Shown here one piece after another: positions 1 through 64,000 of a stretch of DNA of 64,000 bases (its first letter is position 1; every line of letters begins with the position of its first letter). The translations under genes and the position numbers were made by a program. Origin of the DNA: Macrostomum lignano (taxonomy: Eukaryota). Under the pieces are notes generated by a model that saw nothing but the letters and a program-made list of their open reading frames with translations, was not told the DNA's origin and searched no databases. The stretch lies in NCBI GenBank assembly GCA_002269645.1, contig NIVC01000406.1:322724-386723 (forward strand). Reading direction: 5' to 3'.

Positions 1-989
1 GCCCCGGACACCCTAAACTGACCGGACCCCCGGAGATCCTAAACCATAACACCGGCACCACCGGATTTCCCTGCGCGAAACCGCAGGACCAGCTGCCCGT
101 GGTGATCGCCAGGGGTTAGCGGAATGGGCTTTGACGCCCCCCCGGTATCCGGATGCCCGGAGTTCCCTGCAGCTGAATCATGTAAGCCAAGAAACCAAGC
201 TTTTCTCCTTTTTGCATCATTTCCTGTAAAACGACTGCATTGTTTGGAGGCAATGTTCACTCTAATCTTTTTAATCTAACCCGGACCGTGAGACTATAGC
301 TACTAGTGACAATACACAAAAACTAACAAGTACATTGAGCAGCATAAAAACTATTTTAAGACAAAATTTTAAGCCTAAGAAGTCGATGACATTGGCGCGC
401 TTCTGTTAGCATTGATTCGCAGGCCGTCCGCTTCTTTGGACACACCAGAAAACAGTCGGAGTTGCTTCAACGTAGGTTCGTAGCTGGCTGATCAAAAGCT
501 CCTGCTTTTACAGGATACTCAAGCAGCCAATCTACGAGCGACTTGAACCACAATTTCGCAGATTGGAATAGCGGAGGGCTTTATGGGACGTTGTAATAAT
601 GACTCACAGCCGCAATGCTGCTGGTTCTGGTTTGGCTTAAAATACTAATGCACTGAGACAGATCTAGCAAACAGAGTCCAGATACACGCATTTCAGAGGA
701 TTGGTTGGACGCCATGTTTCTTATCTGTGCAAGTCGAGGTGTTTTAATTCATTTCACCTTTTTCCAGCCGTGCACGCCTCGGTCGAATCATTATCACATT
801 GCTAACCCGAACCGGCGGTTGCGTATGGAATTGCATAAAATCATAGATAGACTCGGTTAGCCTTTCTTCCAACCCTTCCAGTTTGCAGTTGGTCAGCATA
901 AGATCCACATTGATCTACGCTCATAACTACAAAAAATTCTCTGTAATTTGCAAAGCGTTGGATTCCGGAAGAGAGACCTAAGTCTCAAA

Positions 990-2117
990 ATGAAGATATC
1001 AATTTTATACTTTCTTTTGCTTCTCCTATGCAGCGATGCCAATGGCAATCCTCAACTCGGGGTTGCAGCTGGTACAGAATTTGAAGCTGGTATTACGGTT
1101 GAAGCAGGACAAGCAACAATGGACTCTACAGTGGAAGAAACAACACAGGAAACTGAAACGGAATCAACACAATTCGTCGATTCTTCGCCAAAAAGTACAG
1201 ACAGCAATTCAATCTCGCCGACAACTACAACCAGCGAGTCAATCTTGCCGACAACTACAGTCAGCGAGTCAATCTCGCCGACAACTACAACCAGCGAGTC
1301 AATCTCGCCGACAACTACAACCAGCGAGTCAATCTTGCCGACAACTACAACCAGCGAGTCAATATCGCCGACAACTACAGTCAGTGAGTCAATCTCACCG
1401 ACAACTACAACCAGCGAGTCAATATCGCCGACAACTACAACCAGCGAGTCAATCTCACCGACAACTACAACCAGCGAGTCAATCTCACCGACAACTACAA
1501 CCAGCGAGTCAATCTCACCGAAAACTACAACCAGCGAATCAATCTCACCGACAACTACAACCAGCGAGTCAATCTCACCGACAACTACAACCAGCGAGTC
1601 AATCTCACCGACAACTACAACCAGCGAGTCAATCTCACCGACAACTACAACCAGCGAGTCAATCTCACCGACAACTACAACCAGCGAGTCAATCTCACCG
1701 ACAACTACAACCAGACAGCCAACTCAAGGGACAAGCTCTGCTGACACAGCAACCACGGGCCCAGACGCAGGTGGAGGCGGTGGCATCCTGACGCCCAGTC
1801 AGCTAGCGGCTGTAGTTCTTGGATCGGTGCTGGTCCTCTCAGTCATCTTCGGCGTAGCGGTTGTGGTGATCCGCCGCCGCCGAAGCGAGGCCCGCTTCCG
1901 ACGACTCCGCTGCGCCGGCTACTTCGACGAAGAGGACGACGGCATAGTCGGACTTGGCGGCAGCGATCCGCCGTTGCCGCGAGTGCTGTTCGACGACCAG
2001 GGGATTAGCTTCTCGACAAGAGCGCCTGCATCGGGGAACGCGCCGACGGTTGCAACTCCAGGTATTCAGCAACAGTCGACAGCTAACGAATCATCACTGA
2101 TTGACTTCAGCGACTAA
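990..2117 (+). CDS. Mucin-like single-pass type I membrane protein, 375 aa, intronless
   Basis: True ATG at 990 (the ORF track starts at TTG 948). It has a signal peptide MKISILYFLLLLLCSDANG, a Ser/Thr-rich ectodomain with 17 SISPTTTTSE repeats, a TM helix LAAVVLGSVLVLSVIFGVAVVVI, an RRRR stop-transfer and an ~80-aa tail. Stop TAA 2115-2117. Confidence 0.85.
   Translation: MKISILYFLLLLLCSDANGNPQLGVAAGTEFEAGITVEAGQATMDSTVEETTQETETESTQFVDSSPKSTDSNSISPTTTTSESILPTTTVSESISPTTTTSESISPTTTTSESILPTTTTSESISPTTTVSESISPTTTTSESISPTTTTSESISPTTTTSESISPTTTTSESISPKTTTSESISPTTTTSESISPTTTTSESISPTTTTSESISPTTTTSESISPTTTTSESISPTTTTRQPTQGTSSADTATTGPDAGGGGGILTPSQLAAVVLGSVLVLSVIFGVAVVVIRRRRSEARFRRLRCAGYFDEEDDGIVGLGGSDPPLPRVLFDDQGISFSTRAPASGNAPTVATPGIQQQSTANESSLIDFSD
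1209..1712 (+). repeat. Coding 30-bp tandem repeat (~17 copies)
   Basis: Unit tcaatctcgccgacaactacaaccagcgag encodes SISPTTTTSE. Confidence 0.95.
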
Positions 2118-3044
2118 GCTGACTCGCTACGCTCGTTATGCTTTGCTTGATTCATCACATCCGCATGGTAACTGGGGCGGTTTTTATCCCTACTTCGCTG
2201 ACTGATTTCGCTCACATATATGAGCACCAATGCTGAGGAGGCCTATTATTTGCATAGTAATGTATTATATTATTCATCTGCGAGCTTAGATAATCGAACT
2301 GATTGACTAACTTCCCGTTAATTATGATTTCCGTCCCGCTTTTTCTGGCCACTATAGAAACTTCATCAGTTGAAAAATCTTTTTTGGCACAAATCAGACA
2401 AGGACCTGTTCAAAATATTCTGAATCCCAATGCTTAATATCGCTATAATTTCTATTTTCCTTGTAATAAGAGTCTTCAAAATGATTTTCTAAAGACACTA
2501 AAGTCTGCTATGCATTCGCTCGCTTGCTTGTGAGTAGAGTAGTTCGGGTTTTTACGGATTTAATTACTTTTCAACCAAGTTGGACACGAAAATTGAAAAA
2601 TAAAAGGCAGAGGATAGTTTAGGTGCTTTGGTTTCTTGCATTAAAAAGGAAAATTGGTTTAGTGATGCTGTGGCGGTGGCAGAAGTACTGTACAGGACTA
2701 TCATTGGTCCACGAAAGGGACGCTTTGTTTACAAGCGAAAATATGGGGTTTAGCAGTGATGGCTACAGGCAAATTCAGTTGGTAGTGCTGATGGAGCCAG
2801 CGATGCACAGACTGTGATTATTAGTAAAGAGTTCAGAACCTGCCAATACAGGAATGATGAGACGGCTGTCGTTCGCGACTCATTTCATAAATATACTGTG
2901 AAACACAGTGATGTATTGGACATGTAAAGCTGAATTGGCTATAAGTTACAATGCACTGATGCGAGAAGAGTTGTTGCACCTGGCGCGGAATCAAGCTTGA
3001 CTATTTTGACCCAAAACTAGTACACTCTCCTGCACTGAATCATG

Positions 3045-3680
3045 CTTCAAAACTGGTACATCCTCCTGCACTGACTCATGCTCCAAAACTGGTACACTCC
3101 TGCACTGACTCATGCTCCAAAACTGGTACATCCTCCTGCACTGACTCATGCTCCAAAACTGGTACATCCTCCTGCACTGACTCATGCTCCAAAACTGGTA
3201 CATCCTGCACTGATTCATGCTCCAAAACTGGTACATCCTCCTGCACTGACTCATGCTCCAAAACTGGTACATCCTGCACTGATTCATGCTCCAAAACTGG
3301 TACATCCTCCTGCACTGACTCATGCTCCAAAACTGGTACATCCTGCACTGATTCATGCTCCAAAACTGGTACATCCTCCTGCACTGACTCATGCTCCAAA
3401 ACTGGTACATCCTGCACTGATTCATGCTCCAAAACTGGTACATCCTCCTGCACTGACTCATGCTCCAAAACTGGTACATCCTGCACTGATTCATGCTCCA
3501 AAACTGGTACATCCTCCTGCACTGATTCATGCTCCAAAACTGGTACATCCTCCTGCACTGACTCATGCTCCAAAACTGGTACATCCTGCACTGATTCATG
3601 CTCCAAAACTGGTATATCCTCCTGCACTGACTAATACTCCAAAACTGGTACATCCTGCACTGACTCATGCTCTGACTCAT
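3045..3680. repeat. Minisatellite of mixed 36- and 33-bp units
   Basis: Unit cctcctgcactgactcatgctccaaaactggtacat alternates with a 3-bp shorter variant. It lies between two convergent genes. Confidence 0.95.
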
Positions 3681-3779
3681 GGTCACTGATTCAAGCTCAT
3701 GAAGGGACTTTTTGGTGTCGCTTTTAACAAATAAATCTTTTCGGCCCCAGGGGGAACTCAATTACAAGTCTTTGCTGCA

Positions 3780-7988
<4,209 letters not shown>

Positions 7989-8144
7989 GGCTGCGGCGTG
8001 GCTGACGGGCAGATGCACTTTAGTTGCCTGAGTAACGAAGAGCAACGATGTGCGGATTTAGGGCACACACAGGCCTGATGTGCAGCTAATGCAGTGTTAG
8101 CATTTTTGGGGAGTTGCGGCTCTCGCCTTGTATACCCGGTCAGG

Positions 8145-8310
8145 GTGACAATCGCCCATTCCGCTGGCTCCTGAGCACATTCAAGCGCGCGGATACTCAA
8201 GACAGTCACACACAGAGTGTACTGCGGCCCTGACTTTCTAACCATCAGGCATGTACAGTCTCTGTGCCTTAAGGGCTGGCCCCCCATGGGTGTGATTCGC
8301 ACGCAACTTA
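8145..8310 (-). mobile_element. SINE-like dispersed repeat fragment (family 2)
   Basis: Aligns by eye with 40085-40240 (e.g. ccctgactttctaaccatcaggcatgt...tctgtgcct...atgggtgtgattcgcacg vs ccctgagtctctaatcgtcaggaatgt...tctgtgcct...atgggtgtgaatcgcacg). Confidence 0.55.
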
Positions 8311-8904
8311 ACCCCTAGCCAGTCTTTCGTACACGATAGCCCCAACTGAATGCGGGGTCCAGGGGTCGTGGCTTGGCTGCAACGCTTAGCCCCACCACCT
8401 TAGTCTGCACTGGCGCTAAAGTGCCAATTGAAAATCGGTTGAATGCCCAGATATGAAGAATTAGAAGATGGAGGACTGAAAAGTGGCTTCGGCGTATTTT
8501 TTTCCTACACCAAAAGCAAGCAGATTCCCAATCCCCAGTCAGTTGAGCTCTCAGAATGGAGGGGAGAGCGGGAAGATGGGAAGCGAAAGCGAGCAGCGAT
8601 TTTGGGAAGCAAAAGTGGAAGGCAGAACTCTGATCCTCCCAGCCTTCCCTTCGCCTGCATGCACCCCGCTCTATGCCCGGTTCAGCCATTGCACTGCAGT
8701 CGCTCATGCGCAAGCGCACTTGGCCCAGCGGCTGCAGACCTGCCTAACTTGTGTGCACTTTCCGGACCAGGTTGAATGCGACTTGCCAATTTTGCCGAGA
8801 TGGTTAAGCTTGGCAGTTCCCGAGCTGGCTGCGCTGCTCCTTTCTGTGAGGCCCTGCCCCTAAAATCAGGTCTTATCGGCTTCCTTTGCCTCAGTGCCAG
8901 TCGA

Positions 8905-9760
8905 TCTCAAGTCTCCTCAGCCTACCTCTCAGCCTACCTTTCAGCCTCCCCTCTCAGCCTACCTCTCAGTCTCCCCTCCCAGGCCTACCTCTCAGTCTCC
9001 CTCCCAGGCCTACCTCCCAGGCCTACCTCTCAGTCTCCCTCCCAGTCTCCCTCCCAGTCTCCCTCGCAGGCCTACCTCTCATTCTCATTCCCAGGCCTAC
9101 CTCTCAGCCTCCCTCTCAGTCTCCTCTCAGTCTCCCTCCCAGGCCTACCTCTCAGCCTCCCTCTCAGTCTCCTCTCAGTCTCCCTCCCAGGCCTACCTCT
9201 CAGCCTCCCTCTCAGTCTCCTCTCAGTCTCCCTCTCAGTCTCCTCTCAGTCTCCTCTCAGTCTCCTCTCAGTCTCCCTCTCAGTCTCCCTCTCAGTCTCC
9301 CTCTCAGTCTCCCTCTCAGTCTCCCTCAGTCTCCCTCCCAGGCCTAACTCTCAGTCTGTCTCAGTCTACTTCCTACGCTACCTCTTAGCCTCCCGCTTAG
9401 TCTCTCTCCCAGTCTCCTCTCAGTCTCCTCTCAGTCTCCCTCTCAGTCTCCCTCTCAGTCTGCCTCGCAGGCCTACCTCTCAGTCTCCTCTCAGTCTCCT
9501 CTCAGTCTCCTCTCAGTCTCCTCTCAGTCTCCCTCTCAGTCTCCCTCTCAGTCTCCCTCTCAGTCTCCCTCAGTCTCCCTCTCAGTCTCCCTCAGTCTCC
9601 CTCCCAGGCCTAACTCTCAGTCTCTCTCAGTCTACTTCCTACGCTACCTCTTAGCCTCCCGCTTAGTCTCTCTCTCAGTCTCCCTCTCAGTCTCCCTGCT
9701 ACGCTACTCCCAGTCTCTCTCTCTCTCTCTTTCAGTCTCCTCAGTCTCTCTCTCAGCCTC
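8905..9760. repeat. Pyrimidine-rich degenerate ~12-bp satellite (ctctcagtctcc)
   Basis: Directly visible, with an internal higher-order duplication. Confidence 0.9.
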
Positions 9761-10197
9761 CCTCAGGCTCAGCCTGTTAGATCAACAAGCCACCAAAAGC
9801 GAAGCCCGAGCTCCCAGGCTCACCTGCTGTTGGGCTGTCGTCCCAGTTGCGCGGATCGGCTCTGCCTGGCAGCGGTTGTCTGTCGCTCGCAGCGGTGAAT
9901 CGCCGGCTGAATCCCCGGCCAGCTTCGGGCCGAGAGCGCGAGAGCTTTGCAGCCGGGCAGAGTGCGGTCGGGCAGAGGGGGTCGCCGGGTCCCCCGAGCT
10001 GGACGCGAAGGGACGTATCAGGCCACCGTCCATTGGAGTGGAGGAGCGCACTCTGCTGCCCGCCTCCCTTACCCCCACTCTGCCCGGATGCGCCTCCTCC
10101 TCATTCCAGCGATATCCCTCCCCAGCCAGTCTGCTTTCAGCCGCTTTGCCTGTCTTGAAACTGCCGGTTTGTGCTGCTAGTTGCAAGGCTAGTTAAG

Positions 10198-10876
<679 letters not shown>

Positions 10877-11545
10877 ATGTCACACGAGCCGGAACCGTGT
10901 TCATTATGCGTGTCTCTCCGCATCCCCCAGGAGAGATCCTGGAGCCTGAGTCACCGGATTCATCCGCCATTTCCAAGTCACCCCTGGGTCTCTCCCAGGC
11001 CTATAATCAAAGTCCAGCTTGTAAGCAACAGAGTAAAAAAGTATCACTTTGTTTACAAAGTTTTCCGCGCATATTCTGCGCCATTCCGCTCCTTCTGCCA
11101 CTTTGATGTGGGCACTGCGGCTGCGGTTTGAGCGCCGCAGAGCCGGCCGGATCAGCTCATTAATGAGGCACGCGTGGGGCAGTTTCGAGACGGGGATAAT
11201 GGACTGAGTAAGGCTCCAGGCAGGGGTGGAGGGGCCGGCGCAGGGCGACAGAAGCTGTTCTGCTTGCGTCACCCCGCCTCCAAGCTGTTTATAAAATCAA
11301 CGAAGCGGCCGCTGCCAAAAAAGGATTTGAAGAGATTTTGGGGCAAGGGAGATTGCAAGGGGAGAGAGGTTGAAGGAAGGAAAAGAGGAAGATGGAAAGC
11401 GGGAGAAGGAGAGAGGTTGAGATAGAGGGGGGAAAGGGGAGAGGTAGAAAGGAGAGTGATAGAGGGAAATGGGAGAGGGAGAGGGGGAGAGTGAGAGGAA
11501 GAGAAGAGAGGGAGATGGCACTGTCTAATCAGTTAAAAAGGGCAA

Positions 11546-12150
11546 GCAGTGAGAGGTGGGCAAGCAGTGAGAGGTGGGCAAGCAGTGAGAGGTGGGCAAG
11601 CAGTGAGAGGTGGGCAAGAAGTGAGAGGTGGGCAAGCAGTGAGAGGTGGGCAAGCAGTGAGAGGTGGGCAAGAAGTGAGAGGTGGGCAAGAAGTGAGAGG
11701 TGGGCAAGAAGTGAGAGGTGGGCAAGAAGTGAGAGGTGGGCAAGAAGTGAGAGGTGGGCAAGAAGTGAGAGGTGGGCAAGAAGTGAGAGGTGGACAAGCA
11801 GTGAGAGGTGGACAAGCAGTGAGAGGTGGGCAAGAAGTGAGAGGTGGGCAAGAAGTGAGAGGTGGGCAAGAAGTGAGAGGTGGGCAAGCAGTGAGAGGTG
11901 GGCAAGCAGTGAGAGGTGGGCAAGAAGTGAGAGGTGGGCAAGAAGTGAGAGGTGGGCAAGAAGTGAGAGGTGGGCAAGAAGTGAGAGGTGGGCAAGAAGT
12001 GAGAGGTGGGCAAGAAGTGAGAGGTGGGCAAGAAGTGAGAGGTGGGCAAGCAGTGAGAGGTGGGCAAGCAGTGAGAGGTGGGCAAGAAGTGAGAGGTGGG
12101 CAAGAAGTGAGAGGTGGGCAAGCTGTGAGAGGTGGTCAAGAAGTGAGAGG
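11546..12150. repeat. 18-bp purine-rich minisatellite
   Basis: Unit gcaagcagtgagaggtgg / gcaagaagtgagaggtgg, ~33 copies. Confidence 0.95.
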
Positions 12151-13207
12151 TATGCCAGAGATCATAGAATGAGGAAGAGATGAGCTAGGTGAGAGTGGGG
12201 AAAGCTCCAATATCTTGGATTAGTACAAATCGGTACAAATCCGTGATAACACGCGCGCATGTCGGACACTCAGTTTCCAGGCCAGCTGGTTGAAGACCAT
12301 CAAGCCTCCGAGTTGACGGACGAGCAAGCTGTAGAGCAGGAGAGGGTTGGGAATGTAAAAGCAGCAAGGAATCCAGAGTGGATCGATAGAACCAGCATAG
12401 AAGTTTCCTCAGCCTCCGTTCCTGTGCTAAAATACAAAACCTTTTAGGTCATTTCTCACAAATTTGACAGCAATCGGGAGCTGCCGTTTCTTAGAATCTC
12501 GCCCTGGCTGGCTTTTTCCTGGGAGATTTTTGGGTCTTCCAGGCTCTCCTTTAGAACAGTCGGTAATTAAATACGGAATGGGCGAAGATGTGCGAGGGAA
12601 AGGGGGAGAGAGGGAGAGGGGAGAGGGGAGGTGGGGAGGTGGGAAAACGCAGGACAATGGAGATAAAAGGTTCAACTGAGGAGATTAGCTGAAGGTGAAG
12701 CCCAGTGTTTATCCACAGCTCGGGGGGCAAGGCTGAGCATTGCAGGCAGTGAGCACGCACTGATGCCGTGGCGAGCACAGTTTGAGAAGTCACAATTGGC
12801 TGGAGGCAGAGTAAACAGACCCGGCACAGGCCGCTGACCGAGAGACCGGATGGCAGCTGCACCGTTAATAAGCAGGCAATATTGCGGAGGACAGGCGCAA
12901 AGGGATGCAGTACATCTTGGAGAGGCTGGACCGAGTGCAAAATTGCTCAAGGAAAGATGAGATGCTATCTCATTTCAGAATTATAAGGCTAAGACTCAGT
13001 GGTGAATACGCTAGATATAGTGATGAGATGTAGGCCCAACCGGGAGTGAAGGTGACTGTTCGGGCAGCTGCACCATTATTCACAATGAACTGAGGCATTG
13101 CAAGCCATTTCTCTCTGGCTGGTGGCTGGGAGGAGTGCCAGAGAGAGGCAGAGGGTGGAGGGAGCGGCAATGGCAAAGGGGGCAGAGGGCAGAGGGAGGA
13201 CCAGATT

Positions 13208-13378
13208 CCCTCTGCTCCTCCCTCTGCTCCTCCCTCTGCTCTTCCCTCTGCTCCTCCCTCTGCTCCTTCCTCTGCTCCTCCCTCTGCAGAGGGAGGAGAT
13301 AGATAGATAGAGCAGGTGCCTACAAGGAGCAGAGGGAGGAGCAGAGGGAGGAGCAGAGGGAGGAGCAGAGGGAGGGGC
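13208..13378. repeat. Inverted (fold-back) 12-bp repeat array
   Basis: (ccctctgctcct)n at 13208-13287 faces its reverse complement (aggagcagaggg)n at 13325-13378. Confidence 0.85.
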
Positions 13379-13744
13379 AGCTGATTGCAGTTAGCAACTG
13401 TTGCGGAGAGAAGCGTGCCCCGGGGAAATTTCCGCAGTCTTTATTATTAACATAAAGTAGCTCATGGATTAGGCCGGCAGCTGTGAAGGCCACAGCGAAC
13501 TACGAGAAGCTGTTTACCTGATGTCGGGAGCATTTATCCGACCCTAAGCTCGCCGTTGTAGCGGCTGTCCGAGCAAATGCGAGGCGAAGGCCAGAGTTTG
13601 TGGCCAACTTAAGAATCGAAACGCCCGGGGATGAGCTCTCTGTGCTCAGGAAGCAATTTGTTTGGCAAGCTTTGTGCTTATCTGTGCTTATCAGAATACA
13701 GATAAAACCGGTGATCGGCAACACCTTAGTAGCTTTGACGCCAC

Positions 13745-14610
13745 CTAATTAGCCTTGTCGGTGCCACCTAATTAGCCTTGGTGCCACCTAATTAATCTTT
13801 TTGGCGCCACCTAATTAGCCTTGGCGCCAACTAAATAGCCTTGGCTGCACCTAATCAGCATTGGCACCACCTGATTAGCATTGGCGCCACCTAATTAGCA
13901 TTGGCACCACCTGATTGGCCTTGGCGCCAACTAATTAGCCTTGGCGCCAACTAATTAGCCTCGGCGCCACCTAAGTAGCCTCGGCGCCACCTAATTAGCC
14001 TTGGCGCCAACTAATTAGCCTCGGTGCCACCTAAGTAGCCTCGGCGCCACCTAATTAGCCTTGGCGCCAACTAATTAGCCTCGGCGCCACCTAATTAGCC
14101 TTGGCGCCACCTAATTAGCCTTTGCGCCAACTAATTAGCCTTTGCGCCAACTAATTAGCCTTTGCGCCAACTAATTAGCCTTGGCGTCAACTAATTAGCC
14201 TTGGCGCCACCTGATTAGCCTGGGAGCCAACTAATTGGCATTGGCACCACCTAATTAGCCTTGGCGCCAACTAATTAGTCTTGGCGCCAACTAATAGGCA
14301 GCCACCTAATTAGCCTTGGCGCCAACTAATTAGCCTTGGCGCCACCTAATTAGTCTTGGCGCCAACTAATTGGCAGCCACCTAATTAGCCTTGGCGCCAC
14401 CTAATTAGCCTTGGCGTCAACTAATTAGCCTTGGCGCCACCTAATTAGCCTTGGAGCCAACTAATTGGCATTGGCACCACCTAATTAGCCTTGTTGGCGC
14501 CAATTAATTAGCCTTGTTGGAGCCACCTAATTAGCCTTGGTGCAACCTAATTAGCCTTGGCGCCAACTAATTAGCCTTGGCGCCACCTAATTAGCCTTGG
14601 CGCCACCTAA
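13745..14610. repeat. 20-bp quasi-palindromic minisatellite
   Basis: Unit ttggcgccaactaattagcc / ttggcgccacctaattagcc, ~43 copies. Confidence 0.95.
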
Positions 14611-15035
14611 TCAGCATTGGCGCCATCTAGTTTTTTTCGTCACCCAATTAAATTTATTGCCCTTTTGGTAGCACTGGCGCCCATAAGAATAAATTTCTTT
14701 GCAAACTACTGGCACAGTGTCCCACACTCTCCCCTCCAGCCCCTGAGTACACTCAAAGCCCCTCGTTGGCTTGACAACAGAGTAAGAGAATTCTCAGCAG
14801 CTCACTGAGTTCGCTGCCCCTGGCATCTTGATGAAAGACACCTGCTGAGGAGGGGTAGCCGCTGGCAGTGCAAACTTTTGCACACTGTTCTCCGCTGCGC
14901 ATTGTCGAGTGTACACCCGCCTGCGACTCGGTGGGGTTGTCATAAAACAGACGCCCTGCATTGTCCGAAATGCCCAGTGGTTCAAGTCTTCTTTCTGACA
15001 GGCATCTTGCTGAAATTTTGGCCACTAACTGCAGC

Positions 15036-18000
15036 ATGGCCGTTGTCAAGTACAAGAGTCAGAACTACAAGGTGAGTAGTTGATCGAATCTCAAATATAG
15101 TAAGAAAGCGAGCATGTGTTCTAAAAAAAATTTGTGGTAAAACTTGACTTGATACGATGGATTAAAAAGCTATTATGAATCCGTTTAGACGTCACTTGAA
15201 TTGGATTTCTAGCGAAATTGAGCTTTTTAATAAATTCAAATAAATATTTGAAGTGTTGAGTTCTCGCGGAGGCTGCTAATATAACTAATGGGGGTCCTTG
15301 GGTGGAAGTTTGAGTAGCCGAGAGTTATCAGAGAATCCAGGAGTCCATGACATTCTACCGGTATAGTAGTTTGCAGAAATCCGCAGCAATCCATGGCAGT
15401 CCATTGCAGTCCATGGCAGTCTATTGCAGTCTATGGCAGTCCATGGCAGTCCATTGTAGTCCATGGCAGTCCATAGTAGTCTATGGCAGTCCATGTCAGT
15501 CCATAGTAGTCTATGGCAGTCCATGTCAGTCCATAGTAGTCCATAGCAGTCCATGTCAGTCCATAGTAGTCCATAGCAGTCCATGTCAGTCCATAGTAGT
15601 CCATAGCAGTCTATGGCAGTCCATGTCAGTCCATAGCAGTCTATGGCAGTCCATTGTAGTCCATAGTAGTCTATGGCAGTCCATGTCAGTTCATAGTAGT
15701 CTATGGCAGTCTATAGTAGTCCATGTCAGTCCATAGCAGTCTATGGCAGTCCATGTCAGTCCATAGCAGTCTATGGCAGTCCATGTCAGTCCATAGCAGT
15801 CTATGGCAGTCCATGTCAGTTCATAGTAGTCTATGGCAGTCTATAGTAGTCCATGGAAGTCCATAGTAGTCCATGGGAGTCCATTACAGTCCATGCTGAA
15901 TATTCCCACCCCAAACTGACTGTCCCGCTCCGGCAGACGCTGCGCCGGAACCACCTCACCTTCAGCCGGAAGTTCGAAGACCCTGAGTTCCCTCTCGAGG
16001 CCGGGCCCGGCATCGACAACGACGGCGTTGAGTGGCTCCGCCCGTCGGAGCTCGCCGTGGGGCCGCGCCTGCTCTCGGACGGCGTGTCCGGCGCCGATGT
16101 GGTCGGCAGCGAGCGCGGCGCCTCGGCCTGGTTCGCCACCGCCTGCTCCGTCCTGACGGCGCGGCCCAGCCTGCTGCTCCAGCTGATCCCCAGCTACGCC
16201 GACCAGGACTATGGCACCCAGTTCCACCCCGGCATCTTGCAGTTCGAGTTCGGCCGCCAGGGCCGCGCCTACCGGGTGGTGGTCGATGACCGACTGCCCT
16301 CGCGGGGTGGCCAGCTGCTCCGCTGTCACTCCGATGACGGCGCCGAGTTCTGGAGCGCTCTGCTGGAGAAAGCCTACGCCAAGTGAGTGTCCGGGAAGTG
16401 TCCGGGAAGTGTCCGGGAAGTGTCTGAGAAGTGTCTGGGAAGTGTCTATAAAATGTCCCGGAAGTGTCTTTGTAAGTATCTCCAACATTTTTGGGAAGTG
16501 TCCAGGGAATGTCTTGGAAATGTCCCGGTATATGTCAGAACGTGTCCGAGATGTTGTCGAGAAGTGTCCAGAAAGTTTCTAGAAAGTACGAGTAGCTTGA
16601 GTAATGCCCGGGTAGTGTCTAAGAAATGTCCAGAAGTGTCATAGAAATGTCTTTGAATTTGTCTGAAGATGTCCGTTAAGTGTCTAGAAAATATCTGGAA
16701 AGTGTCAGGACAGTTGCTTGAAATTGTCTGTGAAGTGTCCACGAAATGTCTAGAAATGTCTATAAAACTGTCTATAAAATGTCCGGGAAGTGTCCGGGAA
16801 GTGTCCGGGAAGTGTCTCATAAGCGTCTCACCGATTCAGCTGATGCAGGACTGGCCGCAACAACCTTGCTTACCAACTCCGCACCATCCCGCCCGTCCCA
16901 GACTCCATGGTGGCTACGCGGCTCTCGCGAACGGCCGCATCGCCGACGCCATTGCCAGCTTCTGCCGGGGCATCCCGGACAGCTGGGACCTCCGACATCT
17001 GCAGGCTCAGGTGGACTTGACGAACCCCGTGGCCCGGGATCGGCTGGCGCGAATTCTGCAGAGCTTCGTTCGGCGTGACAGCATCCTGCTGTTCAGCCTT
17101 CGGGTGAGTCTCTCGGGTGATGCAGCTGGAGTGAGTCTCTCAGGTGATGCAGCTGGAGTGAGTCTCTTAGGTGATGCAGCTGGAGTGAGTCTCTCAGGTG
17201 ATGCAGCTGAAGTGAGTCTCTCGGGTGATGCAGCTGGATTGAGTCTCTCAGCCTGATGCAGCTGGAGTGAGTCTCTTAGGTGATGCAGCTGGAGTGAGTC
17301 TCTCGGGTGATGCAGCTGGAGTGAGTCTCTCGGGTGATGCAGCTGGAGTGAGTCTCTCAGGTGATGCAACTGGAGTGAGTCTCTCAGCCTGATGCAGCTG
17401 GAGTGAGTCTCTCGGGTGATGCAGCTGGAGTGAGTCTCTCAGGTGATGCAGCTGGAGTGAGTCTCTCAGCCTGATGCAGCTGGAGTGAGTCTCTTAGGTG
17501 ATGCAGCTGGAGTGAGTCTCTCGGGTGATGCAGCTGGAGTGAGTCTCTCGGGTGATGCAGCTGGAGTGAGTCTCTCAGGTGATGCAACTGGAGTGAGTCT
17601 CTCAGCCTGATGCAGCTGGAGTGAGTCTCTCGGGTGATGCAGCTGGAGTGAGTCTCTCAGGTGATGCAGCTGGAGTGAGTCTCTCAGCCTGATGCAGCTG
17701 GAGTGAGTCTCTCGGGTGATGCAGCTGGAGTGAGTCTCTCGGGTGATGCAGCTGGAGTGAGTCTCTCAGGTGATGCAACTGGAGTGAGTCTCTCAGCCTG
17801 ATGCAGCTGGAGTGAGTCTCTCGGGTGATGCAGCTGGAGTGAGTCTCTCAGGTGATGCAGCTGGAGTGAGTCTCTCAGCCTGATGCAGCTGGAGTGAGTC
17901 TCTCGGGTGATGCAGCTGGATTGAGTCTCTCAGCCTGATGCAGCTGGAGTGAGTCTCTTAGGTGATGCAGCTGGAGTGAGTCTCTCGGGTGATGCAGCTG

Positions 18001-21000
18001 GAGTGAGTCTCTCGGGTGATGCAGCTGGAGTGAGTCTCTCAGGTGATGCAACTGGAGTGAGTCTCTCAGCCTGATGCAGCTGGAGTGAGTCTCTCGGGTG
18101 ATGCAGCTGGAGTGAGTCTCTCAGGTGATGCAGCTGGAGTGAGTCTCTCAGCCTGATGCAGCTGGAGTGAGTCTCTCAGGTGATGCAGCTGGAGTGAGTC
18201 TCTCGGGTGATGCAGCTGGATTGAGTCTCTCAGAGTGATGCAGCTGGAGTGAGTCTCTCGGGTGATGCAGCTGGAGTGAGTCTCTCAGGTGATGCAGCTG
18301 GAGTGAGTCTCTCAGGTGATGCAGCTGGAGTGAGTCTCTCGGGTGATGCAGCTGGAGTGAGTCTCAGTCTGATGCAGCTGATAAGTTAAGAGTAACCTGA
18401 TGAGCAGTGGTGTGGCCATCAGTAACGCGGCTGTCCCGAACTCTCAGGGAACATTAACTGAGTGCTAATCTATAAAAGTACATCCCGTACTAACTTACCT
18501 ACTACAACGTTTCGCATCTGCCACGCTAAATATATATAATTAAGCATAGAGAGCTGCCTACTTGCAGCAGGCAGCCAGGAAGGCAGACATTTTGCTTTTT
18601 TGTTGAAATTCGCAGAACGCCCTTGTTTCTTTCCCTGACTGCTGCCGGAATCGCGAGGTCGCAATTCTTTTCTTAACCGAGATCTCGCCAGAATTCAATT
18701 TTGGAAAATTAAATTACAAGCTCAAGGCGCCTCTGGTTCAGCCCTACCCCCCCCCCTATTGCTGCCACCGCCTCAGGCAAGATGCAGCCTTTGAGAGTGG
18801 GGGCCTCAGCTGTTCTGCTCAATCTGTCCTTGAATTTCTGACTCCCTGCAGCTCGCAGCCACCTCAGCCCTCAGCTCTCGCCCATGCCGCATGTGATACT
18901 CGAAATCTCACGCTGACGCATAGCTGACGCATAGCTGACGCATAGCTGACGCATAGCTGACGCATAGCTGACGCATAGCTGACGCATAGCTGACGCATAG
19001 CTGACGCATAGCTGACGCATAGCTGACGCATAGCTGACGCATAGCTGACGCATAGCTGACGCATAGCTGACGCATAGCTGACGCATAGCTGACGCATAGC
19101 TGACGCATAGCTGACGCATAGCTGACGCATAGCTGACGCATAGCTGACGCATAGCTGACGCATAGCTGACGCATAGCTGACGCATAGCTGACGCATAGCT
19201 GACGCATAGCTGACGCATAGCTGACGCATAGCTGACGCATAGCTGACGCATAGCTGACGCATAGCTGACGCATAGCTGACGCATAGCTGACGCATAGCTG
19301 ACGCATAGCTGACGCATAGCTGACGCATAGCTGACGCATAGCTGACGCATAGCTGACGCATAGCTGACGCATAGCTGACGCATAGCTGACGCATAGCTGA
19401 CGCATAGCTGACGCATAGCTGACGCATAGCTGACCTTTTTGCTTCATTATTCAGCCCGAGGGCAAAGGCAGGCGGACGGGCGACTACACAGCGGATAATT
19501 TAGTCTATGGCCGGGGCTACCTGCTCAGCGATGTGCAGCAGGTGCGGCTGAAGGACGGCTCACCAGTGTGGCTGCTCAAGCTGCAGACGGCGCATTTTCA
19601 TGACAACAGCGAGTGGAAAGGGCCGTGGCGTGACGGGTGAGACTGGCTTCTCATCGCAACCCTGGGATCATTTTATTCACACGTCAGTGCCTGAAATCCG
19701 CCAAAAAATATTCCCTTTCAGCGGGCCCGAGTGGGGCCAGCTCGACATTGAATCGGCCAGCCGGGTGAATCACTGGTTTAAAGATGACTGCGTTTTTTGG
19801 TGAGTGCCGGAGACTCTGGAATAACTAATAGATGTCATTCGCAACATGTTCACCTAGCTACTGTTTTTTAGTAGCTTTTTTAGTATTATAATAATAAAAT
19901 AGCTGGGTTTTCTTATGTACATGACGATTTACACTGGGAATGGCTGCATCTGTTCTGATGTAAACTGGGAATGGCTGCATGTTTTGATGTACACTGGGAA
20001 TGGCTGCATGTTTTGATGTACACTGGGAATGGCTGCATGTTGACACCTGTATCTGTGTTACACTGAAAAGCTGCATGTCCCGGACACTCCAGGATCAGCC
20101 TCACGGACGCGATGGCCAGGTTCAGCGACCTGGACATGAGCCTGGCTCCCGACGGAAGCCGCAACTGGAAGCGAGTCTGCCTGGAGGGCCGCCGCGGCGC
20201 TGGCAATCCGCCGACTGAGCCGCAGTACCTCTTGCGCATCCGCGGCGACGGCTTCCAGACGGTGACGGTCTGTCTGGAGCAGGGCGGGCCGGAGGCGGCC
20301 TGCAGACCCGACCTGCTGGCGCCCATGGGCCTGGAGCTGCTGCGGGCTGAGGACAACCGCAACACCCGCCTGCCATTGGGTGCCGGGCCGCCGTCCGCGC
20401 GGCTGGTGGCGCGAGCGGCGATGGAGCGCCGGGCGGTGATCACCCTGGGGGCCAGCCTGCCGCCTGGGAGCTACGTACTGCTGCCGCAGTTCGGCGATGC
20501 TGAGATCGACTTCACCATCAGGGCCTTCAGCCGGCTGAAGTTCCAGCTCAGGTTAGTCAGTCAGTCAGTCAGTCAGTCAGTCAGTCAGTCAGTCAGTCAG
20601 TCAGTCAGTCAGTCAGTCAGTCAGTCAGTCAGTCAGTCAGTCAGTCAGTCAGTCAGTCAGTCAGTCAGTCAGTCAGTCAGTCAGTCAGTCAGTCAGTCAG
20701 TCAGTCAGTCAGTCAGTCAGTCAGTCAGTCAGTCAGTCAGTCAGTCAGTCAGTCAGTCAGTCAGTCAGTCAGTCAGTCAGTCAGTCAGTCAGTCAGTCAG
20801 TCAGTCAGTCAGTCAGTCAGTCAGTCAGTCAGTCAGTCAGTCAGTCAGTCAGTCAGTCAGTCAGTCAGTCAGTCAGTCAGTCAGTCAGTCAGTCAGTCAG
20901 TCAGTCAGTCAGTCAGTCAGTCAGTCAGTCAGTCAGTCAGTCAGTCAGTCAGTCAGTCAGTCAGTCAGTCAGTCAGTCAGTCAGTCAGTCAGTCAGTCAG

Positions 21001-22677
21001 TCAGTCAGTCAGTCAGTCAGTCAGTCAGTCAGTCAGTCAGTCAGTCAGTCAGTCAGTCAGTCAGTCAGTCAGTCAGTCAGTCAGTCAGTCAGTCAGTCAG
21101 TCAGTCAGTCAGTCAGTCAGTCAGTCAGTCAGTCAGTCAGTCAGTCAGTCAGTCAGTCAGTCAGTCAGTCAGTCAGTCAGTCAGTCAGTCAGTCAGTCAG
21201 TCAGTCAGTCAGTCAGTCAGTCAGTCAGTCAGTCAGTCAGTCAGTCAGTCAGTCAGTCAGTCAGTCAGTCAGTCAGTCAGTCAGTCAGTCAGTCAGTCAG
21301 TCAGTCAGTCAGTCAGTCAGTCAGTCAGTCAGTCAGTCAGTCAGTCAGTCAGTCAGTCAGTCAGTCAGTCAGTCAGTCAGTCAGTCAGTCAGTCAGTCAG
21401 TCAGTCAGTCAGTCAGTCAGTCAGTCAGTCAGTCAGTCAGTCAGTCAGTCAGTCAGTCAGTCAGTCAGTCAGTCAGTCAGTCAGTCAGTCAGTCAGTCAG
21501 TCAGTCAGTCAGTCAGTCAGTCAGTCAGTCCACCCTCACTGTTGCAGCCCTCTGACGTCGTCAAGGACGCAGGGGTCGGGCTGCCGGGCCCGGAGCCACA
21601 AGTCGGTGTCCCGCCTGGTGGTGCAACGGGTGACAGGGGTGGCGGCCTGGCTGAAGTGCCCGCCAGCGGAGGTGAAGATCAAGCTGCGGGTGGCCTGCCC
21701 GAACTCCAGCATCTCGGACTGGTACAGTCGGTACTATTATGCCGAGCCGGAGCAGGGCGACACGTTTGAGACGGACCTTCGACTGCTCATCCATCGATAC
21801 AAGCTGGGCGAGCCGGTGAACATTGATGTGAGATGGCAGGGTCGCAGATTACAGTGTTCACCGATGCTTTGATGTAATCTGAAGATTATTAGTGCAGATG
21901 TCGGCTGCTTACCGGAGCCAGTAGCCAATAAGAAGTCACAGAGAGGGGCAAGGCAAGCGGAGCAGAGACAGGATTAGACGTCAGCCAATCAGCGCAGACC
22001 TACTGGGGTCTGGGGGTGGGGGCTCAATCACTCAGGATTGTGTTTATTGGACAAGGCTATGCAGAGCCAATAGCAGCAGGCGAGCAGGCCTGCAGCAGGA
22101 GAGAAACGACAACCAATCAGTGAGCGCTGAGGGTGACTAGTGTATAAAACGGACTTATAAAAGTGAGGAGGGGCCTCCACGGGGGTGACATGCTGGCACG
22201 ACGTGGAGGGCGAAACAAAAAAGTGCAGAATGTACGTAGGAGAGTCCTGAAACCCTTAATGTACATGGAATTTTGTGGAATGTGCTAAAGAGAATCTGAA
22301 AAAAAACAATTTTAACTCCGCATAACCAGTAAAGTACTGTGTGAAATTTACGCAAGATAATATTGAAGCCCTTAGCTTGTATATCAGAGGTTTGTTGCTT
22401 TGGGTAGCAAATGGATGCATTAGTCATATTCAGAGCATATCCAAACGTACTACTGAATGAGTAGTCATCCTTTGCACAGACCCTACTAGGCTATTTTGAG
22501 CACAGTGCTCAGCCCCAGTCAGAGCATTGATTGTCGAAGTGGAATCCGCAGGCCCAGTGCCGAGCGCGCAGCGAACCGAGCCGTCTAACAAGCCGGAAGC
22601 GATTCCCCCAAACCCTTTGCCACCCTGCCAGCAGGCCCCGTGATTGCCCCCGAGTTTCTTGGCGGCACAAAACAGCA

Positions 22678-22708
<31 letters not shown>

Positions 22709-22719
22709 AACGGAGAAAG

Positions 22720-22768
<49 letters not shown>

Positions 22769-25020
22769 GCGTGAGTCCTCGGACTCCAAGAAGTTCTCCC
22801 GGCGGAGTCTCCGACCCAGAAAAATCAAATTGGAAGGTCCAGCTTGAGACTGCGGGCCAGGCCTTGTAATTAGGGGGGGGGAGCGGGGGCTGCACAGGCA
22901 GTAACAGGCAGCGCTAATCCAACCACTTGATTTGCCTAATTCGCAAACTGCTCAGCCGACTCTGCCCAGCGGCCCTCACGCCCAAGTTGCCTCCCCCTCC
23001 AACGTAAAGCGAGGGTGCTTGAGAACCTCCTTCCCGGCCGTCCCCTGCTGCTCCGCTCCGGTTCTGCGGTCGGGCGGCCTGCGATCCCCCTGTCTCCTCC
23101 ACGCACCGGCCCGCTGTTTCTGGCCTCTCTGCCTCCGCTCCAGCGCTGCATTTTTCATTGATTTTGCCCTCCCGGCAGCTGACGGGTCTCACGTTCCACA
23201 CTGAAGGCTTGGAGGGCGGGCGGGCGCGGCCTCTCCTTGCTGCGTTGCGGCGCTGCCTGCCTTCTTCTGTCGCTCTTCCACCCCCCCAGAAATTCTCTGC
23301 CTAAAAACGGTCCAGCAATTTCTCGTCTTCCAGGACGAGAGAAACGTCTTGTCCCTTCGTTTTCTTTCAGCTTTCTTGCCTTAGCGCAGTTTCCTACAAC
23401 TGCAGAACCGGCTGGCTCTGCGGGGGAATTCTGTAGGCTTTTCTCTGCGCCTCCGCCGGGGCATCGGGGCCAGTGTGGCGGCAGCTGCTCTCGACACCAC
23501 AAATTGTTCAGCGGTGGGAAATGCCGGCCTAAAAGTATTCAAAGCTCCTTCCATCATAGCTGCTAAAAAGCAGTTAACCTACCTATGCCCGTATGCACAG
23601 GTGTGTTTGCCTGGGCAGGTGGGTGGGCGACGTTGATCCTCTGGGAATTCCTTCGCCTTGGTCCAGCTGGGAGGCTGGGGACTCAATGGACTCGGCGGGA
23701 GCATGACAGCACTACTCACTATGGTACTCGCAGCACCCAAACTAAAGAAGTTACAGCAGTAACTTCAAAGAGGTTGCAGCCTAGTGGTTAGAGCATTGGA
23801 CTCACGAGTGAAAGGTCGGGGGTTCGATTCTCGACCAACTCCAAACAATTTGTGTCCTTTGTTCAACCAGCTGTATAATGGGTGCTAGCATTAGCTGGGG
23901 CAATTGAGGGTGTGTGGCGACACCCCAGTCCTTGGACTGAGCAGCCGTACGCAGTCTTCAGATGCGTTGCGCAATAGCTGAGCTGTCGGTTGCACATCTG
24001 CCCATTAGAGCGGGGTAGGTGCAATCAATTCTTATTAATTATTATTATAATAGAAAATTATTTTGAAAAGCCGGCTTCAGATGAACTCAACTGAGGATCT
24101 CCTGCACTGTTTTGTCCTCTTAAAGACGATCTTAAAGGTAGAGAGGGTTTTTTCCCGTTTTTCTCTTGAGGTAATAGAACAAATTTTAAGCTGAATAAAC
24201 ACAAATAAAAAATTACGGAATCGATCAGGCAAATGATTTACCATTTAGTTATACGGCTACCTCTTGAAAAAAGCCTTTGGCATGCACAAGATCAGAACCC
24301 GATGCTAGTGCAAGTCTAGTACAGAACCCGATGCCTCATGCTAGTGCAAGTTCAGTACAGAACCCGATGCCTCATGCTAGTGCAAGTCCTGTACAGAACC
24401 CGATGACTCATGCTTGTACAAGTTCAGTACAGAACCCGATGCCTCATGCTTGTACAAGTTCAGTACAGAACCCGATGCCTCATTCTTGTACAAGTCCAGT
24501 ACAGGACCCGATGCCTCATTCTTGTACAAGTCCAGTACAGGACCCGATGCCTCATTCTTGTACAAGTCCAGTACAGGACCCGATGACTCATGCTAGTGTA
24601 AGTCCAGTACAGAACCTGATGCCTCATGCTAGTGCAAGTCCAGTACAGAACCTGATGCCTCATGCTAGTGCAAGTCCTGTACAGAACCTGATGCCTCATG
24701 CTAGTGCAAGTCCAGTACAGAACCTGATGCCTCATGCTAGTGCAAGTCCTGTACAGGACCTGATGCCTCATGCTTGTACAAGTTCAGTACAGAACTCCTC
24801 TCGGTAGTTCAAGCTGTCAGTCTATCAACCAACTATACCACCGCAGGTGTACTACAGCGCAGTGGGGTCCTACACCAAGTCCCAGGTCGGCCAGGTCAGC
24901 ATCGGCGAGTCGGCGGCGCCCACCGGCCAGGAAGCGGCTCTTATTGGCCAGGACGGCCAACCAATCGGAGTCTCGCTGCATTGCGCGCTGTGCACGGTGG
25001 AGGACTGGGAGGAGATCTGA
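15036..25020 (+). CDS. CAPN5: Calpain-5/6 (TRA-3)-type protein, CysPc-CBSW-C2 architecture, predicted catalytically inactive, 618 aa
   Basis: Exons 15036-15071, 15937-16382, 16902-17103, 19455-19636, 19722-19799, 20093-20551, 21548-21827 and 24847-25020 are phase-compatible GT-AG (1857 nt). Motifs: KYKSQNYKTLRR..FEDPEFP, VVVDDRLP, EFWSALLEKAYAKLHGGY, EWKGPWRD, DDCVFW, domain III PGSYVLLP, and a C2-like tail (LIHRYKLGEPVNIDVYY...GQVSI) typical of CAPN5/6. The symbol is a family-level assignment. Confidence 0.88.
15380..15895. repeat. 10-bp-based degenerate satellite (cagtccatgg/tagtctatgg) in calpain intron 1
   Basis: Directly visible. Confidence 0.9.
16383..16820. repeat. Degenerate 11-bp satellite (gtgtccgggaa) starting at the calpain intron 2 donor
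   Basis: Perfect copies at both ends, decayed in the middle. Confidence 0.8.
17104..18380. repeat. 27/28-bp minisatellite in calpain intron 3, each unit starting GTGAGT
   Basis: Unit gtgagtctctcgggtgatgcagctgga, ~47 copies; the first unit is the real donor. Confidence 0.97.
18912..19433. repeat. Perfect 11-bp minisatellite (gctgacgcata)n
   Basis: ~47 copies ending ~20 nt before the intron 3 acceptor at 19454. Confidence 0.98.
20553..21529. repeat. (TCAG)n microsatellite filling calpain intron 6
   Basis: ~240 perfect units. Confidence 0.98.
22679..22765. repeat. (GA)n microsatellite
   Basis: Directly visible. Confidence 0.9.
23771..24050 (+). mobile_element. tRNA-derived SINE (family 1) in calpain intron 7
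   Basis: A-box tagtggttagag, B-box ggttcgattc, a body shared with 46475-46770 (ctgtataatgggtgctagcattagctgggg...ttcagatgcgttgcgcaatagctg) and an (ATT)-rich tail. Confidence 0.8.
24295..24790. repeat. 33-bp minisatellite, ~15 copies
   Basis: Unit cagtacagaacccgatgcctcatgctagtgcaagt and variants, just upstream of the last calpain exon. Confidence 0.93.
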
Positions 25021-26089
25021 CCTCCCGCAACAGCTCATTAACACGAGTTTTTATATAATTATTTAAGCACCCGACTAACCGAAATCCCAACAAAACCTCA
25101 GAAGATAATTAGGGATCAATGAAACTTGAACAGCAGACATGAGCACCGATTCCAAACGCTATATTTTGCCACATAAGAGTACATATCTGACACTCCTACT
25201 GAAATAAATAACACTGTTTATTAAGAGTTGACTCCAGATTTTAACAAGCGCACAACAATAACAAAGCAATATTTGCAGACTCAAAATGCTTGACGATTTC
25301 CGTACCGACGACTCACTTCCCAAAGCAGAGCCCCCAATCACTCCGTGTTGCCCCGGTTTCCTGACAACTATTTCTTATACAGTATACTCGTATAACCGAG
25401 GCTTTGAACTGTAACCATATCGCATTTCTGCAAATGTGGCCTGCACTGGCTCTGGATGCTGCTAACCCAGCCCAGCTAGCCCGGGATCGATGCGCTCCAT
25501 GCTTCTCAACTCTGCTCACACTACTCAAGCCTGTCTCCCCTCACACCCTGCCCCGTGGCGGAATCTCTGGAGTGTGTATAGAACACCGGGGGCCGGGATG
25601 TTTCTCTTCTGCCCAGCCTCCCCTGCTCGGCCGGCGGGCCGCATCCTCTGCGTGCAGTCTTTCTCTTATTTCTTGAGTCTTGATTTTTCTGAGCCGCAAA
25701 ATCCCGCCGCGCATTTGGCGAGCACCGGTGCTGGGAGCCAGCGGGCCCGCGTGACCCCGGAGATCGCGTGCGATCTCGGCGATTCTCTTGGTCATCGAGG
25801 GGAGACGTTGCTGCAGACAGCAGACAGAAGAGGAAATTTTTCTTGCCTGACTGAAACGGGCAAACTCGATTGATTAGAAGCAGCTCCGCTTCTCCGCCTC
25901 CCCGCTCAGGAGCGGAGTGTAACGAATTAACCGATGTTGAGACTCCATTTCTGTTCATGTAAACTTGCTTTTCCACTCCTCGCCCGGGTACAAATGTGCA
26001 GCTGACAGAGTTGAGTGGCACTGCGGCTCGAGTTGATGAATTAGATTTCGGTGGGGAATTGCCTGTCCGAGTAGCACAGGGGTAGGGTG

Positions 26090-26708
26090 GATTGCTAATC
26101 TAGCCAGTCATGGGTTGCTAATCTAGCCAGTCATGGATTACTAATCTAGCCAGTCATGGGTATTGCTAATCTAACCAGTCATGGGTAATGCTAATCTAGC
26201 CAGTCATGGGTATTGCTAATCTAGCCAGTCATGGATTGCTAATCTAGCCAGTCATGGATAGCTAATCTAGCCAGTCATGGGTATTGCTAATCTAACCAGT
26301 CATGGGTAATGCTAATCTAGCCAGTCATGGGTATTGCTAATCTAACCAGTCATGGGTATTGCTAATCTAGCCAGTCATGGGTATTGCTAATCTAGCCAGT
26401 CATGGGTATTGCTAATCTAGCCAGTCATGGGTATTGCTAATCTAGCCTATTATGGATGCAGGAATAGAATGGATTGCTAATCTAGCCTGTCATGGATGCA
26501 GGAATAGAATGGATTGCTAATCTAGCCTATCACGGATGCAGGAATAGAATGGATTGCTAATCTAGCCTATCACGGATGCAGGAATAGAATGGATTGCTAA
26601 TCTAGCCTATCATGGATGCAGGAATAGAATGGATTGCTAATCTAGCCTATCACGGATGCAGGAATAGAATGGATTGCTAATCTAGCCTATCATGGATGCA
26701 GGAATAGA
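26090..26708. repeat. Compound minisatellite: ~25-bp array followed by a 40-bp array
   Basis: gctaatctagccagtcatgggtatt to ~26440, then tctagcctatcatggatgcaggaatagaatggattgctaa (~6.5 copies). Confidence 0.95.
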
Positions 26709-27156
26709 GCGATACATAATGGAATGCAGCCAGATATCAGACCCCAGTCTGCACCAGAGTGGCCAGCAATTTTTTGCGAAGCCGCAGAGGTTTGAACAGG
26801 TCAGTTGCACTATCAAAAACAGAGCAGTCAGAATTCGCACTATGCAAGGCGCGAAATCTGGCAGGCGAGCTGCTACCCCCCCCCCACTCCGTCACTGGCT
26901 GTCCGGCTCCGCCAATGAAATTTCTGCAGTCTTGAAGCTTTCAGTCCGGGCGCCCTGCTGCCGGGGCTTCATCTCCCAACTTCGGGTAGCAACTAGCAAC
27001 CTACTGAGGCGCGGTCTTCAATTGCCGAACTCAAAACTCAGCCAACTCACGGAAAGCGGCGCTGAAGAGTTCCGACCAGTTGTTGCTTTGTCGACAGTCA
27101 GCTGACTGAGGGGCCCTCCGGTTTGCTGGGGTCGGCAGCGACGCCTGACAGGGAAG

Positions 27157-27174
27157 ATGGCCGCCGGCATGTGA
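27157..27174 (+). promoter_or_regulatory. Upstream ORF (MAAGM*) in the arrestin 5' leader
   Basis: AAGATGG context; stops 13 nt before the main ATG at 27188. Confidence 0.4.
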
Positions 27175-27187
27175 CCGCACTGCGAGC

Positions 27188-30100
27188 ATGGTGGACTACA
27201 TCAACAAGTTCGACATCGAGCTGGCCAAGCCGGTCTGGTACGCCGGCGAAGAGCTCACTGGTCACATAATCGTGGACAGCACGGAGAACTTCAAGGTGAG
27301 TCGATTGAGCTTTGAGAGCTGCAGATGGCGTTTGAGCAGCTGGCTTTAATTGATGGCTTTCGTCTGTGATGAGAGAGATGGCGCCATGCGTGTTATAAGG
27401 CGCCATGCGTGTGTTACAGGGCGCCATGCATCTGTTTTGAGGCGCCATGCGTGTGCTAGGGGGCGCCTTTTGATGCAAAGGAGCGTCATGGGGTGCAGGG
27501 GAGTGCCATGGGGTGCAGGGGAGTGCCATGGGGTGCAGGGGAGTGCCATGGGGTGCAGGGGAGTGCCATGGGGTGCAGGGGAGTGCCATGGGGTGCAGGG
27601 GAGTGCCATGGGGTGCAGGGGAGCGCCATGGGGTGCAGGGGAGCGCCATGGGATGCAGGGGAGTGCCATGGGGTTCAGGGGAGTGCCATGGGGTTCAGGG
27701 GAGTGCCATGGGGTGCAGGGGAGTGCCATGGGGTGCAGGGGAGTGCCATGAGGTGCAGGGGAGCGCCATGGGGTGCAGGGGAGCGCCATGGGGTGCAGGG
27801 GAGCGCCATGGGGTGCAGGGGAGCGCCATGGGGTGCAGGGGAGCGCCATGGGGTGCAGGGGAGCGCCATGGGGTGCAGGGGAGCGCCATGGGGTGCAGGG
27901 GAGCGCCATGGGGTGCAGGGGAGCGCCATGGGGTGCAGGGGAGCGCCATGGGGTGCAGGGGAGCGCCATGGGGTGCAGGGGAGCGCCATGGGGTGCAGGG
28001 GAGCGCCATGGGGTGAAAAGGAGCGCCGCAGGGAAGCGCCCTATCCAACTGTATCGCCTTCAACTGCCCAAGTGGCATCACCAGTTTAGTCAGAAATTTT
28101 CACATCCGGTCTGCAGGTGTGCAAAAGCAGCAGTTTTGCTTCCACCTCGTGGCAACGCAGGAGGCCTGGATAACCGCGATGCAATCAGCTGCAAGCCAGA
28201 AATCAGCACAGGGGGCACAGGAAAGCCACAATAAATGCCGTTTATGTCTGCCCTACCCTCGGTCGCTCATTTCGGGCCCAGGGCTGTTTGCCCTCCGTGT
28301 CGGAGCATTGCAGCTGCTCTGCTTTCTTCTCTCTGTTTGCCCACCTGCCGAGAGAGTCTGCATACTCGTACCTGTTCGGCTCCCTCCTCAGCAACGTCTC
28401 TGTCGTCTTTCTTTCCTTCTTGGCCTCATTTTCTTCTCTCGCTCTGTCCGTCCGCTTAAGTGGACAGTTGGAACAGAAGGTTTCGCTCTCCGCCTCTCTT
28501 CCTCCAGCTGTCTCCTCTCCTCTCTTCTCCCTCCTCATCAATTATGCCCTGGTTGGGAGTTGATCCCTACACCGCAAGCCCAGTAGCCAAGCAGGTGCTG
28601 CCCCCATCCTGCTGCCATCGGATGCCCGGCTGCAGTGAGCGATATTGGGATTAGTTGAAGTTTGGCGAGTGGAAAATCGAATGTCCTTGGACTAGTCACT
28701 AATGACTAGGATTAGTCACCCAATGACTTGGATTAGTCACCCAGTGACTTGGATTAGTCACCCAATGACTTGGATTAGTCACCCAATGGTGGATTAGTCA
28801 CCCTATGGTGGATTAGTCACCCAATGACTTGGATTAGTCACCCAATGGTGGATTAGTCACCCAATGACTTGGATTAGTCACCCAATGACTTGGATTAGTC
28901 ACCCAATGGTGGATTAGTCACCCAATGGTGGATTAGTCACCCAATGACTTGGATTAGTCACCCAATGACTTGGATTAGTCCCCCAATGGTGGATTAGTCA
29001 CCCCTTGATGGATTAGTCACCTATTAACTGTGATTAGTCACCTATTAACTGTGATTAGTCACCTATTAACTGTGATTAGTCACCTATTAACTGTGATTAG
29101 TCACCTATTAACTGTGATTAGTCACCCAGCCCCTGCACTGAAGTCGCCACAAAGTGCTGCTGCAGAGCCTTCAAAACCAGAAGTCGTTTATTGCAATTCA
29201 GCATCTCAGCTCCATCAGCTTGCCCGCTCAGAACCCTCATGAAGCCCGATTGGTTTCCTGGACGCCAAAAAACAAATAATTACAAGTGTCAGGCACTCAG
29301 GGGGCGCAGGAGAGGTAGGCGAGCTCTGGAGTGGCCCCGTCTACTCGAGGGCGCGTCACTTGAGCAGGTGAGAGCCGCGATCCCCAGTTTGACGCGCTGA
29401 TCCCGTCCGGTTTTGTCACGGCGTGCGGCGAGGCACGAGGATGATGGGCGAGGCCACAGCGGACACCTGGGCGTGACAGAACCCCTCCTTCTCTGCTTTT
29501 CTCCTCTCCTTCTTGACTCCCCCCCCCCTGCTTGCCGCAAGATAAGCTGGAGGCGGGCCCGCCCCCCGCTGCTTATCCAGCTGAACTGGGCGGCCATGCG
29601 ATGGCAAAGCCGATAATAGAGGTGGGGGGGGGGGGGCTGGGGAGCCCTGCCGCTGTCACGAGCTTGCTGTCGGCTGCAGAGCCTGTTTAGCTGAAGCTGT
29701 CAGAAGCCGGCTGACCCCGCCCCCGGTCCCATCCGACCTGACAGCGAGGTCCCTTGTTTCCCGGTAGAGCCTCGGCCGGAGCTGGATTTCCCAGACTTAG
29801 TTTGGGTCCTGGTTGCACTTTAAGCCGCAGAACAGCTATGAAGTTTTCTTACATTCAAAAGCTATTCAGTTTTTGTCTTTCAGAAATTTCTGTCCGCAAT
29901 CAATAAAAGCACTTCTCTCCCAACCCACTCTTTGCTCCCCTTGTCTTTCCTCTCCTTTCTTCTCCTACCTCCTATCCCTACCTCCTCTCTCTACTTCTTT
30001 CTCTACCTCGTATCTCTACCTTCTCTCCCTACCGGGAGCACGAGAATTGCCCGCAGACGAATTGCGCGCCGAGGTTTGTCCGCAATGCTTTTTTCCTGCA

Positions 30101-33021
30101 GAGCACTTAGCCACAGCTGTAGCTCGCAAATGAATAGCTGACAGATGCACCCTCAAGAAAAATATGCGTTTAATGTATGCAGTTACCATCGAAACGTTTT
30201 GATTCTTAAATCTTTATTAAGACTTACAAAGCATTAGGGGGGGGGGACAATGCAGAAAAAATCTGCCGCGTGACCAAATGCACTGCAGGACCTCCCTAAG
30301 TCCTTCTAAGTCCTAGGCTCGTATTGTCGTATCCGGTCTCAAACCATCTGCGAAGGTAGGTAGCTCCGATGAAGCTCAGAATCTGGGACTCAATCAGCTT
30401 TGATTTTTCTCTTCGTTGTCCCAGAGCTGATTGGGATTCGATGTCCCTAGAAGCAGGCGGGCCGCTGCCGGGGCGGAGATCAGAGATGAAGCCAAAGGCG
30501 GTAATTAGTTCTACTCGAATCGCAGCCCCCCAGAAGACACGCGCAGGTATCTCCTGGATAAAAAGTCGCACAGCTCCTCGTCCGTTCCGAGTTCCTGTTG
30601 CACTGAGAGCAATTTTGGCTGTCTCAGGTGATGCTGCCAGGTCTAATTAGGCCGCCTCCCCATCCAGCTTCCTCTGTGTCCCCGCGGATCTCCCAGTAGC
30701 CGGGGCGCAGCGCATGACACAGTGCGGGATTCAGTGCCGTACCGGCTAAGCATTCAACAGGGCAGGTGGAAGACAGTTGACAAACTTGGCGCTAATTAAT
30801 TATTAATGAGCGCAGGACATACAAGAGAGAGTCTGGAACTCTCCATCCTGTCATCCTTTGCGTGGAAATTCTCTGCTCTGACGGCTCAGCCATCTCTGGC
30901 TTGATTGGTGGAAATTTGCCTAACATTTATCCCAAATCTGCCGGATGAGCCGCCCGAAGAAGTCTGGGCCCGAGTTGATTGATTCCCAAGGCTGGGAAAT
31001 CAATTAGGGGGGGGGGGGCAGAGCACAGCAAGTTTGGCGCTGCGAGCCACTTTTCCCCTCTCTGCCGGCTGCGCGAAAATGCGAATCCTGAAATTCGATT
31101 GGGGAATCGACAAGACAAGCGCTGGAGCAGCTTTGAGTGCTCAGCATTGGCGAAGTCGAGTGTGCCAGAAGTGACTGCATGAGCGGTCCCCGAATGGATT
31201 GAATTGTGTGCTGCTTTGCTGACTGAGAGCCATCTGAGTCAGTGCGGTTCTGTAGCGATCTAATCTGTGAGATGGATTAGCAATCCATTCTATTCCTGCA
31301 TCCATGATAGGCTAGATTAGCAATCCATTCTATTCCTGCATCCATGATACGCTAGATTAGCAATCCATTCTATTCCTGCACCCATGATAGGCTAGATTAG
31401 CAATCCATTCCATTCCTGCAGCCATGATAGGCTAGATTAGCAATCCATTCTATTCCTGCATCCATGATACGCTAGATTAGCAATCCATTCTATTCCTGCA
31501 CCCATGATAGGCTAGATTAGCAATCCATTCCATTCCTGCAGCCATGATAGGCTAGATTAGCAATCCATTCTATTCCTGCATCCATGATAGGCTAGATTAG
31601 CAATCCATTCTATTCCTGCATCCATGATAGGCTAGATTAGCAATCCATTCTACTCCTGCATTCGTGATAGGCTAGATTAGCAATCCATTCTATTCCTGCA
31701 TCCGTGATAGGCTAGATTAGCAATCCATTCTATTCCTGCATCCATGATAGACTAGATAAGCAATCCATTCTATTCCTGCATCCGTGATAGGCTAGATTAG
31801 CAATCCATTCTATTCCTGCACCCATGATAGGCTAGATTAGCAATTCATTCTATTCCTGCATCCATGATAGGCTAGATTAGCAATTTAATATTTTCATCAT
31901 TAGCTAGATAAATCTTACTTCCGAAACCTGCTTTCCAGGTGCGCGGAATTCGCGTGCACCTGCGCGGCCGCGGACACGTCGAGTGGAAGGTAAGCCGCAG
32001 CGGCGAGCGGCACTCGGTCAAGGAGGACCAGGTGTACCTGGACGCCAAGACCACCGTGTGGGGCATCGAGAAGGGCCTGGAGCCCGGCGGCAACGATGCC
32101 CTGCCCATCCTGCCCCGCGGAGCGCACAAGTGGCAGTTCAGCTTCCCGTTGCCGGAGTCCGCGCTGCCGCCGAGCTTCGAGAGCCGCACCTGCACGGTTC
32201 GATACTACCTGCGCTGCATCATCGATGTGCCCTACGCCTCCAACCCCAGCCACATCACCTACTTCACCGTCATCGGACCCTACTCAGACTGCATGGAGAC
32301 CCGCTACCTGTGCCCCACCTGCATGGAGATCTCCTCCCACACCTGTCCCTGCCTGCCGCTGATGAAGCCGCTCCGCCTCTCGGGCACCCTGGAGCGCAGC
32401 GCCTACTGCTGCGGCGAGCACATCAAGCTGCGCTGCCAGGTGGCCAACGACACTGACAGGCAGCTGCGCATCAGCGTGAAGCTGGTGCAAGACTGCTGCT
32501 TCTTCATCAACCAGGGCGTCCTGGGCATCTGCAAGGAGTTCCAACACGTGGCCTTCGAGTACCGCTCAGATTTGATCCGAGCCCGGCAGTCGGTCGATTG
32601 GGATCTGTCCAGCTTCCTCCTACTGCCGCCGGTGCCACCGACCATCCCGGAGGGCTTCTGCCGGCTCATGCAGATTGGCTACACCCTGCGGGTGAACCTG
32701 GTCAGGGACGGCAAGGCGCCAACCAACCTCTGCCTGGACTTCCCCTTCACCATCGCCACGCTGCCCTTCCGCATCCCAAATGTTGCCGTGCCGCCTGTGG
32801 TGTTCCAGACCGCGGTGGAGAGCGTTGAGGGCGGCATGTACATCAGCCCAGCCTTCACCCTCGGCCAGGTGTACGACGGCACGGAGGGCGCGGAATCCGG
32901 CCTTCTGTACCAGCCCGTGTACCCCACCGTGATGAAGAATCCAGCAAAGCTGGAGCGCCAGCGGCTGGCCAGCATCGCCAATGGACTCAACGACTGCGCC
33001 GAGAAGGTGTCCTCTGTGTGA
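27188..33021 (+). CDS. arrd-17: Alpha-arrestin / arrestin-domain protein, most like nematode ARRD-17, 396 aa
   Basis: Exon 1 27188-27295 (MVDYINKFDIELAKPVWYAGEELTGHIIVDSTENFK, AAG|GTGAG) and exon 2 31939-33021 (CAG|VRGIRVHLRG...). Arrestin_N/C motifs LPPSFESRTCTVRYY, LERSAYCCGE, DFPFTIATLPFRIP and VEGGMYISPAFTLGQVYDG match ARRD-17 as I recall it. Confidence 0.9.
27487..28012. repeat. 20-bp G-rich minisatellite, ~26 copies
   Basis: Unit catggggtgcaggggagtgc / ...gagcgc in the arrestin intron. Confidence 0.96.
28690..29125. repeat. 20/21-bp minisatellite (gattagtcacccaatgacttg, then gattagtcacctattaactgt)
   Basis: Directly visible. Confidence 0.92.
31275..31884. repeat. 40-bp minisatellite, ~15 copies, reverse complement of the 26441-26708 array
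   Basis: Unit gattagcaatccattctattcctgcatccatgataggcta. Confidence 0.96.
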
Positions 33022-34369
33022 ACTGCTGCGGAGATACCTAGAAGGCACTCTTCCATCAGAGCAGTTCACTCTAAAGAGCAAAGTCACATTAAGCGCGTAT
33101 CTCACATATGGTATCATGCTAGACACAAGGAATCAGTGTATCCGTACTCACGTACAACGCAACCTAATTGAGCGACCCCTCTGTTACTCAATCAGCAAGG
33201 AAGGATTAATAAAAGTTTAGCACAGACCTGTAAAATATTGAGCACTCCCAGTTTGTGCCTCGAGTGCGTGTTTTTGCTTCAATTTCTATTTTTCCCAATC
33301 GTCTGTTCCTTGCAATCTATCACTTCCCGGTGCAGAGCATCAGGTGGGCTGAGGTGGGCGATTTTTGCCACCAGGAAATTGCAATCAATATTGCCAAGCC
33401 TGCCCGATGAAGAATGCTGGACTTGAGGCCGTGCGAAATCAAATATACAAAAAGGAAACGCGGGAGAGATAAGGCCGGCTGGCGGCTCCCAGGCGGCAGG
33501 TGAAGGTCAGCACTGGGATCGGGCAGTCAGCGGACCAGAAACCGGCTATCAAAGGCCATGAATAGATACTGCAAATGCCCGTCAGCACAGAGCTGCAGTC
33601 CCGGACCTTTTGCTTCCAGCCCGCCGGCAGTTTCATCCGGACCAAGGGTGGAGGGTCTGCCGTGCATCGATCCCACTGGCTGACTGCTGGCGCCTCGGGG
33701 CTCCCGGCCGCTGGCTTTGATGGAGAGGGAGAGGCTAGAGAGGCCAAGCAGCAATGGCTTAGCTTAGCTAAGCTAGCTAAAGTGGAGAAGAGGAAAGTGA
33801 GAAGCGGGGAACAAGGAACTGGAATGTAGGCCGCGCTGGAGACGGTGGGATACTCAGGACTTACTGGGCCGTCCCAGCTCCCAGGACCGCCTGCAGTGTT
33901 GAAGCTATTCTTGTTACTGCAGTCTCCTCCCCCACTTAATAGGGAGACTCTTTGAGCCTCGGGGGTTTTAGAAGAATATAATCCAGAGAAAGCTACATTT
34001 GCCAGGGCAGGCTTTCTTGCTTGAATTGAATACGAAGCAGCCACTTGCACTACAACCGGAGTGACTTAGTTGAATAGACGATGACAATATGGTAGAGACA
34101 GAGGGCTATGATGTCTCTTTAACTGCCCGGCCTCTAGTTTTATTTATGTATTCGACATTCTCTGGCCTCTCAGCCCCACACAAATCATGTACAATGGAGC
34201 AACTTAATTTAGAAAACAACTTCTAAAGCCGGGGCTCCGAATTTAGGTCGGAGCAAGTCGGTGGTAATAAAGATTACTAAGCTGAGCGCAAGGCCGAAAA
34301 CCGGCAAAGATAAAGATTGGGGGTTGAGCTAGAGGACGATAAAGGGATAGAAATTTAGAGGGGTTGAAC

Positions 34370-34740
34370 CATAGATAAAGTATACATAGATTCCACCCCT
34401 GCCCAGAATGTACACACGCTCGTGTCCAAACTTTGACCACCATAAAACTCACCGTGCTCTCATTGGCTGGCGCGAAAGCCTTCCTTTCAACCCCTTCGAT
34501 TTCATTCCCTCACCCCTTCCACACAAGAAAGCTTTATAACTTTAAGGATGTCTTACCAGTTTCAACAGTTTAGCAAGAATGAAGTCGACACGCAAGTGTT
34601 CCGGAGTTGGGGGAATGTACACACGTGGACTCAATGTGCATAGCGTGGCCCAGCCAATAGGAGCGCAGTGAATAAAGTGATGGTCACAATTTAGACACTC
34701 CGCGGGGGCAGGGGTGGAATCTATGTATACTTTAAATATG
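34370..34740. mobile_element. MITE / non-autonomous DNA transposon, 371 bp
   Basis: TIRs 34370-34404 (CATAGATAAAGTATACATAGATTCCACCCCTGCCC) and 34706-34740 match at 33/35. A perfect 8-bp direct repeat GGTTGAAC flanks it at 34362-34369 and 34741-34748. Confidence 0.85.
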
Positions 34741-35579
34741 GGTTGAACTAAGAGTGGATGGATTGAGTGGCGATCGATAATATAACAATTGTAAATTTTT
34801 ATAAGGGGCAGAGAAAATTAGAGATGGAAGGCATGAGTGGGTTAAGCGTTGTTTTGTTAAAACTGCTATTCACGCCCTAAAAACTCTGCCCCAAGGAATG
34901 TACATTTAAGCAATATAAGAGCAATCATGTGCAGTCGCGAATGTACATACTGTTCGTACGCGTTGGAGTCAGTGATGGCATGTCTATTTTTAGAAACGGT
35001 CAAGCCCTACAGAGCCATTTTGCCGCTCGCTATTTAGCCCTAAACTGAATTTTCAGGCAGCAAGCCAAGTCGGCATTGGTAGAGCCTGCCTTAGACTTGA
35101 GTGACAGCCGCCTTCAGCCACTAAATTGGATGGAGCCATTGCCATGGATTAGCCCAAACCAAGGGGATGAGACTGTTCGGATCCTCGGTTGAGAAATTCG
35201 ATTGCGGACTCGGAGTGACGGCGCAGGAGAGAGTGAGTGATCGACTCGATCTCCCATCCCGTGCCAGATTTTTGCTGGGCCCGCGGCCTGAAATCCCGCC
35301 AAGAATCTCTCGGACCGAAATTTCTCCGGCTGCGGGTTATGCGCGGCCGCTGAAGCTTTTGGCCGCTGCGACCCGCGAATCAGAATTTTATTGCGTCTAA
35401 CACTGTTATGGCCGCCCAGAGGATAGACAGAGGCTGCTTTGCGCTCTTTGCACTCTTGGGAAATGGCTAATAACTACCAGCTTTCTGGACTGGTACTGGT
35501 TCCCATTTGCGCAGTCTAATGTCAAATTTATCAGTTCCCTAATCCCCGTTCACAGAGTCATGGAGTCCAATTCTTACAG

Positions 35580-36070
35580 TTCACGATTCCTATTCACACA
35601 GTTCTAGATTCCCATTCACACAGTTCTAGATCCCCATTCACACAGTTCTAGATTCCTATTCACACAGTTCTAGATTCCCATTCACACAGTTCTAGATTCC
35701 TATTCACACAGTTCACGATTCTTATTCACACAGTTCTAGATTCCCATTCACACAATTCTAGATTCCCATTCACACAGTTTTAGATTCCCATTCTCACAGT
35801 TCTAGATTCCTATTCACACAGTTCTAGATTCCCATTCACACAGTTCATGATTGTTATTCACACAGTTCTAGATTCCTATTCACACAGTTCACGATTCTTA
35901 TTCACACAGTTCTAGATTCCCATTCACACAATTCTAGATTCCCATTCACACAGTTCTAGATTCCCATTCACACAGTTCTAGATTCCCATTCACACAGTTC
36001 TAGATTCCTATTCACACAGTTCTAGATTCCCATTCACACAGTTCTAGATTCCTATTCACACAGTTCTCTA
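35580..36070. repeat. 22-bp minisatellite (ttcacacagttctagattccca)
   Basis: ~22 copies. Confidence 0.95.
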
Positions 36071-37459
36071 CTACACACAATCACACATTTTTCTAACGCC
36101 AGTCACACAGTTCTAGATTACTGTACATATTTGGAGGCCCTTGCTGTAGCTGAGGCTGCCAGCTCAGCACTAAGATCGCAGGAGGGCATGCCGGGAGAGG
36201 AATTAATATCTCCCTAAGCTTTCTATTTTTATGGTTCTGGCGGCCCAAATAAACAGGGGGGAGGGGGGGGGGCTGTGACCCCCTTGGCCGGGGGAAAAGG
36301 AAAGTGGAGTGCTGGCCTGGCCGCCGCAGCTCTGGTTATTTACGCCATTTCTGGGAGGAAAACTAATGAGCTTCTGTCAGTCCCAGCCGGACTCCCCGGG
36401 CCCGACTGCTTACAGACTCCGTGAGCGCTTCATCTTAATACCCGGCCCAAAAAGGGGGGAGAACTGGAAGCAGTGGCCGTGGGCTGGAAGCTGGAAGGGA
36501 GAGACGTAGGGGAAGGGGCAGGCCTGACTCGCATCCCCTCCCAGATGTCCCGCTTCGCACCTCTCGCCGTTCTGCCGGCATAATCCCGCCGGCTCAAGTC
36601 CCCAGTCTGCCCGAAGACTCCCAGAGTTGCTGGGAATTCCTGGAACTCAATTCTAACCGGGAGGAGAAAGAGGAGGAGGGGAAGAAGCGGGAGAGAATGA
36701 GGAAGCAAAAGGCGGGGCAGAGCGGGCAGAATGCAAATTGGCCACTTGATCAGCGGCTGTAGTTTTCACGGCTAAGGCTGGCTCAGCCCCCTCTCCCTAA
36801 GCTCCCGCTCTGTACAGCCAAGGAGACCCAAAACCAGAGCATGGATTGGCAACTCAAAATTCTAAGTATTTGAGAAAAAACGTCACTGCATTTGAAGCAA
36901 CGGCCTAGGAGGAGCTGGAGCTGACAGAAGTTTTGAAAGCGCCGAGTTTTTTCTGCTGCTCCAAGCTCTGGGTCCTGGGTCTCCATAGTACAATTCCAGT
37001 GAGTGAAAACCCGAACCCACCTGGGCTGACTCCTCACCGAGTGCTCCGCCTTCTGAGTAACTGTACAGAAAATCCTACCCCAGAGAGACTGCAGCGCACC
37101 CGGCTCACTTGACTTGCAGAGCCGAAAATATTAATTTTTGTTCCTGCGCTCTTCTTCAGGAGCAGCAGCTGGATCCGGGCGGAATGCGCTGCGGCAAGTG
37201 GGCCGTCTGGCCCCCATTTATTACTCGCTACTGAAGCTAAACTGCTGCAGCCGTCTAAGGAAATTAAAGGTAGAACAACCTGAGAGGTCTGTGCTGCTAA
37301 TCTGCTCTGTTGTGCACTACCGAATTCCGACTTATTGCGTGTCTGGTAAGACTAAACGTCGCATTTTTCGTCCTGCTGAAAGTCTCGATGGTCCCGTCAG
37401 ACTGGTGCGCGCTGAACAAAACTCCAGTGAAGTAGATGCAGACTATAGTCAGATCTTCA

Positions 37460-37540
37460 GGGAGGCCGTAGTCCAGCGGTCAAGCGTGGCGCACTGATGT
37501 GCCAGCGGCCCAGGCTCGATTCCAAGTGCAGTCACATTAA
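37460..37540 (+). mobile_element. tRNA-like SINE head (degenerate)
   Basis: A-box-like tagtccagcggtcaag and B-box-like ggctcgattcc at tRNA spacing, with no clean acceptor stem. Confidence 0.45.
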
Positions 37541-39145
37541 TTTGGGGCTGAATTGGAATCTCGGCTTGGCTCTGCTCGTGCAAAATTGACGCACTTGAGA
37601 CCCCGACTCCCAAGGTATAGTGAAGCGTACAAGCCTGACGATAAATAAAGTTAGGGCCGCTGTACACTCCTGTGTGAGTGTGTGCCTGTGCGTATGACTG
37701 CGTATGTATCCGCGCGCTTGTGTGCCTGCTCAGGGGAGTCGGCGGAATGTGTCTCTCGCCAGTTGTGTGACAATGTCGCTTAAAGTGTGCCAGGGTGTAT
37801 GCAGCCCTCTCCTGCCTTTAATAAAAAGAAAAAGTGCGACCTTCACGAATGGAAAATTGTAGGGTAAAAATGAAGGGTGACTCTGTTGTTATTCTAACTG
37901 TGATTTGGAATCGAGCGAGCAGTAGTAGCCAAGTAGGGGGATTCTGTTGTTGTTCACGGGCACACTTGCACCGATGAGCAATCGTCATTCGCAACGATCG
38001 ATCTCGTAAGAGACCTTAGTCGCTCGACGCTATCCACCCGCTCAAGTTCCGAAGTCAGTCCAGCCGACGGGACGGCGGGGATAACTGTGTTAGTAGGAGG
38101 TCACTGCGATCACGCCATGTCACAAGCGCGCATTGGCAGAAGACAGGGTGTGGCTGAGTCGCTCACTCTTAACACGGTCTGACATTAGCGCACTTTTTTG
38201 ATAGGTTCTGGCGGAAAGGAGAGCAAGATTGGTTTGATCTTGAACCCCTTATCATTTTCTGTTACAGGCTTCTGCCAGTTAGAGTCTGTGCGCTGCAGGA
38301 CTTGCTTATGCAGCCTTAATTCCTTTAAGGAGTTAATTCCTTAATTCCTTCAGCAAAGTCGCTGAATCTAAAACTCAAAATTCGGGAATTAAGCTGTAGC
38401 AAAATCGAGAGCTTCGACAAGAGCTAAAAAGCGCTCAGCTGATCAGGAGTTAATGACTTCTCCCTCGGACCTGCCCATTAGGCCGTGCAGTCTCTCGCAG
38501 TGCTCTATCAGTTCAACAACTAACCCTCCACGCCTTTCTTGCTTAGCCGATGGCGCAGCTTGCCAAACACACTTTCTCTCTCCTCTTCATTAAGCAAAAC
38601 TTGATACCTGGAAAGCACTTGGATTGAGGAGGCCTGGCTTCAATTACTGCACTTATTCTGAGTAGGGTTGCCCGATAGATGATGTAGCATTCGCAGTGCG
38701 CGAGAAATTGCCTCGGGTGATAAATGAAATGTGGTGCAGTGCCTGTCAATCAATCTCTTTCTTGGCTGCTCTGTGGGCTGTTGGAGCAGGAAGAGGGTCC
38801 AGTTTATTGGTAAGTGATAGGAGAGTCAGAGGGAGTGTCAACAAGACCAACTGGTGGAGTCAGATTGATAAAATTCTGTCTAACATTTGAAGGTCACTCT
38901 CTCCTTTAGACGCAAACTAAGCTTGGAGACATTCGAGCGACAAGCAAGCCTCTGTCCTGATTTCAACCGAAATTCGGAATTAGAAGTCAGCAGAAAATTT
39001 CTGCTAATTAATGCAGGTTGCAAAATAGGAAAGCCGGACTCGCAATCGCGGCTGTGTTGGACTGTCATTTATTGTCCTTAAGCTCAGAACTGGCGCAATG
39101 CACACTGCAGGAAAGTGTGACTGGCGCATTCCAGTCTCAACAAGT

Positions 39146-43626
<4,481 letters not shown>

Positions 43627-44092
43627 CTTTCGATTTCGAACGATTGCACCTTCCGATCTCGGTAGTTGCTAGGAGAAGCGCCCCGCTCCGGCTTATAAAA
43701 GGCCAAATCTCTCCCACTTTCCCTCCGTCCGATGATTAAATGGCCGGGCGCGTGTTTGCAGAGCTCTTGTCCTCTGAGCTCCCCGCCACACGTCTGCGGC
43801 CGAATGACCTTCGAAGGGCCCGCATGAACTGCCTGAGAAATTCTAAATGACACTTTGGTTGAAGGGCTCTGAGAATATTGACAGCGGGTTGCTCCAAAGT
43901 GCTGCTCTGTTACCATGGTAACCGAAAGATAATTAGCCTGAAAGCGACAGTCAGCAACCAGTTGGAGAGAAAGTTTGAAGTGGCCGTGCGCCCCTCCGGT
44001 GAATATTACTTCAGTATTATTGAAGCAACTTTTCCGTTCCTCTTGGATAGTTCCAAACGCAGTTGAAGGCTCGGAATACAGGGAGTAGCGTG

Positions 44093-44415
44093 TGTGCCAT
44101 GGTGCCAGAGCCGCTGTGAACAGGAGGGAGTGGCATGTGCCATGGTGCCAGAGCCGCTGTGAACAGGAGGGAGTGGCGTGTGTGCCATGGTGTCAGAGCC
44201 GCTGTGAACAGGAGGGAGTGGCGTGTGCCATGGTGTCAGAGCTGCTGTGAACAGGAGGGAGTGGCGTGTGTGCCATGGTGTCAGAGCCGCTGTGAACAGG
44301 AGGGAGTGGCGTGTGCCATGGTGTCAGAGCTGCTGTGAACAGGAGGGAGTGGCGTGTGCCATGGTGTCAGAGCTGCTGTGAACAGGAGGGAGTGGCATGT
44401 GCCATGGTGCCAGAG
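44093..44415. repeat. ~46-bp minisatellite, ~7 copies, between divergently oriented genes
   Basis: Unit gtgccatggtgtcagagccgctgtgaacaggagggagtggcgt(gt). Confidence 0.92.
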
Positions 44416-44563
44416 CTAACTTGAACAGAGGCAATGGGAGTGCCAGGAACAAACTAGGAACTATTGTATATGAAAAGCAGGCTAAAAACTTCAGTAAACT
44501 GATTCACTGCGAACACGTGCTGCTATCCAGGCGCAAAAATCGATAGCGGCGCAGAACGTGTAT

Positions 44564-44570
44564 TATAAAA
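44564..44570 (+). promoter_or_regulatory. Candidate TATA box for CRAL-TRIO gene A
   Basis: TATAAAA, followed by a donor-like G|GTGAGA at 44606 and an acceptor at 44891 just before the ATG. Confidence 0.3.
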
Positions 44571-44893
44571 ATAGAAACAAACTTTTTACTTTCGTGTAAC
44601 ACGCGGTGAGAGTGCAAAGGCAAACAGACGCAATGGCCGGGTTGCCAGCACAAATAAGGTTATAGTTTCTCTGCTAGCAAGACTAGCCCAATGAAGTCAG
44701 ACGACCGAGCTGAGAACTTGATGGGGGGTGGGTGCAATACCGAGCTTGCCTATTTGAGTACAGCCGTTTGGTTTGACTCTGTTCGACTCCACTCTCTAAT
44801 CTCCGTTCCCACGGGCGGCTGCTCAAGCGGTGAAATTTATCAAGCGGGAGAGGCAATCTGGCCAGCAGTAGTTTGGCACTGACGCCATCAGCC

Positions 44894-47800
44894 ATGTCCG
44901 AAGGCGAGAATGTCTACAACTACGAGGGCGTGGATCCGAAGGACAAGAAGGCTCAGAAGGAGCTTCATGAGAATCCCGACCAGGTGCGGGCGCACATCGC
45001 CTCGCTGAGACGCTGGGTGACCAGCGCGCCGCATCTCACCTGCCCGACTGGTGAGGCCTCGCTGCAATGGCTTTCTGGTCCTATGATGGTCGAATTTGTT
45101 GAACAGTATATTGTATAGCACCATTCTGCAATGCAGTTTAACCTAATGATAGTCCAACACTGGCCATTTTGATGCGTAATGTTTGCCTAATTCTATTTTA
45201 ATTGTTTTTTAATGCTAGCCTTAGAGCATTTCAGTCATAAGCCGCTTACTTTAGCCTAGGGGTCGACAACTCGGGCCCGCGGGACACATGCGGCTCGCGA
45301 AGCTTCTCTATCCGACCCTCTGGTCCTTTAAACTTCACAATAACTCAAGGTTTGTCTCTTCTCAGCTCTCCTCTATTTTCTCTTCTCTCTATTCTCTTTT
45401 TATTCCTCCAAACCCTCCTTCTCTCCTCTCTTATTTCATTTGCTCTCTTCTCTCGTCTCCTCTCTTTCCGCTTATTCCCTCCCCTCTCTTTTCTCTTATC
45501 TCTCTTCTCTATTCCCTCTTCTCTCCCCTCTCCTATGGCCCTCGAAGTCACGCGCTAGGTTCTCTACCTGGCCTTTGAGGTAGGAGTACTCGTACGAATC
45601 AATTCACGGCCGGATACCAACCTGATTCCATTCAATCACAAGGGATCGACTCTCGCCAAGACTTGACCTGAAACCCCAACCCGCAAATCGCTCTCAGATG
45701 ACACGTTCCTGCTGCGGTTCCTGCGAACCGCCAAGTTCGACCAGAGCCGGGCCCAGCAGCTGGTGGACAATTTCTGCACGGTCCGCAGTTCGCCTCGCGG
45801 CTCGCCTGAATGGTTCGAACCGCTGAGACCGGACTTGCCCGCTCTGGAGCACTACTTCACGCTGCCGTGAGCTGGGCCTGCGTGTCAGAATGGGATCAGG
45901 GCTTGGAAGGGACAGTTCAAGGATGCAAGCAGTCATGTCCATGTCTCTGACCCCTGAGAGCATGCGCACACACAGAGAGTTTACAGTGACCTTGAATTTC
46001 TCATTGCCATGCACAACAATCGCACATCAAGCCCCAGGCCAATTTTCCTGCTTGAGTCCCAGATGAATTCGATCGCGCACGGAATCGAACTCGGGCACTT
46101 TGGCCCGAGTCAGACGTGTTCATCGGGGCTTTGGTTGGGACTTGGCTTAAAACACAGACAGAGACAAACAAACTCAACCAAAACTCAGATTGGACCCACG
46201 GTTTTGCAAACAGGGTTGGCATGCCAAAAACAGGAGACTGATCCTGCCAAAGAGAATCTTTCGTTCTTTATTTCAGTCTAGGAGTCCTGCTGGGATTCAA
46301 TGACGACGGAGAGGCCGTGCTCTACTTTCTGCTCAGTGAGTGTCAGATTTTTTTGCTACCTGAACTCTGCTAGCAGGACTCAAGTGTCAAGTTGTAGCTT
46401 TTTAGCAAACTAGTTTTTTTAAATAGAATGATTTTTTGTTTTTAAATACCAATCAGCGTTTCCGAGGCTCTTAAATTAGCCAAGTGGTTAAGAGCGCCAG
46501 GCTCACAGCTGGAAGGTCAAGAGTTCGATTCCCGATCCGACTAGAAAAATTTGTGTCCTTGAGCAAGACACTTAACTATGCAATGCTTCAGTTCACCCAG
46601 CTGTAAAATGGGTGCTAGCATTAGCTGGGGTAAATTGAGAATTGGTGTAGCGATCCCCCCCCAGTCCATGAACTCAACAGCTATTTGAGACGCAGCATTC
46701 AGATGCGTCGCGCAATAGCTGCGGTTGAGCTGTCGGTTGCGCATCCTGCCCAATTGGAGATTTCGGCTAGAAAGTCTCGTACTCTCGACTAAATGAGGTT
46801 TTTTTTCCGAAAATTTCCAGGTGCTTACGAACCTGACGTGTTCCCGTTCGAGGACTTCATTCGGTGCATGATCCGCTCCTCGGCCGAGCGGCTACTCAGC
46901 GACCAGCGACTGCAGATCAACGGCGTCCGCATGCTGGTGGACTACAGAGGCGCCGGGCAGCGGCACTACCGGCCCTGGGAGGACCCCAAGCTGCTGGTCC
47001 GCGTCCTGCGCCTGTGGCAGGATGCACTGCCAATGAGGAATAAGGCCATCATCCACTACAACGAGTCGCACATGGTCGACCTGCTGATGAAAATATTTTT
47101 GCCATTTCTCAAAGAGAAAGTTCGCAGACGAGTAAGCATTGATAACCCAATGACAGGAAGTTATTGGCAGGGCACATTCAATTAATTTATGCTGGTGTAC
47201 ACATGACGACAACACCACTGACAGAATCCGGAACGTTGGCATTAATGGTCTTGCTTTTCTGTAAAGCGCCGTCGTTTCGTTCCTATCGTACTCATGTTTG
47301 GAGCAGTAGCAACTCCTACACCACCACTTTATGTGCTGTGCAACTCGGTTCGGATATAGGGGCCTGCCAGCTGAGAGTCAATACGGCGCACTTGAAAGGT
47401 GCAAATCGGGAGGGTTAGAAAGGGCTAAACGGTGGTTCCCTCATGTACATCATTTGACGGGGTAGAGACCACACAACTATGACAGGCGCAGTCTGAACTT
47501 CATGCAACCCCACCTGTACTCTTGTACTCAGATCATCCGGTGCGGCGCTAACTCTTCCAAGCTGAAACAGGCCGTCGGTCCGGGAGCTGATCGCCTCCTG
47601 CCACCGGAGTTGGGCGGTCAAAACCGGCCAATGGCGGAGCTGATCGGTAAGCTAAGCGAATTAGAAAAGTCCTCTTACAGAATTCAAAAGCCTTCACTAA
47701 CTAGCCTATTTTATAAGACTCAAAAAGAAACAGGGAGGGAGGTAACAACCCTCATGGAACAGCCCGCAACCCTATCCTCCCTCCAGCCGACAAGGCCCGT

Positions 47801-47974
47801 CAGTACAATAGCGAGTCAGCGAAGCAGGAACGGCGCAGGCTGGACCAGATTCGGGTTGACGAGGCGCTGAGACCGGCGGCCACGAAGAACTACCTGAAGT
47901 CCACCGAGATCGACTCAACCGATTCGACCTCCATGGGACTGACGGGCACGTTCACTAAGCTCGACGTCAGCTGA
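44894..47974 (+). CDS. CRAL-TRIO (Sec14-like, alpha-tocopherol transfer/clavesin-type) lipid-binding protein A, 332 aa
   Basis: Exons 44894-45050, 45698-45866, 46277-46335, 46821-47131, 47532-47646 and 47787-47974 (999 nt). Motifs DDTFLLRFLRTAKFD, QINGVRMLVD, WQDALPMRNKAIIHYN, PFLKEKVRRR|II, LPPELGG and a C-terminal GTFTKLDVS. Confidence 0.92.
46475..46770 (+). mobile_element. tRNA-derived SINE (family 1) with MIR/CORE-like domain
   Basis: A-box tagccaagtgg, B-box gagttcgattcc, CORE-like 46553-46612 gtgtccttgagcaagacacttaac...ctgtaaaatggg, and a 3' part shared with 23771-24050. Confidence 0.82.
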
Positions 47975-49484
47975 CGGTCTCAGCTCAGTCGATCTTTTCG
48001 ATCTTTGGAGTAACTTTTTCGCAATCAATGACACAAAAACACGCAACCGACATTTTACTAACTAGCCAATAATATAATTGCACACATTTTTAATAAGCAG
48101 TCTGCATGAGTACCCGTTTAGATTCACATGCTCAATTATAACTCATGTTATAGTTGGTTGTTTAAAAGGTTACATAACCAGATATATTCGCTACTTACAT
48201 TAGTTAATTTTTCCTACGACCGACAACTTCAAAAACCGGGTATGAAATTCAAGTCGTGCTTAAAGAAGCAACAATTGAGTCAGAATTACAGTAGAAACTG
48301 ACTGCACTTTGGCCTCCTGAGACAGAGAACTCTTATCAGTAGAGAACAGACATGTACGAAGAAAACACACTTGGACTGCATGGCTGTTTTACCTGTGCGA
48401 GCATGCAAGTCACTTAAGTTACTGCAGAACTATTCATAATCGGATTCATAAACTAATGCATTTAACAAGATGGCTTTGTTGACATTTAGACAGCATGGGA
48501 TCATTTTACTACTAGACACAATACTTCAGTAGTGCCAATAGTACCTTATAATATTTTCTTCAGCCTAAAATGTAGACCTGCTAACACTGTCGTGCCATCC
48601 ACCCTCTATCCTGCATTGCCCCATTTTCTGCACCCCTCCCTACTTCCCTACACTGCGTGTTATCATCTCCTTACCCACACCTCTTTAACATCTTTATTCT
48701 AGCAGCATCTCAATCGCTTTAACCCACAAGACAATGCAAATAATCCAAATATTACGTCGTATATTGCGATCTGAACAGCCTAAGCCCATCTTTCTGAACG
48801 TAGAGAACTGCATGCAGTGTACTCGTAGCACAAGAGTGGGCAGTAATCCAGATGAGCAGCTTGGTGACACTAATGCCACAACCTCGGATTGGGGCTGGGG
48901 ATTATTAACTTCTCATCAGATCCCTCTGTGGTCTTCCGCTATAGCAGAATAAGCTGTCCCTTGATCACCTGATCCCGGCTAATGCCTCACACACGGTATG
49001 ACTGACGTGTTGCTGTCGCAGTAGCCGCAAAGCCCGCATTTTACAAACTTTAGTAGATTCAAAAGAGATCAACCTCACTCCCGTTTTGGAGAGAGCACCG
49101 CGCGGCACCTGCTGTACTGCAGCAGTCAGAGTATACCGATCTCTCTCCCTCTCTCTCTCTGCTGAAAAAGCGCAAGAGGCAACAATTCTAGCATTAATAA
49201 GCGAACGAAGTACTGCTGACGCTCAGTGAAGGGAGCAATGCAGGGCACTGCTGGGAACAATAGACTATGTAGTTGAGCCGACGGCGGCAAGGCTAAAATA
49301 ACTGACAAGCAATGAGATACGGAGAGGCTTCGATTGGTCAGAGACGGGACAGGTTCTGTCGCGCTGTGAGTATTAAGGCTCAGTCTGCAGCTCAGAAACT
49401 GCGCGGAGGAACGTACCAGGAGGCCTGGACACTCAACAGGAAAATTAATCAGAAAAGTACTTCACGAACTATAATAGTAGCAAT

Positions 49485-51446
49485 ATGGCCTCCGGTGAAG
49501 GCGAGAATGTCTACAACTACGAGGGCGTGGATCCGAAGGATAAGAAGAAGGCTCAGAAGGAGCTTCACGAGAATCCCGACCAGGTGCGGGCGCACATCGC
49601 CTCGCTGAGACGCTGGGTAACCAGCGCGCCGCATCTCACCTGCCCGACTGGTGAGTTCCATAGATTAAGCTTGTGCATGCATGACTACAAGCTGCATGTC
49701 TCAGCAGGTCCAGAATTGACTAGGAATTATTAAACTTCTTCACCAAATGCGACCAGATGACGCGTTCCTACTGCGGTTTCTGCGCACCGCCAAGTTCGAC
49801 CAGAGCCGGGCCCAGCAGCTGGTGGACAATTTCTGCACAGTCCGAAAATCTCCGCGTGGCTCGCCCGAATGGTTTGAGCCCCTGCCGCTGGACTCGCCTA
49901 TCATTGAAGAGACACTCAAGCTTCCGTGAGAGACTACTGAAAACTGGTGACCTTGGATGAAATTTTATTCTTTTTCGATTTCAATCGCTTCGCGTATCGC
50001 ATTGTAGAATGAACATCTTTCTGGGCTACAATGACGACGGCGAAGGAATTATCTACTCGTCAATGGGTGAGTTTCTGGGACCATCGCCGGTGCTCAACTG
50101 CATCATAGTCATGAGACAAAGAGATTAGAGTCTGTGCCCTTCAATGTTAGAACACTATGAGTTGCCTATGTAACTGCAGGAGCTTTTGAGTGCAAAAAGC
50201 AGAAGCATGAGATAATTATTAAGCCTGACTCAGAAAGCTTCAGCGGCATAACGATTGCAGGCTGCCTGCTGTCCACTTGTTCTCTTCTTGTTTTTGTGCC
50301 TGCAACTTTAAGTGACAGGTGAATCTTTTGATACGGCCTGTGAGCGCTGCCCTGCGCATTGGCTAACAATGGACTGCGATAGACATTTTGAGCACAAAAA
50401 GTAGCAGTGCTCTACAGCGACTAGACAGATTCAGCAAGGTGAAAGAGAAGAAAAAAAAGACAAAAGTATTACTTTTTGGACAAAAAAATTCGCTTTGGCC
50501 TCTTAATGCTGAAATAGCAAGAAAATGAGCTATCGAAAGTGTACAGGTGCAGTGACAAGGCAGAAGCAGGCGCAATGAGTTAACTATTGCCTTTCAGACA
50601 ACTACGACCCCGATCGGATCAACTTCAACGACCTTGCCCGGTTCGCCTACATGAACGCCGACACGATGATGAAGCCTGAAAAGATCCAAATCAACGGCTG
50701 CCGGTTTATCATGAATCTCAAGAACGCCAATAAGAAACAGACTCAGGCCTGGGAGAACCCCCGCACGGCCTTCAAGATGATGCGCAACTGGCAGGACGCT
50801 TTTCCAATACGCACCAAAGCGCTGGTTTACTGGCACGAGCCGGCCTTCTTTGAGCTGATGTTTCGGATTATCATGCCATTTATGAAGGAGAAGCTGAGAA
50901 AGCGGGTAAGGCAAAGGCTTGACTCAAGCCTCAGAGACGAATCGTAGATAGATTTACAAGTTTCCAATTGGTGCCAGTTATTAATCCATTAAGTCTGGCA
51001 AGACATGCTAAATATCTCCCTAAAAAACCACACCCAGCTCCACCGGTGCGGCACGGACTTCAGCAAGCTGAAGAAGGCTATCGGGCCGGGCGCTGAGCGC
51101 CTCCTGCCGCCTGAAATGGGCGGACAAAACCGACCGATGGAGGAGCTACTCGGTAGGTAACAGCGCACTTCTGAGTGTACTTTTATAGGAATCCAATAGT
51201 TCAAGAAGCAGGATAAGGGGAGTTACACCGCAATCAACCCTTTGTATTCCTCGCCTGTTCCCAGCTGAACGATACAAAATGTTCAAGAGCGCCGAGGCGC
51301 AGGCGGAGCGCGCCAAGCTGGCCACCATCACGGTGGACGAGTCCAAGCGGCTGCCGACCACCAAGGACTACTTGAAGACGTACGACGATTCGGCCGATCC
51401 GAGCATGGGCATCGCTGGTACATTCACGAAGCTGGACGTCAGCTAA
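49485..51446 (+). CDS. CRAL-TRIO lipid-binding protein B, tandem paralogue, 332 aa
   Basis: Exons 49485-49650, 49757-49925, 50008-50066, 50598-50905, 51038-51152 and 51265-51446 (999 nt), with the same intron positions and phases as gene A. Confidence 0.92.
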
Positions 51447-52039
51447 ATAATGAGACGCGTCTGAGATGAGCCAGTGCGCCATGGCAACTAAACTGAACCA
51501 TTTTATTATTGAAAGCACCATAACTTTTCAGCTGGTAAAATATTGTTAGATTAAATGAACTCACGGGTCCAACTTGGAAATATCAGCTAATCTTAAACGG
51601 GATTCTCATCTTGAATTTCTAAGCTTAAAAAAATTGAACTGTTAGTTTTACTTTGGTATTTATTCTTCCTCTTCTGTTCCTCAAACATTTAATGAGTTGT
51701 TTTTTATCATACCGAAAAATGCATATTTTATCATTTTTCTTAGAAATAAATTCATTACAAGCTATATTTATTTTCATAGAATTCGAAACATGTTTAGCGA
51801 TAGCCACCAATGCCCTTACTTGAATCGAGACTATTCGTCCTTAATAATTCGTCAAAATAAAACTTGAATACACAAATTCCAACTAGTTCCAACTTTTTCT
51901 TCGAAACTACTGTTTGTTGGATTACAAAGTAGTAATCAAAGTGTATTATTGTTTGCTAAATTGGCTAGGCAAAATGCTTTGTTCTGTTAACTAGACAGTG
52001 ATGACAAAATTTATGGTCACTCAGTCGATCTAAGAAATC

Positions 52040-53231
52040 TCAGTTGCCGTCCTTCTCGCTTTCAGTTGAACTTGTCGAAGGCTTCGAACTTTTGCTAGCC
52101 GGGGCAGCAACGGAAGGACCTGACAGGGGGTTGCGGAACAGGGCCGGGTCGCTGAGAAAAAAGGTCTCCTTGATATTCTGCGACATGTAGCCGAACTTCT
52201 GCGACTTCTTCACCAGTTCGGCCACCCGCTCTTGCATTGGCTGGCACAGCCCGGTGATGTGCCGGCCGTATATTCGGCCCGTGTAAGGCGAGACAAACTG
52301 GCTCAGCAGGCGGGCGTTCTGCGATTGGGCGAGAGCGGTGTGGGGTGGATGCTTTCTGATTGGATTGGTCGGGAGCGGAGTGGGTGGATGTTTTCTGACT
52401 GGTAGAGATCGGAGTGGGGTGGATGTTTTCTGATTGGTCGTGAGCGGAGTGGGGTGGATGTTTTCTGATTGGTCGAGAGTGGAGTATGGGGAGGGAAGGT
52501 GATTAATGATTGGTCGGGAGCGGAGTGGGGTGTATGCTTTCTGATTGGATTGGTCGGGAGCGGAGTGGGGTGTATGTTTTCTGATTGATCGAGAGCGGAG
52601 TGGGTGGATGTTTTCTGACTGGTAGAGATCGGAGTGGGGTGGATGTTTTCTGATTGGTCGTGAGCGGAGTGGGGTGGATGTTTTCTGATTGGTCGAGAGC
52701 GGAGTGGGTGGATGTTTTCTGACTGGTAGAGATCGGAGTGGGTGGATGTTTTCTGATTGGTCGTGAGCGGAGTGGGGTGGATGTTTTCTGATTGGTCGAG
52801 AGTGGAGTATGGGGAGGGAAGGTGATTTATGATTGGTCGGGAGCGGAGTGGGTGGATATTGATTGGTCGTGAGCGGAGTGGGTGGATGTTTTCTGATTGG
52901 TCACGAGAAAAGTATGGGGTAGGGGGTTGTGATTTTTTGACAGCATAAAATGTGTTTTGTACATTGTAACTAGTCAAGAGTGGAGTGGAGTTTGCTTTAC
53001 AAAATAGTCAACAATAACAAACCATAAGGCATAAATAATATAATTAATCACCTTGTAGTCTAGTGGAACATCCTGCCGACAGAGCACACATTTCTTGATT
53101 GGCTTCTTGTATGGATCAGGCATGTCTGCCAAAGGCATGTCTGGATCGGTCTGTCCAGCAGGGGCAGCCCCAGTGGACAGCCCTAATTTTCCTCTGCCAA
53201 CTGCAGTTAAAACTAATCGACACCTTAGCAT
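52040..53231 (-). CDS. MRPS18C: Mitochondrial ribosomal protein bS18m (S18C type), 152 aa
   Basis: Exons 53231-53052 and 52318-52040. CVLC..LDYK|NARLLSQFVSPYTGRIYGRHITGLC is the S18C signature; the N-terminus is a basic presequence-like segment. Confidence 0.93.
52340..52915. repeat. ~35-40-bp degenerate minisatellite filling the MRPS18C intron
   Basis: attggtcgggagcggagtggggtggatgttttctg variants. Confidence 0.9.
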
Positions 53232-53994
53232 AGCTGGCTGTGGGAAAATGAGATTATTTAGAGTAAAAACCCTAAAAAGCTAAATGTAGATTTAAATCAT
53301 CAATCAAATAGAACAAATAATATATCTTTTTTTCAAAAACATCAATACAATATACATGTACTATAGCTATTTTCAAATTGCTTAAATATCAAATGTAAAA
53401 ATACTATTATCTACTATTTAAGACCACTCATAATAACAACTGTTTTTATAACTTGGGGAAAAATTGATCTTATATGAATACCAAAAGTAATTTTTAAGTT
53501 TCTTTCAATATTTTTAATGTATTGATTGTATTGTCTGGTAAAAATTAGAAATTAGAAAATAAGCAAGGTCAAGATATACATAACATATAACATAATATAC
53601 TTATATATTAGGCTAATGCTTAAGGCCTATAAGTTTATATACAACTTATAAGTAGCATGGCTTATAACTTAAGTATTAAAACTATAATAAAATGACAAAA
53701 TATTTTATATACTTATTTTTAAAGTCTAGGCATCAAGTTTAACTAAAGGCACTAACATGGAATAGTAGCTACTGGAGTAAAAAAGTAGCAAAGTAAATAA
53801 CTAAGATCATGGCTATCAATATGCTTAGCCAATGTTTTTAGTAAATCAACTATATAATATATTTCTATTTTTCTATATTGCATTTTCTAGGATTTTTTAT
53901 GAATGCAAAAATGCATTATAGATAGTTTTAGTTCTAGAATTCTATTATAATATAAACAGATAGGTCTATAATGGCTTAAATAGACGTATAGATA

Positions 53995-54740
53995 TAAGGG
54001 TGAGCCAAAAGTTTCTGGCATTTGAACAATTGAAAACTGTAACACATTGTCTCAAGAACAAACTGTTTATAGCAGTGATGTAGGGCAACTTGTTCCAGTT
54101 TGCTGCAGATCACCTTTGCATTCAAATCCATGCCATTCGGGATGACCCAGAAAACAAGGCCAGATAAGCAGAGCCAGAAAGAAAACAGCTCCTTGCTACA
54201 ATGGAAGTTTTACATTGGGTAGAACTTAAAAAAGTTTGGCAAACTAGCTTGGCAAAGATTCTAAGTTATGGCAACTTTAATTGCGGCGAAATCCACTTAG
54301 CTCTTAGCTGCTAAGGTGTTAGCTCATGGGGCACTAGAGTTGGCTTCTTTGTCATATCTACCCTAGCTCTTTGCTTTTAGCTACTAAGGTGTCAGCTCAT
54401 GGGGCACTAGAGTTGGCTTCTTTGGCACCTTGTCCACAGGATCTAGGCTCTGCTAGACTTTGTCATAGGACACCCCAGTAGCACCTGACAGTTTGCACAT
54501 GCGATAGTCTAGATTATCTTTAAGGGCTTAGAGAATGGCATCACTATTAATAACAAGGGGTTGGCTTGATCTCGGCTTGTCTTGCAGTTCATAGTTTTTC
54601 TCAGCAAAGCAAGATAACTACTTATATATTGATGACTTAGAGGGTGCATATGGTTATAGACATATTAGCAACAATAACTTACAATGTACCTTACTTACTT
54701 TGTGTACCACATATAATGGTAAATATATTTGTTAGCTATT
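53995..54740 (-). mobile_element. Decayed, internally deleted mariner (Tc1/mariner) transposon
   Basis: Minus-strand translation: APSKSSIYK*LSCFAEKNYELQDKPRSSQPLVINSDAIL*ALKDNLDYRMCKLSGATGVSYDKV*QSLDPVDKVPKKPTLVPHELTP**LKAK. This is the mariner HTH region with D.PRSGRP and WVPHEL-like motifs. A TIR-like end TATAAGGGTGAGCCAAAAG lies at ~53993-54011. The DDD domain is not seen. Confidence 0.75.
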
Positions 54741-56282
54741 CAATTCTTGGCAGTTCCATTGAATGCATTTGTTGGCTTAAGTAGGCAGGGTCTCAGAAAC
54801 TGAGCAATGCTAAGCTAAAGAGTGGTGATTAGGCTAGCTAATAGCATAATATATAGTTGCTGTTTTTAAGCTTTTCCATAGACAAAAAGCTATTATTAAA
54901 AAGCATAGCCTAGTGACAGGATACAAGAAACTTAGCTCACTTTAGGTAATTGTTATTATTACCTTGTAATTTAACAGAAATTTCTTCCACATGACTGTAA
55001 AAATAGCCATTTTGCTTCCTACCTACAGTGACCATAAAAATAACAGTTTTGCTATCAATACGGTTACATTAAGTAAAGACCATAGGCCCACATAGTGTCT
55101 TATGCGTTAACTGTAAAAATAACTGTTTTGTTATTTATACGGTCACCATAACAATAACAACTGCCTAGTTGCTAATGTAAGTTAGGCCTACTTTGCTACT
55201 CATACACCAGTCTTACCATAGCTAAGGAAGCAATAAAATTAATTAAATTTGCTGGGCTAGGCCCTATAATTCCCATTGAAAAATTTAAGCAAATGACAAT
55301 GTAAAATACAACATTGTGTAGACCTAATCTCAATAAAACTTTAAATGCCAATATTTAGAGAACAGTGAAAAAGTTTAGACCATTTTGTTTTGCACATTAC
55401 GTCATTAAATAATAGTAGCTAGCTAAATCCTGACAGTGACAGGTAATACTGTTATTGGTAATGGTAAGACGTTATGCAGGGTAAAAAAATTATGATAATG
55501 TGGCAGCACTGGCCCAGTGTGTGTGGTGTGATTGATTGGCGAGAAAAAGAAACGATAACAAAAGGCACTTAATGACTTAGTTGTATTCTATTTAACTATT
55601 GAAAATTTACTATAACTATTAAAGTAAATTGATAGATGCTTGATGCTTTCCTTCCGAATACGACGGGTCTATGCTAGTTTTGTTATTTTTCAGTATCGAG
55701 TTTCTCAAATTCAATTCTTCCAAGAAACTCAAGGCTAATTTATTACAAGGACAGGACTACTTAACAACTCTTGCATTGTAAACTATAAACAGAATAATTT
55801 ATGATCATGAAAAAACATGTTTTGAATTTTGATCGATCTGATGCCAACCAAAAATTTTTTTTGGTTTGATGTTTTTGAAATACATAGCTATGTTTATCCG
55901 AATATGGAATGCCATAGAGATGCTATGAAAGTTTAGACTTCAGGTCAACAACATGAAAAATTTAGACGATTTCTATTCCTCTTTTGGCCTAGTATGCTAC
56001 TCTAGATAATTTATCGGATCAGCGCCACTTATAAATGCATGCTTAATCATATTTTATTATGCAAATCAGTAAATTATGTTAGCATATAAGATATACCATT
56101 GTCTATTCTTGCTCAAGACTTGAGTTAAGAGACTTTTTTGGAGTCTTAAAGCAGAATTTTTGGGGTTTGGCAAAGTATGATAAATTTATTCATTTATTAT
56201 TTATTGATATACTATTGATTCTACTGTTCATAATAGCTAATCTTCAATTTAATTTTTTTCATAAAAACTTTGCACTAATTGC

Positions 56283-57571
56283 ATGCATCCATTTGCCATC
56301 ACGAACAAGCTAGTGCAGCTTAATGGTCACCTATGCCGTCAGTTGTGCAGTCAAACTCTCGGTCTCATCGCTGCTCACACTGTAGTCTGCAGGGAACATT
56401 TTACACCAGAGCTGGCGTTGCGCCTCATCACTCCAGAGTGCTCACTTTTCTATGCCAGACCTGGCGAGTCCAGCAGCTTCTCTGAGCTGCCATTCAGCGA
56501 CCCATTCTGGGGATTTTACTGGCCAGGGGGCCAGGCTCTCGCCCGCCACCTGCTAGACAACCCTGGCCGGGTGCGCGGCCGCAGAGTCATCGACGTCGGA
56601 TGCGGCTGCGGCGCAGCAGGCATCGCTGCTCTGATGGCTGGCGCTGCGTCCGTGATTTTTAACGACATTGACCAGGGTAGGGAGGTGGCATAGGCGGGGA
56701 TCGGGAAATGGAAACGCCAAGTTTGCTACAAAAAGCGATATGAGTCTTCGACATTACTTGACTACTAATAGTAATAAACGATTGTAAAATTTAAAATTCA
56801 GTTCACGTGTAGGATTTTATGATTTGTCTCAAAATAAAATTCTATCTAGCTAAGGTCTTAGTTTTTGTCGTGCCTAATAGTTGCCAAAAAACTTTCCAAG
56901 TCTTTGAGATTGCTTACGAATACGAATTATTATTGACATGAGCATGGGGAGCAGAGAACGAGCTTGTGATCACGTGATAAAATATAGGGTTAGGGTTAGG
57001 ATTAGGGTTCACAGTTTTTAAATAACGATTAACCAAAACTCCAACTCTGACAAAGACTCACTCAAGCATTCTTTAACTTTTTCCCATTCCCGCCATCGCC
57101 AGTCGCGCTGGAAGCGACCCGGCTCAACTTGAGCATCAACCAGCTCGATCACGCAGACGGTGCTATCGCAGCAACAGGACAGCGCGTTCAGTTTGTTTCC
57201 GACGACTTGATTGGCCAGTGGCCGCCGCTGTGCACCGCAAACGAGCAGCCGCAGGTGATGCTGATCGGAGACTTGTTCTACTCCGAGGAGGCCGCCGCCC
57301 GTCTCGCCGACTGGGCTCTGAAGGCAGCGGCTGGCGGCAGACCTCGAGGGTCTGCAGCGGCCGAAGTGCTGGTTGGCGATCCTGTCCTGGTCGCTACTAT
57401 TTTCGGTTGGCAGCTGAGCGGGCCAACCTGCGCCTGCTGGCCAGGTACTGCCTGCCCAGCGAGTTCATGTACGAGGCCGGGCCGGGGACCGGGGCAGTGG
57501 GAGTCTACGCGACAATGCCGAAGGCTGCGGATACTAACGGAGCTCGGCCTGAGTTGGGGACTATTGATTAG
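56283..57571 (+). CDS. ETFBKMT: ETF-beta lysine methyltransferase (METTL20 family) with an apparent frameshift; possible pseudogene
   Basis: Exon 1 56283-56676 (DPFWGFYWPGGQALARHLLDNP, VIDVGCGCGA, FNDID) and exon 2 57103-57571 (ALEATRLN, IGDLFY, VLVGDP). The homology continues as GRYYF...LARYCLP only after removing 5 nt at 57384-57388. Confidence 0.85.
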
Positions 57572-60220
57572 ACTTTGACATAGCAATCGCTTGTTGATAA
57601 AGTCTTGCGCATTTTAATAAAACTTTAGAATTGTTTTTCATACGAGAAAATTGATTGCAATTACCGGTTTATCGTATGCTTGTCAGATGCAAAAGTGCAT
57701 TCCAGAAAGATCATGCCAGGTTGTTTTTCATTTGTCTAAGTATAGCTTTAAGATGATAGTGGCAGAGGCAGAATCCGAAAATCTGACGATGCTTCAGTGC
57801 CAGGTGCACGGGAAATAAATTAAAAGGTTTGCTAAATTGGTGCTCTGCAATTGTAAACATGGTTGTCAGAGCTATCGTACATTGCTTTATTTCACCTCGA
57901 AGCTAATCGGATTGCATAGGTGTTAAAAAAATGCTGAGTCTTGACCCGGATGAGCGGTTGGATTCAAGGCAAGAGTCTGAAGAGCCGGAATGATGACGTT
58001 GGTTATAGCATATTGGAGACATTGTGTAGCAATGAATCATTCGAGCGTATTTGGTGGAATCTACGACAATTACCCTCACCCTGTCCTATGACCCAATAGC
58101 TTTAACCTACATTGTCGAAATTTATGCAGCTTGCACCTGGCGATTTTCTCTACGTTGGTAAGCAAGCGACGCTGATCTTGCGAGCGAGCTGGAAGAGTTC
58201 GAGTTTCTTGCATGTCAGAGTCCAATCAGTCAGAGAGCATCCTTGATTCGCAGTGAAATTCCAGTTAAAATTCTCGCAATGTCGCCGCATGGAGGTGCTG
58301 ATAATTCGCCACTGAGAATTTCCCACCACGCCCCGGCTATCGGGGTTAATTGCTCATTTGGAATTTTTCGCAGTTAATTGGGCAGATGCATTCGTAATTC
58401 TAGCGTCTCCCTGATTGATGGGCCCAGCTGATGCCAGACCATGCGTGCACCCGCTCTGTCCCCGTGAAGTGTTGATGCGGTGGAGCAGTTGAATAACTTC
58501 TAGCCATGTTATTGCCGCTGTGCACTTCTTTCTATTATATATTGTACTTGCAATTATGCAAATAAATTCTAGCACAAATTCTTTAGCATAAAATTCATAC
58601 GCTGTTTGGTATATCTAGTTGCATTAATATTGAACCAATTGTGACAAACAACTGCGCGCTGCCTTCAAGATTGCCAATGATAGTCATTATAACGCTTCCC
58701 TTTGTCTCTGCCGGCCTGCTGACGTCGTCGTCGTGATCCGGAACGAAAACCTGTCAGAAACCTGCCAAAGCACCAAATCGCCTTTTTTATAACAATCAGC
58801 CAACGAGGTCACTCCAGTGGCGTCCCATCTCGGGCAGAGCAGCCAGGTCTTTGTCGTCGGGTTGTCCACATTCGTCGCAGTCGGAAGTAGGATCGAGGCT
58901 CCCCCAATCCAAGGACTACTAAGTAGAAGAACAGGAAACTACTTTTTGGGAAACTTTTCGGAGGCAGGTTCCACCGAAATTTTATCATTCCTTTTCATCA
59001 TGCTTAGCATTTTGATTTTAGGCACTTGAAATGTAATTAGGATTTATAAAAATTAACACAGAATCCTAATTTTCTAATCGAAAACAATAGCAAAAATCTC
59101 TACTTTGACAAGACTTTTACTCGTTTCTATAGACCTTGAGAGATGCCCCGTGACACTGCTGATCAGTGTCACAGACTGTTGGTCAAAGGCTCCATTTGCC
59201 CTTCTGCATATTTCAATTCAAAGGGCGGCGCCTCTCGACTGTTTGTCGGCATGTTTTCGTACATCAAAGGTCTTACTCATGCATTTTTTAAGTTCCAACA
59301 TCAAAGGCATCAATGAATTTTGCTCTAGCCGATCGGACTTGAAGTGTCACGACGATAATATCGAAGGCTGGAACTCACTGAAGCATCTGGCATAATATGA
59401 CGTACATGTAACGGTATTTGAAATGGAATCCAGAAATGAAATGGAGGCAACAAAGCCTCCCCAACAAACATCCAGTATTTTCTTGCTTGTATTTTCCGTA
59501 CTTGTTTTCGGCAGTCCAAGGCGTGACTCAGAATGTAATACACAGCCCATCAAATGCAACTGCTCAACATGAAAATAGTCGCCTTTTAAATGGTAAACAT
59601 CTCATCAATGGTTTGCAAAACGAACCACATTAGATCAAAAGAACTTTCATTTACCTCAGTGATCCGCTCCTCCTTGTTTACGAGTACCAGTTCGAACTTC
59701 TTGCCTCAAATCCAGTTAACCTGTACATAATCGCTGCAGTTTCCCGCGCAGACGGACGGCAGATATGATTAAGAGCTCCATAATTTGATAAATCAAAGTG
59801 GACCCCAACCGGCTAACTGGATCGCTTTGATGGGTGCACTGATTAGCACACTCAGTCTGAGCCTGCACTGCGGTTTAGCTAGTGTTGGAATTAATTCCTT
59901 CCGCTGTACCAGCTCCGCTCGCGTCTGTCCCGTTTCGCCACAAAGCGAGATCTTATAATTAAGAATTTTGCGGCAAACTAACTGCATCTTCTTGAGCGAA
60001 CAACTAATTCGTCTTCATCGACCGAGGCGATTCGGCGGCCAGAGAGACCAGCCAAAGTACATGGGCCTTTGGGGAAATGTATTGTTGATGACAGGCACGT
60101 GTCATTGCATTTTCAAGACAAATTTCTCTACATCATCCACCACAGTTAAGGCGTTCCATAGCATTGAATCAGCTATACCCGTCTGAGGTAAACTGTACAT
60201 TCTGCACTGGCCTTCGCAAG

Positions 60221-60221
60221 C

Positions 60222-60318
<97 letters not shown>
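60221..60318. repeat. (CAGA)n microsatellite
   Basis: Directly visible. Confidence 0.97.
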
Positions 60319-60320
<2 letters not shown>

Positions 60321-60652
60321 GTGACAGGGGAAACGGGAGCACCCCAACCGAGCTGCATCGTATAGCGCACGCATGCCGACTGCACTGAAGCATTGGAGCC
60401 TCAGCCAATTGGATTCAGCCGCATTAATCCCCTGGCGGACCCTGCCTGGAAGCCCCCATTATAATTACGAACACCCTGCTCCACGCAAACTCGGGTGAAG
60501 ACTGAAGGACTTGGAGTGTCAGCCCAAACCTGCCGCATAACCACGCCGCTCGAACTGTGCGGGCGCCCGCTTTTTCATCGTCGAATCTGACAACCTGTAA
60601 GTGCCATCCAACTCACAAAGGAAACTGTCAGCAAAGCAGTCCTTATTAAGAA

Positions 60653-63042
60653 ATGGTAAGTGCAATCAGTGAGATTCTCAGTGAATTTCTGTGCACAGCA
60701 AAATAATTTGATTACTAGTTGAGTAAAATATCTTTTCTCAGGTTAAACGCCGCGTAAACATTCGAGCCCAATCCAAAATACCGACTATCATAACATTTAC
60801 CTCGTAGAAAGCATGTTGACGTGAATCAAGCTATTTAAATTATCCGTCTTCCCTTTGATGTGTATTTCTTAGAAAAATAAGCCCGGCCTTCCAGACTTGA
60901 GCAGGTGGATCGGTTTATCTCACTGCTGTGAGCAGCTGATTTGCAAACGGGTCGAGTGCTCTTGAGCTCGGATTTCATTACAGCTGCCTGCCTCTTACCC
61001 CCCCCCCCTGTTTGTTGAATTCCAGTACGGACACATTCACGTCTGCTTCAAGGAGATGATGCTGGAGCAGCCGTCTAAGAACGCATGGAAGAAGATAGTG
61101 TGAGTCTCAGTTTGCGCTCACGAATCACTAGATTAGACTGTCAAATCTTGCCTTTGTGTTGTAAATTTTGTGCTTTGCACGAGCTTCGTTTGCCGTCGCT
61201 GAGGCGAGAAATTTTTATTAAATTTATATTTTTTATTTCACTGCTCAGGACGGCCTGTTCGCTGGATGAGGGTCGCGACTTTCTTATCTTCCACAACTAT
61301 CCGGATCAGCTGTTCTACAAGATGGTGGAGGCTGCTCAGACTGAGCTCAGTGAGGCTGGGTGGTTCCGCGCTTGTTTGAATTTGGAAATCGACTTGCTAA
61401 TCAATATTTACAAGCTGTAGCTAAAAAAATCGATGTCGTAGCGATGTCCCAACTAGACCTCTGTGGTGTAGGATGGAGCGTAGCGATGTCCAACTAGACC
61501 TCTGTGGTGTAGGAAGAAGCGTAGCGATGTCCCAACTAGACCTCTGTGGTGTAGGATGGAGCGTAGCGATGTCCCAACTAGACCTTTGTGGTGTAGGATG
61601 AAGCGTAGCGATGTCCCAACTAGACCTCTGTGGTGTAGGACAGGGCGTAGCGATGTCCCAACTAGACCTCTGTGGTGTAGAACAGGGCGTAGCGATGTCC
61701 CAACTAGACCTCTGTGGTGTATGGCGGGGCGTAGCGATGTCCCAACTAGACCTTTGTGGTGTAGGATGAAGCGTAGCGATGTCCCAACTAGACCTCTGTG
61801 GTGTAGGACAGGGCGTAGCGATGTCCCAACTAGACCTCTGTGGTGTAGAACAGGGCGTAGCGATGTCCCAACTAGACCTCTGTGGTGTATGGCGGGGCGT
61901 AGCGATGTCCCAACTAGACCTTTGTGGTGTAGGATGGAGCGTAGCGATGTCCCAACTGGACCTCTGTGGTGCAGGGCAGAGCATAGCGTAGCGATGTCCC
62001 AACTGGACCTCTGTGGTGCAGGGCAGAGCATAGCGTAGCGATGCTTCAACGAAGACCTTCCTCGAAGATCGTGTATCGCTGCCGTATTAGCCTCCGAAGT
62101 GCCGATTGGGTCTAGCAATGAGAAACAAATGTATTGCGAACCACTACTTTTATTTGCGCTAAGTAAACGCTATGCATTGCAGACAAGACCAAAGACGAAA
62201 TGTACGAGATGTTCGGCAGTCACTTCTTCAAGTACTTCAAGAAGCATGGCTACGATAAAATGATTTACACTCTGGGCCAGGACCTGAAGAAGTTCATCCA
62301 GAACCTCGACTCGCTGCACGACTACCTGCAAATCGACAACAAGAGCATGGTCCCGCCTTCGTTCAGGTCAGTCTTGAGGGCGGTTTTAGCTAATCTTAGA
62401 TAAGGATCCTCTAGAGGTAATGGTGACGTGACTGCTGCGTGTTGAGGCTCGCGCGTCGCGGAGACGGCTTGTCTGTCTCACTTCCTCAAAGACACATGAC
62501 AGTCAGCATTGAGGCGTCGAGCTTCCGGTTCCGGGTTTAGGATGTCCGCTGTATTTGTCCCAGTGGGACAGGTGGAGCAAACGAGGTTTGAGCCGGAAGG
62601 TAGCTGTCCCAAGGGGTCAGTGTCGCATTCAATTAACCATTTTGAAGATGGCAGTCCCAAAACTCCTGTTTCGTTACTGACCAGTTTCGACGGATGTCCC
62701 TCCGACTTGGCGGTTTGATGAAGGCAGCGTCAAAATTCTCTGATGCTGGGTGAAGCTGCTTTTTTATTATTTCTAGGTGAAGAAATCCAACGGAATTTAT
62801 TTATCTGGTTCATTTAGCTACGAAGGAACTCCGGGCATCGAGTAGCATTCTTTGAAGCCCAATGCTGCCCTTGCAGACACCTGCGCTTATTTGATTGTCC
62901 ACAAAATGCACCCTGCATGTTGTTGAAAGTTTGACAATTTTGAAGACCTCCGGAACCGTTTTCAGCTGCAACTACGAAGACTCTGGAGAGTTCATCTTGC
63001 ACTATTATAGCGCCCGGGCCGGGCTGGAGAGCTGGATTAAAG
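60653..63042 (+). CDS. Soluble guanylyl cyclase beta-like subunit, 5' partial (H-NOX domain); continues beyond the window
   Basis: Exons 60653-60655 (ATG only), 61026-61099, 61249-61349, 62183-62366 and 62966-63042. Motifs MYGHIH, YPDQLFYKMVEAA, FG..FF..F...GYDKMI, NLDSLHDYL (haem His), PPSF and LHYYSAR (YxSxR). The ATG-only, 74-nt and 101-nt exons match the sGC-beta gene structure as I recall it. Confidence 0.88.
61437..62040. repeat. 42-bp minisatellite in sGC intron, ~14 copies
   Basis: Unit gtagcgatgtcccaactagacctctgtggtgtaggatggagc. Confidence 0.95.
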
Positions 63043-63279
63043 GTGAGAGTGGATCTATAATGAGATTTTATTATTATTGAAACACATGAAAACAATTTTG
63101 CGCTCTATTTAACCTTCAAGTGCGCATCGCTCCTGCTAATGAGATTAGATGTTGGCAGCGTTCAGCTTCCAAATTGATTTAGTCAAACACCTGAGGCCCA
63201 GCTTACTTATTCCCCAGAAGTGGCAAAAGATTCTCCTTCGGTGAAGTTTTCTAGTTTATTTTTTCCTGACCAACTTCAA

Positions 63280-64000
63280 TCATTCGGCCCAGAATCTGGT
63301 CCGTAATCGCTCATAATCCATTGAAACTGCGGCTCGATGGGCTTGCTTAGAGACGACGAGGGGACCGTAGGGAGAGACCGTTTCCCCCGGGCTTCGGAGA
63401 CTGCCTGTCATCAATGCTAAATAAGGGAAATTTGGACAGTGCTTTGGAAACTACTTTCTGCTCACTGCTCCCTCATAATCCTCCAGCAAGCCAAAGAAAC
63501 CGGCAGGTAGTCGGCGAACTCATTAGTGCATTCGGACCGAGTCCCGTCCCGGGCACTCCTCAGGTCAGCCCGTTCCCCGTATTTTAATTAATTTACCCCT
63601 TCATCGGCTTTGTCTTGCTGAGGCTGCTGCTGCTGCTGCTGCTGGATGCGAGCTCGGCTGGTCTGGCCAGCTTACCCGAGGCCTGGGTGCGCAGCGACGC
63701 GTTGCGTAGCCCTCTCAGGATGTAGCTCGTAGTCTCGAAGTTTCGATAGATTCTTTTCGCTAGAAGGCTATAGCCCCCGAGCCCAGTGCTGAAATGCGCA
63801 TACTTTTTCCTGTCGACATGTAGCATAGCCTGGAAATCAGGGCGTAGGAGTGCCAAACAGGAGTCAATTAAATTGATGGTCTTTTTTGGGACACCAGTTG
63901 AATTCACACAGACGCTTTGTCGTCAGGCCCCCCATACATGTAAAGTTTCCGTTAAGATAACGGAAGTCTGGAAACCTTGTCCGCTCTCCGGGGAACAAAA
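63280..64000 (-). CDS. 3' end of an unidentified gene, antisense within the sGC intron
   Basis: Three phase-compatible exons (>=64000-63938, 63829-63676, 63416-63280), a stop TGA at 63282-63280 and AATAAA at 63260-63255. No recognised family. Confidence 0.5.

Follow-up and report, generated by a model that had tools for sequence, protein, structure and literature searches.

The calpain gene at positions 15036-25020 of the Macrostomum lignano window (the whole 64-kb stretch of DNA that was analysed) is very probably one of three near-identical genes for a CAPN5/CAPN6/TRA-3-type pseudoprotease that was inactivated stepwise, is held under purifying selection and is transcribed.

Gene structure and identity

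The gene lies on the + strand, as do all features given below, and consists of eight exons encoding a protein of 618 aa. All seven introns are of the GT...AG type, with GTGAGT as the donor in five of the seven, and the joined coding sequence (CDS) of 1857 nt has no internal stop and a GC3 of 85%. An intact gene with all exons in frame had been proposed in an earlier reading of the bare sequence (hereafter the sequence-only reading), and the gene model bears this out. The locus is Mlig010786.g3, deposited in GenBank as hypothetical protein BOX15_Mlig010786g3 (PAA83752.1; 100% match), and the eight exons of this RNA-seq-derived model are identical to ours, the sole difference being an upstream ATG start at 14970. 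The N-terminus encoded by exon 1 (15036-15071; aa 1-12, MAVVKYKSQNYK) agrees with the N-termini of CAPN5-type proteins and of the paralogue described below, and the extension upstream of 15036, which the in-frame ATG at 14970 adds, is frame-shifted in copy g2, for which the GenBank model is 618 aa long. These comparisons suggest that 15036 is probably the true start codon rather than 14970.

Exon 2 (15937-16382) encodes the PC1 half of the protease core, exon 3 (16902-17103) the end of PC1 and the start of PC2, exon 4 (19455-19636) PC2 and exon 5 (19722-19799) the end of PC2. The beta-sandwich (CBSW or calpain domain III) is encoded by exon 6 (20093-20551), a linker followed by the first part of a C-terminal C2-like beta-sandwich by exon 7 (21548-21827), and the end of the C2-like domain with the stop codon by exon 8 (24847-25020). 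Intron 3 contains a minisatellite (17104-18380) with 47 copies of a 27-nt unit, which starts exactly at the exon-3 donor; every unit of this repeat opens with GTGAGT. Intron 6 is filled almost entirely by a perfect (AGTC)244 microsatellite (20555-21530), and the other two copies of the gene have 26 and 113 AGTC units in this intron. Rfam and tRNA scans across the 64-kb window were empty.

Loss of the active site

The motif GSERGASAW, which begins at aa 69 in exon 2, has Ala76 (16126-16128) in place of the catalytic Cys and Gly in place of the oxyanion Gln. In exon 4, the catalytic His is replaced by Arg248 (19512-19514) in GRGY, while in QTAHF the catalytic Asn is replaced by Thr273 (19587-19589) and the gating Trp by His; in exon 5, KDDCVFW has Val where the calcium-site-2/switch Glu would be. 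In an alignment of 262 calpains, the four active-site columns read G-A-R-T in the Mlig010786.g3 protein compared to Q-C-H-N in 226 of the 262, which confirms the complete triad loss to Ala, Arg and Thr that the sequence-only reading had placed at precisely these codons. In a phmmer alignment to the CAPN5 core, the N-P-W of the Asn motif falls opposite a gap, and Asn is absent at the catalytic position under either alignment. The protein thus lacks the Cys-His-Asn triad and oxyanion Gln of an active peptidase, and the residues at the four catalytic columns make it a non-peptidase homologue. The gating Trp is replaced as well, and with all five residues changed the protein cannot hydrolyse peptide bonds by the calpain mechanism.

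Five of the six calcium-ligand residues of the core are kept (D106, E185, E302, D309 and D331), while the equivalent of E333 is Val. The ligand positions, which we take to be those of the mu-calpain core structure in rat mu-calpain numbering, reportedly go back to Moldoveanu et al. 2002. Because five of the six ligands survive, the protein may, judging from these residues, still respond to calcium.

Domain architecture and structure model

The CysPc protease core of the calpain superfamily is present and was recognised by Pfam Peptidase_C2 (PF00648; MEROPS C2) with E = 1.1e-52 over 295 of the 297 profile positions. Among solved structures, the human CAPN5 core (6p3q) is closest (E = 2.3e-49, Foldseek TMt 0.84). 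An AlphaFold (AF2) model, whose input alignment consisted of CAPN5/6 homologues and therefore favours the family fold, had a pLDDT of 83 and a pTM of 0.76, and Foldseek aligned 522 columns of it to full-length m-calpain (3bow). The C-terminal beta-sandwich of the model was matched by Foldseek to the C2A domains of dysferlin and otoferlin (TMt 0.69-0.72, E 3e-5 to 1e-4). The Pfam scan of the protein gave no EF-hand match, and for the isolated C-terminal segments there was no match to Pfam C2 and one to Calpain_III at E = 0.18 only, which is below threshold owing to the loss of about 30 aa from the CBSW, near the start of exon 6, as measured against the paralogue and CAPN5/6.

The sequence can be aligned with CAPN5/6 from end to end, and this alignment and the model support a protease core - beta-sandwich - C2-like architecture, in which the predicted structure points to a C2 domain instead of a penta-EF-hand. 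The full CysPc-CBSW-C2 architecture claimed by the sequence-only reading is hence upheld by alignment and model, but with a shortened CBSW and a C2 domain too diverged for Pfam.

Paralogues and order of residue loss

A family of paralogues (Mlig011844.g1/g2 and Mlig012140.g1) is 38-42% identical to the Mlig010786.g3 protein. It has the same Cys to Ala and His to Arg replacements and has also lost the switch Glu, but still carries the Asn, the oxyanion Gln and the gating Trp (Q-A-R-N at the four columns). The paralogues have all seven intron positions and phases of Mlig010786.g3 and a further intron in the C2 region; unlike Mlig010786.g3, they have a full-length CBSW that Pfam recognises (E = 8e-14). 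This family is also under purifying selection, with a dN/dS of its own of 0.08-0.09. Two candidates for further dead paralogues, P0159 and P0194, turned out to be frameshifted models of the Mlig011844 family from an old assembly and were rejected.

Because the Cys to Ala and His to Arg changes are common to both families, activity was lost long ago. The total triad loss described by the sequence-only reading therefore holds for Mlig010786.g3, but its Cys and His parts are not specific to this gene and predate the split from Mlig011844/012140. The order was very probably two-step: Cys to Ala, His to Arg and the loss of the calcium-switch Glu preceded the duplication that yielded the Mlig011844/012140 family, and Gln, Asn and Trp were lost later, in the lineage of Mlig010786.g3 itself. 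With each of five outgroups, that lineage has more unique changes than the paralogue, and with the two molluscs among them the excess is significant.

Relatives and phylogeny

A HMMER search run exhaustively against 1.84 billion cluster representatives yielded no relative outside M. lignano above 41% identity; a high-scoring Prochilodus sequence (P0007) was rejected as a close relative, as it is a fused tandem classical calpain. In a neighbour-joining (NJ) tree with 300 bootstraps, the split of classical calpains (plus Elysia) from the CAPN5/6-type and Macrostomum proteins was supported at 100%, in agreement with the CAPN5/6 type assigned by the sequence-only reading. The Macrostomum proteins form a clade of their own (100% bootstrap) that is basal within the CAPN5/6-type side (85%), a placement in the CAPN5/CAPN6/TRA-3 subfamily that comes from this distance method only. 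The clade falls outside the vertebrate CAPN5 + CAPN6 group, i.e. its members are not CAPN6 orthologues. Eutherian CAPN6 is an inactive calpain that stabilises microtubules and whose missing triad residue is the Cys, and non-eutherian CAPN6 sequences retain Q-C-H-N. The intact Q-C-H-N of these sequences and the separate Macrostomum clade show that the catalytic residues were lost independently of the change in eutherian CAPN6, as the sequence-only reading had supposed.

Selection and transcription

Three genomic copies of the gene, about 99% identical, are all intact over 1857 nt. Pairwise among them, dS is about 0.03 and dN/dS 0.05-0.14, far from the value of 1 expected of a decaying duplicate. 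Variable codons comprise 20 synonymous versus 6 non-synonymous ones, where neutrality predicts about 1:3 (binomial P = 4e-8), and 14/14 splice sites are kept in all copies, with introns that differ by 3-8% and in length. Between this family and the paralogue family, dS is saturated (1.27) and the omega of 0.46 is an upper bound only; selection was thus gauged over shallow (dS 0.03) and saturated (dS > 1.2, omega <= 0.46) divergence, within M. lignano sequences only. The gene is kept by purifying selection and is not decaying, and the selection for a non-proteolytic role postulated by the sequence-only reading gains support from the three intact copies and their dN/dS.

The GenBank annotation of the assembly consists of transcripts built from RNA-seq with the genome as guide (PMC5730564), from which we infer that the gene is transcribed, with reads hard to assign to an individual copy at 99% identity. 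An intact ORF, purifying selection and transcription, the last from the annotation method, together indicate a functional locus. Full texts and supplements of M. lignano papers contained no expression or phenotype data for Mlig010786, Mlig011844 or Mlig012140, and a literature search for Macrostomum and calpain returned no relevant paper.

Alternative explanations

A decaying duplicate (an unprocessed pseudogene without a stop codon so far) would fit the loss of the whole active site, the CBSW deletion and a C2 domain unrecognisable to Pfam, as well as the larger number of unique changes than in the paralogue, which was found with 5/5 outgroups and was significant with two mollusc outgroups (69 versus 27 with the chiton, P = 2e-5) and not with three others. 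We nevertheless consider decay very unlikely, as 3/3 copies are intact, synonymous changes prevail where neutrality predicts the reverse, all splice sites are conserved while the introns diverge and change length, the high GC3 is maintained, the models are RNA-seq-based, and the ORF still persists although the triad was lost before a divergence at which dS is already saturated (> 1.2). The dN/dS and the three intact copies were the grounds for rejecting the pseudogene reading. That the protein is still a protease, using alternative catalytic residues such as a nearby Ser, Cys or His, is extremely unlikely. There is a Ser before the Ala (GASAW), a Cys seven residues past Ala76 (ATACSVL) and His residues flanking the former Asn position (TAHFH), and most calcium ligands are retained; however, nucleophile, base, orienting Asn and oxyanion Gln are replaced together, the calcium-switch Glu is lost, and the downstream Cys is a non-catalytic one conserved in active calpains. 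We know of no calpain that works without the Cys/His pair.

The inactivation might also not be specific to Macrostomum if the gene were part of a single ancient spiralian lineage of inactive calpain-5-like proteins that molluscs and annelids have as well. The Cys is missing in many calpain-5-like proteins of molluscs and annelids, among them those of Lottia and Mya (Thr) and of Mercenaria and Ylistrum (Ala), and double changes occur in Haliotis (Ser plus His to Leu), Bradybaena (Gly plus His to Gln) and Dimorphilus (Gly plus His to Phe). Such Cys-less mollusc and annelid proteins are among the best non-flatworm matches of the Mlig010786.g3 protein and have the G-x-G-Y form of the His motif in common with the Macrostomum proteins. 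Their grouping with the Macrostomum clade was, however, unsupported in the NJ tree (0-3% of 300 bootstraps, with long-branch artefacts possible). Members from Solemya and from the chiton Liolophura still have the Cys, and the residues that replace it elsewhere are not the same, so that several independent losses fit better and a single spiralian loss appears unlikely.

Proposed function and significance

Returning to a stepwise-inactivated pseudoprotease, the protein would most likely act by binding rather than by cleavage, by analogy with CAPN6 and other dead calpains. It could serve as a scaffold, as a partner trap or as a competitor of active calpains for substrates, and its binding sites would come from the protease-like cleft and the surfaces of the CBSW and C2 domains. 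A more far-reaching idea, which we regard as rather unlikely, is that the stepwise-inactivated pair has a calcium-responsive, lineage-specific binding function, or else is part of a deep-branching spiralian group of dead calpain-5-like proteins that share a single conserved role other than proteolysis. A lineage-specific function could be, for example, that of a regulator or decoy for the active calpains of the worm in regeneration or reproduction, and the Mlig010786 family, with all active-site residues gone, would then mark a second functional shift.

The gene provides a clean invertebrate case: no active-site residue is left in this calpain, yet purifying selection on it is strong, and the order of residue loss can be read from the intermediate paralogue that the genome also contains. 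The role of dead calpains is poorly understood, even for CAPN6, and the gene pair can be used to ask what they do, as M. lignano is tractable by transgenesis and RNAi. Its significance is modest and no general view is changed, because it adds to a well-known kind: inactive calpains, e.g. CAPN6 and Drosophila CalpC, are common, documented (PMC3315469, PMC11387712) and numerous across eukaryotes, with 344 calpain homologues whose triad is partly or wholly missing listed by Joyce et al. 2012 (PMC3315469).

Comparison with known calpains

The Mlig010786.g3 protein resembles vertebrate CAPN5 and CAPN6 and C. elegans TRA-3 in its CysPc - CBSW - C2 order, the absence of an EF-hand domain, a similar N-terminal motif and its length (618 aa versus about 640 aa). 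It is only 26-31% identical to them, is the first to branch off within the group and has its longest branch, and differs in that all active-site residues are replaced, the CBSW is shorter and the C2 domain is undetected by Pfam. Other inactive calpains, which like this protein lack part or all of the triad, are conserved and, where tested, functional, but they come from other lineages and from classical or other atypical subfamilies, and none is orthologous to it. Similar to eutherian CAPN6 (PMC3315469), it would be a CAPN5/6-type protein without the catalytic Cys that was retained in a non-proteolytic capacity; whereas CAPN6 is without one key triad residue (PMC3315469), the Macrostomum protein is without Cys, His, Asn, Gln and the gating Trp.

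Loss of the active site in a calpain-5/6-type protein

The calpain gene Mlig010786.g3 of Macrostomum lignano (15036-25020, + strand) encodes a protein whose active site reads GSERGASAW at the catalytic Cys position (Ala76; 16126-16128, +), GRGY at the catalytic His position (Arg248; 19512-19514, +) and QTAHF at the catalytic Asn position (Thr273; 19587-19589, +), exactly where the sequence-only reading had placed these motifs. The four columns of the oxyanion Gln and triad read Q-C-H-N in 226 of 262 aligned calpains, compared to G-A-R-T in the window protein and both of its sister copies, which bears out the claimed loss of the whole catalytic triad. In the same three proteins, His takes the place of the gating Trp in the NPW motif. 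In an alternative phmmer alignment, the NPW tripeptide falls in a gap; in either alignment, the position of the catalytic Asn holds no Asn. Six acidic residues bind calcium in the calpain protease core, which we take from the calcium-bound core structure to be D106, E185, E302, D309, D331 and E333 (rat mu-calpain numbering); the window protein keeps five, with Val at the equivalent of E333. In calpains, E333 also makes the activation salt bridge. The calpain catalytic mechanism is thus shown to be impossible for this protein, while the calpain fold is kept.

Pfam matched Peptidase_C2 at residues 25-330 (E = 1e-52), the closest solved relative by sequence was the human CAPN5 protease core (6p3q, E = 2e-49), and the protein aligned over its full length, to the C-terminus, with CAPN5, CAPN6 and "calpain-5-like" proteins. 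The phylogeny called for by the sequence-only reading, built here by neighbour joining, separated classical calpains from the CAPN5/6-type and Macrostomum proteins at 100% bootstrap. The Macrostomum proteins formed a separate clade (100%) and branched earliest on the CAPN5/6 side (85%), a placement to which their long branch may contribute. The proposed full CysPc-CBSW-C2 architecture held only in part at the sequence level, as about 30 aa are deleted at the start of the beta-sandwich (CBSW) and Pfam missed both C-terminal domains when given the isolated segments (Calpain_III, E = 0.18; C2, zero matches), in part because of this deletion. Structurally, the architecture is supported by a confident AlphaFold2 model (pLDDT 83, pTM 0.76), although its input alignment of 77 family homologues biases it toward the family fold. 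In Foldseek, the model aligned to full-length m-calpain over 522 columns and to the CAPN5 core with a TMt of 0.84, and its C-terminal sandwich resembled the C2 domains of dysferlin and otoferlin (TMt ~0.7, E 3e-5 to 1e-4).

Gene model

The window DNA is eukaryotic, with GC-rich exons and introns full of repeats. The eight in-frame exons previously proposed were confirmed; they lie at 15036-15071, 15937-16382, 16902-17103, 19455-19636, 19722-19799, 20093-20551, 21548-21827 and 24847-25020 (all +) and join into an uninterrupted CDS of 1857 nt (618 codons, GC3 85%), with introns that are GT...AG throughout and open with a GTGAGT donor in five of seven cases. The product is 100% identical to PAA83752.1 from this free-living flatworm (GCA_002269645.1, contig NIVC01000406.1; "hypothetical protein BOX15_Mlig010786g3" in GenBank). 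The gene is thus already deposited, labelled "calpain catalytic domain-containing protein", and our literature search found no paper discussing it. The GenBank model agrees in all eight exons except for its start, an in-frame ATG further 5' at 14970 that adds 22 aa (MPSGSSLL...). The ATG at 15036 is more likely the true start, because copy g2 carries a 1-nt indel in the stretch 5' of this second ATG, where its 618-aa GenBank model begins, and because the N-terminus MAVVKYKSQNY resembles those of the paralogue and CAPN5-type proteins. Given that indel, the extra N-terminus annotated for g1 and g3 (14970-15035 in the window) is probably 5'UTR. Since the annotation consists of genome-guided, expression-filtered RNA-seq transcripts (StringTie/TACO; Wudarski et al. 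2017, PMC5730564), the exon structure has transcript support, which is not assignable to one copy.

Purifying selection on three copies

The assembly carries the gene in three copies, g1 (NIVC01002405.1), g2 (NIVC01003112.1) and g3 (the window, NIVC01000406.1), all with intact CDSs that are 98.9-99.2% identical. Pairwise dS was ~0.03, with dN/dS of 0.05, 0.10 and 0.14, and 20 of the 26 variable codons were synonymous (six were not), where ~25% would be expected if neutral (binomial P = 4e-8). All 14 splice sites are conserved in the three copies, while the introns diverge by 3-8% in alignable parts and differ widely in length. Codon comparison thus shows the gene to be under purifying selection. 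A decaying duplicate, for which the sequence-only reading had expected a dN/dS near 1, is refuted by the intact copies, the low dN/dS, the synonymous excess and the kept splice sites.

The window copy is followed by an arrestin-domain gene (~27188-33021, +, large exon 31939-33021; Arrestin_N E = 1e-22, Arrestin_C E = 2.5e-20; 396-aa GenBank product). An arrestin gene also sits 3' of g1, which marks the copies as products of segmental or whole-genome duplication rather than retrocopies; in the fetched flank of g2, no gene besides the calpain was called. Upstream, a neighbour on the - strand (up to ~9916) encodes a 543-aa product in which Pfam found no domain, and extends past the fetched 10-kb flank.

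Tandem arrays start at the donor or within 3 nt of it in several introns: a 27-nt unit repeated 47 times in intron 3 (17104-18380), each unit opening with the donor consensus GTGAGT, an array in intron 2 (16386-16817) and a perfect (AGTC)244 filling nearly all of intron 6 (20555-21530). Further perfect or near-perfect minisatellites lie in introns of the calpain gene at 18912-19434 and 24302-24795 (an 11-nt unit x47 at 100% identity and a 36-nt unit x14). The true splice sites are conserved despite strongly differing repeat numbers across the three copies (244, 26 and 113 units of AGTC; 43, 13 and 18 of GTGAGTCTCT). In intron 3, the donor used is the first of ~47 tandem donor-like sites. Scanning the whole 64-kb window for Rfam families and tRNAs gave no hit.

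Probable stepwise and repeated inactivation

When 1.84 billion cluster representatives were scanned exhaustively with HMMER, nothing above 41% identity turned up outside M. lignano, and the sole other close relative found anywhere was a paralogue family of the same species (Mlig011844.g1/g2 and Mlig012140.g1; 651-654 aa, 38-42% identical). Two further protein matches, P0159 and P0194, were rejected as extra members, being older frameshifted models of the paralogue. The paralogue genes have nine exons, and seven of their eight introns match the seven of the window gene in position and phase, the eighth lying in the C2 region. Their active-site columns read Q-A-R-N: Cys to Ala, His to Arg and the lost switch Glu (Ile in the paralogue) are common to both families, while the paralogue keeps the Gln, Asn and Trp. 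Its dN/dS of 0.08-0.09 (dS 0.06) indicates that it is also under purifying selection; between families, the omega of 0.46 is only an upper bound because dS is saturated (1.27). The simplest reading of these sequences is a two-step inactivation, in which proteolytic activity would have been lost before duplication into the two families, and the window lineage would then have lost the other active-site residues, shortened its CBSW and gained a larger number of unique changes than the paralogue. In a relative-rate test with a chiton outgroup, 69 unique changes fell to the window protein and 27 to the paralogue (P = 2e-5); the test was also significant with Lottia and not with fish, platypus or Trichuris. 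Identity between families was 53% in PC1, 40% in PC2, 37.5% in CBSW and 28% in C2.

Many mollusc and annelid calpain-5-like proteins (homologues P0009, P0012, P0013, P0014, P0020, P0066, P0141, P0147 and P0173) also lack the catalytic Cys, with Thr, Ala, Ser, Gly or Phe instead, and some lack the His too. Repeated independent losses are the better reading of the sequences, since the Macrostomum clade grouped with these proteins in 0-3% of bootstraps of a distance tree, which is not decisive, and since the Cys is retained in the homologues from a chiton and from Solemya. Such Cys-less proteins are strikingly frequent among the calpain-5-like proteins of spiralians and may form a group of dead lophotrochozoan calpains that is under-described.

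Proposed role

By analogy, we infer that the window protein acts via binding and could serve as a scaffold or partner trap, compete with active calpains for substrates, or work as a calcium- or membrane-responsive adaptor through its surviving core calcium ligands and C2-like domain. What makes the gene attractive is that its whole active site has been lost, that a paralogue of the same genome represents an intermediate, and that the host is tractable. It is not a new kind of gene, because inactive calpains, to which it adds, are a class already known and numerous: Joyce et al. (PMC3315469) counted 344 calpain-like proteins, 100 from animals, in which one or more triad residues are missing, and mentioned CAPN6, CalpC, CLP-3 and CLPR-1 to -4 by name. 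In function, the nearest precedent is CAPN6, a microtubule stabiliser that acts without proteolysis (as cited in PMC3315469), and a further one is the inactive calpain of Rhodnius, which patterns the embryo (PMC11387712).
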